From a virus (Duplodnaviria > Heunggongvirae > Uroviricota > Caudoviricetes): a DNA stretch of 12,979 bases. The stretch is from positions 1 through 12,979 of the IMG/VR virus record IMGVR_UViG_2778261447_000015; one strand, given 5' to 3'. A program made the translations under genes and the position numbers. A model generated the notes under the pieces. That model had not been told where the DNA came from. It did not search any database and saw only the letters and a list, made by a program, of their open reading frames with translations. How positions within the stretch are numbered: position 1 is the first letter of the stretch; each line of letters starts with the position of its first letter. This document shows positions 1-12,979 of the stretch, one piece after another.

Positions 1-1254
1 ATGCTGGAACAAATGGGCATTGCCGCGAAGCAAGCCTCGTATAAATTAGCGCAACTCTCCAGCCGCGAAAAAAATCGCGTGCTGGAAAAAATCGCCGATG
101 AACTGGAAGCACAAAGCGAAATCATCCTCAACGCTAACGCCCAGGATGTTGCTGACGCGCGAGCCAATGGCCTTAGCGAAGCGATGCTTGACCGTCTGGC
201 ACTGACGCCCGCACGGCTGAAAGGCATTGCCGACGATGTACGTCAGGTGTGCAACCTCGCCGATCCGGTGGGGCAGGTAATCGATGGCGGCGTACTGGAC
301 AGCGGCCTGCGTCTTGAGCGTCGTCGCGTACCGCTGGGGGTTATTGGCGTGATTTATGAAGCGCGCCCGAACGTGACGGTTGATGTCGCTTCGCTGTGCC
401 TGAAAACCGGTAATGCGGTGATCCTGCGCGGTGGCAAAGAAACGTGTCGCACTAACGCTGCAACGGTGGCGGTGATTCAGGACGCCCTGAAATCCTGCGG
501 CTTACCGGCGGGTGCCGTGCAGGCGATTGATAATCCTGACCGTGCGCTGGTCAGTGAAATGCTGCGTATGGATAAATACATCGACATGCTGATCCCGCGT
601 GGTGGCGCTGGTTTGCATAAACTGTGCCGTGAACAGTCGACAATCCCGGTGATCACAGGTGGTATAGGCGTATGCCATATTTACGTTGATGAAAGTGTAG
701 AGATCGCTGAAGCATTAAAAGTGATCGTCAACGCGAAAACTCAGCGTCCGAGCACATGTAATACGGTTGAAACGTTGCTGGTGAATAAAAACATCGCCGA
801 TAGCTTCCTGCCCGCATTAAGCAAACAAATGGCGGAAAGCGGCGTGACATTACACGCAGATGCAGCTGCACTGGCGCAGTTGCAGGCAGGCCCTGCGAAG
901 GTGGTTGCTGTTAAAGCCGAAGAGTATGACGATGAGTTTCTGTCATTAGATTTGAACGTCAAAATCGTCAGCGATCTTGACGATGCCATCGCCCATATTC
1001 GTGAACACGGCACACAACACTCCGATGCGATCCTGACCCGCGATATGCGCAACGCCCAGCGTTTTGTTAACGAAGTGGATTCGTCCGCTGTTTACGTTAA
1101 CGCCTCTACGCGTTTTACCGACGGCGGCCAGTTTGGTCTGGGTGCGGAAGTGGCGGTAAGCACACAAAAACTCCACGCGCGTGGCCCAATGGGGCTGGAA
1201 GCACTGACCACTTACAAGTGGATCGGCATTGGTGATTACACCATTCGTGCGTAA
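1..1254 (+). CDS. proA: gamma-glutamyl phosphate reductase (ProA), complete
   Basis: 417 aa ORF starting at window position 1 with ATG and ending TAA at 1252-1254. The translation matches enterobacterial ProA as I recall it ([16 protein letters not shown]... ending ...GDYTIRA). Confidence 0.95.
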
Positions 1255-1368
1255 ATAAAACCGGGTGATGCAAAAGTAGCCATTTGATTCACAAGGCCAT
1301 TGACGCATCGCCCGGTTAGTTTTAACCTTGTCCACCGTGATTCACGTTCGTGAACATGTCCTTTCAGG

Positions 1369-1444
1369 GCCGATATAGCTCAGTTGGTAGAGCAGCGCAT
1401 TCGTAATGCGAAGGTCGTAGGTTCGACTCCTATTATCGGCACCA
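1369..1444 (+). tRNA. thrW: tRNA-Thr (anticodon CGT), thrW-type
   Basis: 76 nt with acceptor stem GCCGATA/TATCGGC, D-loop AGCTCAGTTGGTAGAGC, anticodon loop TTCGTAA, T-arm GGTTCGACTCC, discriminator A and encoded CCA. A phage integrase gene starts 15 bp downstream. Confidence 0.92.
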
Positions 1445-1458
1445 TTTAAATCAATAAG

Positions 1459-2619
1459 TTACCTCGCATTTAAGTAAACTACGTTCTCCTCTTGTGCCGT
1501 ATTTGTGTCATTGCGACTTATAATCGCATCGATTTTGCTCGCGTGCTCGGTGAGATGCCCGGCTGAAAGGTGGGCGTATCTTTGAACCATTTCGAGAGTT
1601 TCCCATCCTCCCATCTCTTTAAGTGCAAGAAGAGAGACACCGGACTGAACCAGCCAGCTTGCCCAGGTATGCCTCAGGTCATGGAAGCGGAAGTTGCTAA
1701 TGCCTGCTCGCTTTAACGCTCCCTTCCATGCCTTGTTGCTGTCGGTTCTCATCTTCCTTACCGCTGCTGTTTTTGTTCCGTCGCTTCGGTAGGCAGGTTT
1801 GGTGTGGACAAACACCCATCTCTTATGGAGACCCTGCTGTTTTCTTAATATCTGGCATGCGGTTTCGTTAAGAGGAACTCCGATCGCATTGCCAGCTTTT
1901 GTTTCATCAGGGTGCATCCATGCCATTTTCTTATCCAGATCGACCTGTGACCACTCAAGGTCTGTAACGTTGGAACGGCGAAGGCCTGTCGTGATTGCAA
2001 ACATGACCACAGGGAAGAAATGAGGAGCAATTTCTGCAAACAGGCGCTTCGATTCCTCCTCTGTAAGCCATCTGATTCGTCCATTCTTAACGCGTGGTGT
2101 TGATATTTTGGGCGCCCTGTCAAGCCATCCCCATTCAACAGCCATATTGAGAATAGCGCGAAGTATTGCCAGATGCCGCGTCTTCGTTCCTTTGCTTGCC
2201 AGCTTTGGTTTATACTCCGGCACTGGCTTGCCAAGCCGCAAACACCTGTCCCGGCTCATCTCCCAGTTCAGGCGATGGCGGCGGTTTTCCATCCCGTCTA
2301 CCGCCTCCATTATTTTTTCTGTTGTTATGTCAGAGAGAATGGTTTCTCTGAAGTGCAACATCCAGAACGATATAATGCTCTTGTCATCATCAATGGACTT
2401 CTTATCCGATTTCTCACGCAGCCACCGTATGCAGGCTTCCTTGAATAGCTTTTTCGGTGATTCTCCGAGATTTTTTACTCTCCACGCTTCTGCTTTCAGA
2501 CGATCGTGAAGTTCTTGCGCTTGCCTCTTGTCCGATGTTTCAAGAGAGCGTCTAACTCTTGATCCATCTGGCGCGACGAAATCGCAGTGCCACGTGCCAC
2601 CGCGTAGTTTGATTGACAT
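1459..2619 (-). CDS. int: phage tyrosine integrase (P22/lambda Int family)
   Basis: 386 aa with C-terminal catalytic region motifs (…FRFHDLRHTWASWLVQSGV…LKEMGGWETLEMVQRYAHL). ATG at 2619 is preceded by AGGAGG at 7 nt spacing. It sits next to the tRNA and resembles P22 Int by recall. Confidence 0.9.
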   Translation of the reverse strand: MSIKLRGGTWHCDFVAPDGSRVRRSLETSDKRQAQELHDRLKAEAWRVKNLGESPKKLFKEACIRWLREKSDKKSIDDDKSIISFWMLHFRETILSDITTEKIMEAVDGMENRRHRLNWEMSRDRCLRLGKPVPEYKPKLASKGTKTRHLAILRAILNMAVEWGWLDRAPKISTPRVKNGRIRWLTEEESKRLFAEIAPHFFPVVMFAITTGLRRSNVTDLEWSQVDLDKKMAWMHPDETKAGNAIGVPLNETACQILRKQQGLHKRWVFVHTKPAYRSDGTKTAAVRKMRTDSNKAWKGALKRAGISNFRFHDLRHTWASWLVQSGVSLLALKEMGGWETLEMVQRYAHLSAGHLTEHASKIDAIISRNDTNTAQEENVVYLNAR

Positions 2620-2843
2620 GCTTTAACCTCCTGCACATCAACCGCATTCACCGCGCTATTGTGTCTCACAGACTTAAGCGCCGCAATGCAGTCTGACTTG
2701 CAAATGCGATATGGGCTTTTAGGTTTATCTGGATTTATCTTTGCGGCCTGAAGTCGTCCACTTCGTATCCACTGCGTGATAGTTCCTTTGTCTACCTTCA
2801 GATACGACGCTGCTTCTTCACGAGTGAAGATTTCTTCTTCCAC
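2496..2843 (-). CDS. xis: excisionase (Xis), winged-helix DNA-binding
   Basis: 115 aa directly upstream of int and overlapping its 5' end, as in lambdoid xis-int. GTG start at 2843 is preceded by GGAGA at 6 nt. The N-terminus (TREEAASYLKVDKGTITQWIRSGRL) is excisionase-like. Confidence 0.7.
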   Translation of the reverse strand: MEEEIFTREEAASYLKVDKGTITQWIRSGRLQAAKINPDKPKSPYRICKSDCIAALKSVRHNSAVNAVDVQEVKACQSNYAVARGTAISSRQMDQELDALLKHRTRGKRKNFTIV

Positions 2844-2908
2844 CTGGAATCTCCATTTATTGAGTTGGTATTATTGCGGTAGGTCTGGATATCTTGATAA
2901 ATGAAAAT

Positions 2909-2927
2909 GCCTCATCGAGTGTGAGGC
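2909..2927 (-). terminator. candidate intrinsic terminator between the ea cassette and xis
   Basis: On the minus strand the stem is GCCTCA / TGAGGC with a 7 nt loop, followed by ATTTTCATTTAT. It lies immediately 3' of the stop of the 2931..3275 gene. Confidence 0.4.
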
Positions 2928-2930
2928 GGG

Positions 2931-3275
2931 TTAGTCCTTGCGTAGCTCGCTGATTATTCTGTAAGTCTCTGGTGCTTTGTTTCCGTGTATCTTCATTTCA
3001 GACTTCAACAGAGCAACGAGGGAATCCCATTCGTTGAGGATGCCTTTGAATGCCGGAACGCGCTTTGCAACCTTGCCGAATGAATCTCTGATTTCTGGAA
3101 TCTGCTCAACAAGTGCAACGCATCGCCGGAAATCTGCTGCGTCATAGGGTGCGTCGAAGTGATGACCATAGATATTCTTTTTCAGGCCACATGCGATTGA
3201 GGCAAGGGTTGCGCTACTGATGCCGACATCGCCAGTTGATTGCCATTTCAAAACCTTCATAGCCAAATCTGACAT
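2931..3275 (-). CDS. hypothetical phage protein (ea region)
   Basis: 114 aa ORF with ATG at 3275 preceded by GGAGA at 6 nt. No family recognised. Confidence 0.5.
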   Translation of the reverse strand: MSDLAMKVLKWQSTGDVGISSATLASIACGLKKNIYGHHFDAPYDAADFRRCVALVEQIPEIRDSFGKVAKRVPAFKGILNEWDSLVALLKSEMKIHGNKAPETYRIISELRKD

Positions 3276-3347
3276 TTCTTGTCTCCATAAAACAAAACCC
3301 GCCGTAGCGAGTTCAGATAAAAGAAATCCCCGCGAGTGCGAGGATTG

Positions 3348-3632
3348 TTATTCATTGCCGATATTCACCTTTATCGCGAACACCTTTACCGGTTTATCAC
3401 CGAAGTGCGGATGTGTGATTGTCTTGATTTCATATCCGTCATACGGAACATCAATTCTACGGCTGGAATCGTCGCGCTTCGGATATCCCTTTGTGATAAT
3501 CAGGCGGTCATACTCCCGGAACATAATTCGCTTATTCCAGTAGTCATTACACAGGCGATACTCTTCCGTTTTCTCTCCACGAATCATGGCATCGAAGTAT
3601 TCACCTTTGACGGAAAGTTGCAGGTTAGCCAC
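3348..3632 (-). CDS. hypothetical protein, possible ASCH/PUA-like fold
   Basis: Preferred start is GTG at 3632, preceded by AGGAGG at 6 nt, giving 94 aa. The longer ATG-3707 form would overlap the upstream gene by 83 bp. The pattern LQLSVKGEYFDAMIRGEKTEEYR ... VKVFAIKV resembles ASCH domains (recall only). Confidence 0.5.
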   Translation of the reverse strand: MANLQLSVKGEYFDAMIRGEKTEEYRLCNDYWNKRIMFREYDRLIITKGYPKRDDSSRRIDVPYDGYEIKTITHPHFGDKPVKVFAIKVNIGNE

Positions 3633-3843
3633 GGTTAACCTCCTGCGCCGTTTTGATGATTGCTGCCAGACAATTCTTGCAAGGAACAAGCAGCGCTCCC
3701 TGCTCAATGCTCAACAGCGCGTGCTGAGCATCCTGAAACAACCAGTCTGAAAATTGTGGCGCATGTCCGCACCACGTTTCTATTTCATGCTTTGCAAGTT
3801 TAACTCCCTCTCGATAGTCATATTTGATGATGTGCTTGCTCAC
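3625..3843 (-). CDS. hypothetical small protein with a Cys/His cluster
   Basis: 72 aa with GTG start at 3843 preceded by AGGAGG at 7 nt. The start overlaps the stop of the upstream gene in a GTGA arrangement. Contains C-x-H ... C-x-x-C. Confidence 0.5.
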   Translation of the reverse strand: MSKHIIKYDYREGVKLAKHEIETWCGHAPQFSDWLFQDAQHALLSIEQGALLVPCKNCLAAIIKTAQEVNRG

Positions 3844-4031
3844 GACTTCACCTCCTGTTGAGCAGAAACCTGATTTTTGAGTGATTCAGAAATATTCCTG
3901 CAATACCTAGCGGATTCATCGTCGAAAATGCTTTCGAAATACTCAGCAATCCAGCCGAACACAACAACCTGCTCATTGCTTGGATTTGCACTTTGATTGA
4001 AGGCGGTTATTAGTGATGCACTCATACTCAC
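3840..4031 (-). CDS. hypothetical small acidic protein
   Basis: 63 aa with AGGAGG upstream. The start is either GTG at 4031 (GTGA overlap with the upstream stop) or ATG at 4025. Confidence 0.45.
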   Translation of the reverse strand: MSMSASLITAFNQSANPSNEQVVVFGWIAEYFESIFDDESARYCRNISESLKNQVSAQQEVKS

Positions 4032-4822
4032 TTAACCTCCTGTTTTGGTGCTGCTGGAAGCGGCATCCAGTGGGTTATGATTACTTCGCGAGGATTGCAG
4101 TCGTCCTCTACTGGCTGCCACTCCGTCCATCCGTTGGTTTGATAGACAAAGAAATAAGCAGGAATGTAGCCTGGTTCATCTCCTTCAAAATATGTTCCCC
4201 AGCAAAGATACAAGCAATTGCTATCAGGCATTCGCTCACTACAGCTTATCCAACCATCCGGAGTTACCGGATAGTTGCGCATTGCGACCTTTAATGCCTC
4301 ATAGAAGCAACCTTTCAGATTGTTGAACTGACGCCCATTTAGCGGGCCGTGTTCAGTCAGCATGTTGTGTAATTTCCATGCCGCGTCGTTTACTTCGCTG
4401 GATGACAGGGGAGGCAACTTGTAAGTTTGGCTTACAGGTTCGGCACCCTGAAGCATGGCGGCGCGGCAGGCATTCCAGCCTCTCACCTCTGCAATAGCGG
4501 CAACAGCATCAACCGCGTACATGCTAAGAGGATTAGGCATTGGTTTTTCTTCCGGTACTACTGGCGCTGGAGGGGTGGCGTATACTTCAATAATCCCATT
4601 ATCAATAGGCCATTCCCCATCCTTGATGTAGTCACTTGTGCCGTCAACTTGCTGTTCTGCAATGTGGAATGCGCCAATAGGCTCTGCTTCCAGCGATGCC
4701 AACGCGATACGCGCCAGTTCCCTAAGATTTTCGCTATATGGTGAAGTATTATCACGGTTGATTACGTGATTAGCTGTATCTATGAGAACTTGCTTTTGTT
4801 CTTCTCTGGTCATAGTGGTCAT
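4028..4822 (-). CDS. two-domain phage protein with C-terminal DUF551-like domain
   Basis: 264 aa. The C-terminal ~70 aa (…WISCSERMPDSNCLYLCWG…ITHWMPLPAAPK) matches the DUF551 pattern common in lambdoid early-left regions (recall). The N-terminal ~190 aa is unassigned. Confidence 0.7.
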   Translation of the reverse strand: MTTMTREEQKQVLIDTANHVINRDNTSPYSENLRELARIALASLEAEPIGAFHIAEQQVDGTSDYIKDGEWPIDNGIIEVYATPPAPVVPEEKPMPNPLSMYAVDAVAAIAEVRGWNACRAAMLQGAEPVSQTYKLPPLSSSEVNDAAWKLHNMLTEHGPLNGRQFNNLKGCFYEALKVAMRNYPVTPDGWISCSERMPDSNCLYLCWGTYFEGDEPGYIPAYFFVYQTNGWTEWQPVEDDCNPREVIITHWMPLPAAPKQEVK

Positions 4823-4823
4823 A

Positions 4824-5123
4824 TCACATCACCCTGAAGCCGTTGCATTTACGTAAGAAATCGCAGATATAGCCCTTCATTTTTTCATGCCAATCTCGAT
4901 CATTCCCATTGCACCAACCATCAGGTGGAGTCCAGTTTTCTATCAGAGCAGCCATTTTCTTTGCTTTCGCCGGAGTAGCTGTTGCGGTATCGCAGTAATG
5001 ACGAGTGTCAACCAACGCATCCATACCATCGATATCAAGTACGCAAAACCATGTGTGATTCGGCATTCCAACAGATGGTATTTGTTGCCCACGTCGACGT
5101 TTATCAATAAGACATACACTCAC
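4824..5123 (-). CDS. hypothetical Cys-rich phage protein
   Basis: 99 aa with GTG start at 5123 preceded by AAGGAGG at 6 nt. Six cysteines. Confidence 0.5.
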
Positions 5124-5245
5124 TGCTTGCCTCCTTTACGCCACATCGCATTCAGATATTTGTTGTCATTAACAGAACCGAAACTCTTTCTTTTAAGCAA
5201 TTCCTCTCTCGATGGCATTGGCTTTACGCGTTGGCGAATAATCAT
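5120..5245 (-). CDS. possible 41 aa small ORF, translationally coupled to the downstream gene
   Basis: ATG at 5245 to TGA at 5120-5122; the stop overlaps the GTG start of the 4824..5123 gene (GTGA). The RBS is weak, and the ORF is below the ORF-track length cutoff. Confidence 0.2.
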
Positions 5246-5297
5246 TTCTGCCGGAAGAATGCCGGGATTGTATGCAAGTCATCTCATGGTAAATTCC

Positions 5298-5594
5298 TCA
5301 GTCATTACTGATAGCGCCATAGCGTGAGCGGTAATTACGCAGGCGCGGGTCGATATATTCAGGGAAGTGGGTATATGTGGCTTTGCGGAATGGTCGGATT
5401 GATGTCTGGTAAATTCGCTCGTGTTCTTCTTTCTCTGCAAGCCATATACAATGGCGAAATTCCTTTTCCTCTTTCGTTTCCTGCGGTAGCGACATTATCA
5501 GGTCGTAGTTTTTTCTGAATTTATCCAGCACCTCCGATACGGAATTGCCGGAACAGCGGCGCGGGTCATCCGCACCATACAGAGGCGCTGGCAT
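5298..5594 (-). CDS. hypothetical phage protein
   Basis: 98 aa with ATG at 5594 preceded by AGGAGG at 6 nt. It lies immediately downstream of ssb. Confidence 0.5.
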   Translation of the reverse strand: MPAPLYGADDPRRCSGNSVSEVLDKFRKNYDLIMSLPQETKEEKEFRHCIWLAEKEEHERIYQTSIRPFRKATYTHFPEYIDPRLRNYRSRYGAISND

Positions 5595-5607
5595 GATTTC
5601 CTCCTGA

Positions 5608-6123
5608 TTAAATTGCGTGAATAGCGTGACGAGGGAAGGGGAGAGTTACTGGCGCAAATGGTATATCGTCGTCAAACTCCATAGGTGGTTCGCTGTGATT
5701 TCCCTGCTGCTGAGGTTGCTGTCTTTGTTGCTGACCGTTATTTCGCTGAGGTGAAGACTGTTCATTGCCTCCTTGCTTGCCACCAAGCATTTGCATGGTT
5801 CCACCAACGCCCACGATGACTTCGGTAGTGAACCGATCCTGTCCGCTTTGATCCTGCCATTTTCTTGTCCGCAATTTTCCTTCAAGATAAACCTCAGAGC
5901 CTTTTCGCAGATATTCGCTGGCAATTTCTGCCAGTTTCCCGCTCATTACCACGCGGTGCCACTCCGTCTGCTCCTTTTGCTCTCCAGTTTGCTTATCACG
6001 CCATTGTTCTGACGTAGCAACTGTAAGGTTTGCAAATGCCGTTCCTGATGGTGAATATCTGATTTCTGGATCATGCCCAAGGCGACCAATAATGATCACC
6101 TTATTTACGCCTCTGCTTGCCAT
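5608..6123 (-). CDS. ssb: single-stranded DNA-binding protein (SSB) with a 15 aa extension after the DDDIPF motif
   Basis: 171 aa with an OB-fold N-terminus ([18 protein letters not shown]…WHRVV), a Gly/Gln-rich linker and the acidic motif MEFDDDIPF. The ORF continues for 15 more residues ([15 protein letters not shown]) before TAA. Confidence 0.85.
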
Positions 6124-6831
6124 TTATGCCGCCTGTTTTAGCTCGTTAACTCTGATGTTCATTACCTGAACGCATTTAGCCTGCGCCTCCTCGTTTCCAG
6201 CCATTAATTGCCAGTCACGCTGATAACGCTCGATGAGTTTTTTCTTGTCAGTTTCTGTTGACGCATAATCGCTGAAGTCTTTCAGGATTTGTTCGCAGTC
6301 AACCGATGGAGATTTCTGGTTGGTATTTTCTGGTGATGGTTTGTTATCTGATGCTGGGATTGCCCATCCCGGCAGCGATGGAGGGAGCCAGTAAAATCCT
6401 GTTCCATCCTTCAGTTTTGCCCTGTGCCACCCCTGCTTTTTATCGAGAGATGTTTGTGCGAAACCTTCCTCAAGGTTATACAGATACCGACCGATTCCCC
6501 ACTGAACGGCAGCGCGCTTCATTGCACCGGAACGACCACCTTTGACGGCTTCTACCTGCGTGTTTTCAGCAGCATCCCATTTGGTTACCCATTCGGAATC
6601 AATCTTTATTGATATGCCGCATTCAACGCCGCCGTTGTTGGGAATATCGCGGTATTCATTGCGCCATCCTGCTTTGCCGCAAACATCGTCCAGGCGTTTC
6701 ATGATTGCCCGGTTCGTGACATAAGCCAGCACCATAGCCCACACTTTGCCATCGCGTGTTTTACCGCTTTGCTGTATTCGCCATTCGATATCTTCAGGGC
6801 TGAATGGCTCATCGAATTTATTCAAATCCAT
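6124..6831 (-). CDS. Rad52-family single-strand annealing protein (recombinase)
   Basis: 235 aa in the bet/erf position, with its stop adjacent to the ssb start. The core (…GKAGWRNEY…GGVECGISIKID…KRAAVQWGIGRYLYN) resembles Rad52/Sak-type annealases (recall). Confidence 0.7.
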   Translation of the reverse strand: MDLNKFDEPFSPEDIEWRIQQSGKTRDGKVWAMVLAYVTNRAIMKRLDDVCGKAGWRNEYRDIPNNGGVECGISIKIDSEWVTKWDAAENTQVEAVKGGRSGAMKRAAVQWGIGRYLYNLEEGFAQTSLDKKQGWHRAKLKDGTGFYWLPPSLPGWAIPASDNKPSPENTNQKSPSVDCEQILKDFSDYASTETDKKKLIERYQRDWQLMAGNEEAQAKCVQVMNIRVNELKQAA

Positions 6832-6918
6832 AATTCACCTCAGAATGGACACGGCCCAAGGAAATAACGCTGATTTAATACTTCAGTCTTTGCCGCATTT
6901 AAAAATACGCGAACACCT

Positions 6919-7089
6919 TCACGATCTCCCTTCTGGCGATACATTAACGCCTGCTGCGTGTACATGCGTCTCTGTAACTTGCTCTCCTTCACTGTGGTTG
7001 CAAGTGACATGAATATCTCCTTCGTTACCGATTAATTCTTTCATCTGACGAATAAATTCTTCGTCTGACCAGTTATCTGTAAAACTCAT
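6919..7089 (-). CDS. hypothetical small protein in the kil-equivalent position
   Basis: ORF in the track is 6919..7104 with a GTG start. The first ATG, at 7089, gives 56 aa and has only a weak RBS. Function unknown. Confidence 0.3.
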   Translation of the reverse strand: MSFTDNWSDEEFIRQMKELIGNEGDIHVTCNHSEGEQVTETHVHAAGVNVSPEGRS

Positions 7090-7222
7090 TTCCTGCGATA
7101 CCACGGAAGGTTGATAGCTGATTTCATCGCTTTATTTGCTTCAAGCCACATTTTTGAATCACCAATAAATCTGGCTATTACTGCTTTGTTTTGTGCCGCA
7201 CGAAGCATCTGGTGATTGATGG

Positions 7223-7357
7223 CTATTTCATTGCGCATAACGCCTCCAGTTGTTTCTTTGCTGCTCTGATTAATTGTTTAACTCGGCGTGATAATTCAGA
7301 TTCGTGCGGGTAGAAAGCGGACATGACGCCGCTACCCGCGAGCTGAAAGTGCATCAT
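7223..7357 (-). CDS. cIII: CIII-like protein (putative FtsH inhibitor)
   Basis: 44 aa from ATG 7357, preceded by AAGGAG at 6 nt. MHFQLAGSGVMSAFYPHESELSRRVKQLIRAAKK parallels lambda CIII MQYAIAGWPVAGCPSESLLERITRKLRDGWKRL (recall). Position is between the recombination module and N. Confidence 0.5.
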   Translation of the reverse strand: MMHFQLAGSGVMSAFYPHESELSRRVKQLIRAAKKQLEALCAMK

Positions 7358-7432
7358 GGGTAACTCCTTATATTTGATTGCATAACGAAAATGCCTCTGG
7401 TGAAGCATTATTGGTATGCGGTAAAGCCGCGC

Positions 7433-7801
7433 TCAGGCGGCTTTGATAGTCATATCATCTGAATCAAATATTCCTGATGTATCGATATCGGTAATTCTTA
7501 TTCCTTCACTACCATCCATTGGAGGCCATCCTTCCTGACCATTTCCATCATTCCAGTCGAACTCACACACAACACCATATGCATTTAAGTCGCTTGAAAT
7601 TGCTATAAGCAGAGCATGTTGCGCCAGCATGATTAATACAGCATTTAATACAGAGCCGTGTTTATTGAGTCGGTATTCAGAGTCTGACCAGAAATTATTA
7701 ATCTGGTGAAGTTTTTGCTCTGTCATTACGTCATGGTCGATTTCAATTTCTATTGATGCTTTCCAGTCGTAATCAATGATGTATTTTTTGATGTTTGACA
7801 T
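7433..7801 (-). CDS. ea10: Ea10-like protein
   Basis: 122 aa and 369 nt, the same length and relative position as lambda ea10. Sequence identity is from memory and unverified. Confidence 0.5.
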   Translation of the reverse strand: MSNIKKYIIDYDWKASIEIEIDHDVMTEQKLHQINNFWSDSEYRLNKHGSVLNAVLIMLAQHALLIAISSDLNAYGVVCEFDWNDGNGQEGWPPMDGSEGIRITDIDTSGIFDSDDMTIKAA

Positions 7802-7820
7802 CTATTCATATCCTCACAGA

Positions 7821-7847
7821 TAAAAAATCGCCCTCACATTGGAGGGC
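7821..7847 (-). terminator. intrinsic terminator in the PL operon (tL-like)
   Basis: On the minus strand the stem is GCCCTC / GAGGGC with a 6 nt loop, followed by GATTTTTTAT. It lies between the 7943..8143 gene and the ea10-like gene. Confidence 0.6.
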
Positions 7848-7942
7848 AAAGAAGATTTCCAATAATCAGAACAAGTCGGCTCCTGTTTAGTTACGAGCGA
7901 CATTGCTCCGTGTATTCACTCGTTGGAATGAATACACAGTGC

Positions 7943-8143
7943 TTATTCGCGAGCTTTGAGCATTGCGTCTGCAAACTTATATGCAGCGCTTGCTGCATAA
8001 TTAACAGCTCCATCAGAATCATTATCGATAATCGATGGATTACTAATCATTGCTTGCATAGCCTTTGCTGCGAAGTAATCACGTAATGTCGCATCACTTG
8101 CCATTTCTGGGCGTTTGATATCTGCTTCATAAAACTCGCACAT
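7943..8143 (-). CDS. hypothetical small acidic protein (N-proximal cassette)
   Basis: 66 aa from ATG 8143, preceded by GGAGG at 6 nt. The start overlaps the upstream stop (TGATG). Confidence 0.5.
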   Translation of the reverse strand: MCEFYEADIKRPEMASDATLRDYFAAKAMQAMISNPSIIDNDSDGAVNYAASAAYKFADAMLKARE

Positions 8144-8394
8144 CACTCACCTCCAAGAGCTTTGCTGATTGCTGACAGTGCTTTCGATACTTCATCAGGA
8201 TAATGGTCATTCCATTTTTGCTTGTATGCCTTGTTTAGCATCGCTTGCAGAGCTTCGAGCAAATCAGGAGCTGCCTCCATCAATCTCACATCACCTCGAT
8301 GGATGGTTGTATCGTCAAACGTGAAATAAACCCCATCATCGTTAAATCCAGCGCCAACAACATTCCATGGCCTTTTCATTCTTCCTACTGTCAT
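8143..8394 (-). CDS. hypothetical protein (N-proximal cassette)
   Basis: 83 aa with ATG at 8394 preceded by GAGGTG at 4 nt. Confidence 0.5.
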   Translation of the reverse strand: MTVGRMKRPWNVVGAGFNDDGVYFTFDDTTIHRGDVRLMEAAPDLLEALQAMLNKAYKQKWNDHYPDEVSKALSAISKALGGE

Positions 8395-8433
8395 TATTCA
8401 CCTCTGTGTATTTATGCCAAAAAAAAAGGCCGA

Positions 8434-8748
8434 CTATGTGGCTTTATATCTGCGCACTGAAATAATTGGGCAGTGTGTAATTCCAGCAGTCTTTTCCCAT
8501 CTCAACAATGGGATGCGGAATACTTCGAACTCCACCTTCCCGATATGGTCGTTTTGGAAATCCTTTTTCCCCACCAACCAAACCTTTTCAAATCTACGCT
8601 CTATAAGGAAAGCTGATGACCATCCATATTTAGAACCAGCTTTTAACGCTTCCTTTTTTGTCGGAAAGGTTGTAACAATGGAAATTATCTCATCAACTCG
8701 GAGACTTAAAAGATTATTGTCTTTAAAGCTAATTCCGTTCGACGCCAT
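8434..8748 (-). CDS. hypothetical protein immediately downstream of N, AT-rich
   Basis: 104 aa with ATG at 8748, 3 nt after the N stop, with GAGGGA inside the N 3' end. The region looks about 35-47% GC by eye. Confidence 0.45.
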   Translation of the reverse strand: MASNGISFKDNNLLSLRVDEIISIVTTFPTKKEALKAGSKYGWSSAFLIERRFEKVWLVGKKDFQNDHIGKVEFEVFRIPLLRWEKTAGITHCPIISVRRYKAT

Positions 8749-8751
8749 AAT

Positions 8752-9057
8752 TCATCCCTCATACAGTGGTTTGCTGCCTAATTTCATTTTCTGGCGACCA
8801 ACACAAGTCACACCCATTTCACTGCGTGGCTTGCGGTAGTAAATACGGTTCTGTTTACGCTCGACTTCTTCTGCCTTCTTGCAGCGAAGGCTTCCGAGTG
8901 ATGCTGCTTTATCTGCTCTGACGCAACCAGAGAGCTTTAGCTCAATTTTTCGCGCCAGTCGCTGCTCTTGCATTGCCTGTTCACGTTGAGCCTGTCTGCG
9001 TGCTCTGCGGCGATTTCTGGCGTTATCGTCAGCCAGATATGTAATTACTACTGTCAT
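8752..9057 (-). CDS. N: antitermination protein N
   Basis: 101 aa from ATG 9057 preceded by GGAGG at 5 nt. It has an N-terminal Arg-rich motif (DNARNRRRARRQAQ). The C-terminus (RKQNRIYYRKPRSEMGVTCVGRQKMKLGSKPL) parallels lambda N (RKNQRTWYSKPGERGITCSGRQKIKGKSIPL, recall). It is the first gene downstream of PL/nutL. Confidence 0.85.
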   Translation of the reverse strand: MTVVITYLADDNARNRRRARRQAQREQAMQEQRLARKIELKLSGCVRADKAASLGSLRCKKAEEVERKQNRIYYRKPRSEMGVTCVGRQKMKLGSKPLYEG

Positions 9058-9368
9058 GTTGACCTCCGATGAAACAACTTTGGAATTGATAGTGATTGCA
9101 AAGTGGTTTCTGGCCCCTCGAACTGAGGGGCAGAAAGAGCATCTCGCCACCTAATAGGTCGATGCTCGGATCGAGAGATTTAATTAACCTCGGTTTTGAA
9201 GTTATGCATTCACATAAATCCTCCTGTTGCATGTGCAGCATTGGCTGTGTTTGGCAGCTGCATTTCGCCTATGGAATTGACTTTGGCGGTGACGCGCCGG
9301 GTGCTTATCTTCAGGTTGCCGTCGTGCAGCTGCACTTCACGTCACCCCAAAGCCAACTACTCTTTGGT

Positions 9369-9409
9369 TCCCGCATTTCGGCGGGACAATCCCATCAATG
9401 TTAAAGAGC
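9369..9409 (-). promoter_or_regulatory. nutL (boxA GCTCTTTAAC plus boxB hairpin)
   Basis: Minus-strand boxA GCTCTTTAAC (9409..9400) and boxB TCCCGCCGAAATGCGGGA (9386..9369). Both are identical to the elements found downstream of cro, and they lie between PL and N. Confidence 0.7.
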
Positions 9410-9455
9410 CTGCCAATCTGTTCCGTTTGGCTTCCAGCGTCCTGCTGATGGCTAA

Positions 9456-9497
9456 AGAATACTGTAGGTATTTTATTGTGTAAATACCCAAGGTATT
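9456..9497 (-). promoter_or_regulatory. OL operators and PL promoter
   Basis: Two 15 bp sites, AATACTGTAGGTATT (9458..9472) and AATACCCAAGGTATT (9483..9497), 25 bp centre to centre. On the minus strand, -35 TTTACA (9484..9479) and -10 TATTCT (9461..9456) are separated by 17 nt and overlap the operators. Confidence 0.6.
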
Positions 9498-9629
9498 TAT
9501 TTTTGGTGAAATAATGATAAGCAAATGAATACAAAGGATATTTATTTTTTTCGGTGTCTGCTTGTTCAGTGCTTTTTATGCGGGATATGTGAAGTGGATC
9601 CCGATAGCTATTGCTGCCGGGATTATGAG

Positions 9630-9998
9630 TTAGTCAGCGAAGGTTAAGACGAGAATTACCTTAATGATGTCTGCTACAACAGACACGGCCATAGATAAAC
9701 CAAAGACGATCCAAGCCATAGAGATGTCTTCACTACCATCGTATAGAGTTCCGTAATCACTGGTGTAAGGCGTAAATGTCGCGCCTTGATACAATAGGTA
9801 TAAGCTTGATCCATAGAGGATAAATGCAGATATCCCTTGTATTGCCATGATCACCAGAATCATGAAACGAGCTGATCTATGCGCCCAAGCCTGGCTTATT
9901 TTTTCTGATAGAGATTTCGCAATAAAAGCATGCGCTAAGCCGTAAATTGTTGAGATTGCCAACATCCCCAAAAAGCTTGCTATAGCGGTTCCAACCAT
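9630..9998 (-). CDS. small integral membrane protein (three predicted TM helices) downstream of cI
   Basis: 122 aa from ATG 9998 preceded by AAGGGG at 5 nt; the longer ORF form would start with TTG at 10019. Three hydrophobic ~25 aa segments are separated by a basic loop (KSLSEKISQAWAHRSAR) and an acidic Tyr-rich loop. Same strand as cI, 17 nt after its stop. Confidence 0.55.
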   Translation of the reverse strand: MVGTAIASFLGMLAISTIYGLAHAFIAKSLSEKISQAWAHRSARFMILVIMAIQGISAFILYGSSLYLLYQGATFTPYTSDYGTLYDGSEDISMAWIVFGLSMAVSVVADIIKVILVLTFAD

Positions 9999-10015
9999 AA
10001 TCGCCCCTTGCGTGA

Positions 10016-10732
10016 TCAAACCAGCCTTAGTTTTGTCTCAATTGCAACGCCTATAATCTTGCAGTTTCCATTGATTGGCACGAGAGGCCATGCAGGATTA
10101 AGTCCCTTGAGGTATTTATTTCCGCCGTCGATTATCAGCTTCTTGAATGTTGCTTCGTTAGAGTCAGAAAGTTTTGCTATGACCAAGCTGCCGTTGATCG
10201 CCTCCCTTCCGGTATCGAAAAGAACGAATGTTCCCTCTGGAATGCTTAACCCAACCGGTGCCGTCATTGAATCACCTTCCACTTTAAGCCAGAACGCATT
10301 ACCTTGAATATGCGCGTCAGACTCAAGCCAAACATCTATGTCTTTAATGGTGTATGGTTCGCATGCTTCACACCACGAGCCAGCCTGGATACTGCTTAAC
10401 ACCGGATACCTCTTTCCTGCTCTGTATTCCCCTGCATACCTTACGTTGGCATCGCTCTTAAGGCTTTCTGCCTGTTCTGCAACCTTGGCAGCAATTGACT
10501 GGCTAAAATCAGCAATTGAGACTTGCAACAATCGTGCAAAACCAGATGCAACCTCAACGTTTAGCGCGTTTCTGCCATTAAGATAATGCCCTACCGCTCC
10601 TTGGGTGATACCCAGTTCATCAGCGATTGAGTATTGGGTTATTCCCAATTCTTTCTTTTTTGACTCATACAAAGCCTTAAGCCGCTTAGCGTCTTCGAGC
10701 TGTTCTGTCGTCAGTGATTTTTTATTTTCCAT
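10016..10732 (-). CDS. cI: CI repressor (HTH N-terminal domain, S24 LexA-like C-terminal domain)
   Basis: 238 aa with lambda-CI-like architecture (…LTTEQLEDAKRLKALYESKKKELGITQ…, C-terminal …FWLKVEGDSMTAP… and …FKKLI…). No Shine-Dalgarno precedes the ATG, consistent with a leaderless PRM transcript. Divergent from cro. Confidence 0.9.
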   Translation of the reverse strand: MENKKSLTTEQLEDAKRLKALYESKKKELGITQYSIADELGITQGAVGHYLNGRNALNVEVASGFARLLQVSIADFSQSIAAKVAEQAESLKSDANVRYAGEYRAGKRYPVLSSIQAGSWCEACEPYTIKDIDVWLESDAHIQGNAFWLKVEGDSMTAPVGLSIPEGTFVLFDTGREAINGSLVIAKLSDSNEATFKKLIIDGGNKYLKGLNPAWPLVPINGNCKIIGVAIETKLRLV

Positions 10733-10738
10733 AGCTTA

Positions 10739-10809
10739 ATTCTAATAGCTAAGGTACTTAAACTAAAAATACCCTGAGTATTGATTGCTTTGAATACCTG
10801 TAGTATTCT
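10739..10809. promoter_or_regulatory. OR operators with divergent PRM and PR
   Basis: Sites AATACCCTGAGTATT (10768..10782) and AATACCTGTAGTATT (10793..10807), plus a degenerate site AATAGCTAAGGTACT (10744..10758). PR candidate is -35 TTGATT (10781..10786) and -10 TATTCT (10804..10809) with 17 nt spacing. PRM -10 candidate is TAGAAT on the minus strand (10744..10739), 6 nt before the cI ATG. Confidence 0.65.
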
Positions 10810-10838
10810 TTGTTCATGGTTAATAACGGAGAGTGCAT

Positions 10839-11033
10839 ATGATTCGAATGACACTTGCCGATTACGCCAAAATCCATGGACAGGCTAAAGCAGCCAGTGA
10901 CTTTGGTGTAATCCAGTGCGCTATCAGCAAGGCCATTCTGGCAGGCCGTAACATCATGGTTACGGTAAAGCCTGATGGCAGTGTGATTGGAGAGGAAGTT
11001 CGTCCTTTCCCAAGCAACAAGAAAAACAAATAG
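10839..11033 (+). CDS. cro: Cro repressor
   Basis: 64 aa from ATG 10839 (the ORF track starts at GTG 10833). [33 protein letters not shown]…PFPSNKK parallels lambda Cro (recall). First gene of the PR operon. Confidence 0.85.
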
Positions 11034-11039
11034 TAACAC

Positions 11040-11095
11040 CGCTCTTTAACAGTCATGGTCCTCATTCCCGCCGAAATGCGGGAATACAACGCGCA
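11040..11095 (+). promoter_or_regulatory. nutR (boxA CGCTCTTTAAC plus boxB hairpin)
   Basis: boxA at 11040..11050 and boxB stem-loop ATTCCCGC-CGAAAT-GCGGGAAT at 11074..11095. It shares a 10-mer and an 18-mer with nutL, and lies between cro and cII. Confidence 0.7.
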
Positions 11096-11141
11096 TAAGT
11101 TGATGCGCATAACTTCTTATTTGTTAAGGAAATACTTACAT

Positions 11142-11435
11142 ATGGTTCGTGCAAACAAACGCAACGAGGCTCTACGAATCGAGAGTGCGTTGCTTAACAA
11201 AATCGCAATGCTTGGAACTGAGAAGACAGCGGAAGCTGTGGGAGTTGATAAGTCGCAGATCAGCAGGTGGAAGAGGGACTGGATTCCAAAGTTCTCAATG
11301 CTGCTTGCTGTTCTTGAATGGGGCGTCGTTGACGACGATATGGCTCGATTGGCACGACAAGTTGCTTCGATTCTCACCAATAAAAAACGCCCGGCGGCAA
11401 CCGAGCGTTCTGAACAAATCCAAATGGAATTTTAA
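11142..11435 (+). CDS. cII: CII transcriptional activator
   Basis: 97 aa from ATG 11142. The protein and the upstream RBS context (TAAGGAAATACTTACATATG) match lambda cII as I recall it, with about one substitution. The ORF-track form starting at 11055 is an in-frame upstream extension. Confidence 0.95.
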   Translation: MVRANKRNEALRIESALLNKIAMLGTEKTAEAVGVDKSQISRWKRDWIPKFSMLLAVLEWGVVDDDMARLARQVASILTNKKRPAATERSEQIQMEF

Positions 11436-11457
11436 TAACATCCAACGAGGTAATTAT

Positions 11458-11730
11458 ATGCGAAACAAAGGCTTTAATCCACCTGATACACACAAAGAAG
11501 CTAAGCGTTTGCGCTTCCTTCGTTCCATTGATGAAAGAACTCAAATCTCTTTTGTGAAAGTTGCCAGAACTGAGCTTCTGAAGGCTGAGGCGAGGGCGTT
11601 GCTCCCGTCCCTACCAAAAGAGGAGGGATATACGTTCATTCCAAACGCATTTCTGGAAAAGCTGCTCAAAGAAGACATATCCGTAAGTCAGTTTAACGAT
11701 GTTCTTAAGGTCTTTCGTCAAGGCAGGTAG
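11458..11730 (+). CDS. hypothetical protein between cII and the replication initiator
   Basis: 90 aa from ATG 11458 preceded by GAGG at 7 nt; the stop is 2 nt before the next ATG. Lambda has no gene at this position. The longer ORF-track form overlaps cII out of frame. Confidence 0.5.
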   Translation: MRNKGFNPPDTHKEAKRLRFLRSIDERTQISFVKVARTELLKAEARALLPSLPKEEGYTFIPNAFLEKLLKEDISVSQFNDVLKVFRQGR

Positions 11731-11732
11731 TT

Positions 11733-12680
11733 ATGAGCAATACAGCAAAAATCTACGATTTCAGCGCCGCACACGAGCGCAGGAGCAACAGGATGGAGAA
11801 CCAGAAAACTGGTTACATTCCGTTGTACCGGAGCATTCTGAAACAGTCATGGGCGAAAGATGTTTATCTTCGCACCCTGTGGGAAAACCTTCTCCTGAAT
11901 GCCGCCAGAAAGCCATACAAAGCGAATTTCAAAGGTCATGAATGGCATCTGCAACCCGGTCAACTGGTTGTGACAGCAGCTGATTTAGGTCTTCAGTTAT
12001 GCGACAGGCATGGCAAGCCGGCAAGCCGTGATCAGGTTGAGCGGATGCTTCAGGTTTTTGTGAAAGAGGGGATGATCTCCATTGACGGAGAGAAGCAAAA
12101 AGGTCGTGTGATCACCATCACAAATTACCATGAATATGCTCAAAAAATGGACAATTTACCCGCACATGAAGCCGCACAAACAAACGCACATGATGCCGCA
12201 CATGACGAAGCCAGTAATGGCGCGGCTTTCAGCGTACGTGCCGCACATGAAAGCGCACATGAAGCCGCACAAACAACCGCACATCATGAACAAGAAGGTA
12301 TTAACAAGAATATAAATAATACCCCCCTACCCCCCAATGGGGGAGGCGATGGGCAGGTTAAACCTGAACGTCGCAAGGCAGAACGAATCGACTACGAATC
12401 CTTCCTGAACGCCTACAACACCGAAGTCGGTGACAGACTGCCACATGCTGTTGCGGTCAACGAGAAACGCAAACGTCGCCTGAAGAAAATCATCCCGCAA
12501 CTGAAAACGCCAAACGTGGACGGTTTCAGAGCGTATGTCAGGGCGTTTGTGCATCAGGCCAAGCCGTTTTACTTCGGAGACAACGACACGGGCTGGACGG
12601 CAGATTTTGATTACCTGCTGAGGGAAGATTCGTTAACGGGAGTTCGGGAAGGGAAGTTTGCAGACAGGGGGATTGCATGA
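11733..12680 (+). CDS. replication initiator protein (O-like) with internal origin
   Basis: 315 aa in the O position. The central region encodes AHE/AHD repeats from DNA iterons, followed by an AT-rich segment. Its stop overlaps the helicase start (ATGA). Confidence 0.7.
12159..12326. repeat. candidate replication origin: CGCACATGA-type iterons plus AT-rich tract
   Basis: About six copies of (C)CGCACATGA and two copies of GCCGCACAAACAA between 12159 and 12292, then AT-rich AGGTATTAACAAGAATATAAATAATAC, all inside the initiator gene. This is the lambda ori-in-O arrangement. Confidence 0.6.
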
Positions 12681-12979
12681 GACAGGATATCGAAGCGAGC
12701 GTTATCGGTGGTCTGCTGATTGGTGGATTAACTCCAACCGCCAGTGACGTTCTGGCAACGCTTGAGCCGGAAGCGTTTTCAATTCCGCTCTACAGGAAAG
12801 CTTTCGAAGTTATCCGTAAGCAGGCGAGAAACAGAAACCTAATCGATGCGCTGATGGTTGCCGAGGCGTGCGGAGAGGAGCATTTCACGTCAATCCTGAT
12901 GACCAGCAAAAACTGCCCGAGTGCCGCAAACCTGAAGGGATATGCCGGAATGAACCGCCCCGGGAATCCTGGAGACTAA
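12677..12979 (+). pseudogene. DnaB-family replicative helicase, N-terminal 100 codons only, apparently cut by an IS insertion
   Basis: DnaB N-terminal domain motifs ([10 protein letters not shown]…, …[10 protein letters not shown]) are followed by a non-DnaB tail ([10 protein letters not shown]) and TAA at the last window base. The tail is encoded by sequence resembling an IS3-family terminal repeat. Confidence 0.55.
12951..12979. mobile_element. probable terminal inverted repeat of an IS3-family element (IS629-like), partial at window edge
   Basis: TGAACCGCCCCGGGAATCCTGGAGACTAA matches my recollection of the IS629/IS1203 left end. It begins exactly where the helicase reading frame diverges from DnaB. 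The element body is outside the window. Confidence 0.5.

Follow-up and report, generated by a model that had tools for sequence, protein, structure and literature searches.

The closest described counterparts of the segment analyzed here are the ea region of P22 (abc2, orf56, eaE, eaF, eaD, eaI, eaA, eaG, eaC, followed by xis/int), which occupies the same place in the operon, and the exo-xis region of lambda and the Stx phages (orf60a, orf63, orf61, orf73, ea22, ea8.5), which likewise runs from the recombination genes to xis. The functions of most P22 ea genes are unknown, as is the case for the present block (PMC8022706). The exo-xis genes are also small, non-essential, expressed early and mosaic, and for several of them an effect on development has been reported, Ea22 being pro-lysogenic and orf60a, orf61 and orf63 pro-lytic (PMC3824215, PMC7093339, PMC10834534). 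Further relatives are found in Sf6 (genes 19-25, with short conserved 'boundary' sequences annotated at the junctions), in HK620 (the hka genes) and in mEp213 / HK022.

We analyzed a window of 12,979 nucleotides, i.e. the whole stretch of viral DNA introduced above, and arrive at a probability of roughly 0.8 that positions 2931-5594 constitute an accessory segment of non-essential genes at the distal end of the early-left (pL) operon of a lambdoid prophage in thrW of E. coli. The prophage itself is very probably of the lambda/P22 type, with features like those of P22, Sf6 and mEp213, and its site would be the thrW tRNA gene. The int gene (1459-2619) directly adjoins the tRNA, proA and the tRNA-Thr gene are 100% identical to those of E. 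coli, and an N-like antiterminator, a cI-like repressor, kil and cIII are all found in the window. The int gene shares 124 nt with xis, the excisionase gene (2496..2843, minus strand; phrog_2907, E = 7e-52, plus an HTH_17 match), whose product is 41% identical to P22 Xis; this thrW-type int/xis arrangement, including the 124-nt overlap, is shared with P22. On the other side the segment is bordered by the recombination module (5608..6831, minus strand), made up of ssb (5608-6123), which is joined to the tail of a deleted neighbour gene, and the gene of a Rad52/Erf-like annealing protein (6124-6831) with a Rad52-like N-terminal domain and a C-terminal stretch of 79 aa that is 63% like P22 Erf.

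The run of short minus-strand reading frames that the original prediction had placed between xis and ssb is present, and comprises eight genes, named A (next to xis) to H (next to ssb), all of which match conserved phage families. A PHROG family was found for each of A, B, C, D, E, F and H (E = 1e-25 to 1e-56). Six of the seven gene junctions measure at most 10 nt, and at three the neighbouring genes overlap (GTGA, GTGA and 8 nt); judged from the spacing alone, translation is therefore probably coupled. A comparison of related copies gave the following numbers of variable sites at the three codon positions: 20/13/46 for A, 27/21/70 for B, 26/22/65 for C, 9/10/26 for F, 26/19/42 for G and 38/30/65 for H. 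D offered only 3/2/4 variable sites and E was left out of this test. The excess at the third position implies that A, B, C, F, G and H are real coding genes rather than chance ORFs, and points clearly to purifying selection in these six families.

The description of the region as a variable early-left accessory zone was borne out: content changes from phage to phage while gene order is constant. In more than 120 IMG/VR loci the genes present are nearly always arranged as H > G > (F) > E-type > (D > C) > B > (A) > xis, locus L124 being the single exception, and gene membership differs among these same loci. Comparison of the loci thus shows each gene of the block to behave as an exchangeable module. 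An 11-mer with a Shine-Dalgarno sequence, CAGGAGGTKAA, occurs four times, always at a gene start, with zero occurrences expected. The same D-C-B block also turns up in a prophage whose int is of the lambda type and whose recombinase is RecT. Counterparts of the individual modules are scattered over the known phages: Sf6 gp22 corresponds to F (96% identity), gp23 to G and gp25 to H, and mEp213 gp26 to A (96%), gp30 to C (86%) and gp31 to D (100%), whereas no single phage has the present combination. P22 shares Abc2 (93% identical) and orf56 (DUF2737, 71%), and its EaA has an N-terminus like that of E and, like E, a C-terminal DUF551. P22 differs in that it has no counterpart of A, B, C, D or F at E <= 1e-3 (tblastn), in that the middle of E is unlike EaA, and in having abc1 and erf where the present prophage has ssb and the Rad52-like protein. 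At least 80% of positions 2400-6200 was found in one place in no phage and in no complete E. coli genome, the best coverage being 52% and 66%, respectively. On these comparisons the block reshuffles known modules into a combination not found elsewhere.

The gene nearest to ssb, H (5298..5594, minus strand), can be identified as abc2, encoding the anti-RecBCD protein 2 of 98 aa (PF11043, E = 2.5e-62; phrog_656, E = 4e-56). Residues 1-98 align to profile positions 1-97 with a score of 207.5 bits, the cut-off being 25. Over its full length H is 93% identical to 8b1t_A, the structure of P22 Abc2 solved on RecBCD (PDB 8B1T / 8B1U), and by tblastn its identity to P22 abc2 is likewise 93%. Moreover, H keeps Pro68, within ...TSIRPFRK..., the residue of P22 Abc2 that engages PpiB (PMC9836394, from which the Abc2 mechanism is likewise taken). 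As in P22, a gene for an annealing protein lies alongside; the difference is that the partner recombinase is here Rad52-like in its N-terminal domain and that abc1 is absent. By homology H is therefore Abc2, the familiar hijacker of RecBCD, and, in function, should be counted with the adjoining recombination module. The claim that none of the products could be assigned from sequence is thus wrong for H, and B (see below) can be placed tentatively, but it holds for most of the block: only one of the eight ORFs belongs to a well-characterised family, no activity can be assigned to A, D or F, any function given for A, C, D, E or F is a guess, and an NCBIfam search of the block proteins returned no match.

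The 174 bp gap (5124-5297) that had been thought to separate the cassette from the ssb side does not exist as such. It is occupied by G (5120..5287, minus strand), a DUF2737 gene of the P22 orf56 / Sf6 gp23 type (PF10930, E = 5.9e-18, 64.9 bits against a cut-off of 25, profile positions 15-51), 71% identical to P22 orf56 by tblastn. The intact frame of about 54 aa that we looked for is closed at codon 3 (5279-5281), where GGA has become TGA; a Gly codon (GGA, GGT or GGG) stands at this position in all 70 other copies. What is left is an ORF of 41 aa from Met15 (5120-5245), and as read from the sequence G is inactivated or truncated by the nonsense codon. This stop, together with the fusion of ssb to the tail of a deleted neighbour and the many database copies of A that are truncated or chimeric, is what one would cite for the block being non-functional DNA in a decaying, defective prophage. 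We consider that highly improbable, as seven of the eight genes run intact over the full length of their family profiles, the third-position variation described above speaks for purifying selection in six of the eight families, and the regulatory and recombination genes of the window are intact.

The largest gene is E (4028..4822, minus strand), which encodes a mosaic EaA-type protein of 264 aa, in which a variable leader is followed by conserved blocks in the middle and, at the C-terminus, by a DUF551 domain with a hypervariable core. The domain (PF04448, E = 7e-14, residues 190-260) scores 52.8 bits against a cut-off of 22 and covers profile positions 1-68 of 68. The N- and C-termini of E match P22 EaA, and a block of 59 aa (residues 85-143) is 41% identical to the Ead/Ea22-like gp21 of Sf6. 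E. coli HZ13 encodes the two halves of E in separate neighbouring genes, which supports a multi-domain build and agrees with the prediction of a two-domain DUF551 protein. E matches at least 7989 clusters (at 90% identity), the best full-length match being 82%. Within DUF551 the entropy is 2.07 bits in the core versus 0.16 and 0.45 bits at the near-invariant edges. E is an EaA-type scaffold of which the DUF551 domain may form a diversifying binding surface. A structure model of E reached a pLDDT of 47 and therefore says nothing on the DUF551 fold. E was also considered as a homologue of lambda Ea22 and rejected as such (BLASTP E = 3.3; no match to PF13935, Ead_Ea22, at E <= 0.1).

The relation to the exo-xis region raises the question whether the products tune the choice between lysis and lysogeny, by adjusting the developmental decision or host physiology as their counterparts in lambda and the Stx phages do. 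The block lies at the corresponding place of the operon, such effects are documented for exo-xis (PMC3824215, PMC7093339, PMC10834534), DUF551 occurs in some Ea22 variants of Stx phages (Ea22_V2) and in YfdS, and E has the 59-aa block in common with the Ead/Ea22-like protein of Sf6. However, the likeness is positional and organisational only. None of the eight proteins matches a lambda exo-xis product, a tblastn search of all block ORFs against lambda 25000-36000 having returned nothing at E <= 1e-3 (orf60a, orf61, orf63, ea22 and ea8.5 included), and E lacks both similarity to lambda Ea22 and a Pfam Ead_Ea22 match. Since there is no homology, the experimental data on the lambda genes are not transferable, and we regard this function as unlikely.

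A somewhat better, though still doubtful, alternative is that the block is a defence or counter-defence island, in which one or more of A-F inhibit host immunity or exclude superinfection and the hypervariability of E reflects an arms race. Abc2 targets RecBCD, which is an immunity hub; the at least 7989 clusters of E and the contrast between its DUF551 core and edges are in line with diversification; and modified bases are recognised by ASCH/PUA-like domains (PMC7641849). In addition D (3840..4025, minus strand; phrog_23654, E = 7e-47) is a small acidic protein (61 aa, pI 4.4), like many DNA-mimic anti-restriction proteins. D has an alternative GTG start at 4031, the phrog_23654 alignment begins at residue 3 of the resulting 63-aa ORF, and in ES5 PGAP annotates a gene of 186 bp. 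Against an island stands that PADLOC-DB 2.0 returned zero families for the eight proteins at E <= 0.1, that NCBIfam gave no match and Abc2 is the sole anti-defence family by Pfam and PHROGs, and that plain modular recombination at conserved edges could equally give the hypervariability of E. As for F, its likeness to the DNA-mimic protein DMP12 is not significant (TM 0.49, E = 2.4) and the protein is basic.

F (4824..5123, minus strand) is a DUF7739 protein of 99 aa (PF24881, E = 8e-21, 74.9 bits against a cut-off of 27; phrog_1239), 96% identical to its homologue gp22 of Sf6. Its AF2 model (pLDDT 82.8) had no significant match in the PDB and otherwise resembled only uncharacterised viral models. 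F and C had been singled out as a pair of Cys-rich proteins, a description that suits only the latter. Just one of the six cysteines of F (C93) is invariant among 21 homologues, whereas C (3625..3843, minus strand; 72 aa; phrog_4090, E = 3e-44) carries a putative zinc site, C25-x-H27 ... C55-x2-C58, whose three cysteines occur in every one of 29 distinct variants and whose H27 occurs in 27 of them. The conservation suggests that C is a small zinc-binding protein.

The gene adjoining xis, A (2931..3275, minus strand), encodes a basic protein of 114 aa of the HK022 p30 / mEp213 gp26 type (phrog_1229, E = 3e-50), 96% identical to mEp213 gp26. The family is confined to the Enterobacteriaceae (62 clusters) and A occurs in 945 of 5426 E. 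coli genomes. Sequence and profile searches of the PDB with A gave no match. The databases hold many truncated or chimeric copies of the gene.

The predicted terminator-like hairpin between A and xis (2909..2927, minus strand) was recovered by our terminator scan, with 6 pairs followed by a T-rich tail. Two tandem terminator-like hairpins with U-rich tails at the 3' side of B (3295..3346, minus strand; fold -26.4 kcal/mol, z = -4.16), between B and A, had been missed at first reading. A is the sole gene behind a spacer, of 72 nt, it has terminator-like hairpins on both sides, and it adjoins xis in prophages with differing upstream genes, all of which would suit an autonomous moron for lysogenic conversion with its own transcription and terminators, expressed from the prophage. 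We deem this quite improbable. A is oriented along the operon, no promoter-like site lies upstream in a crude sigma-70 consensus scan, and according to annotated coordinates the 72-nt spacer follows B even without A or with an intervening gene, as in HZ13, PSS-04 and ES5, where its length (lengths alone were compared) is kept whatever gene comes next. As the spacer stays with B in the absence of A, both hairpins would belong to the module of B and not to that of A.

Rather, the block appears to be served by the promoter of the early-left operon. Upstream (8752..9484, minus strand) a promoter scan and direct reading of the sequence revealed a pL-like promoter (9484-9456), a nutL site, with boxA GCTCTTTAACA at 9409-9399 and a boxB-like hairpin at 9386-9369 (minus strand, read directly), and the gene of the N-like antiterminator (8752-9150; phrog_271, E = 4e-39). 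Within 2400-6200, both strands included, the sigma-70 consensus scan found no promoter-like site against 5.5 +/- 2.6 expected, a crude measure that misses weak or activator-dependent promoters such as those of the P22 aI or pI types. The lack of promoter-like sites, the pL-nutL-N arrangement upstream and the absence of PADLOC matches together argue for operon read-through instead of autonomous expression, and leave the moron and defence flavour of the original prediction unsupported. Expression of the block is thus most likely by N-antiterminated read-through. The transcript would start at pL, be made termination-resistant at nutL by the N-like protein, and pass kil/cIII, the Rad52-like annealing protein, ssb and abc2 before it enters the accessory block, so that the genes would be made only after infection or induction and not from the repressed prophage. 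The tandem terminators after B and the one after A would then halt non-antiterminated transcripts before xis and int.

This leaves B (3348..3632, minus strand), which starts with GTG, encodes a protein of 94 aa (phrog_625, E = 3e-51) and had been called ASCH-like. An octapeptide of the GKER type, GxKxxExR, as defined for the ASCH alpha1-beta2 region (PMC6803910), is indeed present as G19-E-K21-T-E-E24-Y-R26. K21 and R26 do not vary among 40 distant relatives (identity down to 40%), and G19 and E24 are present in at least 90% of them. The remaining conserved residues, W32, G49-Y50-P51, G66, H74 and F77, form a signature of the family's own. The match to Pfam ASCH (PF04266, PUA clan) spans residues 6-28 only and stays below the threshold (E = 0.047; 14.8 bits versus a gathering score of 21.2), and among 50 relatives only 4 reached E <= 0.01 for ASCH and 3 for DUF3850. 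A profile of the 40 relatives retrieved no ASCH chain from the PDB even at E <= 10, and in hhalign it was aligned to E. coli YqfB over the 16-residue motif only, at a probability of 0.7%. PGAP labels identical copies as "ASCH domain-containing protein". In an exhaustive search 768 cluster representatives matched B, and the gene is present in 1559 of 5426 complete E. coli genomes (29%).

The known ASCH enzymes (E. coli YqfB, T. thermophilus TthASCH, human EOLA1) are of a size like that of B, about 95-120 aa, and EOLA1 has its GKER-type octapeptide at the very same residue numbers (G19, K21, E24, R26), but B has no significant sequence similarity to them beyond the motif. In these enzymes the Lys and Glu of the octapeptide, the counterparts of K21 and E24, are needed for the removal of ac4C from tRNA. 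The fold typical of the superfamily is a beta-barrel of five strands, the helix being placed between the first two, and its activities comprise N4-acetylcytidine amidohydrolase, tRNA ac4C eraser and RNase. We tentatively place B in this superfamily, and it would most likely adopt the ASCH fold and either act on or bind a modified cytosine/RNA substrate. The more specific proposal, that B is a phage enzyme of the GKER type, produced early upon infection or induction, that strips N4-acetylcytidine from host tRNA (ac4C34 of the elongator tRNA-Met) or hydrolyses another N4-acylated or modified cytosine, is improbable. A weaker possibility than this enzymatic role of B is that E meets a host sensor through its hypervariable DUF551 core, an interface that would diversify in an arms race.

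As it stands, the block is a further reshuffling of catalogued modules, in that variable zone of the lambdoid phages which is known best, and little follows from it. The modest gain is in the annotation, which now names Abc2, places a DUF2737 pseudogene in the supposed gap and gives a conserved motif of the metal-binding type to only one of the two proteins. Nevertheless, two very common genes of E. coli prophages, B and the EaA/DUF551 family, come with a biology that can be tested, and the putative enzyme B with its ASCH motif constitutes the most testable lead. Were B to act on host tRNA or modified cytosine, the outcome would be a reprogrammed translation or the disarming of a host function that depends on modification, and B would represent a widespread, unrecognised RNA-demodification function of phages in about 29% of the complete E. 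coli genomes. As an RNA- or nucleoside-demodifying enzyme, B would stand for a new kind of early phage function.

The genes lying between xis and ssb, referred to here as A to H, lie at the distal end of the early-left operon in an E. coli prophage of the lambdoid kind that is integrated at thrW, an assignment that follows from the surrounding genes, the pL-like site, and the boxA and boxB-like hairpin. More specifically, the first genes of the window are proA (1-1254) and the gene of a tRNA-Thr(CGU) (1369-1444), both of which share 100% identity with E. coli chromosomes; the tRNA was the sole match in an Rfam scan. The tRNA gene is adjoined by the tyrosine integrase gene int (1459-2619), which overlaps the excisionase gene xis (2496-2843) by 124 nt in the same arrangement as in P22. 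Beyond the block follow ssb (5608-6123), the gene for a Rad52/Erf-like annealing protein (6124-6831) with kil and cIII to its right, an N-like antiterminator gene (8752-9150) and a cI-like repressor gene (10016-10732), all of them, like int and xis, on the minus strand. Upstream of N a pL-like promoter (TTTACA-17-TATTCT, 9484-9456, minus) is set among palindromic operator-like repeats (AAATACCTTGGGTATTT), and downstream of this promoter a boxA (GCTCTTTAACA, 9409-9399, minus) is succeeded by a boxB-like hairpin, the two together having the appearance of a complete nutL; the whole arrangement, promoter included, spans 9369-9484 (minus).

Several of the neighbouring genes showed peculiarities of their own. 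The prophage SSB (171 aa) has the canonical C-terminal tip ...DDDIPF followed by 15 additional residues (5611-5655, minus), and the last 14 of these also end the Sf6 HNH endonuclease gp26, without a single difference. It seems that a deletion joined ssb to the 3' part of a gene resembling gp26 and that the partner-binding tip has become buried as a result; E. coli ZF8-1 likewise has an annotated ssb of this 171-aa form. The annealing protein combines a Rad52-type N-terminal domain with a C-terminal stretch of 79 aa (6124-6360, minus) that shares 63% identity with the corresponding end of P22 Erf and that might be the part working with Abc2, SSB or RecBCD. Directly downstream of the cI-like repressor gene lies an ORF of 129 aa (phrog_6534; 9630-10019, minus). 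In lambda this position is occupied by rex, and the ORF is a candidate for an exclusion or conversion gene expressed by the prophage.

The original prediction of a run of short minus-strand genes was borne out by seven intact ORFs that occupy 2931-5594: A (2931-3275), B (3348-3632), C (3625-3843), D (3840-4025), E (4028-4822), F (4824-5123) and H (5298-5594), all minus. Each of these has a PHROG family match (E = 1e-25 to 1e-56), and a search of NCBIfam with A to H gave zero matches. The variable sites among related copies fall mostly at third codon positions (e.g. 27/21/70 for B and 26/22/65 for C), in a test that covered A, B, C, D, F, G and H and in which D had too few variable sites to be judged. 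An ORF of 100 aa on the plus strand (3336-3638) matches phrog_20945 with E = 1e-64; it was nevertheless rejected as a real gene, because stop codons interrupt it in 11 of 64 near-identical variants and because it runs antisense to gene B, a frame under purifying selection. In fact, phrog_20945 appears to be a family built from mis-called shadow ORFs. The terminator-like hairpin noted at 2909..2927 was detected (2927-2909), and two further tandem terminator-like hairpins, absent from the original prediction, were found at 3346-3295 (z = -4.16). According to the annotated coordinates, the 72-bp spacer 3' of gene B has an equal length in other prophages while the next gene varies.

The interval 5124-5297, which had been taken for a gap of 174 bp, holds a DUF2737 gene (G) that is homologous to P22 orf56, Sf6 gp23 and HK97 gp38. 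Alignment with two intact copies showed that its codon 3 (5279-5281, minus) was changed from GGA to TGA by a single G-to-T change, at a position where a Gly codon is found in 70/70 other copies in the loci that were fetched. The residual ORF has 41 aa and starts at Met15. Either a genuine mutation that inactivates G or an error in the sequencing could account for the TGA. The GTG start of F overlaps the stop of G (GTGA), and F has a strong Shine-Dalgarno sequence of its own and is therefore probably independent of G. Functional data on DUF2737, DUF7739 and EaA/EaD were not found in the literature. The claim that none of the products is functionally assignable fails for H, which is Abc2 according to Pfam (E = 2.5e-62) and which, from end to end, shares 93% identity with the P22 Abc2 whose structure was solved on RecBCD (8B1T/8B1U), Pro68 being kept. 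H groups with the adjoining ssb/annealing module and not with the genes of unassigned function.

Within 2400-6200 we found 0 sigma-70-like sites on both strands, versus 5.5 +/- 2.6 expected from shuffles, and internal promoters seem to be depleted in the distal part of the operon. The gene junctions measure +10, -4, +1, +2, -4, -8 and +72 nt, and terminator-like hairpins are located both within and upstream of the block. Considering that pL, nutL and N are located upstream, the simplest reading would be N-antiterminated read-through from pL/nutL, combined with translational coupling. Were this read-through to operate, the genes would be expressed after infection or induction and would be silent in the repressed prophage.

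The composition of the block points to shuffling. The 11-mer CAGGAGGTKAA, which contains a Shine-Dalgarno sequence, is present in 4 copies where 0 are expected, before int, B, C and D (2623-2633, 3635-3645, 3847-3857 and 4032-4042, minus), each just 5' of the gene start, and it accounts for the recurring ...QEVK and ...QEVNRG ends of the upstream proteins. It resembles the annotated "boundary sequences" of Sf6 and looks like a junction site for module exchange. In the more than 120 IMG/VR loci examined, whichever of the genes are present nearly always stand in the order H, G, (F), E-type, (D, C), B, (A), xis; locus L124 is the single exception. Gene membership differs between loci. Of 5426 complete E. 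coli genomes, 945 contain A, 1559 contain B and 42 contain the D-C pair, and the D-C-B block was also encountered in a lambda-att prophage that has a RecT recombinase. At least 80% of 2400-6200 in one place was not found in any phage or complete genome compared. The nearest relatives are the ea region of P22 and its equivalents in Sf6, HK620, mEp213 and HK022, with which the block has individual genes in common. The lambda exo-xis region is a positional analogue only: none of its proteins is homologous to those of the block, and its lysis-lysogeny phenotypes are therefore not transferable.

PDB searches with the single sequences of A, B, E and F yielded nothing significant, and the same holds for PDB searches with profiles A4, A5, A6 and A7, the last of which was obtained by trimming A6 (swollen to 361 positions by multi-domain members) and still gave no match when rerun. 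Two Cys-rich proteins had been noted. For C (72 aa) this description stands, as C25, C55 and C58 are kept in 29/29 variants and H27 in 27/29, and C25/H27/C55/C58 constitute a plausible zinc site. F, a DUF7739 protein that is 96% identical to Sf6 gp22, has C93 as the sole invariant Cys among its six in 21 homologues, and "Cys-rich" is therefore functionally meaningless in its case; zinc binding by F was ruled out on the same basis, five of the six Cys not being conserved. The AF2 model of F is confident (pLDDT 82.8), a fold search with it against the PDB gave a best hit that is not meaningful (E = 0.037, TM 0.39), and BFVD returned uncharacterised viral proteins only.

The DUF551 domain foreseen in E is indeed present (residues 190-260). 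Both termini of E match P22 EaA and residues 85-143 match Sf6 gp21, and in E. coli HZ13 the two halves are encoded by two neighbouring genes. Homology of E to lambda Ea22 was considered and ruled out, similarity being absent. Diversity in this family is extreme: clustering at 90% identity leaves at least 7989 groups, and the best full-length match is only 82% identical. E is hypervariable in its leader (1-34) and in the DUF551 core (200-250, 2.07 bits), and the edges of the domain are near-invariant (185-199, 0.16 bits; 251-259, 0.45 bits). The AF2 model of E is poor (pLDDT 47), which makes a fold search from it meaningless. D is an acidic protein of 61 aa (pI 4.4). Its identity is 98-100% across all loci in which it occurs (L033, L087, L100, L106, L111, L113 and others), where the adjoining C ranges from 83 to 99%, and D is thus unusually uniform for the region. 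A (114 aa), a protein like p30 of HK022, is a member of a family of narrow, enterobacterial distribution and gave no match in structural and profile searches. Many database entries of this family are chimeras in which the first 50-65% of A is followed by pieces of Erf, Kil, Ea22 or a dATP/dGTP pyrophosphohydrolase, a pattern suggestive of a breakpoint within gene A that is used repeatedly in recombination or deletion.

The description of B as ASCH-like could be upheld in part. The match to Pfam ASCH is under the cut-off (E = 0.047) and covers residues 6-28 only, the Pfam model is touched by only 4/50 relatives, a search of the PDB with a profile of the B family, for which an exhaustive HMMER search gave 768 cluster representatives, did not retrieve ASCH chains, and an hhalign comparison of the family with E. 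coli YqfB was confined to the motif. On the other hand, G19-x-K21-x-x-E24-x-R26 exactly matches the ASCH octapeptide GxKxxExR, which human EOLA1 carries at identical residue numbers (PMC6803910). The octapeptide of B belongs to the "GKER" type, in which Lys and Glu are required for the removal of ac4C from tRNA (bioRxiv 10.64898/2026.02.27.708502). Moreover, K21, R26, W32 and G66 are invariant in 40 relatives with identities down to 40%, at least 90% of them retain G19, E24, H74 and further residues, and identical copies of B are named "ASCH domain-containing protein" by PGAP. The domain partners of family members amounted to just two hits, both sub-threshold (RVT_1 and SpoU_methylas_C), and were dropped as uninformative. 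We put the probability that B is a divergent ASCH-fold protein at roughly 0.7, a reading that draws on the conserved motif.

The leaning towards moron or defence functions was not supported, PADLOC giving zero defence-system matches for A to H. Overall, the original prediction was largely right in what it observed and half right in how it interpreted this. The block represents a well-known type of phage region in an ordinary, if newly shuffled, form. Of its genes one is well characterised, one is a pseudogene, one probably codes for an ASCH enzyme, as predicted from its sequence, and five are catalogued unknowns. It is otherwise of low interest, and the ASCH-type protein B is the one lead that deserves a bench test.

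Follow-up and report, generated by a model that had tools for sequence, protein, structure and literature searches.

A conserved 15-residue extension beyond the acidic tip of mobile-element SSB proteins, and an HNH endonuclease gene inserted at the tip–tail junction

The ssb Locus and Its Prophage Setting

The window, that is, the whole stretch of 12,979 nucleotides analysed here (IMG/VR record IMGVR_UViG_2778261447_000015), represents the left arm of a prophage that is P22-like (Lederbergvirus-type). Besides the genes listed below, it contains kil, cIII, cII, an O-like replication gene and the start of a DnaB-like gene. The ssb gene is read from the minus strand, with its start codon directly abutting the stop codon of erf. 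The features to which the text refers are as follows:

1-1254: aldehyde-dehydrogenase-family gene beside the integrated prophage, which we take to be proA
1369-1444: tRNA-Thr(CGU) at the prophage integration locus
1459-2619: integrase gene
5298..5594, minus strand: abc2 (anti-RecBCD protein 2); Pfam PF11043, E = 2.5e-62
5600-5605, minus strand: Shine-Dalgarno sequence AGGAGG of abc2, 2 nt past the ssb stop
5608..6123, minus strand: ssb, 171 aa, uninterrupted (endonuclease-free) extended allele; from ORF and translation, Pfam SSB and PHROG 44
5608-5610, minus strand: ssb stop codon TAA, directly after the extension
5611..5655, minus strand: conserved extension of 15 residues; from its presence in the closest clusters and pN/pS
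5653..5679, minus strand: empty insertion site of an Sf6-gp26-type HNH endonuclease gene; from comparison of the junction with Sf6
5656..5679, minus strand: acidic tip EFDDDIPF, residues 149-156, internal and not C-terminal; from translation
5680..5808, minus strand: disordered Gly/Gln/Pro-rich linker, residues 106-148; from composition and AF2 (pLDDT <50 over residues 115-156)
5809..6108, minus strand: OB-fold DNA-binding/tetramerisation domain, residues 6-105; PF00436 match
6124..6831, minus strand: Rad52/Erf-like single-strand annealing protein gene; Pfam PF04098, E = 5e-26, and PHROG 1097 (Erf-like), E = 3.5e-130
10016-10732: cI-type repressor gene

The Pfam SSB family (PF00436) matches residues 6-105 of the ssb product with E = 2.1e-38, and the PHROG 44 SSB profile matches it with E = 2e-69. 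The AF2 monomer model is a low-confidence one, with a mean pLDDT of 58; it places strands across residues 9-113 (pLDDT about 70-78) in a beta-barrel-like pattern, and the tail, at about 55, has a short predicted strand. The protein is a bacterial-type SSB in all respects except the terminal position of its tip. That is to say, it shares the OB fold, the disordered linker and the acidic tip with the homotetrameric E. coli SSB and its F-plasmid and prophage paralogues, whereas the tip of the window SSB is not C-terminal, 15 conserved residues follow Phe156, and there is no free Phe carboxylate. The presence of 15 residues past DDDIPF had been reported in the first-pass annotation of this DNA, and translation of 5608-6123 reproduces both the coordinates and the sequence exactly.

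In the textbook view of bacterial SSBs, over a dozen proteins of genome maintenance all dock on the C-terminal ...DDDIPF and its final Phe. This Phe and its carboxylate are bound by ExoI, chi, RecQ, PriA, DnaG and other host proteins, and in the complex structures of ExoI, RecQ, chi and PriA the alpha-carboxylate of SSB is held by an arginine. It has been reported that the terminal Phe fits a hydrophobic pocket on the partner proteins (PMC7293020). As for the gene neighbourhood, the SSB of the window belongs to a phage recombination module in which it stands beside a single-strand annealing protein; phage HK620 likewise pairs a cognate SSB with the annealase Sak4 (PMC5928155), but the HK620 SSB is a distant homologue that ends in NDYPPF and differs from that of the window.

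Conservation and Selection of the Extension

A stop-free run of 15 codons is unremarkable, its chance expectation being (61/64)^15, or about 0.5; the tail is significant because it is conserved. The same tail is present in 116 of the 120 closest protein clusters, which are 74-97% identical to the window SSB and come from Escherichia, Klebsiella, Salmonella, Citrobacter and Enterobacter, and its consensus among them is IPF-[AS]-P-[VI]-T-L-P-F-P-R-H-[AT]-[IV]-[HY]-[AV]-[IL]. The invariant tail columns include P158, L161, P162, F163, P164, R165 and H166 (alignment of 40 close homologues), and the final residues vary conservatively and stay non-polar (AI, VI, AL, SI, CL, CI or AM). The viral contig L203 encodes a 100% identical SSB, and the SSB cluster at 97% identity has 1030 member sequences. 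At the DNA level, the exact 38-nt tail sequence occurs in at least 119 IMG/VR contigs, and a contiguous tip and tail junction is found in 264 of 5426 complete E. coli genomes. Isolated temperate phages with the tail include HK75, mEp235, mEpX2, epsilon34, g341c, ECP1 and CP-1639.

For the codon analysis, 20 distinct tail DNA sequences were used. Read in the ssb frame, the tail has a pN/pS of 0.11; the other two frames give 2.45 and 5.0. The variable sites at codon positions 1, 2 and 3 number 5, 2 and 12, respectively. From this frame-specific ratio and codon-position pattern, it follows that the tail is translated and under purifying selection. Across the extended alleles, the tip codons have a pN/pS of 0.05, and pS is lower in the tail (0.44) than in the tip (0.80). 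Between the window and epsilon34, the tail DNA is identical at 45/45 positions, and the ssb body is only about 75% identical. Tail DNA in the phages of E. coli and Salmonella is thus more uniform than the body of ssb, and part of its apparent conservation there reflects recombination and not selection.

Frameshifting or recoding at the tip was considered separately and rejected: no convincing slippery site was seen there by eye, and the +1-frame TAA in CCAGTAACT gives no canonical tip.

Distribution among Mobile Elements

Beyond the closest clusters, diverged tails of the general form IPF-A-P-h-[GT]-L-[PQ]-[FY]-P-x-H-x-h-[HY]-x-h are found, all of the same length, alignable, and each behind an intact tip. 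Such a tail is carried by the SSB of the IncN plasmid pNDM-ECS01, which has no recombinase gene next to ssb, by that of pCVMN1543, an 86-kb Salmonella plasmid (a phage-plasmid-like replicon; tail APIGLPYPRHTVYCL), and by that of a Mixta prophage in which ssb adjoins an AAA_24 (Sak4-like) gene (tail AYIGLQYPSHAIHSI). The SSB of a Scandinavium ICE-like island is tailed too, and sequences from Proteus, Providencia and Tatumella have the variants APIGLPYPRHAIYVI, APIGLQHPTHFIYSI and others.

Diverged tails were obtained by a HMMER search with the 31-residue tip and tail against 1.84 billion cluster representatives, which returned 11 matches, mostly fragments; the matches are few because full-length extended SSBs sit behind canonical cluster representatives. 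A profile search with 42-residue C-termini had only short partial proteins among its matches. For comparison with housekeeping proteins, genome contigs were scanned with the window SSB, giving mostly chromosomal SSBs and also three diverged tails; 76 of the 80 species-representative SSB matches end in PF. The tail therefore marks an SSB lineage of P22-like/lambdoid prophages, a phage-plasmid-like replicon, conjugative IncN plasmids and ICE-like islands, and chromosomal housekeeping SSBs are without it.

Since the tail occurs next to Erf/Rad52-like genes, next to AAA_24/Sak4-like genes or, on the plasmid, with no recombinase gene adjoining, it is not bound to a recombinase, and its distribution points to a feature of mobile elements that is not tied to any one of these enzymes. 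For the same reason, docking specific to Erf is unlikely, the tail being found beside an AAA_24/Sak4-like gene and on a plasmid without an adjoining recombinase; moreover, ES18, Sf6 and the window have Erf genes of the same size in the same position despite their differing SSB ends. A T4SS translocation signal, which might be imagined for the plasmid SSBs, was also set aside, as most tail carriers are prophages without a T4SS.

Literature searches for tail peptide strings found none, and a search on Sf6, ssb and HNH returned no description of the tail, with the epsilon34 genome paper also making no mention of it. In a PDB sequence search with the tip and tail, the tip alone matched an SSB entry, and nothing was matched by the tail. 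The SSB tail thus appears previously undescribed in the searchable literature.

An HNH Endonuclease Gene at the Tip–Tail Junction

In phage Sf6, ssb ends with ...NFDDSDIPF and a stop, the gene of the endonuclease gp26 (159 residues) starts 9 nt further on, and the final 14 residues of gp26 are the displaced SSB tail. The only earlier trace found is the GenBank note of Sf6, by which gp26 has '14 contiguous amino acids' in common with an E. coli SSB. In such occupied alleles, the 27 nt at 5653..5679 have given way to a tip recoded as NFDDSDIPF with its TAG stop, then 9 nt of spacer and an HNH frame of 435 nt, which continues into the tail codons from 5652 onwards. Of the 80 SSBs in IMG/VR nearest to that of the window, 45 come from uninterrupted, extended genes and the other 35 from genes that have the insert at this position. 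The first-pass annotation had proposed an alignment with related prophages as a check on where homologues end, and the answer is divided: most relatives are extended as the window is, but 35 of the 80 end in ...DDSDIPF and a stop, and in all 35 the same endonuclease gene comes next. In 33 of these 35, the tail lies 444 nt downstream, in frame with the endonuclease. Among the complete E. coli genomes, 99 of 5426 have the insert.

The junction as an insertion site for an HNH endonuclease gene does not figure in the first-pass annotation. In the RefSeq E. coli genomes inspected, the HNH gene at the ssb site is left unannotated.

Up to the PPM codons, ssb of the window and ssb of Sf6 are identical at 436/444 nt (8 differences); the 24 nt that remain before the insert show 7 substitutions and the addition of 3 nt. 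These altered 24 nt are a recoded flank such as would be expected beside the insert of a homing endonuclease. A decayed copy of the HNH gene, internally deleted, is found in phiKp_30. In ES18 and Salmonella phage 146851_sal5, the SSB ends with ...NFDDEIPF and a stop, and a different endonuclease gene follows; the downstream protein of ES18 (gp47) matches Pfam HNH_3, and that of 146851_sal5 is near-identical to it. In all canonical-ending members of the clade that were examined, the ssb stop is directly followed by an endonuclease gene or what is left of one. Relatives such as Sf6 end at ...DIPF because an HNH gene has been inserted at the tip–tail junction, an exact point that this selfish gene has entered repeatedly.

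The gp26 protein has no Pfam match at E<0.01, and it matches PHROG 2340 'endonuclease' with E = 2.6e-47, the profile covering residues 1-143 only. The family shows no or almost no variation at H112, H113, H130, H134 and four Cys. The AF2 model of gp26 (pLDDT 94) stays at about 97-98 through residue 140 and falls to about 56 over the tail, which lies outside the fold. Homologues of gp26 that are 45-83% identical are all found 10-15 nt past an ssb stop codon, so the family is specifically associated with the 3' ends of ssb genes; those adjoining ssb occur in prophages with three different recombinases. In 77 homologues, the conserved core ends with ...WHKxNxPIY and is followed by short unrelated ends, and the tail is present only on copies inserted at tail-bearing ssb genes. 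Even HNH genes with as little as 47-48% identity to gp26 run in frame into the tail, and each tail variant seen on HNH proteins (AIHAI, AIYAI, AIHAL and TIHAI) is also seen on SSBs, which have further variants. By the ends of the homologues, the reach of the profile, the order in the model and the tail variants, the tail belongs to ssb and not to the endonuclease. In one HNH copy, a stop codon of its own stands directly before the tail.

The arrangement resembles that of the free-standing HNH homing endonuclease genes of phages in its presence or absence at a fixed site between ssb genes that are 98% identical, its recoded flank in the occupied allele and its decayed copies. The window itself is the empty site, without the endonuclease gene, which the enzyme would be presumed to cleave. 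Unlike the usual HNH homing genes, the gp26-type ORF borrows the last 14 codons and the stop of its target gene. Phages with a tail-less SSB (Sf6, IME10, N7 and ES18) propagate, so any function of the tail must be non-essential; the tail on SSB is dispensable. Taken together, the tail is very probably genuine and selected, and the window very probably the uninterrupted allele of an endonuclease insertion site.

Proposed Function of the Extension

The closest experimental analogue is SSB-C-term-GFP, in which residues are likewise appended directly past ...DDDIPF. When GFP was fused directly to the C-terminus of E. coli SSB, ExoI binding became undetectable and DNA binding was unaffected, and the fusion was dominant-negative from a plasmid (PMC7293020). 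GFP is an artificial addition and a bulky folded domain, whereas the tail of the window SSB is natural, short, disordered, conserved and under selection. Given the loss of the free Phe carboxylate and the result with the GFP fusion, the extension should weaken or abolish canonical docking; the weak point of this argument is that it rests on a bulky fusion and not on a 15-residue peptide.

According to the proposed mechanism, contacts with the canonical partners would be weakened or abolished once the tip is made internal, and the invariant core A-P-h-G/T-L-P/Q-F/Y-P-x-H together with the hydrophobic C-terminus would act as another short linear motif for docking. This motif, formed by the tip plus the tail or by the tail alone, would engage either a partner common to all hosts or SSB itself: as very different elements use the same tail, the partner is likelier to be a conserved host protein, or SSB itself, than a protein encoded by the element. 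The SSB of the element would then coat its ssDNA and yet be rewired away from the interaction hub of the host SSB. The first-pass annotation had suggested that the extension might mask the tip or create a different interaction surface; these remain the best functional accounts, with indirect support from the purifying selection on the tail and from the GFP fusion. Simple masking, however, needs no conserved sequence of fixed length and is hard to square with a tip that is conserved as strongly as in canonical SSBs, and the model of a rewired C-terminus is therefore preferred.

Overall, a selected tail combined with a rewired C-terminus is the best explanation, and we regard the combination as slightly more likely than not. 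The functional part taken separately (canonical docking blocked and a new docking motif gained) is tentative and somewhat less likely than not. A bolder extension of the rewired C-terminus is possible but doubtful: the tip and tail may be a portable adaptor peptide on the ssDNA-binding proteins of Enterobacterales mobile elements, which would detach these proteins from the host SSB interactome and attach them to one specific conserved host factor; the sliding clamp, a protease and a protein of recombination or replication are candidates. Where the allele is occupied, the same peptide would pass to the homing endonuclease.

Alternative Explanations

The extension might be a pro-peptide, a host or element protease clipping between Phe156 and Ala157 so as to free DDDIPF-COOH when and where it is needed. 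This would agree with the very strong purifying selection on the internal tip, and insertion of the endonuclease yields exactly the canonical end in phages that are viable; on the IncN plasmid, a SprT-family metalloprotease gene even adjoins ssb, which may be coincidence. No protease gene lies alongside the prophage copies, however, and we know of no protease for the Phe156/Ala157 site. In addition, conservation of the whole tail including its last residues, at a fixed length of 15, goes beyond the needs of a removable cap, and we consider this explanation unlikely.

Non-polar C-termini, and the ...RRKKAI end of MuA, are known as ClpX/protease signals. It is conceivable, though again unlikely, that the hydrophobic end (...H-A-I-H-A-I) is a C-terminal degron by which an ATP-dependent protease would recognise the phage SSB and keep its level or lifetime low, with the same effect on the endonuclease in occupied alleles. 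The end is always I, L, M or F after a small residue, the last residues being conservatively non-polar, the tail is disordered in the AF2 models of both SSB and gp26, and the in-frame tail is kept by HNH genes only 47-48% identical to gp26. What a degron leaves unexplained is the near-invariant internal core of the tail, and the HNH copy that stops just before the tail also speaks against it.

It is decidedly unlikely that the tail is a binding motif for the sliding clamp (DnaN) that tethers the SSB-coated ssDNA of the element to the replication machinery. The segment P-V-T-L-P-F does resemble hexapeptide motifs such as QLSLPL of Hda and QLVLGL of Pol IV, the spacing h-x-L-x-[FY] runs through the tail variants VTLPF, IGLPY, IGLQY and LGMQW, and a host protein conserved in all the hosts would suit a partner common to unrelated elements. 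The likeness to beta-clamp motifs (QL[S/D]LF; QLxLxL) is that of a short, hydrophobic, Pro/Gly-tolerant C-terminal peptide with h-x-L-x-aromatic. In the clamp-motif consensus QL[S/D]LF, however, the highly conserved Gln makes defined contacts in every solved complex (PMC3716654), and the tail lacks it: Pro158, invariant in the 40 aligned close homologues, stands in its place. Eight more conserved residues follow the motif in the tail, and with so short and degenerate a motif the resemblance is weak evidence and remains a resemblance only.

Another possibility, which we judge improbable, is that the 45 nt are kept as DNA or RNA, for instance as a mosaic boundary sequence, as part of an endonuclease recognition site or as a translational-coupling region. 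The tail is identical at 45/45 nt across the window, Sf6 and epsilon34, against the epsilon34 ssb body at about 75%, and homology to epsilon34 breaks right after the stop codon; the lower pS of the tail than of the tip and the Shine-Dalgarno sequence of abc2 only 2 nt past the ssb stop point the same way. But Klebsiella-type alleles alter many third positions and keep the peptide (e.g., CCTGCGACATTACCATTTCCTCGCCAC), the low pN/pS (0.11) is seen in the ssb frame and in no other, and the tail is kept before other downstream genes, namely an exonuclease gene (epsilon34, L316) and a convergent protease gene (IncN plasmid). Recombination at this boundary can add to selection at the protein level and does not replace it.

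Highly improbable is a deletion scar, by which the tail would first have belonged to the downstream HNH endonuclease and have been fused to ssb by the loss of that gene. The C-terminus of the Sf6-type HNH protein does consist of those 14 tail residues, and phiKp_30 shows that the HNH copy can decay. Against this, the tail is found among the 77 HNH homologues only where they are inserted at tail-bearing ssb genes, the PHROG 2340 profile stops at gp26 residue 143, and the tail is poorly ordered and outside the HNH fold in the endonuclease model. Diverged tails (APIGLPYPRH..., AYIGLQYPSH...) occur on SSBs only, including plasmid SSBs without a nearby HNH gene, and almost all extended SSBs have Ala or Ser at the junction, whereas a simple deletion in Sf6 would leave Glu.

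Finally, a read-through lesion (raised in the first-pass annotation) or a sequencing error, by which an ancestral stop after DDDIPF was lost and the 15 residues are meaningless, has practically no chance of being right and is already refuted by distribution and codon analysis: close relatives (Sf6, ES18) do end exactly at ...DIPF, but those canonical-ending relatives examined all have an endonuclease gene or its remnant after the stop, and the conserved extension is common to many intact phage SSBs, spanning 116 of the 120 closest clusters, five genera and, with a contiguous junction, 264 complete E. coli genomes, with diverged, alignable tails on IncN plasmids and in distant genera and a tail pN/pS that indicates purifying selection.

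Biological Significance

The extended proteins are a large natural family of SSBs that breaks the rule of a terminal DDDIPF in a conserved way. Among complete E. coli genomes, about 5% have them in prophages, and they are also encoded by IncN plasmids that carry NDM resistance genes; they are of relevance to recombineering toolkits, in which annealases are paired with cognate SSBs. The endonuclease polymorphism provides natural matched controls, that is, near-identical phages that differ only in whether an endonuclease gene has severed the tail from SSB. If the tail rewires the choice of partners, it would show how phages and plasmids shield their own ssDNA intermediates, among them substrates of recombination and strands arriving by conjugation, from host nucleases and helicases or, alternatively, direct them to a host machine of their choice. 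Should the doubtful reading as a portable adaptor prove true, the peptide would be a previously unrecognised second 'code' on the C-termini of SSBs.

Tail DNA and the junction with the endonuclease

The tail DNA of ssb is identical at 45/45 positions in the window (5608-5652), in the Sf6 locus (L001 2456-2500) and in the epsilon34 locus (L003 2000-2044), even though the remainder of ssb in epsilon34 shares only ~75% identity with that of the window. Moreover, homology between epsilon34 and the window stops exactly at the ssb stop codon, and thus the tail coincides with a mosaic module boundary. In Sf6, the native acidic end of the endonuclease (...KPIYPDEE) can be aligned at the DNA level with the ...PPMEFDDD of the SSB (CCTAT...GACGA). 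This alignment may be due to chance, or it may be a trace of microhomology through which the two were first fused. The segments concerned are:

L001 2435-2458 (Sf6) and window 5656-5685: aligned DNA directly before the shared tail
L001 2021-2500: HNH endonuclease ORF (Sf6 gp26)

HNH endonuclease genes beside ssb

An HNH endonuclease ORF is located between ssb and abc2 in 99 of the 5426 complete E. coli genomes, and each of the 12 listed RefSeq records (E. coli matches H93-H104) leaves this ORF unannotated ("none"). A decayed copy of the Sf6 gp26-type gene is found in Klebsiella phage phiKp_30. This copy retains its start and has an internal deletion, and what is left of its 3′ part (...[23 protein letters not shown]) no longer reads in frame; the neighbouring ssb keeps its recoded NFDDSDIPF* end. 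In two prophages (L314 and L315), a second endonuclease gene, unrelated to the first, separates the Rad52-like annealase gene from ssb, and therefore endonuclease genes lie on either side of ssb there.

L318 1809-2012 (phiKp_30): decayed HNH gene
L314 1577-2044 and L315 1560-2027: second HNH_3 endonuclease gene

Other genes in the ssb neighbourhood

In some phages, abc2 is separated from the stop codon of the tail by an inserted PF16473-like 3′-5′ exonuclease gene; the nuclease of epsilon34 was described as "unusual in this context" in the epsilon34 genome paper. On the IncN plasmid pNDM-ECS01, the extended ssb is followed by 30 nt and then by a convergent gene for a SprT-family zinc metalloprotease, and antirestriction genes are close by.

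L003 2053-2601 (epsilon34 gene 34) and L316 2977 onward (another such phage): 3′-5′ exonuclease gene
L309 2502-3287 (pNDM-ECS01), convergent with ssb: SprT-family zinc metalloprotease gene

Prophage attachment region

Positions 1-2619 of the window place the prophage at the classic P22-type attachment region, with the following gene order:

1-1254: aldehyde-dehydrogenase-family gene, taken as proA
1369-1444: tRNA-Thr (CGU)
1459-2619, minus strand: integrase gene

Chimeric proteins and probable rearrangements at the ssb 3′ end

Chimeric proteins occur around the tip-tail site (P0199, P0131, P0134, P0144, P0173, P0180 and P0183). One type carries the SSB linker, tip and tail behind an Ead/Ea22-like N-terminus; others are SSB-HNH fusions and a PF16473 3′-5′ exonuclease joined to HNH fragments. 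Such chimeras suggest that deletions and rearrangements are frequent at the ssb 3′ end.

Follow-up and report, generated by a model that had tools for sequence, protein, structure and literature searches.

Genes and signals downstream of N

Three short open reading frames, ORF1, ORF2 and ORF3, lie between the antiterminator gene N and an intrinsic terminator in the window, by which we mean the whole stretch of 12,979 nt of viral DNA analysed here (Table 1). A preliminary description had placed frames of 104, 83 and 66 aa directly after N, with a 3-nt gap before the first and a TGATG overlap between the last two. This layout was confirmed on the minus strand: three letters, 'att', separate the N stop TGA (8752-8754) from the ORF1 ATG (8748), and the ORF2 stop and ORF3 start overlap at 8145-8141. 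If translation began at the GTG codon just before its start, ORF3 would have 67 aa.

Table 1. Coordinates of the three genes and of the features around them
Feature	Position	Strand	Description
kil	7086-7238		after the ea10 homologue
cIII	7223-7357		after the ea10 homologue
lambda ea10 homologue (DUF2528)	7433..7801	-	Pfam DUF2528, E 1e-47; matches phage 21 ea10
Intrinsic terminator	7822..7849	-	hairpin GCCCTC-caatgt-GAGGGC (7828-7849) and U-run
14-bp hairpin	7900..7942	-	directly after the ORF3 stop, without U-tract; inside the conserved downstream flank
ORF3	7943..8143	-	66 aa, mildly acidic, phrog_2201; second gene of module 2
ORF2	8143..8394	-	83 aa, PF27050 (Phage_P22_Y8K6) by annotation of homologues; first gene of module 2
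Intergenic linker	8395..8433	-	T9 run and ORF2 ribosome-binding site, between the modules
ORF1	8434..8748	-	104 aa, basic, soluble; first gene after N; mosaic module 1
Antisense ORF	8414..8839	+	141 aa; not a gene
N, antiterminator	8752..9057	-	101 aa from ATG, GGAGG Shine-Dalgarno site; upstream conserved flank
pL promoter candidate and nutL	9368..9484	-	-35 9484-9479, -10 9461-9456, overlapping OL repeats
nutL	boxA about 9400-9409, boxB 9368-9386	-	arms repeated at nutR 11041-11084

We conclude that ORF1, ORF2 and ORF3 are genuine protein-coding genes, because each has a canonical Shine-Dalgarno site and belongs to a family, and because of the dN/dS ratios indicative of purifying selection (0.10 for ORF1, 0.13-0.36 for ORF2) and confident structure models obtained for the first two. 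Their products are small, soluble, non-enzymatic-looking proteins. ORF1 (pI 9.8, net charge +6.7) matches the phrog_16670 profile over residues 4-103 (E 8.8e-40), and no fold relatives of its model were detected. Its distribution is narrow and mainly enterobacterial (E. coli, Salmonella, Enterobacter, Klebsiella). A protein of 2474 aa (P0297) with six weak matches to the ORF1 motif was set aside: it is repetitive, with no single stretch among the Pfam matches above threshold.

The model of ORF2 (pI 5.6, net charge -2.3) comprises a beta-hairpin and a helical hairpin; AAPDLLEAL and AISKALG are its conserved motifs. Its assignment to PF27050 rests on the precomputed annotation of homologues, including proteins 94-99% identical to it. 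This annotation is found on all 120 ORF2 homologues among the matches listed, as well as on called genes in four of the loci compared (L004-L006 and L074), and one homologue bears the NCBI name 'XkdD/Y8K6 family'. For ORF3 (pI 4.56, net charge -4.5, D+E 17%, 11 D+E against 7 K+R), the phrog_2201 profile was matched by residues 10-66 (E 1.5e-18), and the family search returned 1488 matches. The conserved core, TLRDYFAAKAM ... AYxxADAMLKARE, is present in at least 493 IMG/VR stretches, always at the C-terminus of proteins of 42-114 aa. ORF2 and ORF3 belong to broad, widespread phage families.

The three products show no homology to structural or housekeeping proteins. There was no function-bearing match in PADLOC, Pfam or NCBIfam for any of them, and for ORF3 no match at all in these or in PDB; PDB profile searches with the family alignments gave nothing significant, and neither a transmembrane segment nor a DNA-binding fold or motif was detected. 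The three families are annotated as hypothetical in every source examined. Literature searches on Y8K6, XkdD and the peptide motifs returned nothing, and the supplements of the accessory-gene screen of Silas et al. (PMC12373910) contain none of the ORF1-3 peptide motifs.

The preliminary description had also pointed to a plus-strand frame as a possible alternative. In homologous loci (L004-L006) this frame is interrupted by a stop, and in another (L007) it is absent; it lacks a Shine-Dalgarno site and does not resemble SieB. From the coordinates, this frame and ORF1 share their third codon positions. The frame is not conserved and was rejected as a gene.

The three genes are oriented in the direction of pL. 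The pL/nutL region is 100% identical to that of HK620, pL, OL and nutL being intact, and operator repeats were found at 9458-9549 and 10767-10811. The operon holding the three ORFs would be driven from this pL candidate and antiterminated through nutL. The N product matches phrog_271, 'anti-termination protein N-like' (E 4e-39), and weakly Pfam N_peptide; its gene is 98-99% identical at the DNA level to N of HK620 and HK140. The tL-like terminator proposed downstream was recovered as a hairpin and U-run (-12.9 kcal/mol, z -3.7) about 94 nt past the ORF3 stop. It is the counterpart of HK620 tL2A (L009 601-628), not of tL1, and it aligns to the annotated phage 21 terminator (L010 621-650). A terminator scan found no intrinsic terminator between pL and 7849, and the only minus-strand terminator-like sites within 7300-9700 were 7849-7828 and 7409-7390. 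The T9 hairpin of the linker, considered as a tL1-like terminator, folds no better than shuffled sequence (z 0.09) and is therefore not a terminator. The hairpin that follows ORF3 is stable (-21.9 kcal/mol, z -6.3). Rfam gave no RNA family in the three-gene segment or the terminator region. Finally, a promoter scan of the region yielded 4 promoter-like matches where 5.1 were expected by chance; one site at 8420-8393 (10/12 matches) was rejected, its -10 overlapping the ORF2 start codon and the regional matches lying below chance expectation.

Gene exchange between conserved flanks

Comparison with relatives identified 7943-8748 as the ral/sieB slot, here in a thrW-integrated P22-like/lambdoid prophage, in agreement with the lambda position proposed at the outset. 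Phage 21, HK140, HK620 and Sf101 carry the flanks of the window at about 94-99% identity (95-97% for phage 21). The order is N-ral-terminator-ea10 in phage 21, N-sieB-ral in HK140, N-hkaQ-hkaP-tL2A in HK620 and N-ral-ORF2-ORF3-terminator in Sf101, and CUS-3 has ral between matching flanks. Sf101, HK140, HK620, phage 21 and CUS-3 share the downstream block 7808/7820-7942 with the window at 94-98% identity, and the ea10 homologue, the first gene past the terminator, is the downstream anchor that fixes the identity of the slot. Its occupants in relatives belong to at least 8 unrelated PHROG families.

The slot flanks are shared by 331 phage records; among complete E. coli genomes, 2269 of 5426 have them. 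ORF1 was found in only 12 of these genomes, and the ORF2-ORF3 block (at least 80% coverage) in only 9. The exact prophage is absent from the complete E. coli genomes of the collection, the top coverage being 64%.

The segment had been described as AT-richer than its surroundings. Its GC content is indeed lower (41.7%, where 806-bp windows of the prophage average 46.0%), as is the GC3 of the three genes (0.30-0.42 versus ~0.39-0.55, mostly at least 0.44, in other prophage genes), but the shift is modest (8th percentile). The AT-rich zone extends over the downstream ea10 homologue.

The view of the segment as a single three-gene cassette had to be abandoned. Homology breaks at 7942/7943, 8431-8434 and 8745, at positions that coincide with gene borders, and these breaks mark ORF1 and the ORF2-ORF3 pair as two independently exchanged modules. 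The linker between them lies within a conserved boundary of ~50 bp (8395-8447), which is ~90% conserved in Dewey and in L073, whose flanking genes differ. All three genes occur together in the window and in four other loci (L002, L003, L005, L063); ORF1 is found without ORF2 and ORF3 in L064, L066, L069 and L070, and with one of the two in L004, L006, L065 and L071. Conversely, ral accompanies ORF2 in L001, L015, L019, L074 and L079, and ORF2 plus ORF3 in Sf101 and in the last four of these. Since both co-occur with ral, ORF2 and ORF3 are not ral substitutes. Variable content, conserved flanks, breaks at gene borders and pL orientation are together the marks of mosaic lambdoid N-tL2 accessory genes.

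Possible roles of the three genes

We favour, with a probability of about 0.6, the reading that the segment is a variable N-to-tL2a-type slot filled by two mosaic modules, and that these are early accessory genes of a P22-like/lambdoid thrW prophage. ORF1 and the translationally overlapping ORF2-ORF3 pair would have been acquired independently. They would be co-transcribed with N as soon as infection or induction begins, an N-independent transcript carrying them would end at 7828-7849, and they would be silent in a lysogen. The 'immediate-early' timing is one that we infer, since Rho might terminate transcription between N and ORF3. Judged from position, the three products most likely serve in host interaction or counter-defence: they would be made early from pL, be dispensable to the phage, and act by binding a host or phage macromolecule. 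ORF1 would be the best candidate for Ral-type counter-defence, and ORF2 and ORF3 would have another early accessory role. Position alone does not predict function, because the slot also hosts other roles (sieB) and many uncharacterised genes. ORF1, ORF2 and ORF3 are ordinary mosaic accessory genes, of which ORF1 is the sole intriguing part.

A bolder proposal is that ORF1 is a counter-defence protein of new fold that replaces Ral in first position after N and neutralises, through binding, restriction or some other early-acting host defence, the N-tL2a slot being an anti-defence hotspot (phrog_16670, 1636, 1372, 7374, 3054, 5305); this we regard as speculative. At similarly long odds, the three genes might modulate phage development in the manner of cIII and kil, with accessory roles in lysis-lysogeny, transcription, replication or recombination. 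They share their operon with cIII, kil, ea10 and erf/ssb, ORF3 weakly matches phrog_30599, labelled 'transcriptional regulator' (E 4e-7), and the ORF2 and ORF3 families are found also in non-lambdoid and in virulent-type phages, which suggests a general phage function. However, the absence of any detected DNA-binding fold or motif speaks against such roles, and a core developmental role is hard to square with how extremely close relatives vary in having or lacking these genes.

It is doubtful that ORF1, possibly with ORF3, is an anti-restriction protein, a Ral analogue that alleviates type I (EcoKI-like) restriction when the phage genome enters or is induced. The ORF1 start occupies the site of ral, or of its short leader ORF, in Sf101, phage 21 and CUS-3, and expression of ORF1 would begin as early as possible. 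No locus was found to combine ORF1 with ral: the latter is present in 0 of 13 loci with ORF1 versus 8 of 32 without it, a borderline exclusivity (one-sided Fisher p = 0.049) between loci that are neither independent nor randomly sampled. Yet the first position after N is also taken by other, unrelated proteins (hkaQ, phrog_1636, phrog_1372). Comparison of the ORF1 family by hhalign with these and with CUS-3 gp47 yielded nothing but a short motif, FPTKKxA, in common with the phrog_1636 protein (probability 4.6%). The lack of resemblance to Ral and SieB noted by eye was upheld: ORF1-3 have no Ral-family match in Pfam up to E 1 and no similarity to SieB, and the ORF1 and ORF3 profiles align to Sf101 Ral with probabilities of 0.2% and 0.1%. 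Nor was there a match to the anti-defence and defence models searched, or a fold match. ORF3, moreover, accompanies ral, and its net charge (-4.5) is small. Anti-restriction is a putative role of ORF1 only.

An obligate two-component system made of ORF2 and ORF3, either a toxin-antitoxin pair or a heterodimeric regulator, is improbable. Their overlap suggests translational coupling, their adjacency recurs in 15 lambdoid-context loci, and the ORF2 model includes a helical hairpin, a helical fold being expected of ORF3 from its sequence. But genes of the ORF2 family overlap by the same 4 nt many unrelated 3' genes (DksA/TraR-type zinc fingers, DUF551-like proteins and others), ORF2 is found without ORF3 in 13 lambdoid loci, and ORF2 is missing from 8 lambdoid loci, and from most of 80 IMG/VR loci, that have ORF3-family genes. 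With partners that vary, no toxin-antitoxin or defence match in PADLOC, Pfam or NCBIfam, and promoters not above chance, the pair lacks the features of a type II toxin-antitoxin system.

Superinfection exclusion or prophage defence, by analogy with the SieB-type genes that fill the slot in HK140 and HK620, is very improbable for ORF1-3: those genes run antisense to pL and their products are membrane proteins, the antisense frame is neither conserved nor SieB-like, PADLOC gave no match, and the membrane protein adjoining cI (9630-9998) is a better candidate. An exclusion role is unlikely, in short, because the three proteins have no transmembrane segment and their genes no promoter above chance, and because the genes are co-directional with pL, a promoter that a lysogen keeps repressed.

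The N-tL2 interval is the first to be transcribed on lambdoid phage infection or induction, and its characterised occupants are only ral (anti-restriction) and sieB (exclusion). The slot swaps whole genes at precise borders, and from the uncharacterised families that rotate through it one can draw a brief, testable set of candidates for early host interaction or counter-defence. Of these, ORF1 is the most promising, given its narrow distribution, apparent exclusivity with ral, and a confident model with no detectable fold relative. Should ORF1-3 show no phenotype, they would still be a well-documented case of ordinary lambdoid mosaicism.

Comparison with known phage proteins

ORF2 shares with the PF27050, or 'XkdD/Y8K6 family phage-associated', proteins the L-x-x-AAPDLLEAL helix and the C-terminal AISKALG helix, and no feature distinguishes it from the family. 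ORF3 keeps the C-terminal 48-residue core of PHROG 2201, whose architecture is GGPAFP ... TLRDYFAA ... ADAMLKAR, with all conserved residues. Most members have the N-terminal GGPAFP motif, whereas ORF3 has instead a MCEFYEADIKRPEMASDA leader, common at the DNA level to other enterobacterial variants.

In its small size, predicted early expression and net negative charge, ORF3 resembles the DNA mimics T7 Ocr and ArdA. The net charge of Ocr and ArdA is roughly -25 to -30. The values found here (-4.5 for ORF3, -2.3 for ORF2, +6.7 for ORF1) are not those of Ocr/ArdA-type mimicry, and ORF3 has no sequence or PADLOC match to such proteins. The earlier suggestion that the last protein, being small and acidic, might be anti-restriction is thus weak: ORF3 is acidic, though mildly so, and Ral itself is basic (pI 8.5).

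SieB and HK620 HkaP occupy the same interval between N and a tL2a-type terminator as ORF1-3. They are larger (193 aa for SieB of HK140, 164 aa for HkaP) and on the opposite strand, whereas ORF1-3 are co-directional with pL, and SieB is a membrane protein with 18 hydrophobic 19-residue windows above 1.6, compared to 0 in ORF1-3. With Ral (PF11058) of lambda, phage 21 and Sf101, ORF1 shares operon, orientation and the slot 3' of N and 5' of a tL2a-type terminator. Ral has 66 aa and a Cys-rich N-terminus (3 Cys) against 104 aa and 1 Cys in ORF1; both are small, soluble, early proteins, as far as can be predicted for ORF1.

Gene map and coding status

The prophage is inserted at a tRNA-Thr(CGT) gene adjoining proA. 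From E. coli gene order this tRNA gene is probably thrW, the integration site used by phage P22. Beyond the tRNA, the window is a lambdoid, P22-like prophage, found whole in no complete E. coli genome of the collection (best coverage, 64%).

Features of the prophage and its left border
Feature	Position	Strand	Remarks
proA	1-1254		start of window
tRNA-Thr(CGT)	1369-1444	+	
int	1459-2619	-	
ssb	5608-6123	-	
Rad52/Erf-type annealing protein	6124-6831	-	
kil	7086-7238	-	
cIII	7223-7357	-	
lambda ea10/DUF2528 homologue	7433-7801	-	
intrinsic terminator	7822-7849	-	8-bp G+C-rich stem and U-run, -12.9 kcal/mol, z -3.7
stable hairpin	7900-7942	-	14 bp, without U-tract, -21.9 kcal/mol, ahead of terminator
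ORF3	7943-8143	-	
ORF2	8143-8394	-	
ORF1	8434-8748	-	
N	8752-9057	-	phrog_271
nutL boxB	9368-9386	-	repeated at nutR, 11041-11084
nutL boxA	~9400-9409	-	repeated at nutR, 11041-11084
pL candidate	9484-9456	-	TTTACA-17-TATTCT
small membrane protein beside repressor	9630-9998	-	phrog_6534
cI-like repressor	10016-10732	-	
cro, cII		+	
O-like gene	11733-12680	+	
partial ORF, end of window	12677-12979	+	downstream of O-like gene

The geometry is that of the preliminary description: the N stop TGA is followed by 'att' and the ATG of ORF1, the three ORFs encode 104, 83 and 66 aa, and the ORF2 stop and ORF3 start overlap as TGATG. The AT-richness noticed there is real, but modest and common to ea10: GC is 41.7% in the segment versus a mean of 46.0% for 806-bp prophage windows (8th percentile), and GC3 is 0.30-0.42 versus roughly 0.39-0.55 (mostly at least 0.44) in other prophage genes.

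That the ORFs are spurious is disfavoured. Each is preceded by a canonical Shine-Dalgarno site (GAGGGA, AGAGGTGA, GGAGGTGA), dN/dS against diverged homologues is 0.10 for ORF1 and 0.13-0.36 for ORF2, the structure models of these two are confident (pLDDT 88 and 81, respectively), and for ORF3 the databases gave 1488 relatives that share invariant motifs. We conclude from this that all three are genuine genes. The plus-strand ORF at 8414-8839, raised earlier as an alternative, is not a gene: it has no Shine-Dalgarno site, is broken by stops in three homologous loci of 80% identity (L004-L006) and is absent from another (L007). It does not resemble SieB either, and by its coordinates its third codon positions fall on those of ORF1. 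A 43-aa minus-strand ORF (7891-8022), read in a different frame, shares the 3' end of ORF3 and passes through the hairpin. It recurs in every locus that conserves the block (Sf101, L002, L003, L014, L063), and the simplest explanation for it is conservation of the DNA.

Module borders and the ORF2 and ORF3 families

The three ORFs had been described as a single cassette, which pairwise DNA comparison does not bear out: homology breaks at gene borders, leaving ORF1 as one module and the ORF2-ORF3 pair as another. Sf101 is 98% identical over 7808-8431 (terminator block, ORF3, ORF2 and linker), then diverges, the place of ORF1 being taken by ral and a 28-aa ORF, until similarity comes back at 8745, the N stop. 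The conserved terminator block stops at 7942, one base short of the ORF3 stop codon, and loci L064 and L065 match the window at the ORF1 block only (8411/8416-8777). The 50-bp ORF1/ORF2 linker (8395-8447), ~90% conserved in phage Dewey and L073 despite different flanking genes, may be a joint where recombination exchanges modules. It contains a T9 run and a ribosome-binding site, and behaves like the annotated 'boundary sequences' of CUS-3.

Co-occurrence was scored with local HMMs in 45 loci of lambdoid context. All three ORFs are together in the window, L002, L003, L005 and L063; ORF1 is without ORF2 and ORF3 in L064, L066, L069 and L070, with ORF2 only in L004, L006 and L065, and with ORF3 only in L071. 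The combination of ral and ORF2, with or without ORF3, is found in L001, L015, L019, L074 and L079. ORF2 lacks ORF3 in 13 of the 45 loci, and ORF3 lacks ORF2 in 8. A toxin-antitoxin pair is disfavoured. Nor can the TGATG overlap be read as the sign of an obligate ORF2-ORF3 pair: outside lambdoids, ORF2-family genes share the 4-nt overlap with many unrelated downstream genes (DksA/TraR-type zinc fingers, DUF551-like proteins), so that it is typical packing.

ORF2 belongs to Pfam PF27050 (Phage_P22_Y8K6; 'XkdD/Y8K6 family' at NCBI). Its model consists of a beta-hairpin and a helical hairpin bearing the AAPDLLEAL and AISKALG motifs, and its structural matches are generic (Z at most 5.6). ORF3 belongs to phrog_2201, and its 48-residue core (TLRDYFAAKAM ... 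AYxxADAMLKARE) is confirmed in at least 493 IMG/VR stretches. The core is always C-terminal, in proteins of 42-114 aa that usually start with GGPAFP, a start absent from ORF3. None of the three ORFs had a match of known function in the local Pfam-A copy, NCBIfam, PADLOC or PDB sequences and profiles, and all public sources label them hypothetical.

Predicted transcription from pL

Operator repeats overlap the pL candidate and recur at OR (10767-10811), and the pL/nutL region is 100% identical to that annotated in HK620. A second boxA/boxB-like element (GCTCTTTCT and GCCCCTCAGTTCGAGGGGC; 9112-9142, minus strand) lies in the N leader, within a ~200-nt segment (9073-9275) present in HK140 and absent in HK620. 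The functional nutL is the upstream one, at 9368-9409, whose boxB is identical to that of nutR. ORF1-3 run in the same direction as pL, downstream of the intact nutL; promoter-like matches near them are not above chance (4 versus 5.1 expected), and no intrinsic terminator was found between pL and 7849. They would be carried along with N on the first, N-independent pL transcript, be repressed in the lysogen, and have their products made at the very onset of infection or induction.

The tL-like terminator announced downstream is present, ~94 nt past the ORF3 stop; since it aligns with the annotated tL2A of HK620 and with the annotated phage 21 terminator between ral and ea10, its sequence marks it as resembling tL2a, not tL1. 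The 131 nt that follow ORF3 (7815-7945, minus strand) fold unusually well (-46.7 kcal/mol, z -5.3), and no Rfam family was found there. This block is 94-98% conserved in Sf101, HK140, HK620, phage 21 and CUS-3. Across 331 phage records the query recurs from position ~9 onward; the block may serve as an element for processing or stability.

Classical exclusion is disfavoured as a role for these ORFs. A better candidate for lysogen-expressed exclusion or defence is the 9630-9998 product, a membrane protein of ~122 aa (28 hydrophobic windows above threshold) matching phrog_6534 (E 2e-78), a family without assigned function; its gene follows the cI-like repressor at a distance of 18 nt, in the lambda rexAB position. 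As for ORF1-3, their inferred timing, small size, lack of catalytic or membrane features and extreme presence/absence variation are compatible with dispensable host-interaction factors that would bind a target. ORF2 and ORF3 may have a more general early role, as they are found across many phage types, and ORF1 is the likeliest of the three as a candidate for counter-defence.

ORF1 and the ral/sieB slot

ORF1 matches phrog_16670 (E 9e-40). It is basic (pI 9.8), is modelled as three short helices leading into a seven-strand sheet, and carries the family signature F-x-T-K-K-x-A ... G-W ... R-R-F-E-x-V-W-x-V-G ... D-F-Q ... P-L-L-x-W-E. The family is small: a set of 5.8 billion proteins contains 6 clusters of it, and one of 1.84 billion contains 57 representatives at 50% identity. 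ORF1 is present in 3 of the 185,579 species-representative genomes; it is also in 12 of 5426 complete E. coli genomes and, among phage records, in 1 of 50,697. It is not exceedingly rare among E. coli and Salmonella isolates, where the exact protein is on 199 contigs; a Salmonella Anatum variant is on at least 1000. Homologues in Enterobacter/Klebsiella-type prophages (L066-L068, L076) are the first ORF of a leftward operon with a long leader. No N gene was detected upstream of them, so the family is not bound to antitermination of the N type.

Dewey gene 44 (L011:1258-1728, phrog_1636), first after N, has an FPTKKxA motif in common with ORF1 residues 24-56. Compared with the ORF1 family by hhalign, it gave E 0.009 and a probability of 4.6%; in L064, a phrog_1636 protein is encoded directly downstream of ORF1. 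The likeness is probably due to chance, but could reflect a shared N-terminal element.

The anti-restriction role once suggested by the acidity of ORF3 loses that argument, because its net charge is just -4.5 and Ral itself has a pI of 8.5. The absence of resemblance to Ral holds in profile comparisons of ORF1 and ORF3, and the ORF1 profile is not similar to hkaQ or other first-position proteins. Of 13 loci with ORF1 none has ral, which is present in 8 of the 32 that lack ORF1 (one-sided Fisher p 0.049); the loci not being independent, this mutual exclusivity is only suggestive.

On present evidence the region consists of ordinary, well-delimited lambdoid mosaic accessory genes. Given its narrow distribution, orphan predicted fold, ral's position and apparent ral exclusivity, ORF1 is the one component unusual enough to merit a simple restriction-alleviation and defence-panel experiment. 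The initial observation is confirmed, and its position-based analogy is correct: the interval is the lambda-type ral/sieB slot, with ORF1 in first position after N. Gene orders agree in phage 21 (N-ral-terminator-ea10), HK140 (N-sieB, on the opposite strand,-ral), HK620 (N-hkaQ-hkaP, the latter on the opposite strand,-tL2A) and CUS-3 (N-ral-gp47). The remaining slot occupants are PHROGs without assigned function, and in Dewey the order is N-phrog_1636-Y8K6-phrog_2201.

What the first reader, a model, noticed from the sequence alone, without database searches (positions are those of the whole stretch)
9630..9998. Small three-helix membrane protein in the cI-adjacent (rex-equivalent) slot
A 122 aa protein with three long hydrophobic segments is encoded on the same strand as cI, 17 nt after its stop, and ahead of OL/PL. 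In a lysogen it would be co-transcribed with the repressor from PRM. In lambda this slot holds rexA/rexB, and in other lambdoid phages it holds lysogeny-expressed exclusion or defence genes. This protein shows no resemblance to RexB that I can see and there is no RexA partner. It is therefore a candidate standalone membrane-acting superinfection-exclusion or abortive-infection effector.
Basis: partly seen in the sequence, partly recalled or inferred. Interest (0 to 1): 0.6.

Follow-up and report, generated by a model that had tools for sequence, protein, structure and literature searches.

The report
hkaS: membrane protein gene after cI
The ORF is real and is hkaS, a small three-helix inner-membrane protein gene that has sat unstudied since 2001 directly behind the repressor gene of HK620-type prophages; it is a reasonable but untested candidate for a prophage factor that protects the lysogen against other phages.

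Summary
Window 9630-9998 (- strand) encodes a 122-aa protein with three hydrophobic helices. It starts 17 nt after the cI stop, has its own Shine-Dalgarno sequence, and lies ahead of OL/PL.

The gene is not new. It is hkaS of coliphage HK620 (96% identical, annotated "unknown") and belongs to PHROG 6534 ("unknown function"). I found no publication that characterises it.

The family is small: about 33 clusters at 90% identity, all 121-122 aa and at least 52% identical, all from Enterobacterales. In every context I read, the gene lies directly behind an S24 repressor and before N.
- It is present in 146 of 5426 complete E. coli genomes.
- It is intact in 80 of 80 IMG/VR loci.
- It is under purifying selection (piN/piS 0.25; dN/dS 0.15-0.2).
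- Its carriers include four different virion types.

In two loci the repressor is a chimera. It has a foreign DNA-binding domain and different operators, but it keeps the HK620-type C-terminal domain followed by hkaS.

The AlphaFold model is confident (pLDDT 93). No sequence, profile or fold search links the protein to RexB, SieA, Hex, holins or any PADLOC defence model.

Its function remains inferred. I rate a lysogen-expressed exclusion factor at the inner membrane as most likely (about 0.4). The slot was already known as a hotspot for prophage accessory genes ("morons"). Interest is moderate to low.

The parts
10016..10732 (-). cI repressor (238 aa), first cistron of the immunity operon
   Evidence: Pfam HTH_3 (8.1e-10) and Peptidase_S24 (5.2e-24). 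It is 99.6% identical to HK620 cI. A TAGAAT hexamer at 10739-10744, 6 nt before the ATG, suggests a leaderless PRM transcript as in lambda (sequence; inference).
10004..10009 (-). Shine-Dalgarno sequence AAGGGG of hkaS, 5 nt before the ATG, inside the 17-nt cI-hkaS spacer (9999-10015)
   Evidence: Sequence read directly. It is identical in HK620.
9630..9998 (-). hkaS: 122-aa protein with three transmembrane helices. Predicted topology: N-terminus periplasmic; loop 28-44 cytoplasmic (K28, K33, R41, R44); beta-hairpin 74-88 periplasmic (D81, D87, E90, D91); C-terminus cytoplasmic.
   Evidence: PHROG 6534, 1-122/122, E = 1.7e-78. 96% identical to HK620 HkaS. Hydropathy and charge distribution. 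AlphaFold pLDDT 93. Purifying selection.
9598..9623 (-). GC-rich stem-loop 6 nt after the hkaS stop; probable 3' end or terminator element of the cI-hkaS transcript. It has no U tract and is followed by a C-rich, G-poor stretch.
   Evidence: RNA fold: MFE -16.7 kcal/mol, z = -2.07. A hairpin of different sequence lies at the same place in five divergent loci. Canonical stem plus U-run terminators occupy this place in L130 and L191. C 16 versus G 6 in the next 55 nt.
9527..9543 (.). Distal operator-like site AAATATCCTTTGTATTC (probable OL3)
   Evidence: Pattern search. The site is conserved in all divergent relatives.
9482..9498 (.). Operator OL2, AAATACCTTGGGTATTT
   Evidence: Pattern search. 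It matches the HK620 OL2 annotation to within 2 nt.
9457..9473 (.). Operator OL1, AAATACCTACAGTATTC
   Evidence: Pattern search. It corresponds to the HK620 OL1 annotation.
9456..9484 (-). PL promoter (TTTACA, 17 nt, TATTCT)
   Evidence: Promoter scan. It corresponds to the pL annotation of HK620.
9369..9409 (-). nutL (boxA GCTCTTTAAC, boxB hairpin TCCCGC-CGAAAT-GCGGGA)
   Evidence: Motif coordinates. It corresponds to the nutL annotation of HK620.
8752..9057 (-). N antiterminator (101 aa from the ATG at 9057, preceded by GGAGG)
   Evidence: PHROG 271, E = 4.3e-39. Start context.
10743..10806 (.). OR operator region: cores at 10794-10806 and 10769-10781, plus a weaker third site at 10743-10759
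   Evidence: Pattern search. It corresponds to OR1-OR3 of HK620.
10839..11033 (+). cro (64 aa from the ATG at 10839)
   Evidence: Pfam Cro, 3.6e-26. It is 100% identical to HK620 Cro.

Best explanation
**What it is (shown).** This is hkaS, the second and last cistron of the repressor operon (PRM in the lysogen, presumably also PRE during establishment) of an HK620-type immunity cassette. The cassette sits in a lambdoid prophage integrated at tRNA-Thr next to proA.

**Protein features (predicted).** It encodes a 122-aa integral inner-membrane protein with three helices, N-terminus out and C-terminus in.
- A short basic cytoplasmic loop carries the invariant motif Q-A-W-x-H-R-x-A-R-F.
- A Tyr/Gly/Asp-rich periplasmic beta-hairpin sits at the tip of two long helices.
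- The third helix contains an invariant Asp110/Lys113 pair and ends in the invariant cytoplasmic tail LTFAD.

**Expression (inferred from anatomy).** It is made constitutively in the lysogen together with cI.

**Function (inferred by position, topology and analogy only).** It protects the lysogen, and hence the prophage, against other phages at the cytoplasmic membrane. I rate a block of genome entry as most likely, as in P22 SieA, T4 Imm and HK97 gp15. It has no RexA-like partner.

**Evolution (shown).** The gene travels with the 3' half of cI, not with any virion type and not with any operator specificity.
For: **Identity.** PHROG 6534 full-length match. 91-99% identity to hkaS or hypothetical genes in 16 phage records. 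The HK620 annotation reads cI - hkaS - tIMM - OL - pL - nutL - N. The window is nearly identical to HK620 from cI to nutL.

**Real gene.** Intact in 80 of 80 IMG/VR loci. piN/piS is 0.25 with piS similar to that of cI. dN/dS is 0.15-0.2.

**Operon.**
- The spacer is 17-19 nt in 79 of 79 loci, and the gene has its own Shine-Dalgarno sequence.
- The consensus scan of 8700-11100 found only PL on the - strand, with no promoter- or terminator-like site between cI and hkaS.
- A hairpin or intrinsic terminator follows the stop in every lineage inspected.

**Membrane topology.** Three hydrophobic cores; 4 K/R in loop 1 against 0 K/R and 4 D/E in loop 2. AlphaFold pLDDT 93, pTM 0.78.

**Slot logic.** Lambda rexAB. 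434 Hex is co-transcribed with cI and excludes P22 (PMC3564112). BstA lies behind cI, and the cI-N interval is described as an accessory-gene hotspot (PMC7067206, PMC8585504). My own survey of 80 related cI loci found diverse occupants.

**Analogy to SieA.** P22 SieA is a standalone inner-membrane protein with three transmembrane helices that blocks DNA injection (PMC10883804). My hydropathy and charge analysis gives it the same N-out/C-in layout.

**Conservation pattern.** Between genera, the periplasmic hairpin tip (residues 76-94) is the most variable part, while the helices and cytoplasmic motifs are conserved. That is the pattern expected if the tip sets specificity.
Against: - No experiment exists, and I found no paper that characterises hkaS.
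- SieA and HK97 gp15 are encoded among virion genes and act on their own virion type. hkaS rides on the immunity cassette in Lederbergvirus, Lambdavirus, Shamshuipovirus and Traversvirus genomes, so no target class can be deduced.
- Within E. coli the periplasmic hairpin is almost invariant (only singletons P77S and S89G among 80 loci). There is no sign of an arms race.
- The most conserved motifs face the cytoplasm, which would also fit a cytoplasmic partner.
Confidence: 0.4

Rival explanations
1. Abortive-infection effector. HkaS is a latent pore or ion-channel former, a RexB-like or holin-like protein working alone. It would depolarise the membrane when an infecting phage perturbs it, killing the cell before progeny are released.
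For: It occupies the rexB position. It has polar and charged residues inside its helices (Q54; the invariant D110/K113 pair) and small-xxx-small packing motifs. Its three-helix N-out/C-in layout is that of class I holins such as lambda S105 (my own knowledge). RexB is described as an ion channel in PMC8585504.
Against: There is no sensor partner and no cytoplasmic domain. hhalign against RexB gives probability 0.2%. It lacks the charged C-terminal tail, dual start and lysis-cassette location of holins (sequence). Constitutive expression from PRM of an unregulated pore former would be costly, yet the gene is intact in 80 of 80 loci.
Confidence: 0.15
2. Lysogenic-conversion factor unrelated to phages. 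A small membrane protein that modulates a host inner-membrane transporter, sensor kinase or protease (for example FtsH) and changes host physiology or stress tolerance.
For: Many small membrane proteins act as modulators of host membrane proteins (general knowledge). The conserved cytoplasm-facing motifs fit a conserved host partner across Escherichia, Salmonella, Citrobacter, Klebsiella, Cronobacter and Hafnia. Purifying selection acts without diversification.
Against: There is no similarity to any known modulator. Characterised occupants of this slot are mostly exclusion functions.
Confidence: 0.2
3. Modulator of the lysis-lysogeny switch. A membrane-anchored factor acting on the repressor's C-terminal domain, on RecA-stimulated cleavage, or on cII stability, in the way 434 Hex stabilises lysogens or RexA biases the lambda switch.
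For: hkaS stays attached to the HK620-type cI C-terminal domain (84-87% identical) in two chimeric repressors. L130 has a P22 c2-like DNA-binding domain and TTTAAG...CTTAAA operators; L191 has a third type. The conserved motifs are cytoplasmic. There are precedents in the same slot: Hex (PMC3564112), and RexA as described in the abstract of PMC11077077.
Against: Adjacency alone (a 17-nt gap) explains the linkage. Repressors whose C-terminal domain is 81-85% identical exist without hkaS (L105-L107). hkaS evolves about 18 times less constrained than cI (piN/piS 0.25 against 0.014), and at the protein level it diverges to 50-60% identity while cI stays at 86-95%. Hex is unrelated; it has only a signal-peptide-like N-terminus and no transmembrane core.
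Confidence: 0.12
4. Functionless passenger. An ORF that persists only because it is wedged between cI and OL and cannot easily be lost.
For: Co-occurrence with this repressor type is complete: 146 genomes and 147 places for each, and 79 of 79 IMG/VR loci. Constraint is relaxed relative to cI.
Against: piN/piS of 0.25 and dN/dS of 0.15-0.2 at dS above 0.6 show selection on the protein. There is no frameshift or stop in 80 loci. Length is held at 121-122 aa and 22 positions are invariant down to 52% identity. Related repressors with an empty slot show the gene can be absent.
Confidence: 0.03

Closest known systems
HkaS of coliphage HK620 (AAK28867; PHROG 6534), also annotated in HK630, HK140 and mEpX2
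   Same: It is the same gene: 96-99% identical, the same 17-nt spacing behind an identical cI, and the same OL/PL/nutL.
   Different: Nothing structural differs. There are a few conservative substitutions (F10L, I51M, T93S, V94M). The function of HkaS itself is unknown.
Lambda RexB (with RexA)
   Same: It occupies the same slot between cI and OL, is co-transcribed with the repressor, and is a small polytopic inner-membrane protein (PMC8585504).
   Different: RexB is 144 aa, is described as having four transmembrane helices, and needs RexA. There is no RexA here and no sequence relation (hhalign 0.2%).
P22 SieA
   Same: It is a standalone prophage-expressed inner-membrane protein with three predicted transmembrane helices, no signal peptide, and the same N-out/C-in charge pattern (PMC10883804).
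   Different: SieA is 164 aa with a 61-residue basic cytoplasmic loop. It has its own promoter next to the ejection-protein genes and targets P22-like ejection proteins. There is no sequence relation (hhalign 0.3%).
Phage 434 Hex
   Same: It is the second gene of the PRM-cI operon of a related S24 repressor (52% identical). It excludes a heterologous phage and stabilises the lysogen (PMC3564112).
   Different: Hex has only a signal-peptide-like N-terminus and a soluble body, and it overlaps the cI stop. It is unrelated in sequence. Hex homologues occupy this slot in other species (L158, L159, L167).
BstA of prophage BTP1 (and Stk of 933W)
   Same: They are defence genes placed directly behind the prophage repressor and driven by its promoter (PMC7067206, PMC8585504; Stk from my own knowledge).
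   Different: They are large soluble cytoplasmic proteins. BstA homologues also occur outside prophages, whereas every hkaS copy I examined lies behind one repressor type.
T4 Imm and HK97 gp15 (inner-membrane injection blockers)
   Same: They are small helical inner-membrane proteins that act alone (PMC10883804 discussion; my own knowledge).
   Different: They are different families encoded elsewhere in their genomes. I did not compare them directly here.

Membership tests
HkaS / PHROG 6534 | Full-length match to the family profile | tested here: met
   E = 1.7e-78, residues 1-122 on profile 1-122/122. All 27 aligned relatives match it.
HkaS / PHROG 6534 | Position directly 3' of an S24 repressor with an HK620-type C-terminal domain, and upstream of OL/N | tested here: met
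   True for the window, for 79 of 79 IMG/VR loci, and for all contexts read in six genera.
Lambda RexB | Sequence or profile similarity to RexB | tested here: not met
   hhalign probability 0.2%.
Lambda RexB | Adjacent rexA partner gene | tested here: not met
   There is no other ORF between cI and OL.
Lambda RexB | Location between cI and OL, in the repressor transcript | tested here: met
   Transcription itself is inferred.
P22 SieA | Sequence or profile similarity to SieA | tested here: not met
   hhalign probability 0.3%.
P22 SieA | Three transmembrane helices, inner membrane, no cleavable signal | tested here: inconclusive
   Prediction gives the same layout for both proteins. Localisation of HkaS has not been measured.
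P22 SieA | Blocks DNA injection of superinfecting phage | not testable with these tools
   This needs plating, K+ efflux and DNA-entry assays.
434 Hex | Sequence similarity to Hex | tested here: not met
   The Hex translation has no transmembrane core beyond a signal-like N-terminus and no resemblance. tblastn of HkaS relatives finds nothing in the Hex-bearing loci L158, L159 and L167.
Class I holin (lambda S105 type) | Three transmembrane helices N-out/C-in, plus a charged C-terminal tail, dual start and a lysis-cassette location | tested here: not met
   Only the helix layout matches. The C-terminus is LTFAD with no basic tail, there is a single start, and the gene lies in the immunity region.
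Known anti-phage defence systems (PADLOC-DB v2) | Match to any defence protein model | tested here: not met
   0 families at E up to 10. The library dates from 2023.
Any Pfam, NCBIfam or PDB family | Significant sequence or fold match | tested here: not met

The most novel reading that the evidence does not exclude
HkaS is a membrane-anchored partner of the repressor's C-terminal domain. Its invariant cytoplasmic motifs (QAWxHRxARF and the LTFAD tail) would bind cI, or RecA or FtsH, at the membrane. That would couple envelope state to repressor cleavage or stability and so tune prophage induction. This would explain why the cI C-terminal domain and hkaS are kept together under three different DNA-binding specificities.
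Probability: 0.07. Interest if true: 0.75.

Novelty: new member of a known kind. Interest (0 to 1): 0.35.

Why it matters
The gene sits in 2.7% of complete E. coli genomes (146 of 5426) and in phages of four genera, including Stx2c-converting phages. It is probably among the few prophage proteins made continuously in the lysogen. If it excludes phages, it would add a sequence-orphan family of small inner-membrane exclusion proteins, and it would affect phage host range and phage-therapy predictions for these strains. If instead it acts on the repressor or on host physiology, it would add a new kind of occupant of the rex slot. Either way, it is a cheap and well-defined knock-out target. The gene, the slot and the idea are not new; only the function is open.

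Tried and rejected
**Database and sequence searches**
- Pfam, NCBIfam and PADLOC scans gave nothing significant.
- The exhaustive phmmer search of 1.84 billion representatives found only one further true relative. The other hits (2371-, 2207- and 342-aa multi-stretch proteins) look like compositional or repeat noise; I inspected only the 342-aa one, which is an internal repeat.
- A PDB sequence profile search found nothing.

**Structure searches**
- afdb50 was not available.

**Direct comparisons**
- Profile comparisons with P22 SieA and lambda RexB were negative.

**Literature**
- Eight searches found no work on hkaS; the term 'hkaS' collides with a fungal herbarium code.
- The svsR small RNA paper (PMC12803456) concerns the 3' end of a cI gene, but I could not link it to this cassette.

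**Hypotheses considered and rejected**
- The 129-aa TTG start that overlaps the cI stop: all divergent homologues begin at the ATG, which has its own Shine-Dalgarno sequence.
- "The gene is only trapped between co-adapted operators": two chimeric repressors with other operator types still carry it.
- "This C-terminal domain needs hkaS": C-terminal domains that are 81-85% identical occur without it.
- Diversifying selection on the periplasmic loop: it is not seen within E. coli.
Full report
**Setting.** The window starts in proA (1-1254). It continues through tRNA-Thr(CGU) at 1369-1444 and then runs into a lambdoid prophage.
- On the - strand: integrase (1459-2619), an HTH_17 excisionase-like gene, DUF551, SSB, a Rad52-type recombinase and DUF2528.
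- Then N (8752-9057), the ORF in question (9630-9998) and cI (10016-10732), also on the - strand.
- On the + strand: cro, cII, an O-like replication gene and the start of a helicase.

**Observation.**
- The - strand ORF is listed as 9630..10019 (129 aa, TTG start). The ATG at 9998 gives 122 aa. It is preceded by AAGGGG at 10004-10009 with a 5-nt spacer. All homologues, down to 52% identity, start at this Met.
- cI ends at 10016, so the intergenic spacer is 17 nt.
- There are three hydrophobic cores, with Kyte-Doolittle peaks of 1.7, 2.15 and 2.3.
- Downstream lie three operator-like 17-mers (9543-9527, 9498-9482, 9473-9457), a PL-like promoter (9484-9456), nutL (9369-9409) and N.
- There is no second ORF between cI and OL.

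**Identity.** The protein matches PHROG 6534 ("unknown function") over its full length, with E = 1.7e-78.
- tblastn finds it at 91-99% identity in 16 phage records.
- In HK620 the gene is named hkaS with product "unknown". It is annotated between cI and a terminator tIMM, followed by OL3-OL1, pL, nutL and N.
- The window is almost base-for-base identical to HK620 from the end of cI to just upstream of N, and then diverges.
- The prophage therefore carries the HK620 immunity cassette, and the finding is a known but unstudied gene.
- Eight literature searches found no characterisation of it.

**Family size and distribution.** The family is small.
- A single-sequence search of 5.8 billion clusters returned 11 proteins.
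- An exhaustive phmmer pass over 1.84 billion representatives added one true relative.
- A profile search raised the total to 33 clusters. All are 121-122 aa apart from a few truncated or N-terminally divergent entries (111-129 aa). All are at least 52% identical. Sources name Escherichia, Salmonella, Citrobacter, Cronobacter, Klebsiella aerogenes and Hafnia, and Buttiauxella appears in the genome scan.
- In complete E. coli genomes, hkaS is found in 146 of 5426 genomes at 147 places. The HK620-type cI gives exactly the same numbers.
- All 16 phage records with a cI at 99% identity or more are the 16 that carry hkaS.

**Selection.**
- In 80 IMG/VR loci the gene is always intact. Where upstream DNA exists (79 loci), cI lies 17-19 nt upstream.
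- Synonymous diversity is similar in both genes (piS 0.033 for hkaS, 0.026 for cI). Non-synonymous diversity is far higher in hkaS: piN/piS is 0.25 against 0.014, with 25 protein alleles against 6.
- Between diverged lineages, dN/dS is 0.15-0.2 for hkaS and 0.03 for cI at comparable dS.
- The gene is therefore under purifying selection, but much more loosely than the repressor.
- Within E. coli the substitutions are conservative changes in the helices. The periplasmic loop is nearly invariant.

**Linkage.**
- The cassette cI-hkaS-OL/PL/nutL forms a single similarity cluster in 79 loci. The DNA beyond it falls into at least 32 types downstream and 10 types upstream.
- The carriers belong to Lederbergvirus (HK620), Lambdavirus (HK630), Shamshuipovirus (mEpX2) and Traversvirus (phi296, Stx-type). 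The gene is therefore independent of virion type.
- Across genera cI stays 86-95% identical with an identical recognition region (ITQGAVGHYLNGRN), while HkaS drops to 50-60%.
- Two loci break the link with operator specificity.
  - In L130 (Buttiauxella) the repressor has a P22 c2-like N-terminal domain (68-88% identical to c2 over the first 50 alignment columns). Operators of the type ATTTAAG-N4-CTTAAA lie on both sides. The C-terminal domain is still 84% identical to the HK620 type, and it is followed after 20 nt by an hkaS homologue and a canonical stem plus U-run terminator.
  - In L191 a third kind of N-terminal domain and a different Cro accompany an 87% identical C-terminal domain, hkaS and a canonical terminator.
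- Conversely, repressors whose C-terminal domain is 81-85% identical (L105-L107) lack hkaS. tblastn finds hkaS in only 1 of 80 species-representative loci with related repressors.
- The unit that moves is therefore "3' half of cI plus hkaS". The association is physical and frequent, but not obligatory.

**Transcription unit.**
- The consensus scan of 8700-11100 found no promoter- or terminator-like site on the - strand between the cI start and the hkaS stop. The only - strand hit is PL.
- Six nucleotides after the stop, a stem-loop forms at 9598-9623 (MFE -16.7 kcal/mol, z = -2.07).
- A hairpin of different sequence occupies the same place in Salmonella, Hafnia-like, K. aerogenes, Cronobacter and C. 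koseri loci. L130 and L191 have canonical intrinsic terminators there.
- This is what a conserved 3' end of a bicistronic cI-hkaS transcript would look like. The window's hairpin lacks a U tract and is followed by a C-rich, G-poor stretch (16 C, 6 G in 55 nt). Termination may therefore be Rho-dependent (inference).
- A TAGAAT hexamer 6 nt before the cI ATG suggests a leaderless PRM transcript as in lambda (inference from the sequence).

**The protein.**
- AlphaFold2 with seven sequences gives pLDDT 93 and pTM 0.78. The model has helices at 2-29, 31-38 (short), 41-73 and 89-121, with a beta-hairpin around residues 78-86.
- Loop 28-44 has four K/R. Loop 72-92 has none and four D/E. By the positive-inside rule the N-terminus and the hairpin are periplasmic, and loop 1 and the C-terminus are cytoplasmic.
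- In 27 aligned relatives the invariant residues cluster in two places: W38, H40, A43, R44, F45 (cytoplasmic loop and start of helix 2), and D110, K113, I115, T119, A121 with the near-invariant tail LTFAD (cytoplasmic end of helix 3). A further conserved stretch, Y67-L69-Y70-(Q)-G-A-T74-F, lies at the periplasmic end of helix 2.
- The hairpin tip (residues 76-94) is the most variable part between genera.

**Comparison with known systems.**
- There were no significant hits in Pfam, NCBIfam or PADLOC, and none among PDB sequences.
- hhalign against lambda RexB gave 0.2% and against P22 SieA 0.3%.
- 434 Hex occupies the same slot behind a 52% identical repressor. It is co-transcribed with cI, excludes P22 and protects the repressor from RecA-stimulated cleavage (PMC3564112). 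It is an unrelated protein with only a signal-like N-terminus.
- P22 itself has no gene between c2 and OL.
- The literature describes the cI-N interval as a hotspot of mosaicism and a common site of accessory loci, with rexAB and bstA as examples (PMC7067206, PMC8585504).
- My own surveys agree.
  - Among 80 species genomes with repressors 40-76% identical, 18 had no ORF of at least 40 aa starting within 200 nt of the cI stop. Three carried Hex homologues, a few carried small hydrophobic peptides, and the rest carried varied soluble ORFs. This was a crude ORF heuristic, and some short ORFs are probably spurious.
  - Among four related phages, two have no annotated or co-directional ORF directly behind cI, Fostie has an unexamined 97-aa hypothetical 155 nt downstream, and one has a 200-aa soluble protein.

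**Mechanism.**
- Shown: a conserved, selected gene for a predicted three-helix membrane protein, placed as the distal cistron behind cI.
- Inferred: expression in the lysogen, and a role at the inner membrane.
- I rate phage exclusion at the membrane as the most likely function (about 0.4). Within that I favour a block of genome entry, for these reasons:
  - the protein stands alone with no sensor domain or partner;
  - it shares the three-helix N-out/C-in layout of SieA, a proven injection blocker (PMC10883804);
  - its periplasmic tip varies between genera while the rest is conserved.
- Against this reading:
  - it is carried by four virion types, so no target can be deduced;
  - it shows no diversifying selection within E. 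coli;
  - its best-conserved motifs face the cytoplasm.
- Rivals:
  - a RexB- or holin-like abortive infection effector (0.15);
  - a modulator of host membrane physiology (0.2);
  - a Hex/RexA-like modulator of the switch (0.12), prompted by its persistence behind the same repressor C-terminal domain in chimeric repressors;
  - a functionless passenger (0.03), which purifying selection argues against.

**Verdict.**
- It is best filed as an uncharacterised member of the known class of repressor-operon accessory genes of lambdoid prophages.
- What this analysis adds: the family's narrow distribution, its strict position, its selection regime, its predicted topology and conserved motifs, and its linkage to the repressor's C-terminal domain rather than to immunity specificity.
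- Interest is moderate to low until a phenotype is shown.

Noticed in passing
L130:2007-3090 and L191:1797-2900: These loci carry chimeric repressors. L130 has a P22 c2-like DNA-binding domain and L191 a third type. Each is fused to an HK620-type S24 C-terminal domain (84-87% identical), is followed by an hkaS homologue and a canonical intrinsic terminator, and has different operators (L130) or a different Cro (L191). This shows a recombination joint inside cI at the domain linker.
   Followed up: partly
window 9527-9543 versus about 9504-9522: The best third operator-like site (AAATATCCTTTGTATTC) lies 45 bp centre-to-centre from OL2 and is conserved in all divergent relatives. The HK620 GenBank record places OL3, and its 'tIMM', about 20-25 bp closer to OL2, on a sequence with little operator resemblance. 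The deposited OL3/tIMM annotation may be misplaced.
   Followed up: partly
window 9598-9623, and the same position in L002, L007, L098, L100 and L103: A stem-loop directly after the hkaS stop is conserved in position, but its sequence differs in each lineage. It lacks a U tract in the window and is followed by C-rich, G-poor RNA, so termination may be Rho-dependent.
   Followed up: partly
L158, L159, L167 (directly 3' of cI): 135-aa homologues of phage 434 Hex, with a signal-peptide-like N-terminus followed by C-W-I/V-V/I-S/T, overlap or abut the stop of related repressors in Candidatus Erwinia dacicola, Pseudescherichia and Citrobacter genomes. Hex is thus a recurrent occupant of the same slot.
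   Followed up: no
window 8434-8748 (- strand): A 104-aa ORF lies immediately after N and matches PHROG 16670 (unknown function, E = 8.8e-40). It has no Pfam, NCBIfam or PADLOC hit. HK620 has a different gene (hkaQ) at this position. This is where the window stops resembling HK620.
   Followed up: no
window 1369-1444 and 1459-2619: tRNA-Thr(CGU) lies next to proA, followed 15 nt later by the end of a tyrosine integrase gene. This is the prophage's attachment site and left end.
   Followed up: partly
window 8752-9150, 10833-11033, 11055-11435: The mechanical ORF starts are too long for N, cro and cII. N most likely starts at the ATG at 9057 (preceded by GGAGG) and cro at the ATG at 10839 (as in HK620). 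For cII the Pfam CII match begins at residue 30 of the 126-aa ORF, which implies a start near 11142.
   Followed up: partly
L110, L117, L142, L147 (3' of related cI genes): Very small hydrophobic ORFs (43-52 aa, one or two predicted transmembrane helices) sit 8-40 nt behind related repressor genes in Tatumella, Proteus, Pantoea and Yersinia genomes. They may be another class of membrane peptides encoded in the repressor operon.
   Followed up: no
window 9630-9998 compared across 146 E. coli genomes: hkaS is 95-99% identical to the window in 132 of 146 genomes, while the adjacent cI is at least 99% identical in 144 of 146. The two neighbouring genes differ markedly in polymorphism, mostly at non-synonymous sites.
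   Followed up: yes

Follow-up and report, generated by a model that had tools for sequence, protein, structure and literature searches.

Among the described lambdoid operators, that of phage 434 is ACAA-N6-TTGT, 14 bp in length, and that of P22 is 18 bp long and even-centred. The immunity region closest to the one studied here is that of phage HK620, whose GenBank record (AF335538; Clark et al. 2001) annotates OL1, OL2, OL3, OR1, OR2, OR3, pL, pR, tIMM, nutL and nutR, the operator annotation being itself a sequence-based prediction. A study that uses phage mEpX2 reports that its ten phages fall into separate immunity groups, except two that share lambda's, and describes lambda/mEpX2 double and triple lysogens (PMC3442831). 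For epsilon34, an operator consensus of (A)TAC-N5-GTA(T), WTACRAWWTGTAT, has been proposed (PMC2629481). On the protein side, an "evolutionary code" for Cro (Hall, Lefevre & Cordes 2005, as summarised in PMC6649833) assigns A+2 to a Gln at helix position H1, A+5 to an Ala at H3 and C+6 to a Lys at H6.

The window, by which we mean the whole 12,979 bp stretch of DNA that was analysed, is the left arm of a prophage, with Erf, SSB and other PL-operon genes following the integrase. Positions 1-2619 form the prophage end, where an aldehyde-dehydrogenase-family gene (417 aa, proA-like) is found. This end also carries a tRNA-Thr(CGT) gene and the integrase, and we therefore place the integration at a thrW-type tRNA site. 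The genes to which the text refers are as follows.

1369-1444, tRNA-Thr(CGT)
1459-2619, minus strand, tyrosine integrase
8752-9057, minus strand, N-like antiterminator (phrog_271, E=5e-38)
10016-10732, minus strand, cI repressor of 238 aa (Pfam Peptidase_S24 and HTH_3)
10839-11033, plus strand, cro, 64 aa (Pfam Cro, E=3.6e-26)

After cro come CII and a replication gene that resembles O. We found that CI aligned with full-length lambda CI in the same residue numbering (3bdn, E=2.9e-52) and Cro with lambda Cro (1cop, E=4.7e-19); the preliminary description of this DNA, which had called CI, Cro and CII lambda-like, holds on this point. Relative to lambda, CI has kept Lys4, Gln33, Gln44, Asn52, Asn55, the QAG cleavage site, GDSMT and FKKL, and carries Gly for Ser45, Ala for Gly46, His for Ala49 and Arg for Ile54. 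The QAG, GDSMT and FKKL motifs align with A111-G112, S149 and K192 of lambda CI, residues with established roles in autocleavage, and the determinants of RecA-stimulated autocleavage are thus present.

An exact scan for AATACNNNNNGTATT returned four matches in the window (9458-9472, 9483-9497, 10768-10782 and 10793-10807). The base composition predicts 0.017 perfect sites and about 0.49 one-mismatch sites per window, and none of 200 dinucleotide-preserving shuffles of the window yielded a single match. The four sites form two pairs, one in the gap of about 106-107 bp between cI and cro and the other upstream of the N-like gene, and the centre-to-centre distance is 25 bp in both. A mismatch-tolerant scan added two further sites, 10744-10758 and 9528-9542, of which the former lies to the left of the OR pair, 24 bp from OR2. 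On reading the sequence of the cI-cro gap, no second repeated dyad was apparent in it. The predicted operators are listed below.

10793-10807 (17-mer 10792-10808), OR1, AATACCTGTAGTATT, perfect; overlaps the PR -10; identical to the OR1 annotated in HK620
10768-10782 (17-mer 10767-10783), OR2, AATACCCTGAGTATT, perfect; overlaps the PR -35 and lies directly beside the predicted PRM -35; same as HK620 OR2
10744-10758 (17-mer 10743-10759), OR3, AATAGCTAAGGTACT, two mismatches; abuts the PRM -10; same as HK620 OR3
9458-9472, OL1, AATACTGTAGGTATT, perfect; overlaps the PL -10; same as HK620 OL1
9483-9497, OL2, AATACCCAAGGTATT, perfect; overlaps the PL -35; same as HK620 OL2
9528-9542, possible OL3, AATACAAAGGATATT, one mismatch; 45 bp to the right of OL2

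The promoters that these sites overlap, PR and PL being of the sigma-70 type, are the following.

10781-10809, plus strand, PR: -35 TTGATT (10781-10786), 17 bp spacer, -10 TATTCT (10804-10809), read from the sequence
9456-9484, minus strand, PL: TTTACA, 17 bp spacer, TATTCT (from 9484 down to 9456), annotated as pL in HK620
10739-10744, minus strand, predicted PRM -10: TAGAAT, collinear with the lambda PRM region and touching OR3

PR aligns with the lambda PR hexamers TTGACT/GATAAT, and HK620 annotates pR at the same place. The promoter scan reported PL, with 9/12 matches, and did not report PR, which with 8/12 matches falls just under the cut-off; the PR call was made from the sequence itself and from its collinear alignment with lambda, not from the scan tool. 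Only 6 nt separate TAGAAT from the cI ATG (10732), and so short a distance implies that the cI mRNA has no leader; the PRM mRNA of lambda is likewise leaderless.

These results bear out most of what the preliminary description had read from the DNA. It had proposed four perfect 15 bp AATAC-N5-GTATT sites, two between cI and cro and two upstream of N, spaced by 25 bp in both places and overlapping a candidate -35 and a TATTCT -10; the exact scan and the shuffles, the Pfam and PHROG gene calls, the measured distances and the positions of PR and PL agree with it throughout. The degenerate third OR site that it had placed at the PRM -10 is likewise real, and relatives are degenerate at the same position.

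We then compared the module with known lambdoid operator sets, as had been proposed, and found that all four perfect sites are identical to operators annotated in HK620. The HK620 17-mers for OL1, OL2, OR2 and OR1 are the four 15-mers of the window plus one base on each side, without any sequence difference, and HK620 OR3 is the site with two mismatches. Since HK620 carries the same annotated sites, the preliminary description had rediscovered a published, predicted operator set: AATAC-N5-GTATT operators have been annotated since 2001 and are an ordinary, known feature. Window positions 9300-11100 are 99.2-99.3% identical to mEpX2, HF4s, HK620, HK630 and others, and the same module is present in HK140, phi296, phi367 and two Stx2c phages; the CI and Cro proteins are 99.6-100% and 100% identical, respectively, to those of these phages. 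With HK620 itself the values are 99.2% for the DNA, 99.6% for CI and 100% for Cro, so that cI, cro and the operators are near-identical and the module is of the HK620 immunity type. On the sequence evidence as a whole, we consider it highly probable (about 0.9) that a lambda-type lysis/lysogeny switch with HK620 immunity uses the AATAC-N5-GTATT sites as its operators.

The prophage around the module is a different mosaic from HK620 and is integrated at thrW. At 95% identity or more, the module was found in 146 of 5426 complete E. coli genomes. In E. coli ETEC1739 (NZ_CP122758, 1400914-1402334; locus L133), the stretch from OL to cro is 100% identical to that of the window and sits in a different, P22-like prophage near dsdC, whose integrase, recombination and replication genes differ, a clear case of cassette exchange of the immunity module. 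Within the 41 kb of ETEC1739 prophage around the module, perfect sites occur at OL and OR alone, which speaks against the concern, raised in advance, that the motif might occur at similar density in unrelated sequence. A stray fragment was also noted in Aeromonas phage AP1 (MT713136, 254 kb), where 202 bp near one end (253458-253659) are 100% identical to window 10899-11100, from cro to nutR; this looks like contamination or a chimeric assembly of that record.

Several neighbouring elements were also identified. Between cI and OL, an ORF of 129 aa (9630-10019, minus strand), which is hkaS of HK620, matched phrog_6534 (unknown function) and had no Pfam match. It occupies the place of lambda rexAB and is presumably co-transcribed with cI in the lysogen, and it is therefore a candidate prophage-expressed exclusion or defence gene. 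The nutL (9369-9409, minus strand) and nutR (11040-11084, plus strand) sites have boxA sequences GCTCTTTAAC and CGCTCTTTAA, respectively, and a common boxB hairpin, TCCCGCCGAAATGCGGGA; both agree with the HK620 annotation and with its remark on the similarity of N to its counterparts in phages 21 and H-19B. Downstream of N, two ORFs overlap on opposite strands, of which 8434-8748 (minus strand) had a solid match to phrog_16670 (E=9e-40) and 8414-8839 (plus strand) a weak, partial PHROG match. At the corresponding place, the HK620 record has hkaP on the plus strand, annotated as "putative superinfection exclusion", so that the window differs from HK620 there.

The conservation of the sites was studied in two sets of relatives. 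The first was selected by protein, i.e. its members were found by CI or Cro similarity alone and not by the motif. Serratia phage OS31, with a CI 71% identical to that of the window, has three OR and two OL sites, and Erwinia phage 49 (CI 65% identical) has three of each. In Hafnia phage Pocitis76, whose Cro is 86% identical and whose CI is 51% identical overall with a near-identical N-terminal domain, OR1 is identical to that of the window. All three phages have the motif at OL as well as at OR. A four-way alignment of the OR regions showed that the arms AATA(C/G)C...(G/C)TA(T/C)T are conserved, with variation in the central bases and the linkers.

For the second set, viral contigs were searched for pairs of sites with 8-11 bp between them, and at least 120 loci were obtained. 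Among the matches listed, a homologue of the CI N-terminal domain was found in 88 loci and a Cro homologue adjoining the sites in 78. Of the 401 perfect sites in the 1.16 Mb of these listed matches, 379 have another site no more than 60 bp away and 22 are isolated. At least 52 distinct OR regions were obtained, in which OR1 and OR2 are 24-25 bp apart and OR2 and OR3 23-24 bp apart (OR2 and OR3 being placeable in 49); related sequences among them are non-independent observations. Across these regions, too, the arms are conserved and the N5 and linkers vary. Among the matches listed, OR3 was degenerate in every unique OR region in which it could be placed (49/49), and the Cro helix read Q(C/T)AISKA in all 52 unique OR regions; the CI helix read (S/T)QGAVGHY wherever it was extracted by pattern, the pattern giving no extraction in 13 of the 78 loci. 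The contigs were chosen for a perfect pair, so that the conservation of the OR1 and OR2 arms in this set is partly ascertainment; free of this effect are the protein-selected phages, OR3, and the second locus of each contig.

One locus of a different kind was found at 1363-1602 of L044 (IMGVR_UViG_3300045988_169358, a 255 kb contig), where a 29 bp unit of the form GTGTAAATACCnnnnGTATTyCACCTTCA is repeated in tandem about nine times. Each unit holds the AATAC-N5-GTATT dyad, and no CI or Cro homologue was identified nearby. The array may serve for iteron-like binding by way of this palindrome.

Compared with lambda, the region is closely similar in its geometry. From the cI ATG, 10 nt lead to the OR3 17-mer in both phages; beyond it, OR2, -35, OR1 and -10 succeed one another as they do in lambda, and the sites of the window are 17 bp, odd-centred dyads in the same register. 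The OR spacings are 25 and 24 bp in the window, compared with 24 and 23 bp in lambda. The half-sites, however, are (A/G/T)-A-A-T-A-C-C in the window and its relatives and T-A-T-C-A-C-C in lambda, with A2, A5, C6 and C7 in common and positions 1, 3 and 4 different. The preliminary description had called the operators unlike lambda's 17-mers, which is correct for the sequence at these three positions and incorrect for the geometry, since register, odd centre and a collinear OR are all shared. The locus thus has the divergent cI and cro genes, the three OR dyads and OL repeats, the promoter overlaps and the CI autocleavage determinants of a lambda-type tripartite OR/OL system. It lacks the half-site consensus TATCACCGC and the QSGVGA helix of imm-lambda, the half-site here being NAATACC and the CI helix QGAVGH.

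The recognition helices differ along with the half-sites. The Cro helix is QCAISKAIL, compared with QSAINKAIH in lambda, so that H2 is Cys and H5 is Ser where lambda has Ser and Asn. As Cro has Gln, Ala and Lys at H1, H3 and H6, and the half-site has A2, A5 and C6, the window agrees with the three Cro pairings quoted above from PMC6649833, in the 17-mer register only. The phages tabulated for helices and half-sites fall into the following types.

Lambda, Proteus V3 and Cronobacter ENT39118: CI QS(G/A)V, Cro QSAI(N/S)KA, half-site of the TAT(C/A)ACC type
The window, OS31, Erwinia 49 and Pocitis76: CI QGAVGHY, Cro Q(C/T)AISKA, half-site AATAC(C/T)
Fostie: CI QSAVGHY, Cro QIAISKA, half-site xA(A/G)TAC

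From this comparison it follows that base pairs 3 and 4 co-vary both with Cro H2 and with residues 45-50 of CI. Ser at Cro H2 pairs with T3/C4, and Cys, Thr or Ile with A3/T4. The simple rule that the CI change of Ser45 to Gly explains the change of C4 to T4 was rejected, as Fostie has Ser there yet has xA(A/G)TAC sites; the His49/Tyr50 context of CI appears to fit the base change better than the Ser45 rule. Outside the tabulated set, the sites of TL-2011c resemble the TATCACC type by eye.

The phage would be expected to be heteroimmune to lambda, since its specificity departs from lambda's at positions 1, 3 and 4 of the half-site. The CI of mEpX2 is 100% identical to that of the window, and the immunity group of mEpX2 and its double lysogens with lambda support heteroimmunity of the module to lambda. 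The phylogenetic footprint, the co-variation of the CI and Cro helices and this statement on mEpX2 all support the earlier proposal that OR and OL define an immunity specificity other than lambda's. In the searchable literature, we found no binding, footprinting, EMSA or reporter data for these CI and Cro proteins or operators.

Other operator systems are less close. Sites similar to those of epsilon34 were seen in Erwinia phage Midgardsormr38 and Enterobacter phage ENT1, and all three share with the window a TAC...GTA dyad core with a 5 bp centre. In contrast to the window, epsilon34-type phages have another CI N-terminal domain and an all-helical, XRE-type Cro instead of a lambda-type one, and the outer AA/TT and the inner C7 of the window motif are absent from their sites. 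Phages 434 and P22 follow the same general logic of tandem dyads over divergent promoters; their operators, described in part in PMC6649833, have another length, another centre of symmetry and another sequence.

The third leftward operator is the one point at which the sites found here and the HK620 annotation disagree. The OL3 annotated in HK620 (TGATGAAATAATGATAA; about 9504-9520 in the window) bears no resemblance to the motif, and a better candidate, the site at 9528-9542, which does resemble it, lies 24 bp farther from OL2 (window 9504-9542; L001 1705-1743). Diverged relatives of the lineage with QCAISKA in Cro have a motif-like site at the same offset of +44/+45, which in L019 is perfect (AATACACTTAGTATT); in other lineages of the operator family, the third OL site is at +21 or +30. 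It is conceivable, though doubtful, that a third OL operator lies at 9528-9542, 45 bp from OL2 and inside the annotated tIMM stretch, and not at the position of HK620 OL3. The opposing view, that this site is conserved only as the stem of the tIMM terminator, is weak: neither strand of the region folds better than its shuffled versions (z about 0), and the arms in the relatives are operator-like and not mutually complementary. If CI binds the site at +45, the OL architecture would differ from that of lambda, where OL2 and OL3 are 20 bp apart, and this could change the long-range OL-OR pairing that autoregulates PRM. Close by, at 9540-9552, a T-run element, (G)ATTTATTTTT, is located about 60-70 bp beyond OL2 in nearly all lineages, wherever the third OL site sits. 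For PL it might act as an upstream element or bend, or it might belong to a weak terminator; no significant RNA fold was detected in the T-run region.

The likeness of the sites could in principle have other origins. Palindromes of this kind may be chance features of AT-rich intergenic DNA without specific function, and 15-mers with 10 specified bases do arise by chance in large genomes, as the 22 isolated perfect sites among the listed viral loci illustrate. Against this, four sites occur in the window where 0.017 are expected, the two pairs have an identical spacing, the shuffled windows are empty, and the arrangement is conserved across genera though the flanking bases vary. Statistics and conservation together effectively refute a chance origin, to which we give a negligible probability. 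A slightly less remote idea, still very improbable, is that OR and OL resemble each other as duplicated promoter modules, PR and PL having a common ancestry, and not as palindromes that bind protein. The TATTCT -10 of both promoters fits with such a duplication, as does the near-identity of OR1 and OL1 on the transcribed strand. However, OR2, OL2, OR3 and the OL site at +45 keep their inverted arms outside the promoter hexamers, relatives preserve the dyad symmetry while the central N5 varies, and the arm sequence changes along with the recognition helices of CI and Cro.

A third reading concerns the two regulators. Sequence alone cannot tell which protein binds, and CI and Cro are co-inherited, so their co-variation with the sites does not part them cleanly; one of them alone might use these sites and the other a different motif that was not recognised. 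Lambda CI contacts A2 and the C6:G pair through Gln33, Gln44 and Asn55 (1LMB complex), and these three residues are retained in CI, as A2 and C6:G are in the motif. The N-terminal domain of CI, moreover, stays with the motif even where the C-terminal part has been exchanged, as in Pocitis76, and the cI-cro gap offers no other apparent repeated dyad. We therefore regard use by a single regulator as very unlikely, and favour sites that both CI and Cro recognise.

Under this favoured reading, we infer the following course of events from the arrangement of the sites and from lambda. CI dimers would occupy the strong sites OR1 and OR2 as well as OL1 and OL2, probably cooperatively through the lambda-like C-terminal domain, and bound CI would cover the -10 and -35 of both PR and PL and thereby silence the early lytic operons. 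At OR2, CI would sit beside the PRM -35, where lambda CI is placed when it activates PRM; taking the cI ATG as the start of transcription, the OR2 centre would be at about -43. OR3, a weak site, overlaps the PRM -10 region, and its occupation, whether by Cro in the early lytic phase or by CI once this is abundant, would turn PRM off, Cro presumably recognising the same sites as CI. RecA-stimulated autocleavage at QAG would then lead to prophage induction.

The importance of these findings is limited, in that a reader of the sequence alone can recover a real operator set and nothing here challenges the current understanding of the lambdoid switch. The HK620 immunity type is common in E. coli, Stx2c-converting phages included, and its operators, which co-vary with the CI and Cro helices within a lambda-type fold, provide a natural example that can be used for studying codes of DNA recognition.

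Follow-up and report, generated by a model that had tools for sequence, protein, structure and literature searches.

Insertion of an IS is an ordinary, well-known way of crippling prophages, and insertions of the IS629 lineage into prophages are well documented as generating diversity among strains of Escherichia coli. The isoforms of IS629 include IS1203, IS1203v and IS3411, and in O157 genomes 62% of the IS629 sites, that is, most of them, lie in prophages (PMC3271280). The element generates target duplications of 3-4 bp, which were found to match at only 21 of 47 sites in O157 genomes (PMC3271280). In Stx prophages (PA2 vs. PA8), insertions of IS629 are described as altering the behaviour of the prophage depending on the place of insertion (PMC10810198); these insertions lie elsewhere in Stx phages, whereas the target described here is the helicase gene of a non-Stx lambdoid prophage located beside thrW.

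The closest relatives of this target are helicases of 458 aa found in many E. coli prophages and in Escherichia phage JEP4 (record of 39 kb, submitted as the genome of a phage), whose helicase is 99.8% identical to the intact reference. Members of this JEP4-type family are about 31% identical to the P22-type gp12 and 36% identical to P1 Ban, and their gene follows an O gene, the stop codon of one overlapping the start codon of the other. The orthologous helicase of the Stx2a-converting phage Stx2_522 (LC616068; locus L008, 1001-3394) is encoded by a single ORF of 797 aa, in which the GMGK (Walker A) motif is immediately followed by an in-frame insert of ca. 340 aa that looks like a DnaB intein.

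In the window (the whole stretch of 12,979 nt that was analysed), the order of the O and helicase genes is that of the JEP4-type family, and the first 92 codons of the helicase gene are those of family members (97-99% nucleotide identity). In contrast to the JEP4-type helicase, however, the window copy has eight IS-encoded residues after residue 92, and residues 93-458 are missing.

Prophage context and truncation of the helicase gene

The left part of the window, the replication region and the junction comprise the following features:

1-1254: proA, the start codon of which forms the left edge of the window
1369-1444, plus strand: tRNA-Thr(CGT), at the boundary between chromosome and prophage (ARAGORN, Rfam)
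1459-2619, minus strand: prophage integrase, a full-length ORF of 386 aa at the left end of the prophage (matching genomes and phage mEpX2 carry the annotation 'site-specific integrase')
11793-12680, plus strand: O-like replication initiator of 295 aa, apparently intact (PF04492 Phage_rep_O, E = 3.3e-15)
12160-12330, no strand assigned: within the O gene, iteron-like CCGCACATGA repeats with an A+T-rich stretch after them, a putative phage origin (repeat search and direct reading)
12677-12952, plus strand: 5' fragment of a prophage gene for a DnaB-like replicative helicase, codons 1-92, native (97-99% nucleotide identity to genes for 458-aa 'replicative DNA helicase' proteins in 694 E. coli genomes)
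12951-12975, plus strand: left terminal inverted repeat (IRL, 25 nt) of an IS3-family element of the IS629 lineage (24/25 to the annotated VT2-Sakai IRL; 25/25 to 1310-bp copies)
12953-12979, plus strand: IS-encoded tail of the ORF, NRPGNPGD and a TAA stop codon at 12977-12979 (translation; intact genes diverge here, reading GTCGCGGATAAC)

The tRNA-Thr(CGT) gene would be the attachment site of the prophage, the integrase ORF lying 15 nt past it. The early region is of the lambdoid type, with genes for Abc2, SSB, a Rad52/Erf-type recombinase, Kil, CIII, an N-like protein, an S24-type repressor, Cro and CII, and parts of the region share 96-98% identity with deposited phage genomes, among them mEpX2 and HF4s. 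Upstream of the IS, every gene appears as a full-length ORF. A stretch of ca. 570 nt (9058-9629), located between the gene for the N-like protein and a 122-aa ORF beside the repressor, holds no called gene. Inside the O-like gene, whose stop codon overlaps the start of the helicase gene, about eight repeats of the CCGCACATGA/CGCACAAACAA type (12160-12300) encode a repetitive AAHE/AAQT peptide and are followed by the A+T-rich sequence AAGAAGGTATTAACAAGAATATAAATAATA. Taken together, the repeats and the A+T-rich stretch look like an origin of the lambda type, apparently intact.

The helicase ORF (12677-12979, plus strand) has 100 codons, starts with MRQDIE and ends with the TAA codon at 12977-12979, that is, with the last bases of the window, as had been stated in the original prediction. 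A megablast search of 5,426 complete E. coli genomes with the query 12679-12979 rendered matches in 911 records, 696 of which showed a single match covering at least 80% of the query. Among the matches listed, identity was 97-99%, and all of them ended at base 274 of the query, corresponding to 12952 in the window, none being longer; the genes under the helicase matches are annotated as 'replicative DNA helicase'. The similarity to intact 458-aa prophage helicases spans from 12679 to exactly 12952. Past this point, intact genes read GTCGCGGAT (..GYAGM-VADNYH) and the window reads AACCGCCCC. Side by side, the intact gene of locus L002 (458 aa) runs ...GGATATGCCGGAATG GTCGCGGATAAC, encoding GYAGM VADNYH, where the window has ...GGAATG AACCGCCCCGGG; the uninterrupted helicase allele across the insertion point is GGAATGGTCGCGG.

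Since megablast identity to the intact helicases stops at 12952, the foreign tail consists of NRPGNPGD and the stop codon. The two bases at 12951-12952 (TG) belong to both sequences: they close the Met92 codon and also form the TG terminus of the IS. Gly91 and Met92 are native helicase residues. The original prediction had placed the switch right after ...SAANLKGYA, but the identity reaching 12952 puts it after Met92, two residues later. The first 92 amino acids are identical to those of P0130, a partial helicase with native sequence past Met92. Because the window starts at the ATG of proA and ends at the stop codon of the truncated ORF, its edges were set by gene boundaries and not by the end of a contig.

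In the 100-aa product, the DnaB N-terminal domain (PF00772) was detected by Pfam at residues 3-91 (E = 2.4e-13), and the C-terminal RecA-type ATPase domain with the Walker motifs (PF03796) is absent. The DnaB_C/AAA ATPase domain occupies residues 171-423 of an intact homologue (Pfam). The ORF encodes therefore no motor domain, as Pfam finds only the DnaB N-terminal residues 3-91. That the helicase is disrupted, as first proposed, is thus confirmed: the gene is truncated at codon 92 of 458, and the whole DnaB_C/ATPase domain is lost.

Identity of the inserted element

The 29-mer at 12951-12979, TGAACCGCCCCGGGAATCCTGGAGACTAA, is identical (29/29) to the left end of 1310-bp elements of the IS3 family belonging to the IS629/IS1203/IS3411 lineage. 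Its IRL is found with 25/25 identity in the 1310-bp copies of loci L001 (1802-3111) and L029 (1601-2910), and with 24/25 identity in the annotated IRL of IS629 in the VT2-Sakai prophage of E. coli O157:H7 Sakai (AP000422; locus L004, 1501-1525), to which the whole 29-mer matches at 28/29 positions. When up to 3 mismatches were allowed, the first 25 nt were found once in the window and in none of 200 shuffled versions of it, which, together with the matches to annotated IS ends, excludes a chance match. A full-text literature search for the sequence of the inverted repeat found no paper.

The 30-mer at 12950-12979 has 11,072 exact matches, spread over chromosomes and plasmids of 3,001 of the 5,426 complete E. 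coli genomes, and its copies adjoin genes annotated as IS3 family transposase. In locus L001, 54 nt separate it from the downstream 'IS3 family transposase' gene, which is in two parts with a programmed frameshift, and the element spans 1310 bp from TGAACC... to ...GGTTCA, with imperfectly inverted ends. The joining of orfA and orfB by a programmed -1 frameshift is annotated in copies with the same end. In VT2-Sakai, the same position carries the annotations 'insertion sequence: IS629' and 'inverted repeat from left end of IS629', and this copy is flanked by CTTT on both sides; in phage Stx2 II, IS1203v, of the same lineage as the window element, is annotated at the same end. The exact match to the left terminus of annotated copies bears out the original reading of the tail as an IS3-family terminal repeat, the left end of IS629/IS1203. 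Far from lacking a match to any IS end, the outcome that had been named as contrary to that reading, the 29-mer has thousands of exact copies beside IS3-family transposases.

An exact look-up of the 100-aa product rendered a single contig, NOCS01000053.1 (35,446 nt), from the draft assembly GCA_002549495.1. The window corresponds to positions 22399-35377 of this contig, its last 10,303 bases being identical to the retrieved part of it. The contig runs 69 nt past the window (ACTCCCTGAGAAAGAGGTAAACAGAATGACTAAAAATACTCGTTTTTCCCCCGAAGTCCGTCAGAGGGC) and then ends. These 69 nt are IS sequence through the first 14 codons of orfA (MTKNTRFSPEVRQR). Extension beyond 12979, which had been suggested as a check, leads therefore into the start of orfA, and what these 69 nt hold is IS sequence rather than an intact DnaB-like ORF continuing in another frame.

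The visible part of the IS amounts to 98 nt, with 1 difference from the L001 copy and 3 from the Sakai IS629 (95/98). With the latter it shares the TG start and the start of orfA; it differs from it at IS position 14, G in the window vs. A in Sakai, and at two further positions within the first 98 nt. The 98-mer was matched exactly in 220 E. coli records. The element in the window begins with TG at 12951-12952, the window and the source contig both stopping short of its right end; full copies carrying the 98-mer end in CA. One of them, the L029 copy (1310 bp, TG...CA ends), is 99.5% identical to the L001 copy and 94.7% identical to the Sakai IS629 over 1310 bp. Judged from its sequence, the element is a member of the IS629 lineage of the IS3 family. 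It would be an isoform rather than the Sakai IS629 itself, because full copies with the exact 98 nt are only 94.7% identical to the latter; 98 nt cannot tell IS629, IS1203 and IS3411 apart. At IS position 54 (locus L003, 10328), two bases before the ATG of orfA, an A is found instead of a G (AACAGAATG vs. AACAGGATG). This variant is common to the 220 E. coli records with the exact sequence, several of them in plasmid nikB genes, and marks therefore a sub-lineage of the element.

In genomes carrying the element, its copy number has a median of 3 and reaches 50. Short-read assemblies usually break ca. 100 nt inside a multi-copy element, and here the repetition of the element within the genome explains why the contig stops 98 nt inside the IS. 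The end of the contig reflects here the IS repeat, and not the end of the prophage.

Simple insertion and alternative readings of the junction

It is very probable that the DnaB-like helicase gene of a lambdoid prophage has been interrupted through transposition of a 1310-bp IS of the IS629/IS1203/IS3411 lineage. The prophage resides beside tRNA-Thr(CGT), downstream of proA, in a chromosome of the E. coli type. The left end of the IS starts at 12951, within codon 92, and the element points in the same direction as the helicase gene. The reading frame runs 8 codons into the inverted repeat and meets a TAA codon, which gives a product of 100 aa with only the N-terminal domain. In the sequence of events that we propose, the complete IS would be present, with the 3' part of the helicase gene beyond it, and after induction the replication of prophage DNA would be blocked unless a helicase were supplied in trans. 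The full-length upstream ORFs and the 92 unmutated codons fit a recent insertion into a functional-looking early region.

A simple insertion predicts, on the far side, the right end of the IS (...CCAGGAAACCCGGGGCGGTTCA) followed by (G)GAATGGTCGCGGATAAC..., that is, a duplication of 3-4 bp, GAA or GGAA, and the rest of the helicase gene. Exact-pattern scans of the genome and metagenome collections for this right junction, with a duplication of 2-5 nt, rendered no match, and a search of a set of 5.8 billion proteins with helicase residues 93-458 did not recover the 3' fragment from GCA_002549495.1. Two proteins, P0010 and P0011, the only C-terminal fragments at 99% identity, were considered as the far side and discarded, since they are contig-end partials from other assemblies.

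The missing far side is also what would be seen if an IS-mediated deletion or rearrangement had taken place, so that the sequence beyond the IS would be other than the 3' part of the helicase gene and the prophage would be a truncated remnant, with the helicase destroyed all the same. Rearranged IS629 junctions are indeed common, given that matching target duplications were found at 21 of the 47 IS629 copies in O157 genomes (PMC3271280), and most carrier genomes hold several copies of the element (median 3, up to 50). On the other hand, the genes from the integrase to O all appear as full-length ORFs and no mutation is seen in the 92 helicase codons, as would fit a simple event of recent date, and we regard such a rearrangement as unlikely. 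Much less likely still is a solo IS end, consisting of the left end and the start of orfA with no complete element. The 98 visible nt are all that is seen of the IS, and annotations of E. coli commonly include partial transposase pseudogenes of the IS3 family, but full 1310-bp copies have exactly the same 98 nt, and a contig ending inside the IS is what is expected for a multi-copy repeat.

An error of the assembly, in which the join between helicase and IS would be chimeric and the true genome would carry an intact helicase gene, should also be considered, as the assembly is a draft made from short reads and its contig ends 98 nt past the join. However, the join coincides exactly with the TG terminus of the element, which transposition predicts and a random chimera does not, and no more than 2 nt (TG) are common to the helicase gene and the IS at this point, so that there is no shared sequence to mislead the assembler. 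A chimera is accordingly given very little credit, and the transposition of a 1310-bp IS into the helicase gene is retained as the preferred reading.

This particular insertion allele was seen nowhere else in the collections searched: the left junction was absent from the 5,426 complete E. coli genomes (megablast), and from the species-representative genomes, IMG/VR and the JGI metagenomes (exact-pattern scans). The allele is probably strain-specific and recent. The protein cluster of the 100-aa product contains contig-end partial helicases from 58 aa upwards, many of them of 89-93 aa, and the many contigs from other samples that end there could suggest an insertion hotspot at helicase codons 89-93. 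This was rejected as a selection bias; the contigs of the 89-93 aa partials end in native sequence, at scattered positions and without IS sequence. E. coli AH21A060, whose helicase is annotated as an N-terminal fragment, was likewise discarded as an instance of the same event, because it carries a different disruption. In this strain (NZ_CP196291; locus L007, 3999-7082), the helicase gene is split into three pseudogene pieces, followed by a gene for an HNH endonuclease.

In two ENA metagenome contigs, ERZ27280462 (locus L023, 632-660) and ERZ28615126 (locus L024, 604-632), the same helicase gene shows a change of GCCGGAATG to GCATGAATG. It creates a stop at codon 91, and the next called ORF starts at Met92, the codon that holds the IS in the window. 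The break at codon 91/92 in these contigs may be a coincidence, or this may be a spot that tolerates a break.

Consequences for the prophage

The exact junction with the IS end leaves the O initiator and the iteron-like repeats apparently intact upstream and removes the C-terminal domain from this ORF. From its sequence, the ORF in the window is a helicase fragment and would not be a functional member of the DnaB-like family. The IS lies in the same orientation as the helicase gene, and if the insertion were simple, the duplication of 3-4 bp would regenerate the Met92 codon on the far side, with no in-frame fusion of this codon to the transposase. DnaB fragments that lack the N-terminal collar are not expected to act as helicases.

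A reversible 'grounding' of the prophage could also be envisaged, in which precise excision of the IS would restore the helicase gene, because a 3-4 bp duplication would regenerate the Met92 codon, and the free 100-aa N-terminal domain, or a 92-458 fragment translated separately, could interfere with replication in related phages that enter the cell; we consider this idea highly improbable.

From what is known of phage DnaB-type helicases, the prophage would be replication-defective. It is probably unable to replicate on its own, and a second prophage in the same genome could supply the helicase. In annotation, the 100-aa ORF corresponds to a helicase pseudogene disrupted by an IS629-type element.
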